Below, one piece after another: positions 1-64,000 of a stretch of DNA of 64,000 bases. The notes beneath the pieces were generated by a model, which was given only the letters and a program-made list of their open reading frames with translations, did not search any database and was not told the DNA's origin. The first letter of the stretch is position 1. Every line of letters starts with the position of its first letter. This DNA is from Dicyema japonicum (lineage: Eukaryota > Animalia > Dicyemida), in the NCBI GenBank assembly GCA_011109175.1, contig RDEW01000078.1:74823-138822 (forward strand), in the 5' to 3' direction. A program made the translations under genes and the position numbers.

Positions 1-474
1 ACATGGACGCGATTGCCCCTCAGTACTTGTCTGATCATGAGATAAATTAATTTCATAACCGATTTCTCTCAAAAACCTGCAAACACATTCACTCATGAAC
101 CGGAGATTTTCAGTTTTTTCATCAATGAAAATAAGGTGATTCATACTAAAACAAACCTCCTCATAAATGAGGGGCTCTTATTCGAAATTGGGAATTGATA
201 AGTCTGCTCAACGGTTCGAGGCAGAACACAAAGAGGAACGGCGAAATACTATTTCATTGCAAATTCCCTTTTATAGTAACCTCACTAGTATTTATATTTG
301 TTATAGTGCACATACATCCACCTGTTTATGATCACTATCATCATCTGAACATATGTTGGATGGAATATCATTCTTGCTTTTGTAATTGATTATTCAGCTG
401 TACGCTTTAGGAATTAAGATAACTGTAACTCCATGCTTAGGAGTATTAAGTGCTCTAGTCGATATTATAGAATT

Positions 475-1915
475 TTATGAAATGATAGACTTGTTGGACC
501 ACGAAAATGATACAAAAAAACAGCATCCTCCGAGTTCTTGCAAGAATTCAGCCGTCATTGGACCAACGGCTCCCGATGATTCGGTCGCAACAGGAGTAAA
601 TCGGTAGCGATCTCCGAGGCAAGAATATTTCTTGATTTTTAGGTTTTCCGCAGTCGAAGCAGCTGCTCCAGGTGTCTGAACAGATTTAAAAATGTTCGTG
701 CTTGAGAACGTGTCTATGCAAGTTGCGTCCCAGACCAAAGATCTTCCAGACGTGAAGGGAAAAGGGTCATCCTGTCAGGTTTCTTCCCATCTCCTCGATC
801 AAGACCCACTGGTTCAAGCTGTGCTGGGAAGCCTGAAGCCTTCAGAGCTCTGACGATCACATCATTCAGAGCAGCATGACGTGGTCCCCTTCCGGCGCTT
901 TTTCTACAGGACAGCGGTGCAATCCTATCGCATCGACTGTTTTCCTGCATCGGCATCGGTGCTCCTGGCAAACGTCTAGTCCCAGCCTTTGTCCGATTCC
1001 AATCCTCAAAGAATCGTCGTCCAAAAAGGTCCCGAGGTTTGGGCAAGGTATTGCACCAAGCCATGCTCCACTCCCTCTACTTGAAGCTGACACCAAACAA
1101 GCCAGACGATGTTGATTTGCTTCTTTTTTAAGGTCTTCCAAAATTTTGGAGCAGACAATGTCATCCCAATTTTTTTGCTTCGTTGTGTCTTCTGGGATTT
1201 TGAGTCCGTACCCGTTCCATTTCCGACAAGCTTCGTCAAATGACTCATTCCAGCGAAGTCCAATTGTGTTATGAAGGACTTGCCGTGTCAAATGGCTGCT
1301 GCTTGAGAGAGACGATAGGTAAGCTGGGTACGCAACCTCCAGCGCCGATCTCATTCCGACACCCCCAAATCCAGAGAGAAGCTTACATTGTTTCCAACCA
1401 AGTTCGTCGAAGCGGACGTTAATTAGTGACTCGACTGTTTGCTTGAGAGACTTGTCCTTTGAAAGTAGAATGTCATATTGTTCGTAGCAGGGTGAACATC
1501 GGAGTAGATATAAAAGCTTGGGTAGTCCGATGTTGTTTCTCATCAGGAAGAAAGATGTGTGAGAGTCGAGAATGATAATCTTTTCGCAAGCCGTGTTAAT
1601 TCTTCATTTTTGGAAAGTAAATGGTTCTTGAGTTCTTCTTCGCTGAGTGGCATCCGAGGAAATATAATTTATCAACTGGCACAGTCGGGATCCCAGGAAG
1701 CAGTTCGTTAAAAGACTCCTTGATAGAGAGGAAGTCGGTGTATGGATATGAGACATTTATTAGCTTTGATTTGTTAACATTGATGTCCAAGCCCAAATGT
1801 TTTAAAGCGGGTAACGCTTTACGTAATGAATTGTATGTTTCTTTGAACGATCCTCCAATTGTGGCATCATTGAGGTATTCAGAGATTTAGCTGAGCATCA
1901 ATTGAACTCACAACC
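475..1915 (-). mobile_element. CRE-clade-like non-LTR retrotransposon fragment (RT C-terminal part, CCHC finger, restriction-like endonuclease), frameshifted
   Basis: Translated pieces [82 protein letters not shown] are typical of RLE-type CRE elements. Confidence 0.85.
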
Positions 1916-3460
1916 TAAGGTTCCTTCTTCGGTTTATGAGCACGCACCTTAATGTCCAGGTGTTTCGAGAAATGGTTTGAAGCTAATAGAATTCTTCAAA
2001 TCTTAGGAATAATATTATAGTTAATGGACAGATTGTATATATGCGTGAGGTAGCCAATTGCGTAGTGGCTTAGGTGTTTTAGGTGAATAGAAGATACTTT
2101 GTCAGGCCCGCACGCCCGTGAGCTCTTTAATCTGGTGATCACATCCAAGACTTGGTCATCTGTGAATAGTTCGTGTAAGGTTCCTTCTTCGGTTTATGGA
2201 CACGCACCTTAATGTCCAGGTGTTTCGAGAATGGTTTGAAGCTAATTCCAGCGTAATGTTTCATAAGGGTGTTAGGATGTAGGTGGCATAAGTGTTCAGG
2301 AGAAGACTTTCCGGTTCCGTCTGCATCATCCAGCTCCGACTTGACTTGTTTAAGAGTTTTCCAGAAATGTCGGGATGTACTTTTCCTGTCGAGGTGGTTA
2401 ACTAGATGCTGCCATCTCTTGTCCTTGTGTTCTTTTATGCTCTGACAGATCCTTTTATTCAGTTGTCTGAGGGCTGTCAAAGACTTCATGTCCAACAGAT
2501 GGCATCTCTTCAGCCGGTCTCTTTGTTTTATAAGACTTATTGTATAAGAGCTGAGGGTAGGAATAAACTTCTTGTATGACGATATAGGAATAAAAATATG
2601 GTCAGCTTTCTGAATGGCAGCGCTGATAATTTCTGCGGCCTCATCAATAGAGCGTATTGGGAGGATAATCTCCGGCCAAGAATTTATCCACAAGGTTACT
2701 GAAACCAGACCAGTCAACCTTCGTATAATCCTTGAATCTTTTTGATTCCGCCGGCCGTCTCCTGTATCGTCGAAGACCTCTCAATTTTAGAAGGATTGGA
2801 TTGTGGTCACTGGGAAGCCGTAAAAGACGTTCCAGGAAATGAGTCCAGCCAGAGAAGGTGAGCATAGTGTTAAGTCGGGGGATGTGCAGCTATCAGTCAT
2901 CCTTAATGGGGTCCTCGTATGTGAGTTAGGGTTGTTCAGTATAATCAGGTCAGGAAGATAATTTGCAATGAGTTCTCCTCGGTTATCAGAGGATTGGGAA
3001 GTGAGCCAAACTGGATGTCGTGCATTAAGATCCCCACATAACAGTAGATTTTTCAATGTTGAAATGCGTGATAAATCAGGGGTGTAAGATGACGGACACG
3101 ATCCTTGTGGAGGAATATATAATTAGCCAAATGGATCCAAAAGGACGGGAATAACTCGATTTTGACAGTAATCTGCTCCAAAGTCTTGTCGGAGCCAAGA
3201 AGCTCTGAGGTTCGTTGAGTTGTATCCATAAAAGGAATATCGTTCTTTATAATAGTAAGTAGTCCTCCTCCGCGTCCTCCCTGACGATCTTTACGGATCA
3301 CTGTGTATCCGGGAAAAGAGGGTGTTGGTATGGAGGGAGATAGCTTGGACTCCTGTATTAAAGCGAGGTCAGCCTCATTTTCGCGGAGGAGTGCCCGGAG
3401 TTCAAAGATTTTCTTCCTGATCCCATTCGTATTCAGTTGTATAATTGTAAAACCTCTCCA

Positions 3461-3517
3461 TGGACCAGGATTGGTTTCGACGTCCCCACATAAAAGAATC
3501 AAAAGTCTGGATAAATG
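3461..3517 (-). other. 2A/StopGo ribosome-skipping peptide HLSRLLILLCGDVETNPG|P
   Basis: Exact D(V/I)ExNPGP consensus preceded by a Leu-rich helix, directly upstream of the APE domain in ORF 3053..3658. Confidence 0.9.
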
Positions 3518-3581
3518 GGGACACCAGACAGGGTCGAAGACACAGGGATGAAAGGACCACCAGACGGTGGGGAGAAGCTGT

Positions 3582-3641
3582 TGGCTCTTTTCGTTCCATT
3601 TTGGAATGGGTGACACCGTTTCTGGTGAGCCACATGACACC
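3582..3641 (-). ncRNA. Candidate HDV-like ribozyme at the LINE 5' end
   Basis: GGUGUC AUG UGGCUC ACC AGAAAC GGU GUCACC CA UUCCA AAA UGGAA C GAAAA GAGCCA: P1 (one U.U mismatch), P2, P3 and P4 in HDV nested-pseudoknot order, with an unpaired C in J4/2. Confidence 0.6.
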
Positions 3642-3849
3642 ACGCTAACATTTCTCAAAAAACTTTGGATGGATGGCAGTTTTAAATATGATTTACTGGG
3701 GATAAATTAACTGATTATTTTTTCTAAAATTGATTTATTTTAATTTTTAGAACAGTGCTATTAAATATCAAAAAGTGAATTGCAATGTGGTAAAAAAATT
3801 TAATGTTGTGATATAATGTAATTTATTAACTTACAAATAATTAATACTT

Positions 3850-3945
3850 AATTAAGACAGCCATTTATCCAAGTGGACGTTGCATTGCATCTCACGCTTG
3901 CAACAGAACTCAACTGGAGAAGCCACCTGGTCTCACGTGCGTTAA
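3850..3945 (-). mobile_element. Short 3'-end fragment of a CRE-like element
   Basis: Translates ARETRWLLQLSSVASVRCN, matching the CRE C-terminus DPRETGWFRERISLAIVRGN of the copy at 36184. Confidence 0.7.
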
Positions 3946-4047
3946 AATTTAATAAAAATTAATAATTTTATTTAATTTAAAATTTCCTTTAATTTTTAAT
4001 TAAATATACTACAATTTCTAATCATAATTAGGACATTTGCTGTGAGA

Positions 4048-4874
4048 ATGCTTCAATTACTAGGTTAACAAAATACATTAATAATAGGAATATATGCATG
4101 TTTAATAAGCAGTAGATATACGATAAAGACTATTCAGACTTTTAAAATGTGGTATACTAATGTCCCAATGTGGGGTGCAATAGAAAACGACCGAGTTGTA
4201 ATGTTATTTAGTGGAATAATAGAAGTTACATATAAAATCAATAATACTGTAATCACATTATATTTAATAAAAGATGAAATGTGTGAATTTAAATGAGTCA
4301 ATTTTTTTTGTTGTAAAATGGAGTAGTGATTTTGAGCTTGTGTGGAAGAAAAATGAAATATATTTTACTATATTAATTGAACGTTTATCAAAAAATGTAT
4401 ACAGCTTTTTTTGGGGATTATCATACTCTCATAAACGTCGGTTCAGTGAAAAATCGAAAATTTCAACTAAAGGTTATTATAACTGCAGTGAAATAGTTCA
4501 AACTATTCCTCAATATGGTAATTTAAAAATAAAAAACATGAAAATGCAAATATCAAAAACAGATAATAGCATAATATTTACTGGAAACGGTAACTTATAA
4601 AAACCGATTTTTAGATCTCGAATGTGATTTTGCTAATTTTAAGCTAACAACAACACATTTGAATAATGAATTAAAGACAACTACAACTCGCAGTTATATA
4701 ATAAACACAATAAACCATCATAGAAATAGTAATAGTGTGTTAAATTTAGAAAACCAATATATAATAGCTGTTTGTGTAATTGGTGGAGTTGTTGTAATAT
4801 TTGCTGTGGCTTACATAATAAGATATAAAAGAAGACGTTATTATCCATTACAGATTGGCGTATTCAATTATTAA
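4048..4874 (+). CDS. LAMP-like single-pass membrane glycoprotein, 4 exons
   Basis: GT-AG introns 4064-4087, 4249-4273 and 4590-4614 give a continuous ORF; YNCS...KMQ...F...ECD LAMP-domain pattern; TM IIAVCVIGGVVVIFAVAYII; short basic tail with Tyr motifs (KRRRYYPL). Confidence 0.6.
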
Positions 4875-5799
4875 TAGAATTCTATTATAATAATGACTTG
4901 ACAATTATCTTATGTTAAGGCTCAACATTTTTGAAGTTGTAGTTTGTCAGATGTGGATGCGGTGATGTAGCTATGACAAAATAATCGTGTTAATCATTTC
5001 AAAATATGATATTTTTTTAATTTTCTTTAGTGTCCATTCACTAAGTGAGTGTTTATTCCTTATAATTATGAATTAGTCTTTCGCATAAATTATTGATGTT
5101 ATAACGGCTCATTACATTCTTTTTCAAATTCGTATTATTTATTGGAATTTTTAATAAATTTGTTTAAGTGGATGATGTATTTGTAAAAATTTGCAGTTTT
5201 TCAGACACTTTACAGAGTCCTTTGAAAAATTGCAACACTCACAAAAAAGGCTGTATGAAATTTGACCGGGTTAACCGATTTGACAAGGAGATGAAGATCA
5301 TTGTAGATCACATGAAATTCGAAACATAGTGTTTTAACATTTTCAAAATCCAAAACATGTGACTTTTCCACTGCTTGAATCAAAAAACAATTATTAATAT
5401 CTGAAATCATTCACTGATTTCAAAAAAATACTTATTGACATTACACATCGTTAGATGATCAAACCTAAAACTAAATATACAGGACTTGTGCATAATGTGC
5501 CATTCGTGGAATAGTTTGAATGCAGGTATTATGTTATGTGTTCTTTAGAGACAGCTTCGGAAAAATGTCGACACTGTGGTCTTGACCTATTTTGATCTGA
5601 GATTCACTATCTTTTTGTCTGTTCGTTGTAAGATAATTGAAATCGATCTCCCTAATTTGAAGGTTTTTTTAGTGAAATAGGGTTAGCACTTTAATTCATC
5701 AATATTTAAAAGAACCATAGAGATTGTGTTTTTTGGCCGAAATTAATTGAATTCTCAATGAATTGCCATAATGGTTCCAGCTCCCATAGTCGAGGAATC

Positions 5800-5945
5800 A
5801 GAGAGTTTCATGCCACCATAGCTCTGGGGATCATCCGAGAAAAGTGGATCACATGAAGCCATTCTAGAAGAACAGAGGAAGAGCAGGGACATAAAAAAGG
5901 AAGTTTTATCTTCAATCATATCGTCACATGGCACCACGCTAGCGT
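5800..5945 (-). mobile_element. Degenerate 5' part of the short non-autonomous element family
   Basis: Minus strand has AGCGTGGTGCCATGTGAC..GATTGAAG, then TGGCTTCATGTGATCCAC..CCCCAGAGC..GGCATGAAA, collinear with 32121-32274. Confidence 0.7.
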
Positions 5946-6539
5946 TAGACGGTAACATGGTGGATAATCCACAAGGTCTCAAATGAGATTGAATTATTGA
6001 AATTTCATCAAATCCAATGGATGATGAATGCAAACCTTAAATCGATAGTAATATACTTCAAATGTAAATTTAGGAGCTTCATAAGCAGTAGATTCGCTTT
6101 TATCGTCTGTTTTAGGTATTTTTTAAAATATCAAATAACATACCTTATCTCAATTGTGGAGAAGTTGCTAAAGAAGCCGAAGTCGAAGTCAGAAACAAAT
6201 GAATGCCTTTGAATTCAAACTCCACCTGACTAGGTCAAATGAATTGAAATAAATAGTTAATTTTCTAATTTTCAATTCATTTTCGAAAATTTGTGCAAAG
6301 TATTCCCTCAAAAAGAGAATATCGAAATGATAATTCACATTAGAGAGAATTATAAACAAAGATTATCTGAAAAAATTAAAGGGGAAATGACAGTAAAGTG
6401 AAACACCTACAATAATACTAAAAAAAGATATATTTTTTATTAATTTAATTAATTTGAAACTGACTGAACCGCAATGCTTCATAATTTTCTTTTTTGGATA
6501 ATTGATTTTTTGTCGTCATACAGTGTGTCTACCGCGCTC

Positions 6540-8990
6540 GCGCAAATGTTGGACTGGAAAGGGGGTCCACGCACGTAGCATCCCATACCAGATATTTCCC
6601 CTCCTCGAATAGAAAATTGTGAATTCTTTGATCGTTTTCCAACTCCCCTGTCCAGGCCAACATGTTCAAGTATGGAGAAGTATCCAGCAGACTCTATGGC
6701 TGACAATTTCTGCTTGTCCTTATCATCGACTTACTCCTCCCTTATTACCTCCTACGTTACTCCTCCATGCTCTTTATAGCGGGAAACTGGATCTCAAAAG
6801 TGGGGGGAAAGCGGGACGAATCAAATTTCCTGGGCAGCCACGCTCGAGGAATCAGAAATCTGTCCGGGGAAGCCCTTATACATTTTTGCGAGTCAGTTGG
6901 ACTACTCTTTTGTAACACGGCGTCGCTACATGCAGCACAACATAATACGACGTGTAGAGGGCAGAGGAGAGACTCCTGTGGAAATCGAGTCCATATATTT
7001 AACCAATTCGACTACATACTATTCCGGTAAACACAGAGGGGGTTATTCACGGATTCCTGTACGTACAGTGGCATAATGACTTCCAGTTATCACAGACTAC
7101 TAGTGACACGTCTCATTCTAAAGGGACGCTTCTGAATCTCTGGAGCACTGACATCATGTACGCGGAGCAGGACCTTGGCCGTGGAGGCTCTATGTGCTTC
7201 CGACAACACTCGTATAAAGTACTGAGAGAAAATATCAAAACTGTTGTAAAATGTCGACAAAAATTTGTCACCCAAGCTGCTATGGAAGAATATTTCTATC
7301 AGAGTCAGCCAGGCTGCTGGGATGGTACTGGGAAATCGCTCAAGGAAGTTCAAGGGAACTTTTGACAAAGAAATAGAAGAACTGTCGAAAAACCAAAGGA
7401 AACTCAGATTCTTAATCCAGTCAGCAGACTCGACAAACAAACTGACTTTCTTAAAAGAGAACGAAACATAATCAACTACAAAATAAAAAAAAGAGTCAGG
7501 GAACTAGCCTGGCATACACTGGATAATTTGGCAAGAGACGCCGAATGGTACAAGCATGGTGCAAGAATGTTTGCTGCTGTCAAACAATTATCCCGCAATA
7601 CTAAACCGGAAAGAATCACAATTTTTGATGATACAGAAAAAGTAATAATAAACGGCCAGGAATCAATGAATAAAATTGTCGCTTTCTACAAAAAACAACT
7701 AAATCTCAATGAGCACTAGGAATCGATCGAGGGAATTCCCATAGACTTGAATCAAGCATCACGCATTACGTAGTCCCTTCAGCCTTAAGTAAGCTCAAGA
7801 ATGGCAGAGCCCCTGGCCTAGACAACGTGAATGCAGAATTATTGAAATACGCGCCAGACAGGGTAGATGAGTTAATCTGCACAGTTCTAAATAAAATATT
7901 CAAATGTCATAGTCCATTTGATGCGGGGAATGGAACTTTGATCCCAACTCAAAAACCTGGAAAGGAAAGAGGCAATCTAAACAGTCTACTCCCGATTACA
8001 CTAGTGAATACAATAAGGAAAATACTCTCCCTTGTTGTGCTGGATCATATTTCAGGCCCTGTAAATGAGTTCCTGAACCCAAGTCAAATTGGATTCAGAC
8101 CTGGATGGTCTACCGCAGACGTTGTATGGAGCCACAGTTGGATGTGTGCAATGTACCAGAAACACAAAGAAATCTCAATCTATAAAATTGACTTATCTCG
8201 TGCTTTTGACATTGTCAACCGCAAAAAGCTAATGCACGTAATGGAGACGAGGATGCATCACGTATGATCAGATTTTTACTCTCCAACTTATCGCTATCAG
8301 TGCGCGTGGGAAATTACAACTCAACAAGATTTATAACCGACACCGGTTACCGTTATCCCAGGACCTATTCATAATATACATGGAGGCAGCTCTAAGACTT
8401 CTCCAAAAAAAGAATTGTCTATCTAACGTGATGAAAGATATCTACGCCGATGATATTGATTTTGTCTGCCGGGATCAGGATACGCTGGAAACTATACTAA
8501 AAGTGATCCCTCAAGGGTTGGAGGACTGGTCCCTGTTAGTAAACCCAGACAAAATGAAATGAACTAGCATATCCCGTTGCACGACGAGAAACGAGGAAAA
8601 GTGGAGAACATGCGAGAAAGTTGGATCTCTCCTCGGAGGACGCTATTCACAGGAAAGTTCTGGCGTTTGTTTCTTTTAAAAAATCTGGATGGGACGAAAG
8701 TTTATAGGCACTCGCCTTCGAATTCGGTTGTACAACTCCTTTATCGAACAAATTCTACTTTATAACGCGGGAACCTTGGGCCTAACCACCAATGAACTGT
8801 AAAACCTCAACTTTTTCACAGAAAACAACTGCGACTTTTCCTGGGAGTCTACTGGCCAAACCGGATAACCAACAACGAGCTATATAGAATTACTCAAACA
8901 ACGAAGATTGGGAATAAAGTTACTTCTGCGAAATGACAGCTCTTTGGACATATCCTAAGAGCTTTGGAAATGGCACCTGGCATATCTACT
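6540..8990 (+). mobile_element. RTE-clade-like LINE (APE + RT), decayed
   Basis: NQFDYILFR and SSYHRLLVTRL (APE); KNGRAPGLDNVNAELLKY, PITLVNTIRK, IGFRPGWSTAD, DLSRAFD, YADDIDF (RT). Confidence 0.85.
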
Positions 8991-8999
8991 GAAAGAACT

Positions 9000-10100
9000 T
9001 TTGTTGGCTACAACATTAATAATGTTAACTGGGTTGATTTCGATTATTTTATACGGGTGAAACTGAGAAATGTCTGTGATCTATTGATCTTGGACTCCTC
9101 AGATATTGATTACTTGGATGACAAAATTAGGACTTTGACATTGTGTTATTTGTACGAATATGGAAATAAAAAATTCCGTATGCCGCATGGATGCTTATCA
9201 ATGAGCTTAAAATAAGATTCCCTCCATCGAGAGAAAAAATCACTTGAAAGTAAACTGAAAAGATGTTGGAACATTCCCGACTCGGAAAAGCTAAAGGTTC
9301 AGATCAGCTTAGTGAAAAATGAATTAATGGAAATATCCAAACGAAAACAGGAAAATAAATGGAGAAAAGAATGCTCAAAGATCAATCACAAGAATGCAGA
9401 CTTTTGGAAAGTATTCGCGAGATTGAAATCCTCTGATGATAATTGTGATGAAATACACCTAAAATCATCCAATGGTGGTTGTATTTCAAAGGGGGAAATC
9501 CAGGTTGTATTCAAAGGGGGAAATCCAGAAAAGCAACAGTTAGCAAAAATTCAAGAAGTAGATCCTGCTTCCATTATTCCATGTGAATTTCGAAGCAATA
9601 ATCATCACTATGATAGGATGGTGTCAATGAAGGGTCCTATGTGTACTCCTATTTCCCCTGAAGAAGTAAAAAAAAGGTTCAATTTTGAGTCTCCTTCTCT
9701 TCAACTGTATAATGAGCGAGGTGCCAAAACCGGAACTCATCAATACCAAAATGATAATTTATGCAGACGACATTCTAATTTTGGATACTACTATGAATAA
9801 ATCAATATCATGGAAAAGAACAGTAGCTCATATGTCGAAAATCGAAGATTGGTGCAGGAATAATGGATTGACATTATCAAGAGAAAAAAGTTATGTAACC
9901 TGGATAGCGAGAAATAGGATGAATCAATATGTTGATACAGGGAATGTTAAATTCTCGGAAAACCTGATATACCTTGGAGTATGCATTAACCTGCATTTAA
10001 AGATAAATTATTGAAATCTGATGAAAGATATTATTTTCATAACGATATTCGAATACAATGTCGGATCTACTTGAAGCATTCGTTTTCCAAAAAATCTATC
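9000..10100 (+). mobile_element. Decayed LINE reverse transcriptase fragment of a second family
   Basis: FWKVFARLK, IIYADDILIL, W..NGLTLSREKS, LIYLGVCI. Confidence 0.65.
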
Positions 10101-10896
10101 TGATGAAATGTAAGTTACTAGAATTTCACGTTTTTGCTGCTATAATTTGTGATAGACGACGCACTGAGAAAATTCAAATCATAACAATTTATGCGTACCA
10201 ATTTATGATGACTTACATGATTTCATGTAAAACACTAATATGTACAATAATCTACGTGAAATAGTAATTTATTGCAAAATATGATTATACGTATAAAATG
10301 TGCATATCAGGAAAAAGTATGCATTAAAGCTGTTAACATTAAAAACCGAATATGTCGTTAATGTTTAAATATGTCGTTATTCACCTGTTTGAAGCAAATT
10401 TTAATGCAATAAATTTGAACAATTGTTAAAAAATTGACTCCGATGGAATTATAGTTAGTAGTGGAAACATACCATCACCAATAATACTGTTAAAATGCAT
10501 TAGGTGAAGTATATCAAATTATTTCTATAACCGTTAGATTTCTGAACAATAACAAAAAAACCTATTTGAGTTATTTTGATTTTATATTTAATAAAATTTA
10601 ATTAAATAATTTAAATATTAATTTCATTTATTGACATAACGACGAAAACACAGATTGGCGTTCTTTTGGCATGTTGTCCGCTCTGATTCACTGGAAAAAA
10701 ATCGTGTTTAAAATCATTTCCCGTCGGGCGCTTACACTTGCATCCTGCCTCTGGGTTACCACCTTGAATTTAAGAACTTGCATTCTCCGACAATCAGAGT
10801 TACAATCCAACCTTCCTTTATATTTGCAAACCTTAGACATGTACGGAGAACATTAACGTCTTATAGTTTTATTTAACAATAAATTATTATTCATTA

Positions 10897-12560
10897 ACTA
10901 TGGGGAAGAGCGGCTGCTGACATTACGCAGTAAGCGTTTCCGCGGACAACTGCAATCCAAATTCGTTGACTCAGCCAGACCGCTTCCCGCACGTCTTTTT
11001 TACAGTGGAGAAAGAATCCATAACAGTTTAGTCCCATACGATCGATTTCCCTCAGTGAACGGATAGTTAGCCCATCCGGTCTTTTCCCATCCCCGCGGTC
11101 AATCCCACGGGTTCCAGTACCGCCAGGAAGCCTGCAGCTTCAAGAGCACGCATGATAATGTTGTTCATAGCAGCATGGCGGGGTGATCTGCTCGCACTCC
11201 CTTTGCACGAGACCGGGTGCAGTCCTTTGGAATCGACGATACCTCCAAAACGACATTGGTTTTCGACGCAAACATCAACTCCCAGGCGTTGTGCGATCTC
11301 AATCCGAATACAGTCATCGTCCAAAAGGGTCCCAGAGAGGAACACGGGAGTGCATCCAGCCACGCTCCGCTCCCATTGTTGGCGGCGGATACGAGGCATT
11401 CAAGACGATGCTGGTTGGCCTCCGACTTTTGCACGTCGAAGATATTCTTGGAGTAGATATCATCCCAGTCACGTTGCCACGAAGGATTGTTCGGCATATC
11501 CAAACCAGTTTCACACCATTCGCGACGACCTTCGTCGAAGAGAATTTCTTAAGAAAGTCCGGTTGGAAAACGTAAGAAATCTGGACCAAAAGGCTTCACT
11601 TGACAGCGATGACACATATCCTAAAAAAGCAATCTCCAGCGCCGACCTGAGACCCGTTCCTCCGAGGCATGTAGGAAGCTTGCATTGATTCCAACTCGGC
11701 ACGTCAAGTGGATGTTTAAAAGCAATTCAGCTGATTTTCTCAATGTCCTATCCAGTGACAGGAGGATGTCATGATGTTTGAAGCAGGGAGAACATCGGAG
11801 AGCATATAGGAGTTTGGGCAAGCCGATGCTATTCTTTAAGTTGAAAGAGTCGACCACGTTGATAAAATCACTCTCCGAGTATGTGATATTTATTAGCTCC
11901 GATTTCTTTATATTTATCTCAAGTCCGAGGTTTCGTAGTGCCGGCACGGCATGTGACAGAACGTCAGAACTTTTCTCCACGGCACTCCAATCGTGGCGTC
12001 ATCAAGATACCAGAGGTTTAGTTGTATGTTGAAAGAGCGGCCAGAGCGAACAGAAGTGGACCAAGTGGGTTTCCTTGTTGGAGTACAGTCTCCGAACAGA
12101 TAACCTTGTCTCCGAAAGCGAGTGAAGAATTGGTTCCGTGAGCGAGATAGACAATTGGAATAAGTTCTGGGGCTCTGTGGCTTGTGAATTGAAGGCATTG
12201 CAGATGTCCAGCTTTACCGCAATGTGTGGGTTTGTTCGTCTTTCTGTCCAAAAAAGACCTCACAGCATGCACTGCCGCCTCGCATCCGTTCTTACACCAA
12301 CCCCCAGTTGGAGGGGGGATAATTCTTCAGATATTCTCGGACAATACTGCATGCGATTTTGGCTGTCAGTCTTCTGAAATAGTTTCTGGCCGCGATGGGG
12401 TGGACCCCACCTTCGGGTTTTTTGAAGGCCAGTAGATGTGCACTGAAAAAAAGCTCCCTTGCGTGGGGAGGAATATCTCCGTTCAAAATACGCATAACCA
12501 GTTTTGTAATTGATTTGATAAGGTTGCAGCTAGCTTCTGGAGTCAAAAATTATGGTATGC
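10897..12560 (-). mobile_element. CRE-clade-like non-LTR retrotransposon (RT + RLE), frameshifted
   Basis: KPEGGVHPIAARNYFRRL, QQGNPLGPLLF, WYLDDAT, LPKLLYALR, GAWLDALP, RHAAMNNII, C-terminal IAVVRGNA. Confidence 0.88.
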
Positions 12561-12639
12561 CCAACAAAAATTGGTGTAAATCTTTTATAAAATACTTTTA
12601 CATATTATTTAACCAACAATAAAAAAGTTAATATTTAAT

Positions 12640-14690
12640 AATCAACAACCTTCCTCGCCTGCCTGTTCGCCAGCCTCCTCAGGCAGGTTCGATTCTGGTT
12701 GCTGATTCAACTCCGAGAGCGCCTTGCCCAATTGAACCCTTTGCCCATATGGCATCTCCGGGCTCTACCTCCAATACTCCAGTGTCAAGCTCTCTAGGGT
12801 CCGCTTTAATACAGTGGACTGTAAATAGGCCTGGAGCTTCCTATCTACCCCCAACTGCTTCAAATAACCTTTGTGGTACTTTGTTGCAATTCCTTCCCAT
12901 GTCATTACTATTGGAATAACGAGGACCTTGCAACCAAGCATCTGCCCCATCTCGTTTGCAAGCAAGTCATACTTCCTTTTTTTCTCCACCTCCACAGTCT
13001 GCAAACGGTCTTGAGACGTGATGCCAACCTCTATGATAAGGACTTGGCCAGACTCCTTATCGTGTACCACAATGTCCGGTTTATTGTGCTTGACTAGCAC
13101 CGAGGTACGGATAACACTGTCTACCTTAATTTGGACCCTGGTGTTCTCTACTACAGATTGCACCTTATGAGTCCGCAACTTTCTGGTGTGGCGAATACCA
13201 TACTTATTGCATAGTAGAAGATGAAGACTCCTTACTACCTCGTTGTGCCTCCACACATAGTCGTGGCAGAGCATGGATCCACATCGAGTGGCTAAATGAT
13301 CAACCGACATGCTCCTTGACTTACAGTGGGGACATGTATTTGTTGATCGACCCCAAAAAATATTGCGGTCTTGCATATACGTGTACAACGCCTCCGATCG
13401 AGGTGAGTTGTCACCGTATTTTAGCCATATTGTCGACGACTTAAGGTCGACATGTGGGTTGTCCAATGCTCTGAAGAGGACCTTATGAAGGCTTTTTAAG
13501 TTGATCTTTTCCATCAAATTATTATATTGTAATTCGATCAACGCCTTCACATTTACTAGCCCACCATCATCAACACCATACTTAGCAGACAAAAAAGGTC
13601 TGATAGTGCCTAGGTGGGTTGCCCGTGTTTTCTCGGTCGTTATTATGGCGTGCTTCCTAGCAGACACACTTGACCCAGCTATCAGGGTGTCGTGCATTCG
13701 CATTAGGATGGCTCACTTAGTTGGACAACTCCACACATTCCACGGCCGAATTTATCACGGGGTAAATATAGTCTCTCCTTATTGGCTTCCAGCACATGGA
13801 CATGGTTCTCTCTGAGTACTCCACGGATCATAACATCCATCTCATCATACTCTTTGGTCTCAAACTCCACAACACCTATGTAGTAGTTTAGCAGCGAGGC
13901 AGCATACTCATTTAATGCTAGGAACAAATTCCTTGCATTTAGAGACGTCTTACACAATAACGCTGCTCTTTTACGGATGCCTTAAGTAATTTGTCGCTTT
14001 GTCTCATTATAAGGGACTTTGGTGTTCAGTAACTCTTGGCACAGATCTGCTACCTCCATTTACTAGGTGGTCTGGGCTTGTCCTTCAATTCTTCATAGGT
14101 GATCTTTGCTGCACACAGCACTAGGGAGATCTCACCCAGTGACCCTACTGACTTATCCTCCACCGCATAAGCCACAGTCTTATTGATACTGGTTGACACT
14201 ACTCTGTATACCTTTCAATGAGGGATCTTGCGGGTAAATCTACGGTCCTCAAGTGGGACATTGCCGCTGCAGCGAGATTCCGCGCAAAGACCTCATAAAC
14301 ATGCTTGAGCAGCAACGTATCACAGCTCTGGTGCTCTCTTTGACAGTTGTGGTCACCTGGTTCCTGCCCCTTTAGACCAGTACCCTCTTTGCCTACAGCC
14401 ATTTTCTTGAGTTCACTCACAGATATAGCAGTACTGAATCTGCCGCTGCAGAGCTCCGCCAAGTATGGCCAACCATTCCAGGGCATTCGGGATAGCCTGC
14501 TACGTATATGTAGAACTACCTGCCTCGTTCATTATTTTGGGTCAGCTGCCACAACGCTCTTGGATATGGCAAGAATTACATTCATATCATCAGGTAGCGC
14601 AAGTGACCCTTCTCCTTTTTTCCTTTCAACATTTTTGCCAACTCGAGAGAGTTTTAACGTCACCGAATCAAAAGCACGTTCCATGTTTAA
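12640..14690 (-). mobile_element. R4/Dong-like RLE non-LTR element with a long open C-terminal ORF (12765..13703)
   Basis: CPHC..VDHLATRC finger, RHNEV, HNKPDIVVHD..IIEVGI..EKKRKY (PD-D/ExK nuclease), LYLPRDKFGRG. Confidence 0.8.
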
Positions 14691-15259
14691 GGGAAATTAA
14701 ATACTACACATAATAATTATTTTTAAGATTAATCTCTATTAGTAAAATTAATGATTTTATATAAAAATGCACAAATTATTCTGAAACTTAAGTATTGATT
14801 AATTTTCAATAAACATGATAGCTGTTGACACCTGTCACCTGTCATCACTCTCAGCGCTCGCGACATAGATAATTTTATTAACATTAACAAACTCGTTACT
14901 AATTAAAAATTAATTAAAAAGGGAGAAGTCAACGAGTTTGTCCTGGTTGACGAGACACCATATGTCTCCTCTTTGAATTATTGACCCCTTGCATCTAACA
15001 AGAATTATTTTTTCAAGTGGTGCAATATTTCCTCAATGAATCTTGCACGTCTCTCATCACTAGGCGGTAATTTAGACTTTAAATCAATTCCATATGCCTG
15101 TTTAATAGCATATCTCCTCGATTTATCGAGAAGCTCTACAAGAGTACTTCTCTCATCACTTTCAAACCATCCTTAGAAGCCATAAATCAAGAATGGTTCT
15201 ATACAAGCTGTATGAAAAAAAATAAAAATGAATTAAAACGACAAGTTATGGAATAGGTA

Positions 15260-15600
15260 ACTACCAGTCCGCCGGTTGGCCTGGACTGTTCCTCCGGGTA
15301 CCCCTTATCCTTGCTATCCATCCAATTACTAATTTATCTCCAGAACGTTGTAGGTACAAAGCCAGTAGGCCCATCTCCAGATAGTTCTCCCTTTGTAGGT
15401 CCTTTCCCCAGTATGTTATTCCACGGTGGTCCCAAACCGTCCTGCAGGGACCGATGATGTGGTTAACAAAGTCCCGTGTAGATCCCAATTCGAATGTAGG
15501 TATCAAATGGTGTGGGTACTAGGTCCAACTTGGAAAATATCCGGAGTCGGAAAATATCCAAGCTGTATACACATAAAGAAAAGTTTCCGGACTCAATTGA
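15260..15600 (-). mobile_element. Decayed LINE C-terminal fragment
   Basis: WIARIRGTRRNSPGQPADW resembles the WAGHVAR..RPRGRP..W end of RTE-type ORFs. Confidence 0.45.
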
Positions 15601-16799
15601 AAACGTAAGAAGCAATTTCAACATCACCGTAGCTTTTTTCTTCTTTTTCTTGATATAATTAATGAAGGAACCCTTCGAGTTAAATATAGTAATTGATAGT
15701 CTAATTTCTAAAAAGTAATCCATAATGAAGAAGGTCTATGTCACCGCTAAATATTTTTGGTCAAGTGCTGCAGGGTTGATGAGTTGGTCGGTGGCTCATC
15801 AGGAAACCTCTTCAGATCTACCAAAATTAAAGAACTAGGCCATCATAAATTACAAGTACACTCAATCTGAACTTTTGGAAACAAACAACTCACACCATTG
15901 GACTTCCCCCTACAGGGATGTCTGGCTAAATGTGGGTCGGATACCTTTTTAATTAGGCTCCTAGAATCGGTTTTTTCCCTCCATCTCTGAATTGATCTAT
16001 GATAGCTTGATCCCAGCTTTTGTAGACCTGTTGTTTACCACAAAGGGCTTCACCTCCTTTATTGTCGACACACCATTGTTCGGTCCCGAGGTATGGTGCC
16101 ATTAACGAGATGACGAAACGTTCTCATGAGACAATGGATTCATGTTAGTTGTGAAACCTGTGAGCCTTGACCGTGCATATGGAAAACACCCCGATCATGA
16201 TCTTTCCTTTCTCTAAAAGATTATTCTGGATTCTCATAACAGGTTTGTGGTGTCATTTTTGTAAAAGCTGAAGAGTTGAGTTATAATGAAGAGCCTTGAG
16301 AGACTCCATTTGGAAGGTAACGAGATCTTGATTTGACGTTGTTGCAGAGTACCCTTGCTCGTCTTTTATTTAGGACTTCGCAAACCAAATATCAAGTTCT
16401 GGGAGATGATCGTTTTAAATATCTTCTTTGTAAGGAGGGTTCAATTATAGATAGTTTTATTAATTTATTTATTTAATTAGTTTTAAAAATTGTTTTACAA
16501 TATGGCAAACCTTAGATACAATAATACTTTATTTTGCGTGACTTGACACGTTGTTGTGGTCATATCATTTTTTTTTTTTTTATTGTACTATTTCTGTTTT
16601 ATCGTATTTTTCTGTTGTATTGTAATATATTTTATTAATTATTATATATTATTGGTTCGTCAAATAGTGTTGAAGGTTGTTATCAAAATGTCTATGATAT
16701 ATATTTTTGGTGACCCATAAATATTGATTATTCTCCACTATTTGATTTTTCGACACTTATTTACCAATTTGATAATGTTGTATTTGACTGACCTATATT

Positions 16800-16930
16800 T
16801 TTTTGACTGATATGCCAGCCATCCATCGGTTATAATCCTCGTTCCAGGAAGAATTTTTTGAATATTTAAAAAATGGACCAACTTTCTTTTCAAATTTTTT
16901 AACTTAAGATTATTTCTGCTCCTAATTATT
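16800..16930 (-). mobile_element. Merlin/ISXO2-like (IS1595 family) transposase fragment
   Basis: Minus-strand translation IQKILPGTRIITDGWLAY matches the LPGT.I.TDGW.AY DDE motif. Confidence 0.55.
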
Positions 16931-17219
16931 CAATAATCTCTCAATATGTGCACATCAATAATCTTCTCATATTCTAAACCTTCCTTGAAACAATTGAACA
17001 TACTTATATATTTGAGGATGACTACCAGTTTTTTATCAATAATTTACCGGCTTCTCATAACCAATTGGCATATGCATTTCCTGATTAAATGAGAAAATGT
17101 TTTTGAATGACTGCTTTGAAATTCCTCCATTCCACATACTAAAGTCGAGACCACCTGACTTAATTGTATTAGGACTAATCAGCAGTCTCTAGGTCGGACT
17201 ACTTACAATGGTACAATTT

Positions 17220-17580
17220 GATTAACAATATTAGTTCTATGTGATGCACTCAATGACGAAGAAATTTTGAACAACATAGGGACAAGAGTTCTTTTACCTT
17301 CGACATTTGTTGGAAGTCCACCCTATATCATTGAACTGTGCCACGATTATGTATCTGAGGAATACTTCAAACAAATTTAATGATTTTAGAGAATATGGAA
17401 ATGCAAGCCTGGTTATTATATTCACATGCAATCCCAACTGGGATGAAATATAGGAAAATCTTCTTCCCATCAAACAGCGTCAGCACGTGAGGATCTGGTT
17501 GGCAGAGTCTTCAATCTATGAAATTCAAATTTCTGAAGATTGTCACTGGACCTGATGGCTCATTCGGCAATTGATTACGT
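17220..17580 (+). mobile_element. Helitron Rep-domain fragment
   Basis: IGTRVLLPSTFVGSP...REYGNASLVIIFTCNPNWDEI.ENLL...LVGRVF matches the Helitron LPSSF.GSPR..FTCNP.W.EI motif. Confidence 0.75.
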
Positions 17581-17708
17581 ATGTTTGCACCGTGGGATAC
17601 CGCATATTCATTTGAGACGGAAAGGTTTATGAGTCAGATTGTTCATGGATATAGTCCTAATGTGAAACAACTACATTTTACCAGATTTGTCTATATAAAT
17701 ATATTCCC

Positions 17709-18122
17709 ATCAGGTTTATATGCTAAATATAACTTCATACGCTTGTCATCAGTACATAATGCACGAACACTAATTTAATATTACCCGACCATTTCAACAA
17801 ATTCAGTGGGTAGTAAATTAAATGATTGTATTATTAATGAAGACGGAAATTGACTATAAACTTACATATGCAGAAGATTTGTCAATGATGTAGCGAAATC
17901 AATTTTATGTGCCCTAGTATCAGGTTTATATGCTAAATATAACTTCATACGCTTGTCATCAGTACATAATGCACGAACACTAATTTAATATTACCCGACC
18001 ATTTCAACAAATTCAGTGGGTAGTAAATTAAATGATTGTATTATTAATGAAGAGGGAAATTGACTGTAAACTTACATATGCAGAAGATTTGTAGCGAAAT
18101 CAATCTCTATGTGCCCTAGTAT
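17709..18122. repeat. Two-copy tandem duplication, 210-bp period
   Basis: ATCAGGTTTATATGC... starts at 17709 and 17919; the copies are nearly identical, the second lacking about 9 bp. Confidence 0.95.
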
Positions 18123-18234
18123 TGACATGCTCTAGAAATCGGCTGAGGGCTAATTAGTAAAATATTTATTTTACTAATTATTAAAAATTAAATAATTTTC
18201 TAAACGTGTTAATAAATTTTTGTTTTCATTTAAA

Positions 18235-18650
18235 ATGCCGCATTGTAGAAAGAATGAAAGATTTTCAAACTCGTACATTTAAGGCAAATTGCAATCATGA
18301 CTAATGTTTATGGAAATACCTATATGCTCCGATAATGTTGCTGTTCTAAAACTTTATAACATCAAGCGACATTATGAAACTCGGCATTACGAAGAATTTA
18401 AGTTTACAGGAGAATCTCGCTTAATGGAAACTAAGAGACTGGAACACAATTACCAAATGCAAACAGAATTTTTCTATATTCTGAGTTGTAAAAAAGACAC
18501 AGAAATTTCAATGATAATTACGAAACGAATGAAGCCATTTACAGACAGCGATTTTATCAAGGAATGCCAATTGCAGTAGCAGAAAATCTTTAAACAACGT
18601 TTTTAGGAATTTCGAATATTTTTTAATCGCATTGGATACTAGTACTCACA
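18235..18650 (+). mobile_element. hAT (SPIN/GTF2IRD2-like) transposase fragment
   Basis: ICSDNVAVLKLYNIKRHYETRH BED-like finger; KRMKPFTDSDFIKEC. Confidence 0.75.
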
Positions 18651-19189
18651 GAAGAGAAATTCAAGAGCGTTAGTTGCCAAAATTGTCGAATTACGCAATA
18701 AAAAGGATGCAGCTCAGCCTAAACTTTTTCTCAAATAATCTTAACCATTTTAGTAAAAGCACATGGATAGCCTCCCCAATTAAAATCAAGCAACCGCACG
18801 ATCAATTCATAAAGAATGAACTGATAGAATTGGAGTGGAGAGGAGTCTATGAAAAACACCTTCCCCAATCAAGCTTCATTCCCATTACTGATCAGTGATC
18901 ACAAAAATACACCCCTCCCCCACACCAACTCTGACGTGACAACTCCCTTTGACTTTAATGAGGGTTGCAGTGATGATGAAGGGAATAAGTTCTCAAGTCT
19001 TTCTCATCAAAACAAACCAAAAAAAGTTGCAATGTCGCTTCATAAGATACTTGAAGATGTTTTTTAACCCCGAATAACTAATTTTTATAAACAACGATTG
19101 TTGTGTTTAAGGATTGATTAGAAATTGGTTAACCATCAGCTAAGTGATCACAATGGGAGGTCTAACGGGAACAGGTGTCTTACTGATCT

Positions 19190-19650
19190 TAATTGGGCAT
19201 GAAGAGATCAATGGTGAGAGAACAGACGTCCTTGCCACTGTTCACGATATATTTCGAAGCAGCTGTGAAAGACATGGAAGTGATGTGCAGACGGTGTTGA
19301 TCTAATTTCGGAAGACAGAGCCCTCTTGGAACATCCATTAGACAAGCATTGGATTTACTTGGGAAGTGGTTAACTGTGAACAGAGAGAAAATAGAATTCA
19401 CAGAAATAGTGAGAATGAGCAACACTATTGAGAGGACGATATGTAAAAAACTCGGTTTTCTCCTATGAGAGGATATAGCCAGATAAAAACCTTGGCAAAT
19501 GCGGCTGTAAACTGAGTGATTTATGGCTACAACAGAAAGGCATCAAACTAAGGATGCTGTCATGGAACTCGTATGTATACTTTCATACAACTCTTGAACT
19601 CATACAACAAGAAATGTTGTTTCATGACGGATGAAATCCTTTCTTGTGTA
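19190..19650 (+). mobile_element. Decayed RTE-like RT fragment
   Basis: Frameshifted IYFEAAVKD..ADGVDLI..WLTVNREKIE..KKLGFLL, collinear with the RTE copies at 6.5 kb and 58 kb. Confidence 0.6.
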
Positions 19651-20309
19651 GGAAACCCGTTCTGAACTAAGGAAGAGTAGGGTGCACAAAGTCCCCAGGT
19701 TCGAATCCCTTGCGACCTAAATTGAGAGAACCTTGAAGATCATCAGTGAATGGTGATAGTTAATAGGATTCTGATCCTGGTCGGCATAATTGATTTAGAG
19801 TTGCCTCTCACGATGACAATCAACTGTAGAAGTCACTCGGTTTCATAGACTTTGTAAGTGTAGCCATTTGTCACAGCCACAGTTGTCTCAGCAACACACC
19901 AGAACGTGAATCGGTACAGGACCCTTTCTTAGTTCTCTCCTTTGGCCTTCTCAGTTGAAGAATCATCTTGATTAGTGAAGTGAAAGGATAAGGTTTCTCG
20001 ATCTCATCCATGGGCGTCAAATTTTACATTCGAGAGACGTTACATAGTGGAAGGGAAGATTTATTGGAATCATCTTCACCGAATGGAGAATATCATCATT
20101 CACATGTAATTAAATACACTAAATTAATTTCTAGAACACTTGATGGAGAATAGGTAAGAAGACGATAGTTTAATGTTGTAGAGACTATTTTCTACTAATT
20201 AATATAGTTGGTAGCATAATATAATTGATGCAGTTCAACCCCTGTCACAATAGAAGTGCATTAATATGCATGTTCACTATAGAGAGGGTTTATTGCATAA
20301 TTTAATATC

Positions 20310-20500
20310 GCGTTCTATTCCATTGTGGCCGAGACAACTGGAGGAATAAGTGGAAAATCGCTTCGCTTCCTAAAGAAACTTGGACGCCTAGCTAGACTAA
20401 AACGCCACGACGCACGTGAGACACGGTGGCTTCTCCAGCTGATCTCTGTTTCAATCGTGAGAGGCAACGTAACGTCGATTTTGTCGGGGGTCCAATTTGG
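20310..20500 (+). mobile_element. CRE-like 3'-end fragment
   Basis: VAETTGGISGKSLRFLKKLG..DARETRWLLQLISVSIVRGN. Confidence 0.8.
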
Positions 20501-20727
20501 ATGAACAAATGTGTTAATTAATTATTAATTTATTTATTTTCTTATTAAATAAAATTTAATATGCCATACATAATTTTTTTGCCATACATAATTTAATATC
20601 TAAAAGACATAGCTGACTTATTGTAGAGATTACACCAGCGCTTCCCGATTGGGGGTGCTCGCACCTCCTAGGAGTGCGAGAAAGAATTTTAAAAATCATG
20701 ATTATTTGTACATATATGCAAATGATC

Positions 20728-21250
20728 TTTTTTCCCCAAGATCACCGGATTAGAAAAAGTTAAAAGTTAACTACTAACTAAGTGATCCCAGTTTTCCAGG
20801 TTCTGGCTCTCGTTCGGGGTCCTCGAAGATCCAACAGAATTGGTAAAAACGGGGACGATCTCATTCTCCATAGATTCCCCGCATTTTCTAGATAGTCAGA
20901 TATAGAGAGTGAAAGCGGATAGCCGGTTTTCATTGCCCACTGTAGAAATGACTTCACTCTCCACCTTAGGTGTTCTTTAACATTCAATATGTTATTCACA
21001 GTTTTCTTATTTATTATTTCCAAGGCAGCAGTTGTGCTGCTTCTAATTTTTGAGACGACGATTCAGGAATCATCGAGGACATGCGTAATCGATTACTGGC
21101 AGTATGTATTGTCTGTAAATTTTATGTAGTAAGAATGTGTAGCGGCCGATTGATTATCGGGACAAAATTTTCAATGTGTTGGTCCTCCTCCTGACCTTGG
21201 TGATGACGTCATTGACGTGTTCGCCGAATGTCAGGAGAGTATCCAACATA
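20728..21250 (-). mobile_element. 3' end of an I/Ingi-type LINE (RT thumb, stop codon, structured 3' UTR, A tail)
   Basis: LTFGEHVNDVITKVRRRTNTLKIL..IYRQYILPVIDYAC..WKTGIT*; near-identical second copy at 40164-40650. Confidence 0.8.
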
Positions 21251-21254
21251 TAAA

Positions 21255-21385
21255 AAATAAGTACCCAAACGGTCTTAACCGTGAAAAGGATCTCAGAATC
21301 GCACTAGCAAACAAAAAACCACGTTTCGAAGAATTAATTAAAACTAAAGGCAGGAAAGTCTCAAGGAACTTAACTAATTTTTTTA
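21255..21385 (+). mobile_element. hAT (Buster/Charlie-type) transposase C-terminal fragment
   Basis: KYPNGLNREKDLRIALANKKPRFEELIK resembles the dimerisation-domain end of Buster-type transposases. Confidence 0.5.
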
Positions 21386-21399
21386 ATAAAATTCGAATT

Positions 21400-21890
21400 G
21401 TTAGAATTAAAATCGCAACCGCTATCAGATCATCTAGATCCTCTCTGTCTTCAGCTTTTTTCTATACAAGTGAGTTCTTTATCGAGCGTCGACGGCAACG
21501 TTGTTCTTTGTCGACCTCGATACGTTGTTGTGTTTAATGTAGAGAAATATGATTCCATGGCCTGATTGGCCATTTACGAAGTTCTTTGGATATGTCCAAA
21601 AAGCTGCCATTTCGCCGAAGTCACTTTATTCCCAATCTGTGTTGTTTGAGTGATTTTGTAGAGCTCGTCGTTGGTCATCCGTTCTGGACAGTAGATTCCC
21701 AGAAGAAGTCGAAATTGTTTTCTGTGGAAAGAGTTGAGGTTCTCCAGTTCCGAGTCCCGAGGGGATATCCAACTTTCTTGCATGTTCTCCACTTTTCCTC
21801 GTTTCTCGTCCTGCAACGGGATATGCTAGTTCTTTCCGCTTTGTCTGGGTTTACTATCAGGGACCAGTCCTCCAACCCTTGAGGGATTCT
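21400..21890 (-). mobile_element. RTE-like LINE 3' fragment
   Basis: WSLIVNPDK, NLNSFHRKQFRLLLG, KWQLFGHI, YRGRQRTTLP; close to 8500-8990. Confidence 0.85.
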
Positions 21891-22033
21891 ATTTGGAATT
21901 TTAATTTATCCTGATTGCACGCCAAATTTAATAATATTTATTATTAAATTAAAATAGTTAAATTTAAATGTATAAAAATTATAAAATTGACAGCGTAGCT
22001 TAACCGTTGTAATAGAGAATAATATTAATTTTT

Positions 22034-24520
22034 ATGGATGTTCACAATCTATATTACCAGCAAAATGGGCATAATGTTAACCAAAACGCTGATCTAGTGG
22101 AACTGGTGACCAATGATTCTCTCAGTTTTTCCCTTAGTAATTCCGATCCATGTGGGGACAAATTTAGAGGCGTTAAGAACGTGAGTCCAGAGTAACCCCC
22201 AATGTAACTTTAAGCATCATGAGACCCAGCTTGAGGATTCTCTCGAACTCAAAGTCTTCCCTTTCGGCCACCTCTCTGCCTTTTGGAGTACTAATACAAC
22301 CGTTCGATAATATCAAGGTAATCCCTTAGTAATCTGCCCAGAAGTCATGTATAGATGAAGTGATTGAAAGATGCCGAAGCTGTAAGGCATATCTGAATCC
22401 CTACTGCACATTTTTGACTCCCAGATTGTACAGATGCTCAATGTGCCAAAGAAATAATGAAAGTTTCTCATTTTTATTTCCAGTATCCGAGGCCACGAGG
22501 GCTGTTTTGACTGAGAACAGTGAGGGTTTGGTGTCCCTTAATGAGAACTCAGTTGACTACATAGCATCTGATGAGTACCAGATAAACCCTCCAACTCCAC
22601 CGACCTTCTTGTTTGCATTTGACGTGTCACGTGGTGCAGTTTCATCCGGTGACCTCTTTGTTGAAATTCTGCAGGATATCTGCGAATCTGCTCGGAGATT
22701 ATAAAAGATAATTTGGAACGGATGTCTTTTAACCCCCGGACGATGATTGGGTTTGTTTTCTTTGGTACTGCGGTCTCCGTGGTCTCGTTTAACCGGAAAT
22801 CTGAAAAACCAATGCTGTTGTCAAGAATTTGTCGGAGCATATTAAACTCCCAAATGTGCTAATAAACTGCAACCAGTATTTCCCCCAACTGTTACAACTC
22901 ATCGAGTATTTACCAAACTGGTTCTCCGATCAGGACGACTGCCACTGCTCTTTCAGCTATGTCCTCGGGTTCTCTAACCTCGTTCTTGTTGACTTCCTTC
23001 ATATACTAGAAATCTTATGGTGGACGGATTACCGTGTTCATCAATCATCCCGACCTGGAGCCTGGAACGATCCCCTTGAGATCCCCGAGAACCCCTCCCG
23101 TCCTGTAATAAAATTATGTTAGAGTACCAATAACTTCACTTTGTTGACCACGTTCTATAAGGACATAGCTATATCGCTGTGGGAAATACGGGTTACTGTG
23201 GATCTGTTTGTGGTTGGGGGACAGTCAGTGGACCTCCCAACGATCGGCCAGGTGGCCAGACTGACAGGAGGGACTATCTTCTACTACCCAAATTTCCACA
23301 CAGAACACAATCTCATGCAATTTGAGCACTTTAAAAAGGATTTAAGCGAGTATTTGGGCTCTGATTATGGTTATAACGCTTTGGTGAGGGTGAGAATTAG
23401 CAGAGGTTGGTCCCCCTTTTAATGTAGGCTTGGAGTTTAGGACCTTTATTGAAAACATATTTATGAACGGGACCGACTTATTCAGGGTGAGCTATTTTAG
23501 ACAGGACTTTTTTTCAGTGATTATAGATGTAGGGGATGAATTTTCACATGACAGTGCCTTCATCCAGACATCCCTGCTTTACTACAATTTTTACAGTTTT
23601 CACTGGCTTATTGGTAGGTGAACTTCCATATATTCGTCCATACTCTAAAAGTACAACTCACGGAATCTATTCCGCGGACCAGAATGCTACCTCTCTTTTT
23701 ATCGCCAGATTGTGTATGGTGGATGTTTTATTCCTATTGTCCCATAAAGCACTCACAAGTGATACTGGGAACTTTTTGAAGCTATTGGGGAATTCGATTT
23801 GATGTTTTGAAGGTCTGTAGGGTTCCAAAAATCTTTGGTGGATCTCTTAGTATGAGAGTGCCCATTTGCAGGTCGGTAAGCTTACTCCCGTATTTACTGT
23901 TCTCCCTTTTGCTGACCCATGTATTGCGCTAGTTGACCGTAGAGCACTTTTATGGCAAGTGAGATGTCCTTGGATGAGACATATGCTGCCTTCTGTCGTG
24001 TGCTGTCTGTTAGGGCCAATACAGTGATGGCTGAGATTTCCCCATTGATGTATGACGTCACTTAAATTGAGAAGTGATGCTTTGAGGACTCTGCTGGGAA
24101 CTATTTTGTTTCTTTTGGACCTCTACTGGCTCTGTTATACTCTAATATGGCAAAAAGCGGTCTTTGTATGTTGGATATGGGTTCAGTGTGCTATTTATTG
24201 CACGTTGCGAGACCCCGTCTGAAGTTTTTGTTTGACTTTTTCGGTGTTTGTGAGTATAAAGACGTGGCAGAAAGACTGGTTGGTGGTTTGGTGTATTTTA
24301 GTTTTGTCCCTGGGGATTCAGGAATTGGAATTCGTATGGTTTGGGGTTGGCTATGGCCCAGTTAAGTGCTCAAAGGAAGACGAGGATACTATTCTTTGTG
24401 TTTAAGTGATGTTGGTGTTAATTGTAGTATGAGTTGGGTCACATTGAGTTTGTTGGGCGTATGAAATGTGATCGGACTAGGTCTTGTCATTCTTATATCG
24501 AGTATATTAATGGACATTAA
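22034..24520 (+). CDS. SEC24: COPII coat subunit Sec24 (multi-exon, tiny introns; end approximate)
   Basis: LPFGVLIQPF, Zn finger RCRSCKAYLNP..CSMCQRNN, PPTFLFAFDVS, VDLPTIG..TGGTIFYYPNF, GYNALVRVRISRG; introns 22192-22214 and 22318-22341. Confidence 0.9.
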
Positions 24521-24799
24521 TTTGTGGTATTCTGGCACTGTCTGCCTTTGGTTGTTCTCATCTGTTGGCTACTTGTGTCACTTGAAGGGACTGGGTGGAT
24601 GAATTAAGGTATTCTGCCGTTTCTTGTTTGAGTAAATGTAACACTGATGTGATTACAGTCATTACTGATTTTTTTAATACTACTTCAGTCGTTTCTCACA
24701 GTCTTGTGCAATGAAAAAATATGGAATATTTAGGACGCACGTGTATATGTATATGCGGATAAGGGTGTTTAAATGCGTCATAAACCAATACTTCTGTAA

Positions 24800-25690
24800 A
24801 ACTCAGGAACTTGGGGAACGTCGAAAGCAGATCTTAACAGACTTGACGGATACCAGAGAAATCAGCTGAAAGAAATAGATTGCTACGTAAAATAGATTTA
24901 ATGCCTGCTAACCATAAAAGATTGTATATTAATCGTGCAAGACTTGGGAGAGGACTTTTAATTTCTCATTGAAGTTCCTGGATGATTTAGAGAGAGTCCA
25001 GCAATTGTCTCAGAAAGGATCAAATCCTGTCGGTCCTTAAAGTTAAGAAGAATCGCAGGATTCATTGCTTTCAAGTACAAGATAGACCCTACCCAAGTAA
25101 GCCTTACCGCTATCAAGGACTATATACTTTACAATTGTTGTGGGATGAAAATATTGATGGTGGTCAGTTGAAACAATAGTCCGAGATCCAAGGCTTTGAT
25201 TCTTCAAGACAGGGGATAAAGATTCATTATGTAATCTAAGAGGTCAAAAATTCAGTGGATCATATGGCTACACGGTGCAACAGGATGCTCAACAGCGACT
25301 ATATCAGAAGGCACAACAAAGTGGCTGGCTGCATACATTTGCATTTATGCAGAATGTACGACAACAAAGGGCAAAAAAAACTGAAGACACATTTATCAAC
25401 TATCTATTGTCATTGAAGTAGACAGGTTGTATGACTTATTGGTGGGAGAACTACTGTATAATCCTTCAATCAAAGTCATCCCTATTGTTTTTACGTGGGA
25501 CAGTGTTTTTCGAAGTCTTGTAAGTCTCACTTGGGATCTTTCGTAATCGACGTACTAACTAGAACGTACATTCAATCAGTCGTCCTTAAGAAGATGTTGA
25601 AGAGCAGTTGGTGGATACGGAGTATTCTTTCAAGGAAGATTTGGTTCAACAACCTGTCACCAAATAGAATTACCAACTCAGTTCGATAAC
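24800..25690 (+). mobile_element. Decayed R4-like RLE non-LTR fragment
   Basis: LYINRARLGRG, HNKVAGCIHLHLC, YDLLVGEL, collinear with 12640-14690. Confidence 0.6.
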
Positions 25691-26706
25691 TTAACAAACG
25701 ATCTGAACGATGAGGAAATGGAGGGGTATCAGGTGCATAACTTTTTTTCGAAAAGGAGAAATGTCTAGGTGGGAGAATTGAGTAGTAATATTGTTTTAGT
25801 AGGGATGTGGTGGGGTAAGGCGGATTGAACAAAATAAGAGATCGTAGTTGTTAGGAAGGTAGGATTGACACAACGACGAGTCTGATTGTCCAATTTTGTA
25901 TAAACAAGTCACACGATGGCAATAGTAAACACAAACTTCCAAGGGTGAGGAAACCTCGCTTCTATTAAACTCCAAAAATTTTGATGGTAGTAATTTAAAC
26001 TCAGTGGTGGATAATTTTGAGCAGGGGTGTCAAGCTCATTTTGCTTCGAGGGCTTCATTTATAATAAGGGAAGATTAGTTCTGATATATATTTCTATATT
26101 TAAAAATTTATTTATTAAAATACCTGTGAAATAGTAATAAAATAATAAACACGCTATTATACTTCTTAGACGATCTATGTGATTCAATAAAATTGCTTTT
26201 TTGGGGCTACAAATGTCCCATATAAATTGCAAAAAAGATTTCCTTGTGAGTTGATAGAAAATTCATCAGGATATTTTCTAACAAGACTTAATCTTTTCAA
26301 TGTCGTTCTTGGTTGAACGCGTCATCACAGTAAATAATAATAATTGATCCCACACTAGTATTATATTTAAAAATTCAAAAATTAAATAATAAAAATCAAT
26401 AAAAATTTGACTTTATTGAAGAAAATTGCCATAATAATAATCCAATCTTCCCGGACCAACGATATTTCCATCCAAATTTCTGCTTTACTTTCTTGGTTGC
26501 CAACTAGTTTACTACCGACCATAATCCTATTCTCGTTAAACTCATAAAATTTTAAACTCCCACATGAAAAACCTAAAAACTGAAAAAAATTGTTGTGGAC
26601 TGAAACCTTATGTACTTAATTTGCGTTCATTTACTTCAACGACATTAATAGATTATTTGAGTGATTGTTAATTATTGCGAGTCGGAGGGTTCCTTGGACA
26701 ATCTAG

Positions 26707-26916
26707 CCAGTGCCAGGCCGGCACGAAAAAGGATCATTTGCTCTCCCCCACTCCAATGGAGGGGTTTCCACAACTGAAACTATGGACGTCTTTTACCTTT
26801 TATGCTGATTCCGGATGGACTTTGTTTCTGTAGAAGTGGAAACTGGATACACTTAATTGGTTTGTTTACTTTAACTTCCTTCTCGGTGTATCCGGGGTTA
26901 ATAAATAATAAATAAA
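26707..26916 (+). mobile_element. 5'-truncated copy of the short non-autonomous element
   Basis: Near-identical to 32245-32445; starts inside the ribozyme-like fold (P4, CGAAAAA, P2') and ends in a (TAAA)n tail. Confidence 0.9.
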
Positions 26917-27372
26917 TTGGTCACTCTGGACATCTCTTCCTTCCTTTGCTGAGATCATCACCAGATAATTATGAGATCCCGGCGCATCCCACAAGAACCC
27001 TCAGCATGGGTCAATGTTCCTCCATTGAGTAAGTCCACGATGAATATCTGTCATAGTATTCTCCCATTATCCGTCGAACCAAATTGGAATCAATAGTATC
27101 TCACACCCAATGGGATGTCCTCACAATTACCAGATATTAATATTTCCCTAAAATCCTCTAAAATCAATTATTAAAAATATTAAGCAATAAACGATGACTC
27201 CCCAATATCTTAATTGTAGAGCAAAAAGGGGGAACAAAGTAATCAAATCTACCGTGAAGAGGAACCAAGTCCTATAATAGCTTAAATTAGCATCAAAGTC
27301 AATTAAGGAATAATTATGTTTCCTGATATCGCGACTATATTTGTATTTATTGAACGAATCCGCTAATTACAA

Positions 27373-29575
<2,203 letters not shown>

Positions 29576-30199
29576 ATTATTTAATTTATTTATTCAAATG
29601 TTATATTAAATATTTTAATGTTTTTTAATATATACCTTCAAATGTCCAGTTTCACAGTCTTTTTCCTTTAATGGGTTACGGCTGACTCGTCCTCACCTTT
29701 GTCGGTCTGGGATCACTTAGTTAGATGAGAACTTTTATTTCGTTCTCTTTGACCCAGTGATCTTGTGGGTAATAATAATAATGGTTCCGGCTGGAATTAT
29801 TTGGGAGAGATCTCAAATGTTTGGGGTAGAACCCGTCAAGTATCAGTAAAATGTATAATACACCTCAGATACGAAGTAGGACGACATCGCACAGATTCCT
29901 TCCAGACAGTGTAACTACGCGGCCCTTACTAGTGCAGCCGAAAATTAAAGGCTTATTATGCCAAACTACAAAGTAATCGGTTAAAACAGAGACTTTCTAA
30001 TATCAAGGAGATGAAATTTGCAAGTCATACTTAACATTTTTATGATTTATCGACATTTGTATTCGTTCGTATGTAATCGTGAATTTGTGTTCTGAACGTT
30101 TGAAGATCTTTTTTATCTTTTATGTCGAGAATGCATTCCGAGACATCCATTATCGGTGGAGGGCTATCTATCATCTCGCTTCAATTCAGCCTTCGGATT

Positions 30200-30830
30200 G
30201 TTTTTGTTGATATGTGGTCATCATTTTTATTTTTGATTTTCCGTGAGGAGGCTGGGGATATCCACTAAAACCCGATGCAAGGCCGTTGTAGTAGGAACGA
30301 TTTTTCTGATATTTTTTGGATGAATAAAAGAGTAGCAAGGGTGGCCTGGATCTGTGATTTCATTTAAACATTGTAGGTTCCTCATGCATAGATGGTCCTC
30401 AATTTGGGAGACGATGGATTCGCAACGGAGATGGTCAGACGGGGTGTACATGTTGAATCCGATATTTGTTTGCGTAACTCCATTTTGAACCGAAGTTTTT
30501 GGAGGTTGCTAGATGCAATGGAGGTTATCCAGGAGGGGATTTAAGGTCAAGGTTGTCATGATCAATTATTTATGGAATTTTCCTTATCTTAGTCCAAGCT
30601 AGCTTTAGCCACTGCACGGAAAGCGTTTGATTAACTTTTTTTGCATTGCGACCACGTGGTCCACATAGGAGGAAATGTCAGGAATTGGTCGTAAATGACC
30701 CCGAGTCACATGGGGTCTTTGTTGGGCTTTAAGACAGGATTATTATCAGTTGCTTCCAAAGTATAAGTACAAATCCCAATTGTAAGGACTCCCAGAAGAT
30801 TCCCTAAGATCTATTTTCGGTCTGCGGTAA
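30200..30830 (-). mobile_element. Decayed I/Ingi-type LINE RT C-terminal fragment
   Basis: PLLD...TPSDHLRCESIVSQIEDHLCM..PGHP. Confidence 0.55.
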
Positions 30831-30979
30831 TCATGCATTTGATGGAATGCTTCAATCGATCTGAAATCATTCACCTCGGAATCTTTCACGAGTGTCCAAA
30901 AGGCAGAAGGTTTGGTTTTAAAATTACGAGCAAACTCCTGGTAGACCAGAATCTCCTCTTCAAGGGTCTTCCAAAAGAC

Positions 30980-31620
30980 CTCGCCATTTTTAACAAGTTG
31001 TGCTGTCTGTCGGCGAGATGTTCCATCTCTTTTGTGACATAGCTTCTTTAGAAATGAAGCGATTTCCGCTAATCACTCCAGTTGTCTCAATTACTATGGG
31101 GCGGAACGTGAACTGATCGTGCAGCACTTCATATTTTTTCTCCTTTGCTTTCATTGCTTTTTCCGGAGCATACAATTTGTCTGTTGCGCTCCCGACAATA
31201 TTGGATAGGCAAAGGAGGTCGATGCATGTGGCATCCCACAATAATGGTTTCCTATTCTATTCGGCCGTTTTCCGACTTCTATGTCCAGGCAAACCGGTTC
31301 TAGCATGGAGACTCCAGGGCTCGCTTGACAATTACATTGATCGCCTTATTTTTTGGGACTCGCCCTGTCGTTCTTTGGCAAAAAAAGGCATGATGTCCAT
31401 AACAGTCGACGGCACCACCTCACAGTCACTTGTATGTCTGGCAAATTTTTAGTCCAAGTCTGATGGAGATACATGTATGGATTGTAACGTCGTCAAGTTC
31501 GGCCCAGACGCTTCCGATCGAGAAAGCATTGGTCCAAGCTCCACTCCATTCGCATCTTCCAGTGACTAGACAGGTGTGTCGGTTTGGTTTGATTGGTTCA
31601 GAAGCCTCTCATATTTAGGT
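30980..31620 (-). mobile_element. CRE-like RLE fragment
   Basis: WDATCIDL, KEKKYEVL, FRPIVIETTG. Confidence 0.75.
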
Positions 31621-32120
31621 CTCTGCTCAAGCATCTTGGCTTTCAGTTGCTCCATATCTCTAATCTATGAAGATTCTGTTGAGAGTTGAATAATAATCTT
31701 CATCAAAAACTGACTGGAGCACAAGGAGGATGGATATACAGGGCGTACTAGATCCGTTGGTAGGGGATTCCCGGTCTACCAAAGTAAAAGGGTAAGGTTG
31801 CTTAGTCCCACCCTTGGTCGTCAAATTTAACATTCATAAAACGTTCGATAGTGGTTCGGAAGAGGGAGTCGATCGTATTGAGTTAATGCATTTTCAGGTA
31901 ATAAGGTTCCCCCAGAAAAACGTAGCTTAATTTTTGTGCTGACAAGATGTTTTTCAGCAGTGCTTAGCATAGAAAATTGTACACCCCATTTTTAGACATT
32001 TCGATGGTTTTTGAAAGAAAATATCATTTTTGGAAATTAAGATGGTAATAGTTAGACATTAATTTAATTTGTAATATTTTTATACGTCGATTTATTTGAA
32101 TATAATTTTTGAATCCTGTT

Positions 32121-32473
32121 AGAATATTCGCGTGGCGCCATGTGGTGCTGCATGGCTATTTGATTGAAGTTTTCTGCTCTTGTCTGTTCCTCCTCTCTCT
32201 TTTTATTAGATTGGCGTCATGTGATCCACCTGTCTAGGTGACGCCCAGTGCCAGGCCGGCACGAAAAAGGATCATTTGCTCTTCCCCACTCCACTGGAGG
32301 GGTTTCCACAACTGCATGTAATGGACGTCTTACCCTTTATGTGATTCCGGATGGACTCTGTTTCTGTAGAAGTGGAAACTGGATACACTTAATTAGTTGT
32401 TTACTTTAACTTCTTTCTCGGTGTATCCAGGGTTAATAAATTAAATCGTGATGAATCTTGTTAATAATAATAA
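32121..32473 (+). mobile_element. Full-length short non-autonomous retroelement (SINE-like, LINE-derived) with an 11-bp TSD
   Basis: TGAATCCTGTT at 32110-32120 and 32474-32484; (TAA)n tail; homologous to 62624-62951. Confidence 0.9.
32213..32274 (+). ncRNA. Candidate HDV-like ribozyme, second instance
   Basis: GGCGUC AUG UGAUCC ACC UGUCUA GGU GACGCC CAG UGCC AGGCC GGCA C GAAAAA GGAUCA; P1, P2, P3 and P4 all pair perfectly. Confidence 0.62.
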
Positions 32474-33749
32474 TGAATCCTGTTGCTTATAGAAAATTGT
32501 ACACCACTTAAATTTCTTAATTTACCTATAATTTTCGATAGTTTTTAGAAAAAATCACTTATCGGAAGTCTTAAAAGGTCAAATAATTGCACTGAACAAC
32601 CAGAAAATGTCTCAGACAAATTTCCAGAGACTGATGTTCTTTCTTCTACTGTCGGAAGTTTCATCAGTAGATAAAAAAAGACCGGAAGGATTTCTCGTAA
32701 ACCGGGTACAGGGCGTCTACCAAAGTTGAATGAATCGAAGATAAATGCAATATTTCCCGTGAAAATCCTTCGTTTTTGTCGCTAAAGTTATCTACGGTAC
32801 TCAAGAATTCCACTGGAACACAAGTTTCCAGGCATACAGTAATCCCAACTCTAAATAAAATATTCTGTCGAAAAACAATCAAAAAACCTTGTTAGTCTAA
32901 AAAAATACTGGAAAGACGAAAATCGTTACACTTTTTTACAAGTTTATGATGATGAATGGAAAACTTACATCTTTTCTGACGAATGTTCATTTGAACTGAG
33001 ACCGACAAAAAAGAACGCAATAGTTCATAAAAATGCGAAAGACTCTTTGAAGCCGGAATTCATCAAGCAAACTCATAAGTTTGGAAAAGGTTAGCTACTG
33101 AAATTTTAATTTTAGGTTCTGGGGGTGTTTCTCATATTACGGTGTAGGCCATTTGGTAGCCATTGAGGGTAATATGAATGCTGCAAGATACATAAGCATT
33201 CTTACAAATCATCTTCCTTCAGTCTGCTGAAAAAATGGGTCTAGGAGACTACGTTTTTCAGCAGGATAACCCACCAAGCCACACAGCGTGGGTCGTAAAA
33301 AAGTTTTTTAATGAAAATCAAATTAAACAAATCATGTGGTCCGCTTAGTCCCGTATTTAAACCCCATCGAGAATTGTGGACTCACGTAAAACGAGAAACG
33401 TACAAAAGCAATGACGGGACCATAAATGACTTGAAGATGGAGGTTTTAAGAGTTTGGGAGGAAATTCCACGAAGTTTAACAGAGAAACTCATTATTTCAA
33501 TGAAAAAACGCTTTTGGCACGTATATTCGGCACATGGTGGACACACAAATATTGAAAATTCAAATGTACGATTTTCATTGATCAGTAAAAATAAAAAATT
33601 TCTGATTGTTCCGTAATTAGGAATTTAATGATGATAAAAAAATTTTTGAAGCTATATAAGATAAAAGTCGAATTAATAAACAAATGAAACTATTTCCTTT
33701 AAAAAATTGAGAACTTAAGTGTACAATTTTCTATGCTAAGCACTGTATG

Positions 33750-35200
33750 TGCGTCCAGCATCTCCAGACGTGTGAATGTTGTTTTTAGTTGTTCTTTCGT
33801 TCTGAGAGTGTTGCTGATTCCAACATCTGAAGGGGATCCAAGTATCTCAAGTTGGGGTGATTTGGTTTCTGTGGCTTTCGGAATGATCTATCTTAACATC
33901 GCAAAGATCAAGTCCCATTCAAACAGCGAAAATCCAAAATTGGTAACTTAATATTTGAGGTGTTCAGAGTTAGGCATAGGGATTCCATTTTAACTATCAG
34001 AATTTTCAAATAATCCAGCACATTCTTCGGATAACCGCCCATGGTGCAATTATCCGAATACAACACTTTCAGATGAGTAGAACAATATCCCGTGATACGG
34101 CCAATTCCCAGACTAAATAAGTCCGGGCACAGTGGATTTTCTTGCTGGACTCCATAGGACGAGAGAATGAAGTATTGGACATGGGCATAATTGTACACTG
34201 ATGGGTAGAATGTAAAATAATCTTCCAAAATTGCATCACGCCGCATCGTGTTGAAGGCGTTTTTGATATCAATTTTGACAAATACGTGAGGAATGTTCGG
34301 AAAGAATGAACTGCTGCTTCACAACCCCCAAGAGTGCCGACCCCTATTTGGGGTAGTTGTAGCTGTGTAAAACCACATGAAGAATTGCTATGCATACGAG
34401 CTTTGAGGTCAACCGACGGAAAACCAAGCCAATTGCAATAGGGTGTATTCCTTCTCCCCATTTATCGAATGCAATTAATTTTGCAGACGCCAGAGTTGCC
34501 AGTGTAGTGGTCAATGAGGTCTCTGAGGTGCCCCGGACGGAGCCCATCAAGTCTTCTATACTGCTAGGGATGAAAGAAACAAATAGATAGGTATAGTGTG
34601 AATGGAGCGAAGCAAAATAATCGTACCCAATCCTCAGAGTCGTAACATTCAATACACTCGCATAGCCAGTCCGCGACAGATACTCGGGCAGGTTTTTGAA
34701 TCCTGATCAGGAGTCTTCGTGAGTGTCAGTTTTGAAATCAATTCAAGTATTTCCTGATGATCCAGTGGCGATAGCTAAGAATCGAGGATATCGTATTCTC
34801 TGGTAGGAGGTATGACTTGCCAATCGGAAATAACAGCCAGAGCTCTTTTAGTCAATCCGACACAGGACATGTGGAAACCCCACGAACAAGCCGTGAAATG
34901 AATCATCCGTTTTCTTTTGTTTCTTATACTGCATTTTTGCAGATCTCCTCTTCCTTCGCAGTTTGATGCATCTTTCTGATTTTTTAACACCACAACAAGT
35001 CTCGTGCAATATTATAGATGCAATTAATAAAAAATTGAACGTTAATACACAAAACATAATTATACAAGAGATATCACTGTTATCAAAGACAGAATCAGGA
35101 TATTGGAGAAAAGACTCGCAACTTATGAAACGAGGAAGGCATTCAGGATTCATAATTATGCTTTTGAAGTAAATCACCTGAGATTAATCTGAACTTTGCC
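33750..35200 (-). mobile_element. CRE-like element 5' part, with a PHD-like finger upstream of the RT
   Basis: TACSWGFHMSCVGLT...W (PHD-like); GEGIHPIAIGLVFRRL; QQENPLCPDLF (RT). Confidence 0.7.
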
Positions 35201-36183
35201 GATAAGGACCAAGGCACTGTGAGTGGATTTGGGAATAACGAATGCTTATCGGGAGACAGTATGGGAAAAGAATGAAAGCCTTTTAATTTTTAATTAAAAT
35301 TTTAGGAATAAGCGTGAATTTAATATTATCGTTTTATGTACGCTCAGGAATTTGCCCTAACGGGTAGGAGGTCATGTGTACACACGTTCTGGAATTTGCT
35401 TCCATACTCCTCGTATTCCTAAATGAAGTGTGGAAAAATAATATTTATTACATGTATTTTCTAAGCCAGTTGTCTCTGACCGGCCTGTGTGTGAGTCCCA
35501 GAAAACGATCAGGTTCCGCAATGCTGAATCACTGATGACGGCGTCTTTCTTTAACCCAATATATAATAATTTACTATTACAACCACAGACACCCACTTAA
35601 GCTAGTGACAGCTTATTTAAATGAGGTAAATCAAGCTCACGCACAATTTCAGCCTTTGACCAAACACACAGGCAAAGGAAGAAAGACCGATAAGTCAAGA
35701 ACATTTTCGATTTCTCGGATCAGCATGAATGTTCTATACATTTAAATAAGGTGGATACTACTTAAGCTGAGGTAATGGAAACATTACTGCGCCACGGCGG
35801 AAGGGCTATTGATATATTGCCGTCGGCTATGTTTATGTAAAGGAAGGGGATAATAATGTGGTTTTTCAAATAGATTACACTTTTTTTATTCCTGATAGTT
35901 ATTATTTATTACAATTCTATTGGGTGAGTCATTCTATTACTAATAGTACTGGGCGGAGTATTAGATTAACATATGTGCTTTATTTTATGCCACAACATGT
36001 ATTACTGAATTTCAAGAAAGTTTAGTTGTTGTATGAGGTTTCATTATGGTTACAGACATTGAACAAGCAATGGGAGTTACCTCTCATAATCGCGAACCTA
36101 TTTCTAATTATAGACACAGTTTAATTTTACTATATTTTCAGAAAGTAATATTTAATTTATTAAGGTAATTAATAAAAATTAAA

Positions 36184-37120
36184 TTAAGGCATCTGAATGG
36201 CCATGCTATTTCCCCTAACAATAGCCAACGAGATACGTTCTCGGAACCAACCAGTCTCTCGCGGATCCTTGGTCACAGCTTGAATCATGGAGCCGATCTT
36301 ACGAACCAACTCATCTGCTTGGGGGCCAAGGATTCCTGACGTTTCCACCGCGAATGGAACAAAAAGATACTCCTCCGAAATTCTCTGGTACTTCCTCCTC
36401 TTTCGTTCCTCGGCCTGCTTTGAAGCATGTCCTGGGTCTGAAGCAGAAGCAACCAAATTAGACGGGGAATAAGTATCAACACACGTCGCGTCCCAGATCA
36501 GGTTTCGTCCGTTGGCAAATGGAAAAGTCGTCATCCCATCAGGGCGTTTCCATCGTTTCGGGAAAGACCAGCAGGTTCTAACAGGCAATGGTGTCCAGCA
36601 GAGGCAAGGGAATTCTTTAATGTCATGTTAAGACAGGAGTGCCTGGGGAAACGACCCGCACTCATCTTGCATGACAAGGGATGATAACCAAAAGGATCGA
36701 TCCAACGTCCACAGCGGCATTTTCTTTCGCACACAATTTAAGACCAAGACGAAGCGAGGTAGCTATTCTCACAGCCTCATCATCCAACAGGTTTCCAATT
36801 TCGGCAGATGGAAAAGCGTTCATCCAGGCCCCGTCGAGTGACAACTGGCTGTTTTGAGGCAGGCAAGCCTTCTTACATCTTCCGTCTTTTCAAGGGACTC
36901 TTTCTTCTTTTCGAAGACACAAAACAAATAGGACTTTTGCTTATCACAATTGACCGGAGCATTTAGGTACAAATTCATCCATTCATACCAGGCTCCCGAC
37001 GGCGTCAGCGGTACGTTTAGTCCGGAAGTATTTGTCAAATGGTCCCATCAGACATAATCGACGCTGCCTCACACGATTGCAATGGGATCAACTGGAAGAA
37101 GCCACTGGGTATCGTGTGTT
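36184..37120 (-). mobile_element. CRE-like 3' half (36184-37030), preceded directly by another CRE C-terminus (37035-37120)
   Basis: GAWMNAFP, CRCG..H..SC, RPDG, WDATCVDT, FAVETSG, RISLAIVRGN. Confidence 0.88.
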
Positions 37121-37489
37121 GCTGTTTTTGAGTGTATTTGACCTCTTCATTACTTGGGAATCGATTCATATGCTGTACTCTATTTTGGTACATTTTTTTG
37201 ACTTCTTTTAATTTGGAGACTAATCCATCGGATTTATGCAAAAATGATATTTTTATCTCATTTAATGAATATGATTGAAATTCTCCCCTCCTTCTACTAG
37301 AGTGGGGTCCATCAGTCATAAGTGACTCCCAGTACCAGAATGCAACGAAAAAAGATCAATTACTCTCCCCCACCCTATTAGAGAAGTCCCCTCAACTAAA
37401 ATGACTTTGGTGACATTGGAATTCAGTGACAGTGAGAACTTGAGAGATTCAACAATTAACTCTTTCTCGAAGTATATGGGGGCAATAAA

Positions 37490-38942
37490 TTAAACAACAT
37501 CAATAGTACAAATCATATTGTCAACAGACTCCAACTTCCACCACGAACCAAGTCTATGTTGACGTGCTACAATAACCACAACACGGTCAAAGAGAGGAGA
37601 AAAGACAATTCTGTTAATAAATCCACATCCCTACAATAAAACAACATAACAACCACTTCAACGGCAAATAAAGGAGTAAAACATTTAATATCCTCCCCAA
37701 TCTTCCAAAACCTAACAAATCCATCACTTCCCCCACTTCCAAACAAATCACTGTTCCTAACAGCCTCCACAGAGGTAATCCACTCCCCATTGTGAGCATG
37801 GTTTAAGTAAAACACAGGTTTGGCTGATGAGGTCACCCACAACTGTAGAGAACTCTTAGTCCCCCCAGTAATAAAGTGTTCATCATCCAACACAGCCACA
37901 CAGTCAATATATTCAGAACTAAATAACACACAAGACTACGCAGAAGTAGAAAAGACAAGCTGTTTGTCATCCATAATCTTCCACATCCTAACCTGACTCT
38001 CCCCACCACCTGCAGTAATGACCTTCTCAGCACTCCCAAACACATCAATATCAGTGATTCCCTCCAAATGGCCGTATCTACAATCACTAACACCATTACA
38101 ATGTGCTAAGATAACAAAGTCCACTAATACTCCAACATTTCACAGTCTTATCACCCGAACAGCTGTACAGACTGTCTATGTTACCAAAAGTAACCCCCTT
38201 AAATTATAAATAATCAAACCGTCACTGCATCCTTGTGTCTGTGGCGAAATTGCCCCAATGTGTTAAGTTCCAAGTCCAGCAGAGATACGTCCCGTCCCTA
38301 CAACCGATTCCCACGTGTGCTCCATGAACTGTCACACACAGAACCTCACTTCTGAGGAACTGACAATTTTCGTCGTCTGAGGACTCTAATGGATGTATTC
38401 GTATCAATATTCCCTTTGATATTACAAACACCAGTACATTTAATCAGACAACAACTCCGAGTCCCCATAACAGCAAAGTGACCACAGGGAAACAGGGAGA
38501 GGCAGTTTATTGAAAAACAAGAAGGTAGTTTGGAATGGAGTGGTTTGTTTAGTTTGAAATTGTCAGCCACAAGGCGACGGGACCGTTTTAGTTGACTCAT
38601 CTAACTGTTATTAGCATGTCAAACCAACTGAGGATAAGAGTTTGTCGTTGACCAGGTCTCGTGCGTTACTTTCGGCTGTGCATCCCCCTTCTGCTGTTAG
38701 ATACTCCGAGAGTTGTTTTCTGGCCTGTATCTTTCGTTTATATTGCTCGGATGTGTTGGACTTATCAATTTCTGGAATCTCTGAGATATCCTCATCGGAG
38801 GATTTACTATTGTGAGAGATATAACCATACATTTCCTCATTTTCAATTATCTTGGCTTTTTGAATCTTTTTTGTATAAGGCTTTTATGCGTTAGATATAA
38901 GCTTACATTTAACTTTCGTCTTTTTTTGACAAAATGAACCAT
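37490..38942 (-). CDS. RRP9: U3 snoRNP WD40 protein Rrp9/U3-55K (multi-exon)
   Basis: LYSCSGDKTVKCW, YGHLEGITDID, IDCVAVLDDEHFITGG, WITSVEAVRNSDLFGSGGSDGFVRFW, C-terminal QHRLGSWW; 21-24 nt GT-AG introns. Confidence 0.85.
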
Positions 38943-39099
38943 AAATACACAACAAAACACGTTTAAATAATATTTATTTAAAATATTATTAATTTAAATA
39001 TTATCATTTATAACAAATAATTATTTTACCTACCTGATCAAATGATTCCTTTTTGTCTTCTTCAATTCTTAATTTCTGGCTGAGGCGGGGACGTCCCTC

Positions 39100-39410
39100 A
39101 ATTGCATATGTCTGAAACACACTTTGAAGAAATCGTACTTGTCAATAACCAAGACCTATACACAGGTTGTAAATCGACTAACTTGAATACAATTATTACA
39201 AAGACCCGATGGGGATTATTATTACGGATAAATCATGCTAACGGTATTATGGAATCATACTTTTACTCAGGGGCTTTTAGAAGTAAGTCACGAACAACTT
39301 TACCACCAATAATAAACATGGATCAAAAACATGTTAAAATGGTATTAGAAGACGCAGATGAGACATCCTCCAAAAAATCACAATTTCGAGAAGAGCGTGA
39401 AGGACTCTAA
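39100..39410 (+). mobile_element. RTE-like C-terminal remnant
   Basis: GAFRSKSRTTLPPII parallels YRGRQRTTLP and FRGRPRITLP of the other RTE copies. Confidence 0.5.
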
Positions 39411-39899
39411 CAGACCGTATCTTCCGAGGGTTGTCACAAGCGACGAGAAGGATATAACTTTCTTATATGCACTAACAATAATTCCTAATACATCTTATAA
39501 TCCCTTGGTCTTTGGAATTATTTTAATTTATGTAATCAAGTTAGGTAGAGTTGTTATGACAGGTCTCCATTATGGCATGCAGACATTGAACACGCAATGG
39601 GAGTACCTCTCATAATTTCAAATCTTCAGCAGTGCTCAGAACTTGGGAAAATTCATATTAAAGAAAGTGTCAGTGCATGTTGAGTCCCTTGGATAAACAT
39701 TTTTTGATCCCTTCATTAAGCTTAACTTCAGGCCTTATAACATCGACTTTTACACAAGACAATAATACTTTCAAGAGTTTTTTTGATTATAAGGATTGAA
39801 GTTCTTTCGCTAATGTGACCTTGCATACTCCCAAGAATTTGAAGTTACCAGACCATCTCAAGTAATTACTATTGGGACAATTCAGATCATTTAACTTGT

Positions 39900-40140
39900 C
39901 GGAGATTCTTTGAAGATGACACATCTCTTGGCTTCATGGCATGGTCGTTACGCCACCCAGCCTCTTGCCATCACTTCTGTCGAGACCGACGGGTTCTAAA
40001 AAGAAAATAAACGTGGCGTCTTCGATAGTTTTCATGACTGTCGAGTTTAATATGAGTAACGAGGGATCTGTCAGAGCTCCGTCAGATATAGTCCTTTCCT
40101 GTCAACTATCCCACCACATCGCATCGGTGTTCTAAGCAGA
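39900..40140 (-). mobile_element. CRE-like RLE fragment
   Basis: [16 protein letters not shown]. Confidence 0.65.
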
Positions 40141-40163
40141 TGGCGTCCCATTCACAAGATCCA

Positions 40164-40740
40164 TTTTTTACCCCAAGATCACCGGATTAGAAAAAGTTAA
40201 AAGTTAACTACTAACTAAGTGATTCCGGTTTTCCGGCTTCTGGCTCTCGTTCGGGATCCTCGAAGATCCAACAGAATTGGTAGAAACGGGGACGGTCTCA
40301 TTCTCCATAGATTTCCCCCATTTTCTAGATAGTCATAGAGAGTGAAAGCGGACAGCCGTTTTTATTGCCAATGTAGAAATGACTTCACTCTCCACCTTAG
40401 GTGTTTTAACATTCAATACGTTATCCACAGTTTTCTTATTTATTATTTTCAAGGCAGCAAGTTTCTAATTTTGAGACGACGATTCAGAAATCATCGAGCT
40501 CCAGGAGGGACATGCATATTCGATTACTGGCAGTATTTATTGTCTGTAAATTTTCTGTAGTAAGAAGGTGTTGTGCCCGATTGGTGATCGGGACAAAATT
40601 TTCAATATGTTGGTCCTCCTCCTGACTTTGGTAATAACGTCATTGACATGTTCCTTGGAATTCCTAATTGACAAGGGGGACCAATTATTATCAGCAGTAA
40701 TCTTCAATCAAGTAGCCACATGGCACCACGTGGCTAAATT
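40164..40740 (-). mobile_element. Bipartite non-autonomous LINE derivative: family 5' head fused to the LINE 3' end
   Basis: Head GCCACGTGGTGCCATGTGGCTACTTGATTGAAG at about 40735-40703; 40164-40650 is near-identical to 20728-21215. Confidence 0.75.
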
Positions 40741-41779
40741 AGTCATTAATGTATAATAACTAGGGAAGAAATTGTCCGGACGACATATCCTTATCCCATC
40801 TAATCACTTTCATAGGTGTGTCCTCAATATATTTCGGTTATTATAATTTTATATTACCTTATTTTGTTACAACTGATAGGATTGGAAATATAATTTTGTA
40901 ATAATGATTTTTCAAAGATAAATAGGGAACCACAACCTTGTAACTGCATTTTACTGTGTAAATGGAATAAAAGTCTAAGAAGCAAAGAATATCGTCGAAA
41001 TGTGAGTTAAAATTTCGTTAACAACTGGTTTCCTTAACTTTAAGCAACTGGGGGCTAATGAATAGATATAAGTTTATCAATATCAAAAACATCCCACGTG
41101 CGTAATTCTTACTGCTCATGTACAACTTGGAATAGCAATAACATCCATAACTGAAAATGTAGTAACACCTATAATACGCTCTCTATTCGTAAAAATGACA
41201 TATTCCTTTCCTTTATTTTGTATTTATATTTTTTATGCTATAATTTGTGTTGAGCAGTTTATTTTCTTAATCTAAGACCAATTCTACAAAAACCCAGAAC
41301 TAAGTGATTCCAACAATTATCAACAGTGTCTTTAACTTTGGACGGTGATTCTAATTTAGTATTGAGAGAACTGTATGATAGAACGGGCATCCCGAACCCT
41401 TTATCCACATTAGTTACTTCAGAAACCACTTAGTCACTTTTATACAATCCAGATTTTTTTCAGTTTTTGCAATGCTCATTTGCAACCATCTTTCTCCTCG
41501 CACTGTCTATTCGTCATAAGCCAGATGTCGTTTAGTCCTTGATTACTCTCTTTTGAAATCGGTCGCCTTCATTTTGTCCACGTTGGTAGTAAGAAACTAT
41601 TCAAACAGTCTTTCTGGTATCACTTTAATTGGGTTACTTCCCTGTCTTGCGAGACAAAGTCCACAAGGTCAGCATAAGCTATGTCAGTTCTCCTTGAGGC
41701 CAAATAAATTACAAATAATATGGGAGATAGGAATTCTCCTTGTGGGGTTTCATTGTCGTTTTGAATGGTTTTGAAAATT

Positions 41780-42400
41780 CTTAACTAACCGTCCAAGAAC
41801 TCCGTATCTGACAGGAGAATTCTTATCAGCTTGGTAGTGGACCTGTCCAGGAAGCTTTCAATAACTTAAATAAGTTTCGGTCGACTGACAGAAGGCAGTT
41901 CAATTCCTAGGATTGTTGTCGCCTTTCAAAGTACAGTTCACTTTCACAATTTACCGCTGAGAGTGCATTGTAGAAATCATCAATTTCTACAGGATTCTTG
42001 TCAATCCACCCACTATTGGGTGCCTACACGTTTATAGCTATAACTCTTAGACGGGAAGATCATTCATTTTGAGTCGAGAACACTAATCCTGTCGTTGATG
42101 CTCCAGTATCGAGATTTAGTGGACGCCAAATTATTCCTCATGGCAAACTCCAAGCCATAGTGCTTCACTAAGATTAGGTGGTAATCTCCACGATGCTTTT
42201 CAAATCCATTAGTCAGTTTAGTCCCCTGAAGGCATACGATATCCACTTTATACAACCAAGAAGCCTTTCAAATATGATTTGCCAATTCGGAATCATATTA
42301 GAATAAGTTATTTGCACTAAACATGTCTCCTGCGAAAATATTGGATCGTAGTGAGTTCAAAACTGTGTGGTTGATGGTAGATGGACAAAATTTGTAACTA
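41780..42400 (-). mobile_element. RTE-like AP endonuclease fragment
   Basis: VDIVCLQGTK, YGLEFA, NDRISVL. Confidence 0.65.
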
Positions 42401-42615
42401 CAACTGTAGTTAAGGTGTTGAAGTCTGTCTTCCTTATTCATCTCAGTATAGGCTTTTTTCAGCGTAACCTATTATAGGTGACAACAACCATTTGTTATCA
42501 AAAACTTAAACAAATCCTTTCTTACAACTGCACACACAATAAAATCATGACCTTTCACTGCCAACAATTAATTATTAACTACAGAAGCACCAAAATGTCA
42601 AAACAAATCATAATG

Positions 42616-44949
42616 TCAAATATAATGACGTGCAGAGTCGATTATACTCTCAGTCAAACTAATAATCTCAGAATTGGAAGTTTTTGCCATCACAAACTTA
42701 AATAAATCGTCCAATTTCTGGAAAGAAATAGCTTCTCGACATATTCTAGGATTACCAGCCAAAATAGTCCCCAACGGACAACAGACAAGTGGTATTCTTC
42801 ACATCAAAGTCAGATAGCCCAACATAATTGTGCAACAAGCCAATAGTAATGTTGAGGGCATCCTCCCCGGGTCCTTCGATAACTTCAGCACAATTATTGC
42901 AGGAAATGGCGACATTGGCCAGCAAGTTAGAAAATGGGACTAAAAATGAGTTCGAAAACTGATTATCAAAGTTTCCAGCAACAATCTCATTAAAGAGCAG
43001 TCCCAGCTTAACGAACACTTTAAGGAAGAAACAACGGGACATTTCGCAGGCCAGTCCATTAGAAATGAACTTTATAACGGGAATGCGGCATTTTATGCAT
43101 TTTCTGTACCACTCCGCCAAAAAACCGGCAAAATCATCCTCACTGAAACAAAACAGGAGAGTACACGCCTCCAGGGAGTGAGTGAGAACCATAAACCTGA
43201 AAAGATCCACCACCGGGAATATCATCTCTAAGATAAGACCAGGACATCACCAGCAGGCCAATAAATCAGCTTCTTCAAAATCGGGTTCATTCCATTAGCT
43301 GATCTGTTCACGTTAAGAATGACCTCCAACTCACTCCTAGTCAGTTGTCCCTCCTCCGTTACAAACTGAGAGAACTCAGTAAGCTTATCTGCCAATAAAT
43401 AACCCCAAAACTAGTCATTCCAGTCAGCTGAAGGGACGAATATGTGAAATACGTCTTCAGTGGTACAAACCGTGGTTTTTCCTTCCCTGAAGCGTCAAAT
43501 TAAAGCACAAACTTGTCTGTTTAGTATTCGTAACCAAAAAGTCAACGATTTGGTCATAATAGAAGGCGGGTAGCTCGTTGTCAAGGATAAATCTCTGAGC
43601 AGCGAATTCCACAGTCTCTGAACGATTGTATGGAAGCTTAAGGCTACTATTAGGGAGTTCTTCCAACTCAACGTCAAATACGTAGTCATAATCCTAGAAA
43701 TTACAAACAATGGACCTTTCCTTTATAATTTGGACGTGTGCTGGCATCCTTTACCTTCCCAACCTTATTCCACTTAGAATCCGACCAATTGAACACAGTC
43801 ACAGCCCCATCCTCAGTCCGTACCATCCTCATCTCCCCTTCATGGTCCCCTTTACTAACCATCAATCTCAACCCCTCTGTTGCAGACTCTCCAAACCATG
43901 AATGTCCTCACTATCTAGTTCTCCGACCTGCATTGGGATCGACGAGCCAGCCACTTCGGCATTAAACTCATCCTCCATGGCTTTACCCCCAAATCTGGCT
44001 TCATCCGCCGAAAAAATCCGGATTTTACCGTCTCTACCAATAAAGTCATCAAATTACGATGACCCAGTAATTATATCTCCATTTTCGGAAGAGTCGACAG
44101 TCCAAACTGACTGGGCCGGAAGGACAATCGAGCTAACACAACATCCTCCCCTCCATACTCTAAAAGTCCGGTCTTCCCCGGCAGAGACAAAGCTGTTGTA
44201 CTGCACTACTCGTAATTTTACAGAATTACAGTCGTTTTTTGAGATAATTCACGGAATATACGTAGTTGGTGTGTCCCGTGAAGGTTTCCAGGGGATCAGA
44301 GCACTCATGATGCCAGCAACGGACTGTCCCATCGTTGGAACAGCTGAGAAAGGCGTCGAAGGTATTGTCCACCGCCAATCCACGGACACAGTCGGTATGA
44401 CCTAAATTTTCGAATAAGCTAACCTTCAAATGTGCGAATCTGAAGGTCATTTGCCACATTTTAAATGGTTTTGTCGGCAGATGCAGTCAGAAAGAAGGAC
44501 TTGTAGATAGCCACCGCCCAGACTGCCTGTGTGTGCCCAGCAAGTGTGAATTTCTTAGTAAAGTTCTCCCAAATTATGGCAGTAAAATCTAAGGAACCGC
44601 TTATAAGCACATCCTTATCTCCAGAAAGACAAGTAACAGCATTCACGTGACCTTGAAGTGAGAAAATTGGCTCTTGGGAAGTCAGCTGGAAGACACGGAT
44701 GTTTCCATCATAACAACCGGTATAGAAAAGTCCTGTAGGATATTCGTCAGTGGATTGAATGAAGAAGACGGCAGAGATGTATTTTGGGTGAACACAGGTG
44801 GAGTATATTTCATCGTATTTGTTGTCTTTGAAAAAATATCTTTTGGCGGTAAAGTCGCGAGAACATGATTGGAAGGAGACTGAAGAGTCTATGAAAACAG
44901 AGCGGACATCCGAGTTGTGTGATCTGATGGATTGGCTGATCTTGTACAT
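42616..44949 (-). CDS. PLAA: Phospholipase A2-activating protein / Doa1 (WD40-PFU-PUL), multi-exon
   Basis: HNSDVRSV, GHVNAVTCL, SGSLDFTA, GHTQAVWAV, GHTDCVRGL, SCSNDGTVRCW, GHTNYVYSV, LKLPYNRSE..AAQRFILDNELP..YYDQIVDF (PFU), IFPVVDLFR (PUL). Confidence 0.92.
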
Positions 44950-45029
44950 TACACCTCACAGGTTTTACAATTATTTATTTTAAGTATATTTGCATTCAAA
45001 ATTATATTATTATTTTTATAGTCAAATGG

Positions 45030-47320
45030 TTGCATTTTCACGCTTAATATTTGAATATCTGCTTTGAAGTTACTTTCGTCTCTTGTAGGCACCCAATAGA
45101 TACGTCGTATCTCTCCAGGTCGTCACAGAGAATCTTCCTCGATCAGGTCGTAGATAAGCCTCTAGCATTGAACGTAAGGACCTTTAGACGAGATGCATCC
45201 CTTTGTATCCATTGCCTTTTAGACATTTTTCTCAATTGCGATCCAATCAAAACGAGGCACGTCACCACCTCACCAATATCAAAAAATCTAATAAATGCCG
45301 ACGACCTGGACAGGGGAGCATGGAAAAGGATGACATCTAACCATGTTTCTTTTGCTGCACATGCAAATTAGTATGGCTCTCGTGAAGTGCTTAAATAAAA
45401 TAAATATCTGCTTTGAAAAGCATATAAAAATACGACTCAAAAACAAATCCCTACTCTAGATGCCCGAACATATATGGAGGAACGCTAACATCGAGTGACC
45501 ATAAACTAATGGTAATCAAACTTCTAAAGAGAAGATTTTGGATTAAGAGTCAAAAACAGACACAGAGAAGTTAGATACGCAGTCGAACTCTTAAGAAACG
45601 ATCCTGTCCACAGAAATAACTATTCAGCTAAAATATCACAAGCCATAGAATCGATCAATCTCAATCTACCTGCTGGAAGTTCATGGAATAAACTCGTAAA
45701 CAAAATAAAATCAGTGTCTACTCACACGATTGAGAATTTCCAAAACCTCAAAGGAATACACGACCCACATATAAATCACCTCTCCCATTTACAAAAGGAT
45801 CTACGTGTCAAATGCATGAACACCCACAACAAAGTGAAAGCAACTGAGTTTAAAATCCAAAGAAACAAAATTGTGAGAAATCAAGAAAAAATGTCAGATA
45901 AACCACGAAACAGAGCTACAAAACCTACAAATAAAGTAGGAAAGTACAAACACGAAGCGCAAATGTATGCGTCTGTAAAGATGCTAGCGCGAAAGAAGAA
46001 ATCTGAAAATCTAACAGTTCATGATGAACTCGGAAGAACCATTTACAACAACCAGATGAGTCCCCAGAAAGTATCACCAGAAATAACTTTAACAGAAGTT
46101 AAAAAGGTTGACCAGACTAAATAGCTCAAAAGTACCAGGCCCAGATAATGTTAATGCAGAGCTCATAAAAACGCTCCTGAAGAGTTTCAAAAACTCATCA
46201 CTCACATTCTGAACAAAACTTTTGAGGAACACTCCAGAATTAACATCGGAATCGGAAAATTAATCCCCTTACATAAAATGGGAAAGGAAAAAGGAAAGCT
46301 AAACAGCTTAAGACCAATCATACTACTCTACTCACTGCGCAAAATTATATCGCTAATTGATCTGGACAGAATAAAAGTCCCACTACGTGGATTTATCGGA
46401 GCTAGCGGGTTTGTCTCTGGAAGATTAAGTGGGTTTGTCTCTGGAAGATTAACCTCCGATACCGTTTGGAGCCACAAATGGATGTGTGCTTCATGCCGAA
46501 AATATAAAGAGGAGTACCACAAATATTAACACCACTACTCGAGGAATATTGCATCGGAATAATTCGTTATCTACTCTCCTCCACTCAACTATTTATCCAG
46601 CTCGAAATCAGAAATCCAGAGTATTTAGAACAAACAAGGGCACCCTCTTAAGGAGACGCCCTATCCCGGTCTTATTCATCGCATATCTGAGACAACCCTA
46701 TGACAGATCTCACGGCAACAGACCACCAATTAGAAGGTATTATCGACAAATTGGCCAAAATATTTGAAAAATCATTCTAAAAATTAACACAAGAAAAGAA
46801 TATACTATAGAGAAATGATGCAAACAACGACATGAGGAAAAATGGAGGCATATGAAAAAACTTGGCACTCTTTTAGGAGATACAGAAGACATACTATGTC
46901 TGAAATGGAATGTCTGAACTCCTTTCATAGAATGCAGCTCAGACACATTCTAAGAATTTCCTGGCCGAAGCACATCTCAAACGAATGCCTCTATTCCCAT
47001 TACAACATCCACCCATTGGACGGAAAAATTAGAAGTAACAGATAGGTCTTAAAAATGAACAGGAATACTTCCGCTAATCTCGTGATGGAACATCACTATG
47101 CTCCTCATCCGGGATCGACTTTCAGGGGAAGACCACGAATCACTCTACCAATTCTTCTACATCAAGACCTAACTTCGATTGGGAAAAGGGTTGACGTCGG
47201 GAGATGATCTTGAGCACCTGAGGGACCTATCGAGGAACAGAGAAAACTGGAAGCGATTAACAAAATTAGCCTCTCCAGTCCTATGGGATATCATAGTTGT
47301 CTTCTAGATGTCGAGACAAA
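45030..47320 (+). mobile_element. RTE-like LINE (APE + RT + 3' end), decayed
   Basis: SDHKL, STRPDNVNAELIK, NSLRPIILL, LNSFHRMQLRHILRISWP, FRGRPRITLP; includes an in-frame 24-bp tandem duplication at about 46407-46452. Confidence 0.85.
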
Positions 47321-47395
47321 CTAACAAAAAAATAAATTGTTTGTTTTTAAAATTAAATGTTGTTTTTAAATATTTTAAAATTAAAGTATATTTAA

Positions 47396-50300
47396 ATGTC
47401 AAAATTTGCCGTTACGGCGTGCTTAATAGACGAATCCGATATATTTGTCTGTATTTTTCATTATAATTAAAGGTGAGTGTTCGAACGTATATTGGAAGCA
47501 CGATGAGTGGGTTTTAGTGGGAAAAAATATATTAAATAACAGCACAATTCACGGAATTTGCATACAAAAAGGCACAGAAAAGGGATTAATTTTTTTTGGG
47601 TCGAATAAACTTTCCGTAACTTCCTTCAATGAGGGTTTTGGCAATTTTACTGAAAGTCTAGATTTGGTGGACAAGCTAATTGTGAAGCAAGGATTCCCTT
47701 TGAAGCTTGAGGACAGAATCCTGGATTGTGCTTTCAGTAGCTGTGAGAATTTATTGCTGTATGTTCTAATGTCTCATGGGCAAATAATTACCCTTGGTCT
47801 CCAAGATTTATCGATTATCGGAGTTTTTACCTCTGGTGAGATCCCCATACTTTATTCTGGCAAGTTTCAATAATTCTGGCTTGGCCGTTGGAGGGAGTGT
47901 TATGGGAATAATTTTCGTTCTCAACGGGACTATGCTCTCTCCAAAGTGTGCCACAAAGTCTTATTTATTCTTATTAGAAGGGACCGATTCTCCTCTATAG
48001 ACTATGCTGAGCCATATCTGGCATCCGTGGCCGACGACCGTTCGATAAATCTGATGGAAATGTTCAATGGAAAAATTTACTCACGTGTTTTCTTCCTATG
48101 GTCACTTCGGCCAGAATTTGGGGATAAAAATAGTCAAAAAACATAACTACCTACTCAGTTTGGGTGATGTAGTCTCCTGGTTATAAACCTAAGGACTCAC
48201 GTGTATGTGTGTGGAAATTCAGCGCATCGGGAGGAGCCCTTCTTTTCAAAATTCGACAGCATCCACGTGTCTCCTCTCTATTCGATATCAGTTCACCCCT
48301 GAAGACCTGTTCATTACGGGAGTGCGGACTCCTCGGTACAGGAATACCGCCTCGATTCTTCCCCAGATTTACAGTACTTCGATATTCTACAGTAATACTC
48401 ACATTATTTCTACTTAGAACGAAGAAGCTATGAGTTTCTACTTTATCAGCCGGGAAAGATTTATCTGCCTCATAAAGGAGAGTAAATCCTCTAACGAAGC
48501 TTTGTGGTACCTGAAATGATTATTTAAGGCACATACTGAATTTAATGTCAAATTTGGAGGAAAAGACGGGTAATTCACACTTTCTCAAAGCGGATTCTTA
48601 TTTCCGATATTTTTGACGAGGACATGGTCGCTGTTGCAGAAGAAGGGAAACTTACACTGGAAAATAGACGATTGGCTGAATCACGTGAATGTAGGGCCAC
48701 GTGTGAAGTATATCGAGTTGTTGATAAGCAATCTTCTCTCTTATTAGCCTGGATTGCCCAAAAACTGGAGAAGATACATTTTATGCTCAACTGCTACGGG
48801 AGAGGTTGTCTTTCGTTTATGCTGGCTATTTGTTTGGTTAATGAAGTGGCTATCAGTATTACAAGACTCAATTACCGTGTCTGGTCGGTTCAGGCCCAGC
48901 TGCCTGTTTGACTCGTCTCGTAGTCGGTGATAGAAACGGATCGTCAGAATCAGAACCATTCACCAGCTTCACCCGAATTCATGAATTAACGACGTCTCTT
49001 GTGTAACTTCTGATGGGACTTCATTTTACTGCAGAAGGATGGATATGTAAACATCTTCGTGCATAATGAATCCGTGCAGCAATACGGAGGTTTAGGTTAG
49101 TTGATTTCTTTATGTTTCAGCGATTCCGAATTCCACGTGGATTGTCTTCTTAGAGAGCTTAGAGGATCTAGTGTGTTTTTCGGATTCCAATCAGTACTCA
49201 TTATCTAATTTAAGGGGGATGTAGTCGGCTGTGACTCCATGTCGAGTCGGGAATTGACTAGAATTCCATGTGGAGGCAGTAAACGGGCTTTTTCTTTGCA
49301 CGTGTTCGATGGTCTGAAAGTGGAATATTTATTTGTATCTGCCCAGCCAGACAGAATTTTAGTTCAGTGTAGTTCCCTGTATAAATGGGAGAGGACCATC
49401 AAAGTTGAGTTTTTTTGGCATTTAGGAATCTTTATTGCCGACCGAATCAACTCATTGGTGGTTCTTAGGTCGGATTTTTCTGCTCAGAAGCACGTAGTGG
49501 CCTTTGGTGGAGAAGGAAGGTCGGTTATTCTCGTGGAATTTGGTTGCTTTGATAATTTACTGTTTGGACAGCAGAGAATGGTAGTGAGTATCAGGAATGC
49601 AAGAAAATGAATGTATTTCCTCTGACGATTCACAACAGCAGTGTTTTCGCGCTTTCTGCTATCAATTTGACGGGTTATGGTCAGCTGTTGATTGTTTCCG
49701 GGGCACGTGGACAGATTAGTGGGTGGAGAATTGATTTGGGTGGGAACATCACGAAATTATACGATGGATTTATTAAGGAAGGCGCCAAAAATTTGTTCGG
49801 CTTCCTTCGAAGGTCCAAAAATGGAGTAAATGACGGAGATTATAAAGTCAACGCTGTTACTGTGCTTCAGACTGGTCCTCCCCTGATCATATTCTCTGTG
49901 CTGTTGGGTCTGACGGATCTGTCAGAGTCTTTCAATATTCTGGGTCAAACCACAGAATATTATCCGTCAGTAAGTTTGAGGACAACAATTGTCTGCTTTC
50001 CGTGACCGCTTTATTTGTTGGTGGTTCACTTGTAGTTGTTACGGGGAATACTAGGGGACAAGTCCAAATAAGAGTCCTCTCTGATTCTTTTGGTGAGCTT
50101 AGTCTTAGTACTCTGAATGTACTTTCAGCGGGAGTCAATGCTCTGGATGTGAAGGAAGTGGAGTCATCCACGTGGTTGATTGCAGCTGCTGGGGACTGTG
50201 GATCGGTTGTTATGCTTCGGAATACGGAAGAGTATGCGCGATTTGAACGAGCACACTATGCTGCTGTGATGGGACTTGTGTTTGCTGGGGGATGAGGTTG

Positions 50301-50510
50301 GTCAGTGGAGGAGCCGATCAGAGAGTGTGCTTGTGGAGTTGCAAAGACGGTTTGTCAATGTTGGGAGAGTGGTCAACATCTGTGGCGGATTTATCGGGAA
50401 TGAGACTTTTGATGTTGTTTTTTCGCTTCAATTATAGGGATGGAAGGGAGATTACTGTTGTGTTGGCAGGAAAGGGATTTGAAACATTAAAACTGACTTT
50501 ATGTTGTTGA
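47396..50510 (+). CDS. WDR6: WDR6/Trm734-like WD40 protein (multi-exon)
   Basis: ASVADDRSI, CGGSKRAF, SAGVNALDV, AAGDCGSV, AHYAAVMGL, LVSGGADQRVCLW, STSVADL, GKGFE resemble WDR6; tiny GT-AG introns. Confidence 0.7.
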
Positions 50511-52529
50511 ATATAATTTTTTATATTCGTTTATTGTTATTACCAAAGTTATTTGTTTAATTTTATTTTAAAATAATATTAATGTATTTAATAAGAAAAG
50601 TGTTTATATAAAAAGTTATAGACAATTTTTGTTTTTTAGGTCATAGCGTGTAATTTAACTCAGTAATAAAAATGACCCTTCCTTGAAAATGGCTTTTATG
50701 GAAAATAATTGGCAACAATTTTTCTCTGTGGAGGGTTGTGATTATTAATTCCACGTGCAGTGAGTTTACATAAATGTGTAGTAGTCGAGTGGGAAGAATG
50801 AAATCCTCTGGGAAACGGAAATTGGATGGTAAGGAGTGATTAGTTCCATGATCTTTTAAAACACTGACAGAAGAGAAATCGGTCGTAAGGATGAAGGATC
50901 TGAATGGTCACAGTGAGTCTTCAAAATAGGGATGATAGTGGATTTTTCCAAAGCATTGGGACTCCGTGATTGACTGAGTATTCGATTAAATTAGTTAAAG
51001 GATGTAATTCTTTGACTGAGAATTTTAGATGGTGAATGACAAGACCGTTGAACTTCTACCATTCGAGTTTAGTGAGTTAACGACAAGTAATTAAAGACTG
51101 CGAATAACGATGAACCTGTTGTATTGTGTACATGTCTTTTACAACAGATTCCTTTTTGCTTGAGAGACCAGTTGAGTAGTATTGAGGGGACATCTGTCTA
51201 GAGTGTATCTTCTTGAGGGTTCTCCAAAGACAAGGGATACAGTATTATCGTCTATAGTCATTCCAATCACTGGTCTTGTATTTGAAGATTAGGTCGTTCA
51301 TTGATTTCACATATTCTTCCCTCACCTGAGTTCATCGATTCATCCTCTTGCGTTCTTCGAAATGATTGATTTTCACGATTAACGATGAAACCACGAGGAA
51401 TAAATTTTTGTCGGCAGTAATTAGACAGTTTGTGAAAAACTCTACGGCAGCATCAAAAGAGCGGAAAGAATGCAAGAAAAGTCATTGAGTACGCGTTCGG
51501 TCTAAGATCCCACTTTTCACGTTTATAGTCCTTTTCTTGTCAGCCTCCGAGTTCTGCACAGCACCAAATACACCTGACAGATCTCTGGGAACGACTGCTC
51601 TTGACTATGACGCACTAGTTAGCCACCGGTTTCCATCACTCAAAGGGACCGGGGGTGATTATTGGAACTGATAACTCAGTATGGTGACGACACGGTCATT
51701 AATCAGAACGAGGAGCGAATAGAGGAAGCGAAACAGAGCCATTCTAAGACTGAATATGGTTAGTCTTATTTCCAATATATTACTTAATAAAAAAACTATA
51801 ATTAAAATTTATTAAAAATTATGTTAATTGAAGTTATAATTTATTCTTTGGTTCACCGAATAAAGTTTTTTAGTTAGGGTTTCAGTTGAATTAGGCTCTT
51901 TCTCATCCGCATTTTCTTAATTGCCTTTAATTGTGTTCTTTTGGGAATTGGGGCACTCTGAGGCTTAGATTTTTTAATACATTCCTCAACATTAATGAGA
52001 ACTGTCCATCAGTCAATTGGATTATTTTATTTCCATTTAGACAATTCATTTGGATGGGGTGGTATTCGAAACTTTGATTCATCCTATGCTTCATATGTAC
52101 GAAAGGTCCAATATCCAATGTTCTCTGAGTCCATCAAGATAGGGACAGGGGTTATATCTAGCTGTCGGAGATAAAGACTTTAAATGCACTATGTTAAACA
52201 ATTTACCAAAAAATATAATGATTTACCCAATTTTTTTCAAATAATCGTTAGATTTAACTTATTGGGGGTTAAATTTTAGCAATGGCAGGTTCTAAGAGTT
52301 ATCTTATACAAGAAAGGTGCTCTGAAGAGCCATCCGTTGGTTCTTTTGTAGTTCCTGTTATGCGTTCAGATTTCTAATATAACCATCTCATTTTGAAAAT
52401 GTAAATTCTTGACCTCCTCTAATTCTGAGACAACTCCAAACTGGATGCTGAATTATAGGCTGATTCCCTTAGTTCTAATATCGCTGCCGTACATTCCGTC
52501 TGAAGGTTCCACATATCAACAATGCCTTG

Positions 52530-53990
52530 ATTGACGAGTGACCCCGTCATCAGTGAAAACTTCACCGCGAACCGGATCGTCTACAAAAGGATCACACCCA
52601 ACATAAAGAAAGAAGTGAAGAGCATACTTTGGGTCTCCCTCATCGATTAGTTATGATAACTGTTTTTTGCTTAAATAAAGTGCGTCTGGGAGGAGCTATA
52701 GGTGGCTCTGCATAAAGTGCGGTATTTATTTATTTTATTATACTACTCCAAGTTAAAAAGAGTTGCAGGCACACGCTAATTGACAGTTACCACTCGTGAT
52801 AAGTCGAGGTTTTAGAGGGTACATCGTCATTCATGGTTCACTCAGACGTTGGCTTAGGATAATTTAGAATATTTTGATTACGTACTTCAGGGTCAAGGAT
52901 ATGTCGACATCGAACAGTTACTGCACATGTTTTGAGTCGTTCCTATATCTGGAAATTGGGGGATATGAAGATTCAAGTATCATCGACGATCATTTCCCTA
53001 AATCACTCATCTTAACTCCATGACCTATAAATGAATTTATTACATTAAGAAACAATCAAACGGGGGTTATACAGTACCCGCCCTGAATGCGTGGCTATTC
53101 CCTCTCAGATGGCAAATGATCTTCGCTCAAATAACCACCAGCGCTCACGGAGATCTCTCTCCGTGGAAAAGGTCACTAAACTGTATTGGTATCGATGAAT
53201 TTACTTATAATCAATAACTACAACAATTTATGCGTAAACTATGCTCTGGAGAATTACATGAAGCATCCTTGAATGCTGATCCTTTCACATACGTTGACCT
53301 CACGACCGGATTACTTGAACTGACATTATAAACTACAGCGGGATATTATAAAGACTTGAATCTGTGGATCATCGAGAAAGACTGATTCGATTGTCCTGGT
53401 CAAATTTGATGACACGTGGGATAGTCTAACATTTTATTTGCTTATTTTAGTAATTCATGACTGGTGCGGCTTCTACGATTGATTTAAAGGCCAAGTACGC
53501 GAACGCTGAATGGAAGATCTCAGTTCTGACGACTGCAAATTTTACAGATATTTTTCATGTCCCCACTTTAACAAGTCATTACAGTCCAAAAGAGGTGTTT
53601 TCAGGCGTCCCTCTCTTGTTTCCAACTTGGCTAGAAAATTTGGAGGATCATCTATTAATCTTTACTTCTACAACCACCAATCAGTATGTAAGGCCGCAGT
53701 ATCTTGTAGTAACCTTAGCATCCTAAGTACTCCCATTGTTGGAGGTAATTGTTGGTAATATTCAGGTTCTTGTTGGGTGGCTTCCCCTAAAAAAACAGGG
53801 AGATCACCCCTTTTTGAGAAGTTCAAAGAGTCAAGTGAATGCATTAGTGGTGTTGATGTTACTGAATCCCTTGGCCATTCATCGATTTCAAACTCACGTG
53901 GTAACCAATATAACGGAAATATTGAAATGATCTCTTCGTTGAATGAGGATTTGAAAGATTGCCGGCAACTACGACTTGATATTTTCATCA
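52530..53990 (+). mobile_element. Heavily decayed LINE RT remnant
   Basis: EVFSGVP near 53590; N-terminal DPVISE..NRIV homologous to 55905 and to 35372-35596 (minus strand). Confidence 0.45.
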
Positions 53991-54506
53991 ATTAGTTAAT
54001 ATATGCAGCTACCATTTAACAAAATAACCTAAAAATTAATAAATATTTCTTTCTAATGCCTCTTAAGTATCACAGGAAGTCTGCAGTTATAAGTTCCTAT
54101 GCTATGGCCACGTGGGGGATAAATCTGGGTAAAACAAACTAAGACTTTTATACATAAAATTTCCAGCTGTGTGAGTAAAGCGACCCCTTCGAGGTCAAAG
54201 GAGGCAATCCTATGTAATCGTATATACTGTTAAAACACGTGTTGGAGTTATAAAAATAGTAATTACCCACTTTTGTGAAATCAAAGTAAGCTGCTGCTCG
54301 GATAAGTACAATCAATGAATTTCGCTTGTAATAAAGTAACAATCAATATTTTTAATTACTTTTAATCTGCACATTGATATTATAAGTGACCCTATTATTG
54401 GAGACATTCCGTCCGCACAGGAATGATGACCAACAATCGCAAGTTATTAGATAGATGGGAATATAATCGTATTTTTAGAATTTGATAGAAATCAAATGAA
54501 ACAGAC

Positions 54507-54926
54507 CACGTGTCTCTATATAATAATTTATTTCAATTAAGGTAATCGACCGTTCATATTCCAACCACGTGCCAATCCAGCTTATGCTTTTCTTTTAGTA
54601 ATCTTATACCTGAACAACTAATAATACGTGACTCCACGTGGTTACAATGAGCTCAAACAAAATATCGAAGTATTTCCATTACAGTTAGCTCAAGCACGTT
54701 ATCTTAATCGATTAGTTTACTCCCAAAATAATTGCTTAGTTAATTACAGAACTCCCACGTGACTCACAAAAAGACGAACATTATACAGGTAGCCTAAGCA
54801 CGTGGTCGTTATTGAATAATTTTTGCTATAACACTCGATTTTCTAATCACAGAATTCAAGCACGTGGTCTAAAAGGAACTAAGTTAGGGAAAATATGATT
54901 GTTAATGTGATGAGCTAAAGCACATG
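54507..54926. promoter_or_regulatory. Periodic array of E-box-like CACGTG motifs (about 60-bp spacing) with unique spacers
   Basis: CACGTG at 54507, 54566, 54635, 54756, 54799, 54861; variants TACGTG 54625, CACGTT 54695, CACATG 54921. Confidence 0.7.
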
Positions 54927-54960
54927 GCATAAAATAAATAACAAAATGTAAAGAAAATAG

Positions 54961-55739
54961 TCAGTGAATTACAAGTAAATGGAGTGAGATAATCACAACT
55001 CCTCCGCAAAATACGCAAATGCAATTTTTAGAGTCTTCAATGGCCTTCCCTATCCTCTGCACGAAAACTGTGAACAGGAAGAACGCAGAAGCACACATGT
55101 TGAAGAGAACCTCAAAGAGTCTTCCACTGCAACCGTTCTGTGTTTGTTGATTCGCACAGTAGACTCCGACCAGGAATGAAGAGGCAAAACCCAGGGCAAG
55201 GAGGACGTGGAGTTTCCTCGGTAAGTCGACTACAGAGGCCTTTGTTCCAATGGCCAGGGAAACAAAAATTCGGTGAAATATTAAACCGAAAAACACGGGA
55301 ATCAGTTGCCGTGGACTTTTCTGGAAACCAAGTGTGATTCCGTCGAAAAATGAATGTAAAAAAATAACAAAATATCCGACGAAAAAATCACGTTTTTTCT
55401 CACAGTCTTCCACATGCTTTGAATTTCGGGATATTCTGGCGTTGAAAATCATCATAAGAAAAAAAATTATGGCAATCAAAACAAAGACTTCTGAATCCGA
55501 GTTTGAATTTAAGGAATAACATGCTAGAGCTTCCAAATAACAAGTGTATGCAGAGGGAATGAATACACTTAGAGTCAATGTGCTTAAAATTCCGTCGACA
55601 AAAAAAAGAAGTCTCTCAGATTTTCTTTTTGGAAGTAGACTCAGTTTGTTGCCACATATGGAGGTAAAAAAGGGGAAAAGATAAAAAATAACGATGAAAT
55701 AAAAATTAGTGAAGACAAGCACACCAATTCAGTCAACAT
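54961..55739 (-). CDS. ZIP (SLC39) metal transporter, apparently intronless
   Basis: 253-aa hydrophobic ORF with FLHSFFDGITLG and GLIFHRIF metal-site motifs; likely ATG at 55739 with one homopolymer indel near the 5' end. Confidence 0.85.
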
Positions 55740-55904
55740 TAGTATATGAGTGTTCAATTCTGAAGTAAAAATATTTATTGAATTTTTAAATTATTAATAT
55801 TTATTATATATTATATTAAATTTACTTTTTTTAATATTTTTTATTAATCAAGCTATTTTTATGCGAATAAGTAAAAAATGATAAAATATTGACAACTTTT
55901 CTGG

Positions 55905-56800
55905 ATTGACGAGTGACGCCGTCATCAGTGATTCATCACTGAGGAACTGGATTGTCCCAAGGACTCATATATAAGCCAAAAGAAAAGAATAAGTTGATAA
56001 CACCTTTGATGTCTTGGATTAACTTAAATAAAGTGCGAGTTCACCTAAGCGGAAGTATAAGAATTGTTTCCGTTACTTAAGTAGAAGTTTCAACTCCTTA
56101 TTATCTCGTAGTGTCGTAGACAAGTTCCACGGAGGGCACTTGATGTAGTTGGAAGATGATATAAATATTGTTGTAGATAAGCAACTAAAGAACCTTGAAG
56201 AATGTCAGCTTTTTGTGGACTCAACTGTAAAAGATACCATTTCGCTACTGAAGACAGGCATCTGTTTAGTAGAACGATCTAGTTTTGACACTTTTACTGA
56301 AGAAGAAAAGAAAGAGATCCTTTTTGGATGTCTACCAAGTACTGGACGTCTCTGTATGAGGTTTCATGTGGACTGGACACTCACAAGGAATACTTTGCTA
56401 TTGTCCTATCATGTCTTATAGCTGATATCGATTCCCTCTGAGCTTCAATTGGTACTCCAATGCGTATGTATCAGGATGGTGGAAAGAGGAAGGTACTTCA
56501 TCCTCACAAAATCGATCCAAATTAGTCAGACTATAAATCTCTCAGAACTGATCGATTTAAAATTAACAAATTTTGATAAATTTTGATAAAGATGTAAAGT
56601 AGTGAGATGACGAAGAAAGTTGGTGATAAAATAATTGCAGAAGGTAAAAAATACGATCAAGACTTAAAATAAGGTCTCCAACAAGAAAGTCGTTGATTCT
56701 AGCCACGGATATGGATGAAATTGTTATTGGAAAAAGCTTAATCATATTAATCGTGAGTTCCTCTAAGTTGGCCGTGGAAGAGATTTAAACCCAGTGCTGG
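55905..56800 (+). mobile_element. Heavily decayed LINE remnant
   Basis: DAVISDSSLRNWIV homology with 52530 and 35372; weak RT-like pieces downstream. Confidence 0.4.
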
Positions 56801-57659
56801 TGAGCTTAACTCTTCAGTTGAGAAATTCCGCTATTCGATATCTTCCGAGTATGTAGTCTCTTTCATTAAAGAAAGTGGAAGACGAAGGGCAACATCCGTC
56901 ATGAGTTGATGAGGAAATTAAGTGGAATAGAGGCAGATCACTCACCCTATAAAGATAAGGTAGTCGGTGTACTTATAGCGTCCAGAGACCAAAAAACATA
57001 ATTGTTAATTAACCGCCAAAACTTCGCACTTTTGTTATGCGGTTTGGAGAATTAATTTGATGTGTTTTAAACTCGGTTAAAATATCCCTGAGAACCTTGG
57101 CAATCATTCTGCGTTATTGAATGATGCACACGTGCTACTGACTACAGCGCTGAAAGCCGATGCTAGAGCATACCTAATTAATTAAGGAACTTCACGGGAC
57201 AGATCATATGCGGGCATAAAGTTATAATTCTGAATTTAGTTTTTAGTTGTCCACGTGCACTTTAAAGAACAAGTAAACACTTATAGGCTATATAGTGTAT
57301 TATCTAGAACACCAACGCAAGTTAAACAGTTAACTGATTACAGTTATAATAAGCGCAGGGCCATCTTGCCTAATGTAGTCATTGATGTAACCCACTGCTG
57401 GGTAGAAGCGCCTCTTCACGTCCTTGAACAAAAATCGAATGGGAAGAGAGCTTGGCGAAAAAGGTTTATGCCTTCTTCATAAAGCAGAGAAATCAGGGTC
57501 CACATCTAAGGGTCGTCTTTATTATTAGCACTTATCGCTATGTCATGACAAAACATGTGCAACACGATTTAGCTAATCACTGGTTAGTTTCATCCACTTC
57601 CTCCTATTCAAAGCCGCAGTGCGCAACCAGTCAAGATCATCTCCACTTCCAAGATGCCG

Positions 57660-59190
57660 TCCCATTTCTTTGAGGTCCTAGTCGATAACGACTGCCAGTG
57701 TCGTTCTTAGGCGACCACGGAAACGGGAGGCCTCCAACATGAAGTAATCCTCTGTGGCTACGTTCGCGGGGGCATCTATGTCCAGTCGCAGAATATGGCC
57801 GAAAAGCCTTCATCGTGTATCCAGAATCTCATTAGAAATTTCTGAGGTCTTCGTCCTTTTATAAAGAAGATTAGATGACATCCTCGTATCACTTCTTTCG
57901 AACATCATATGCCGTAGTTGGTCTCTATGAAACGCATTAAGCCTCTTCAGTTCATTTTTTGAGCAGGCCCAGGTACCAGCGTTATACAGTAGTATGGGTT
58001 TCACTAGCGAGTTGTATAATCTAGTTTTTGTTATAATGTCAAGGCCTTTTTTGTGAGCCAGGTGTTCTTTAATCTGGAGAGGGCAGTTTGTGCCAGGGTT
58101 TTCCTTCTTGTAATTTCTTCATGGTCTCCTAGGAGGGAGCCAAGCTTTTTGTACTTGCCAGTGCTCCTTCGTCCTTGTTTCTTCCCTCTTGAGTTCAGTT
58201 ACCTCATTCTTGTTCGGATTTACTGTTAGGAACCATTCGGCTAATCTTCCAGGCACTTCTTCCAACAAGCGAGTGAGCGATATTTTGTTATTTGAAATAA
58301 AGTCTACGTCGTCAGCATACGCAATAATGTTTGTCTTTTCACCCATTATCGGTTTTGATTCCCGTACAAGGTATATGACAAAAAATAGGTGATAACGGGT
58401 CTCCCTGTGGAGTGCCAACAGTCGTCTCAAATCGGCGAGACAAGGCTCCCCCGACTCTTACAGTGAGCCAAATATCAGCTAAGCAGGTGGTAGCCATTCT
58501 GACAGTGAAGCGTCTAGGAAACTCCACAGAACCAGTATTAGTTTCCGTCCATCGACAGAGTCAAGGCCCTCAAAATGTCGATTCCGAGGATTGTTGTAGA
58601 CATTTTGAACATTTGAACGGCCGCAGATCTCCACTTGTGGAACCACAAAACATCGGAAGTAGATCTTCCTTTTCGGAATCCGCTGTGGTATGCGACAGAA
58701 ATGTATCTAGGCGTCCTTCCATCTTTTGTAATGTTATGTTTGCCAAAATTTTTCGAAGTAAATTCATTAATATGACTAAACGGAGGTTCTCCACTTTAGC
58801 TTTTGGTTTATTCCCTTCTGTACAGGTATCAAGATACCCTCTCCCAGGGTCAGCGTGTGACCATAATAGTACATTTCAATCAGGATCCTAGCGATGCATT
58901 CATACAGCTATTGGGTTCCATATTTGAAGAATTCACCACGAGTCCGTCGGGGCCAGAAGTCCTGTTGTTTTTCAACTTGGAACTCGCAAGTTCAATTTCA
59001 TATGGTGTGATTTCTTAGTCCAATTTCCCTCGTTCTAGGATGATAGTGTCGTTCCTTGGATTGAAAAGTTTTCCAACGTGGGCAGCGATAAATTCCGCCA
59101 CTTCCCTTTGTTCCACAATCTGCGTTCCTTTGTCATCTCTTATCATTATCGGTTAATGGGGTCTCTTTTTTATCTGTTTCGTCTTCATAT
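57660..59190 (-). mobile_element. 5'-truncated RTE-like LINE
   Basis: KNNRTSGPDG, VGTPQGDPLSP, IAYADDVDF, LTVNPNKNE, LLYNAGTW, LNAFHRDQLR. Confidence 0.88.
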
Positions 59191-59322
59191 CATTAAAAAC
59201 AAAATCTTATGAGTTGAATTTACAAATATTTTGTAATTTTAGTTATATTAAAAGTTGAGTTAATATTAAATAAATATAACCAATAATAATTATTTAAATA
59301 TCATCTTGCGTGTCGAAGTGTG

Positions 59323-60933
59323 ATGGCAAGTTTGCTTGTACAAATAATTTCTTAGTTCAAGTTCTAGAAATAATTAGGCCATTTACAGTGCTGGTACCCG
59401 AAATACAGAAGCCCATAAGAAAAGTATGGCTTCCAAACTATTCTAGATCGCTTTCAAAGAGCGTGTTCTCTGGAGCTTAGTCACCCTCCTTGTTTTTCTT
59501 GTATGTTGTCAGGTCCCTCTTTTTGGACTTATGACGACCAGCACCGCCGACCCCTGTACTGGATTCGAGCCATTTTGGCCTCCAATCGAGGTAATTGATC
59601 TAACGGTACCAAATAGGGACTTTGATGGACCTTGGGATGTCTCCGATTATAACTTCAAGCATGATCATGCAATTTCTAGCGGCCTCCAAGATCATTGAGG
59701 TTTCAGATTCACCCAAGGACCAGGCAATCTTCGACAACGCTCAAAAAACGTAAGGCAGTGGTTTACAAAAGTGATCGGTCTTGTCTTCACTGTGGCCCAG
59801 TCTATCCTCTCCATCATTATGGGAATGTACGGGGATCCTTCATGAGATGGGGTTCGGCGTGTGCGCCGTGATCTTTATCCAAGTTGACGGTAGTATCATT
59901 TCAGCTCCTCTGTGCTGGGATCCTTGTGCTGCTGATGGATGAGCTTTTGCAGAAGGGGTACGGCCTGGGCTCTGGGATCTCACTGTTCATAGCAACGAAC
60001 ATCTGTGAGAATATAAGCTGGGAGGCCTTGAGCATAACAACGATAAACACAGGGAGAGGTTAGTACCGTTAAATAATAGTAAGGGACCGAGTATGAGGGA
60101 GCTCTTATTTCACTTGTGCACTTGCTGATAACACGGACGAACAAGGTCAGGGCTCTCAGGGAAGCGTTCTTCCGGACTAATCTCCCAAATGTGTCTTCGT
60201 TGATGGCGACGGTCCTTGTTTTTCTGACCGTGATCTACCTGCAGGTACTCCTCTATGTGATTGAAGGGATTTCGTGTAAACCTGATCCTCCACTCAAAGC
60301 GGTATCGCGGAAACTGTGGATCTTACCCGATAAAGCTGTTTTACACGTCGAATATGCCAATAATCTTGCAAAGTGCTCTTGTGTCCAATCTCTTCATATT
60401 CGCCCAGATGCTGGCCAGTAGATTCGACAACATTGTGATCCGCCTTGTTGGGGTATGGAGGATGACGTCAAACGGGAGGTCCTTCCCAGTTGGAGGTCTG
60501 TGCTATTATATGTCCCCGCCGCAAAATTTTGCCCACTTTGTGAGCGACCCAGTGCACTCTGTGTGCTATATAGTGTTCATGTTGGGATCATGTGCTCTGT
60601 TTTCTAAATATTGGGTGAATTTGAGTGGTCAGTCGCCGAAGGATGTGGCGAAGCAGTTGAAGAATGAGAATATGGTGGTGTCGGCCTGCAGGGATGAGGA
60701 ATCAGTAGTGAACTATCTAAGTCGGTATATTGGGATAGCTGCGTCGTTTGGGGGACTATGCATTGGAGCTTTGTCTGTGTTTGCGGACTGTCTTGGTGAT
60801 GGTTGGGTTATTGTAGGTGCTATTGGTAGTGGGACTGGGATTCTGTTGGCTGTTGGAATTATTTATAAATTACTTTGAGATCTTTGCCAAGGAACAGGCG
60901 GAGGCTGGCAGCTTTACTAGTCTTTTGTTTTAG
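59323..60933 (+). CDS. SEC61A: Sec61 translocon alpha subunit, 9 exons
   Basis: Near full-length match ([12 protein letters not shown]...[14 protein letters not shown]...[19 protein letters not shown]...[10 protein letters not shown]); introns 59330-59355, 59424-59446, 59591-59616, 59750-59771, 59883-59904, 60059-60083, 60245-60266, 60796-60816; four single-base homopolymer indels. Confidence 0.97.
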
Positions 60934-62623
60934 TTAACATAATTTTTGTTTATTTTTTGGATTCTATGTATTCGGAACTACTTTTTGTTTTAGTTGGTTG
61001 GGCTGATTAGAGGATTCTAGTATAGGGTAGATAAACTTTCCGTTAAAGGCTTTAACACCAACTTTGAAGTAACTCCATGTTGGAGTTATTTGGTAGATTC
61101 GAGTCTATTGCCAATATATGAAACCCTAAGGTACGTTAAGTGTTGCTATAACTAAAACCTCACAAACTTATTTCATAGAGAAATTCGGAAATCCATGACT
61201 TATTGACTTTTGAAATAACAGACTGATTAGCAAAAATTGATTAAAAAATCTTAATTCTGTTTTGCAATAAAATCTGGTAGAGGATTACGTGAGTATTGAG
61301 CGTTCCTCTGATTGGGTTTAAAGATATAGAAACTCTACAAAGTCGGAATTTTGAATCGCTTTCTTTAAGACAAAAGTATCTTCTTGCGTAGTAGGATCAT
61401 TGTAAAACATGAAAGAAGACCACGTGCCATTTCGCCACAAAGTGCAACAGATATTGCTAGTAAGAAGGAATTCTTACTTCTCCACGAGTTTGGTCTAAAT
61501 AATGAGAGGAAACCAAGACTCAGTCAGTTGCGGTGAATAAGATGGTAGAGATCAGATATGCAAAAAATATCCCCGACCTGTTTATTTTGACATAAAAGTG
61601 GAATAAAGTCTTCCACAAATGTGAGAGACTAACTTCTGGATTACCAATGTAGTCACTTAGGATGGTATTGTGACTTTCCAGTATGGTAGATTGTTGAATA
61701 GCAGAAGAATGTTCAATCGTTGTTAATTAAGATTTTGGAGAGTTTTACTGTCCATGAAGAACTGAAACCGAATCTGGAGATGTAGTACTAAGCACAAAAA
61801 GTTAGATATTCTTAATTTAAATGGAAGTTATTGGAGAATAAATGAGTGATCTATTTAAAGACCATGTGAATTGGTATTTACTCAGTTACCCCGACATAAC
61901 TAACATGTCGAAGGCTGGCTGCTATCTAAAAGTGCTGGCACAATGACAGTCATAAGGATTTCCTTGAGAATGAGCTCCGTGTAGGGGAAAGGTCTTTTAG
62001 CTGGTCAAAAGTTGAGTGGGGGACGAGTATATTAACATACACAGCAAAGGTTGCTTATCCAACAAAAAGAGTAGGATAATTTGAATTCAATTCTGCAAAA
62101 GATTTGATTTATTTTTATTGATTTTCTGGAGTCCCTCATGGAGATCCGGTCTTCTAAAACTTGCTCGCCCTCGAACCACTAATGTGTCCCTCGAGGAAAT
62201 TTATACGACTCCTTGGACTCATGGAAGGTGAAACAACTTGTATGGACAACTGGGGATGGTTGTACTAAAGCTCATGCAGTTGTAGTCTTGACTGTAGAAA
62301 TTTTTTATATTTATTCCATTTAATATCGTTTAAATTCAGGGAGTCAACCAGATATCTTCGAGAACGACAGAAATATTCGAAAGAGTAACTTTTAATTAAT
62401 ACAACAGGAACCATAATAAAAAGGAAAGGAGTTATGACTGATTAAGTGATTCGGAGTCGATTCCTTATCTGGGAATTCTGGATAAATCTCCCTAAAGAAT
62501 GTTTCTTTTCATATTTTTTGGGAGGATTACAGATGTGGTATGACTTTAAGTAGAAAAAAATGCTCTGGAAATTTGGCCTTTCAAGAAAAGTTCAGTTAGG
62601 TAATTTACAATTGACGGGTCCTT

Positions 62624-62951
62624 TATTTATTTATTAACCCCGGATAGACCAAGAAAGAAGTTAAAGTAAACAACTAATTAAGTGTATCCAGTTTCCACTT
62701 CTACAGAAACAGAGTCCATCCGGAATCAGCATAAAGGGTAAGACGTCCATTACATGCAGTTGTGGAAACCCCTCCAGTGGAGTGGGGAAGAGAAAATGAT
62801 CCTTTTTCATGCCGGCCTGGCACTGGGCGTCACCTGGACAGGTAGATCACATGACGCCACTCTAATAGGAAGAGAGAAGAGGAACAGACAAGCAAGCAGA
62901 AACTTCAATCAATTAACAACGCAGCACCACATGGCGCCACGCGGCAAAATA
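62624..62951 (-). mobile_element. Full-length 328-bp short non-autonomous retroelement with an 18-bp TSD
   Basis: TACAATTGACGGGTCCTT at 62606-62623 and 62952-62969; (TAAA)n tail. Confidence 0.95.
62797..62858 (-). ncRNA. Candidate HDV-like ribozyme, third instance (J4/2 C replaced by U)
   Basis: GGCGUC AUG UGAUCU ACC UGUCCA GGU GACGCC CAG UGCC AGGCC GGCA U GAAAAA GGAUCA. Confidence 0.55.
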
Positions 62952-63182
62952 TACAATTGACGGGTCCTTAACTAAGCTAGTGTTTCAAGAGTTTTTCGTT
63001 AAAATAAAAGCAAAGGATATTTAAGTATGATTAATAATTTACTATTTAAATTTAAATATTTTTAAATTTTATAGATTTAGCGGTCATAAAAATCTTTTTT
63101 AGTGTGACGCTTATAGTGTTTTAATATGACAAATTCTTTTCTTAATAACTCCAGCAAGTATATTTTACTAATAATAAACAGA

Positions 63183-64000
63183 ATGACAACATCTCTTCAA
63201 GAATTCATTAATTCAATTCGCAATGATACCTTAACTGACGAAGACGTAAGTTTCTCCCTCACATTATTACCAATCAGCGCAGAAACTGCATTTGTCTCCA
63301 CTATTCATGCTATTTCTGGTATTTATCAAATATATTCAGATTCATTAAACAGCCTGTCCAACAGTGACCATATTTATACTATTTTGGAGAAAATTTCACA
63401 GTATCCTCTCGCACTAACCTTAGTAACCTCAACAAGGGGAAACTGATTAAGGCGGGGTCACTTTTAGAGAATTTTCTCACTAAATTCAAGGAAATAATCA
63501 AAATCAACTCTTTGCCCACATCAAACTCCTCCACATGTTTCAGAAAGACCAAGAAAGTACTCTTGACCTAATCTCAGCTGTTCAATGAGACAGTGATTGA
63601 ATCTAACTACCTACTAAACAAGATATCTTCCAGTCTAGAATTTGGGGGAGACAATAAATAAGCTGAAGGACCTGTACAACCGTACGGTGAATATGTGGAT
63701 GAAGTGTCTCATAATCGTAACATTGAGTGTAATCCTAGAGTGAAATCCAAATTATTGGGGAGTCTCGTCAGGAGGACGTGGTAAGAACAGGCATCCGTTC
63801 GCTGATAGGTTACAGTAGGACGAGTAAACGAGTGTGTGAGTGTATAATACAGGTGGTGTGTGATGCTGATGAAAGTGTGGGGGAGTAGAATGTTTGATAT
63901 CCGTTTGTTACTCGATGAAGGAGGTAGCCTATGATGCACTCAAATTGACAGTGTTGCTATGCACTCAGTTCGGGGTGGAGGTGTTTGTTAAGGTATATTG
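63183..64000 (+). CDS. Partial host gene with tiny introns; N-terminus resembles COP9 signalosome subunit 3
   Basis: MTTSLQEFINSIRN resembles the COPS3 start MASALEQFVNSVRQ (from memory); plausible 21-24 nt introns GTATCCTCTCGCACTAACCTTAG and GTACTCTTGACCTAATCTCAG; runs off the window end. Confidence 0.4.

Follow-up and report, generated by a model that had tools for sequence, protein, structure and literature searches.

Introduction

HDV-like ribozymes are the accepted 5'-end trimming device of several LINE clades: by cutting immediately 5' of their P1 helix, they create the first base of R2, RTE, and L1Tc elements (PMC3185411, PMC5786205). In the ingi clade, this device is represented by L1TcRz/Pr77, an HDV-like fold of ~77 nt with which L1Tc and NARTc of Trypanosoma cruzi begin (PMC3185411, PMC3383444, PMC4035085, PMC3708506). 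Kojima lists six LINE clades with 5' ribozymes, Vingi not being included, and points out that a ribozyme inside a SINE should truncate that SINE (PMC5786205). The same work of 2018 described how the 5'-terminal ~70 nt of Vingi/RTE-type LINEs turn up again within SINE bodies and in bipartite non-autonomous LINEs, and Matetovici and colleagues (2016) reported mollusc LP-SINEs with LINE-derived heads of ~70 bp (PMC4758252). An Ingi-clade LINE with active 2A peptide is also known from molluscs (PMC3708506), and our literature search found no published report of HDV-type folds in mollusc 2A-LINEs.

The present study concerns a 64,000-nucleotide stretch of Dicyema japonicum DNA (hereafter the window) and the 67.5 Mb genome to which it belongs. 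An initial annotation of this window had proposed that the 5' end of a LINE and several short elements share an atypical, possibly new subfamily of self-cleaving HDV ribozymes. We compared the copies of this fold in the window, across the genome, and with related LINEs of other organisms, and examined where the copies actually begin.

Results

The LINE and SINE copies of the window share an HDV-type pseudoknot

A segment-by-segment reading of the 3 full copies revealed a 60-70-base RNA knot with HDV-type shape in both the LINE copy and the SINE copies (Table 1). All 3 exhibit the common segment order and lengths that had been noted at the outset, and the strand order P1-P2-P3-P3'-P1'-P4-P2' is indeed that of the nested double pseudoknot of HDV. 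In the LINE, the 5' half of the fold consists of P1 GGUGUC, J1/2 AUG, P2 UGGCUC, P3 ACC, L3 AGAAAC, and P3' GGU, followed in the 3' half by P1' GUCACC, J1/4 CA, P4 UUCCA/AAA/UGGAA, J4/2 CGAAAA, and P2' GAGCCA, with a single U.U mismatch in P1 that the initial annotation had not mentioned. The fold of SINE A at 32213-32274 reads GGCGUC-AUG-UGAUCC-ACC-UGUCUA-GGU and then GACGCC-CAG-UGCC/AGGCC/GGCA-CGAAAAA-GGAUCA. Two incomplete copies had also been proposed, and both are genuine: the one at 26707 is a SINE that lacks its 5' part, and the one near 5850 is badly degraded. A covariance model built on P1 and P3 only, leaving P2 outside the model, recovered one additional copy in the window at 37292-37380. 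Folding energy by itself proves nothing about this module; nested energy folding yields either P1+P3+P4 or P2+P3+P4, and a folding z-score of -2.4 for SINE A is the sole noteworthy value among otherwise weak ones (-0.1 to -2.0).

About 12 nt past P2', a second hairpin is kept in every family with differing stem sequences (CACC/GGUG; CUCCA/UGGAG; CCAUCCAG/CUGGAUGG), and a conserved CAUUUGCUCU stretch lies ahead of it.

Table 1. Positions of the fold, its host elements, and accompanying features (window coordinates unless another locus is named)
Feature	Position	Strand	Remarks
2A "StopGo" coding sequence GDVETNPGP	3461..3487	-	Then AP-endonuclease domain
Second hairpin, LINE copy	3557-3570	-	Counterparts in families B, C, E (L061, L063, L068)
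LINE1-family HDV-topology fold	3582..3641	-	Covariance-model match 3560-3653, E 2e-16
10-nt leader ATGTTAGCGT adjoining P1	3642..3651	-	ATG at 3651-3649
Decayed module relative	5790..5870	-	P2' lost
5'-truncated SINE A copy	26707..26900	+	Begins inside fold at J1/4, not G1
Complete short non-autonomous SINE A	32121..32473	+	~330 bp + tail; target-site duplication
SINE head	32130..32155	+	Partial copy of LINE 5' end, 83 nt upstream of full fold
Leader TTAGATT + complete HDV-topology fold within SINE A	32203..32274	+	Helices all perfect
Second hairpin, SINE A	32287-32301	+	Counterparts as above
SINE-type copy, P2-P3-L3 deleted or replaced	37292..37380	+	Covariance-model match
Fold of second SINE A copy	62797..62858	-	Conserved J4/2 C mutated to U
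G(U)5-6C motif + hairpin of related LINEs	L083:1512-1560, L084:165-215, L085:300-345, L086:280-330, L087:350-400		

The host elements are LINEs encoding a 2A peptide and SINEs built from them

Four of the families, LINE1, B, C, and D, are LINEs: ~55-65 codons past the fold they encode a 2A peptide (GD[VI]E[TQ]NPGP), and an AP endonuclease (domain match Exo_endo_phos_2) comes directly after it. GDVETNPGP occupies residues 56-64 and so falls within 40-80 residues of the N-terminus, as in single-ORF elements of the Ingi/Vingi type (compare PMC3708506). The leader ATG next to P1 is the in-frame start of the 2A ORF in the commonest LINE1 form. In the window LINE copy (3053-3658, minus strand), a 1-nt deletion (CATCCCTG versus CATCCCCTG in most copies) puts this leader AUG out of frame with 2A; its endonuclease frame is interrupted, and the scanned pieces gave no recognisable RT domain. 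A long run of N lies directly past this decayed LINE (approximately L081:2316-4000, just before the window start) and masks its 3' end.

SINE A sits between two copies of a target-site duplication, TGAATCCTGTT (32110-32120 and 32474-32484). Its head of ~25 nt comprises the leader, a P1-like segment, ATG, and the start of P2, and a complete module including its leader then sits 83-88 nt further in. A BLAST comparison did not find the 3' tail of SINE A in the window LINE copy. Assembled contigs of one sample join 32097 to 32473 in 3 of 4 runs with 28 other letters between, which looks like an allele or paralogue without the SINE copy, and the family may have been mobile recently. In the 4 contig sets of the same sample, the only public runs that contain the SINE (library type unrecorded, none listed as RNA), contig depth is 16-20x higher from ~32200 on than over the SINE head; we gave this step no weight because head and core are about equally frequent in the assembly.

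Covariation across families supports the pseudoknot on the sense RNA

Genome-wide, the anchor CATGTG-N4-ACC-N6-GGTG has 818 matches compared to 3 for a reversed control, and comparison of representatives distinguished at least 6 LINE/SINE families that differ in P2, L3, and P4. P3 is invariant among them, P1 and P2 covary, and each family has its own perfect P4 hairpin. P2 and P4 are UGGCUC/GAGCCA and UUCCA/UGGAA in LINE1, UGAUCC/GGAUCA and GUGCC/GGCAC in SINE A, and UGGUUC/GAACCA and GUGUA/UACAC in LINE family B, whose P1 is GGCGUC/GGCGCU. LINE family C displays the P4 helix AUAUAGU/ACUAUAU, LINE family D the P2 helix UGGUCC/GGACC, and family E is a short element.

In a covariance-model alignment of 98 copies (83 distinct), 92.4% of cells are paired under the full pseudoknotted structure and 10 of 15 pairs show changes on both sides, values matched by none of 500 shuffles; with partners displaced by 1-3 columns, only 24-67% of cells pair. 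These data bear out the claim that stem sequences of P2 and P4 change while pairing is kept. Three neighbouring P2 pairs show double changes (G-C/A-U, U-A/C-G, and C-G/U-A), and the numerous U.G and G.U wobbles (e.g., 21 U.G at column pair 17/69) fit the sense strand only, which places the structure on the sense RNA. A copy of family C in an octopus assembly (L082, GCA_006345805) keeps the fold with a further compensatory change in P4. The fold is therefore real and conserved and not a product of chance.

A lone diverged copy without P4 (L030:2066-2145, plus strand) has a P1 of AAUGUC/GGCAUU that is compensated at two pairs and begins with A instead of G.

The J4/2 junction is conserved and the usual loop signatures of HDV ribozymes are gone

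HDV J4/2 begins with C75-G-A-A, and J4/2 of the module reads C-N-A-A-A-A(A) in all families with a leading C that is at least 90% conserved in the aligned rows, although pairing of this C with the G ahead of P4 is an alternative in SINE A and family D. An A-rich J4/2 is thus no peculiarity of the module as had been suggested, and neither is the 6-bp P1, a length that recurs in relatives (see below). The base at position -1 is U. P1 is closed by G-C in LINE1, SINE A, and families D and E and by G.U only in B and C (GC 55 and GU 7 in the 98-copy alignment, plus C-G in one variant), so that the G.U wobble at the cleavage site is not a general property of the module.

The usual HDV signatures in L3 and J1/4 are missing, as the initial annotation had correctly pointed out. 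L3 comprises 6 nt and reads AGAAAC, UGUCUA, UUUUGU, GUUUCU, AUCUCU, or UUUUAU depending on the family, with no position conserved among families and no U..C.CG-type signature. J1/4 is CA, CAG, GA, or CGG and has no consistent partner. A swapped P1.1 between the CA of J1/4 and a UG in L3 had been proposed in its place, but the LINE loop AGAAAC lacks any 2-nt complement to J1/4, and its presence in most other L3 loops is indistinguishable from chance. Free variation of L3 without a conserved P1.1 is how a loop free of catalytic constraint would look, judging from these alignments.

Related 2A-LINEs carry folds with more canonical cores

A word-indexed protein search with the LINE1 ORF returned only one weak match, but an exhaustive search with the same 464-residue query yielded 7022 relatives, the closest of which are 36-43% identical; N-terminal NPGP is present in 68 of the best 151 of these 7022. 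We scanned the 5' regions of 8 related 2A-LINEs at the DNA level with a simple HDV-topology descriptor and obtained one clear fold at the ORF start in each of 5 of them, while L083 and L085 fail the strict descriptor. In controls, this descriptor matched 1 of 320 shuffled trials and 18 of 190 AT-rich chunks of the window. P1 of the relatives is 6-7 bp long and different in sequence in every case, and J1/2 is AAC in 3 of 5. Their L3 loops (UAUACGU, UCUUCGC, UGCACGU, UUUACGC, and CCUCUCCG) all have CG at or beside the 3' end and resemble HDV L3 (UCCUCGC), and the P4 hairpin is followed by CAAAU, CAAAC, or CAAAG, close to the CGAAU of HDV J4/2. Since the layout 6-3-6-3-L3-3-6 and the C-N-A-A junction are common to these folds and the module studied here, descent from the HDV-like lineage of the relatives is the simplest reading, and it is likely from this comparison that the module derives from HDV-like ribozymes of 2A-LINEs.

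Rfam covariance models of the HDV type do not match the module at the gathering threshold or at E-values up to 10, in line with the prediction that standard descriptors would miss it. This silence means little because Rfam also missed every fold of the relatives with their better cores.

Distant 2A-LINE relatives have a further feature in common around 20 codons before 2A, namely a G(U)5-6C motif (peptide VF[SL]) with a long covarying hairpin behind it; this is a separate conserved RNA element (Table 1). A -1 frameshift at the GUUUUUUC motif of distant relatives was considered and rejected, as the frame does not fit.

Genomic copies begin upstream of the predicted cleavage site

If the fold generated element 5' ends as the ribozymes of R2, RTE, and L1Tc do, copies should begin at the first G of P1 (G1), and about half of any such copies should differ at both preceding bases. 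In genome-wide pattern counts, GT precedes GGCGTCATGTG-N4-ACC in 591 copies and both bases differ in 4. A search for LINE1-type P1 with both upstream bases differing gave 3 matches of which 0 are LINE1, and a pattern for C/E-type truncation recovered nothing except G1-to-A point mutants. All 30 LINE1 copies examined have a leader of 10-22 nt, (TTTGAAA)ATGTT(GTT)AGCGT, and no LINE1 copy starting at G1 was found. What remains before G1 in families B, C, and D is CGT at the least and usually a longer stretch, and every family retains between 3 and ~20 nt upstream of P1. The 5' end of the element therefore does not coincide with the predicted site. For SINE A, the head is present in 643 genomic copies (at most 2 mismatches), typically 87-88 nt before the CATGTG anchor of the fold, so the internal fold does not truncate the SINE.

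The position of start codons points in the same direction. LINE1 in its commonest form (13 of 26 copies) has no in-frame AUG for the 2A frame other than the leader ATG 10 nt before G1 (peptide MLAWCHVAHQK...), and a cut at G1 would therefore sever this start codon. Families C and D have their in-frame start for 2A at the J1/2 AUG, which is invariant, and the leader peptides differ among families. On these three counts, i.e., the 591 versus 4 copies, the leader start codon, and the retained SINE head, the initial idea of a working ribozyme that makes the 5' ends of the elements is not supported. The genomic copies instead suggest that efficient cleavage at the start of P1 is rare or lost.

Among 46 exact full-length LINE1 5' ends, 5 have an extra leader fragment (GTTAGC...) a few bases upstream (e.g., L035, L032, and L051). 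These fragments end at -2, -2, ~+1, ~+1, and +2 relative to the predicted cut, one of them is a plain 16-nt tandem duplication, and no longer fragment reaching through P1 was seen in the 46. They could have arisen by template jumping onto a short product of 5' cleavage or, equally, onto a single-stranded leader bounded by P1. An alternative P1 that uses the leader and places the cut at the element end was also considered, but no consistent pairing was found.

Discussion

We lean towards the view that the module is a derived, probably exapted HDV-type fold that is kept mainly as a cis-acting structural element and not as a 5' trimmer. It is the conserved 5' RNA of single-ORF 2A AP-endonuclease LINEs of the octopus type and of SINEs built from them, with a nested double pseudoknot most likely inherited from HDV-like ribozymes at the start of related 2A-LINEs. 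Helices, the J1/2 AUG, and the C-N-A-A-A-A junction are retained and the catalytic loop signature is gone, and the RNAs that give rise to new copies appear to be uncut at the start of P1. The start codon of a leader peptide, which 2A would later shed, lies within the fold or immediately before it. The fold may act in translation or RNP recognition, and it probably tags the RNA for recognition by the machinery of the element itself, which would be why the SINEs keep it as well; remaining self-cleavage, if any, would be weak. More tentatively, the module may be an exapted ribozyme without any cleavage that serves as a 5' identity module of the LINE RNA, framing the start codon of a throw-away leader and being recognised by the machinery.

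The strongest competitor is the original proposal in its full form, a self-cleaving ribozyme that is active and belongs to a new HDV subfamily. Such a ribozyme would cut just before the first G of P1 and release the element RNA from upstream transcript, with a non-canonical P1.1/L3 core in place of the usual one. The parts of this proposal that stand are the HDV topology, the covariation, and the absence from Rfam; the working ribozyme that makes 5' ends is the part that is not supported. Activity would be in line with the covarying topology, the conserved C and A's of J4/2, the U at -1, the G.U closing pair in families B and C, and the location at LINE 5' ends as in L1Tc, R2, and RTE (PMC3185411, PMC5786205), and the cores of the relatives look canonical. 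The extra leader fragments near the predicted cut in 5 of 46 LINE1 copies fit as well. The weak core does not speak against activity as such, because L1TcRz works with a single-pair P1.1 (PMC3185411), and cut RNAs might make poor templates, in which case genomic copies would not reveal cleavage; this weighs against our preferred reading. Nevertheless, we consider an active ribozyme unlikely: next to no copies begin at G1, the cut would remove the leader AUG that 13 of 26 LINE1 copies depend on, and the SINEs retain ~90 nt upstream of an internal fold that should truncate them (PMC5786205). Furthermore, no L3 position or P1.1 is conserved, the window copies have a G-C closing pair, and P1 of the LINE contains a U.U mismatch.

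A pseudoknot of separate origin that has converged on the HDV shape, e.g., as a translation or protein-binding element near the start codon, is a good deal less probable still. All LINE families have an AUG inside the fold or immediately ahead of it, L3 is unconstrained, and no Rfam HDV family matches, all of which such convergence would explain, but the nested double pseudoknot is a rare topology, and segment lengths, the C-N-A-A junction, and the position ahead of the pre-2A leader match those of relatives with HDV-like L3 motifs. We finally regard it as very improbable that only a DNA-level internal promoter or coding constraint is at work and that pairing reflects chance or copy relatedness, a view to which the separate recurrence of the first ~25 nt as SINE head, the proposed promoter function of LINE-derived ~70-bp mollusc SINE heads (PMC4758252), and the promoter activity of Pr77 (PMC3383444) lend some credit, but which is at odds with the double compensatory changes in P1 and three adjacent P2 pairs, a perfect P4 particular to each family, wobbles that fit the sense strand only, helices kept in non-coding SINEs, and leader peptides that differ between families.

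A fold with the architecture of the LINE-trimming ribozymes is thus under clear selection in LINEs and hundreds of SINE copies whose own ends indicate that the transmitted RNA was untrimmed at the fold. If confirmed, exaptation of the fold would show a ribozyme scaffold put to a different use in nature and would provide a structural account of the ~70-nt pieces of LINE origin that SINEs carry in their heads and bodies (Kojima 2018; Matetovici 2016). An exapted module of this kind would explain why 5' ends of RTE, Ingi, Vingi, and R2 elements survive in bipartite elements and SINE bodies, and HDV-type folds would be extended to mollusc 2A-LINEs.

In comparison with known systems, SINE A and family E share the build of the elements described by Kojima and Matetovici, with a LINE 5' piece mid-body or at the head; those studies recorded sequence similarity only and proposed a promoter or recombination origin (PMC5786205, PMC4758252), whereas a covarying RNA pseudoknot is seen here. 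Like HDV, CPEB3, and the R2/RTE ribozymes, the module is a P1-P2-P3-P1'-P4-P2' nested double pseudoknot with a 3-bp P3, a variable P4, and a J4/2 of C followed by purines. Unlike them, the window copies lack the G.U closing pair and a GG/CC P1.1, have a 6-nt L3 without the C-G signature and a P1 of 5-6 bp, and match no Rfam family. With L1TcRz/Pr77, the module has in common its place at the 5' end of a single-ORF LINE with N-terminal 2A, and its sharing with short non-autonomous derivatives; the P1.1 of L1TcRz is weak, with activity on one pair (PMC3185411), and SIDER2 elements also carry two signatures as SINE A does. The module differs in its unconstrained L3 and in having its start codon inside or ahead of the fold, and, whereas L1TcRz cuts exactly at element position +1 in vitro, the families described here retain 3 to ~20 nt before P1.
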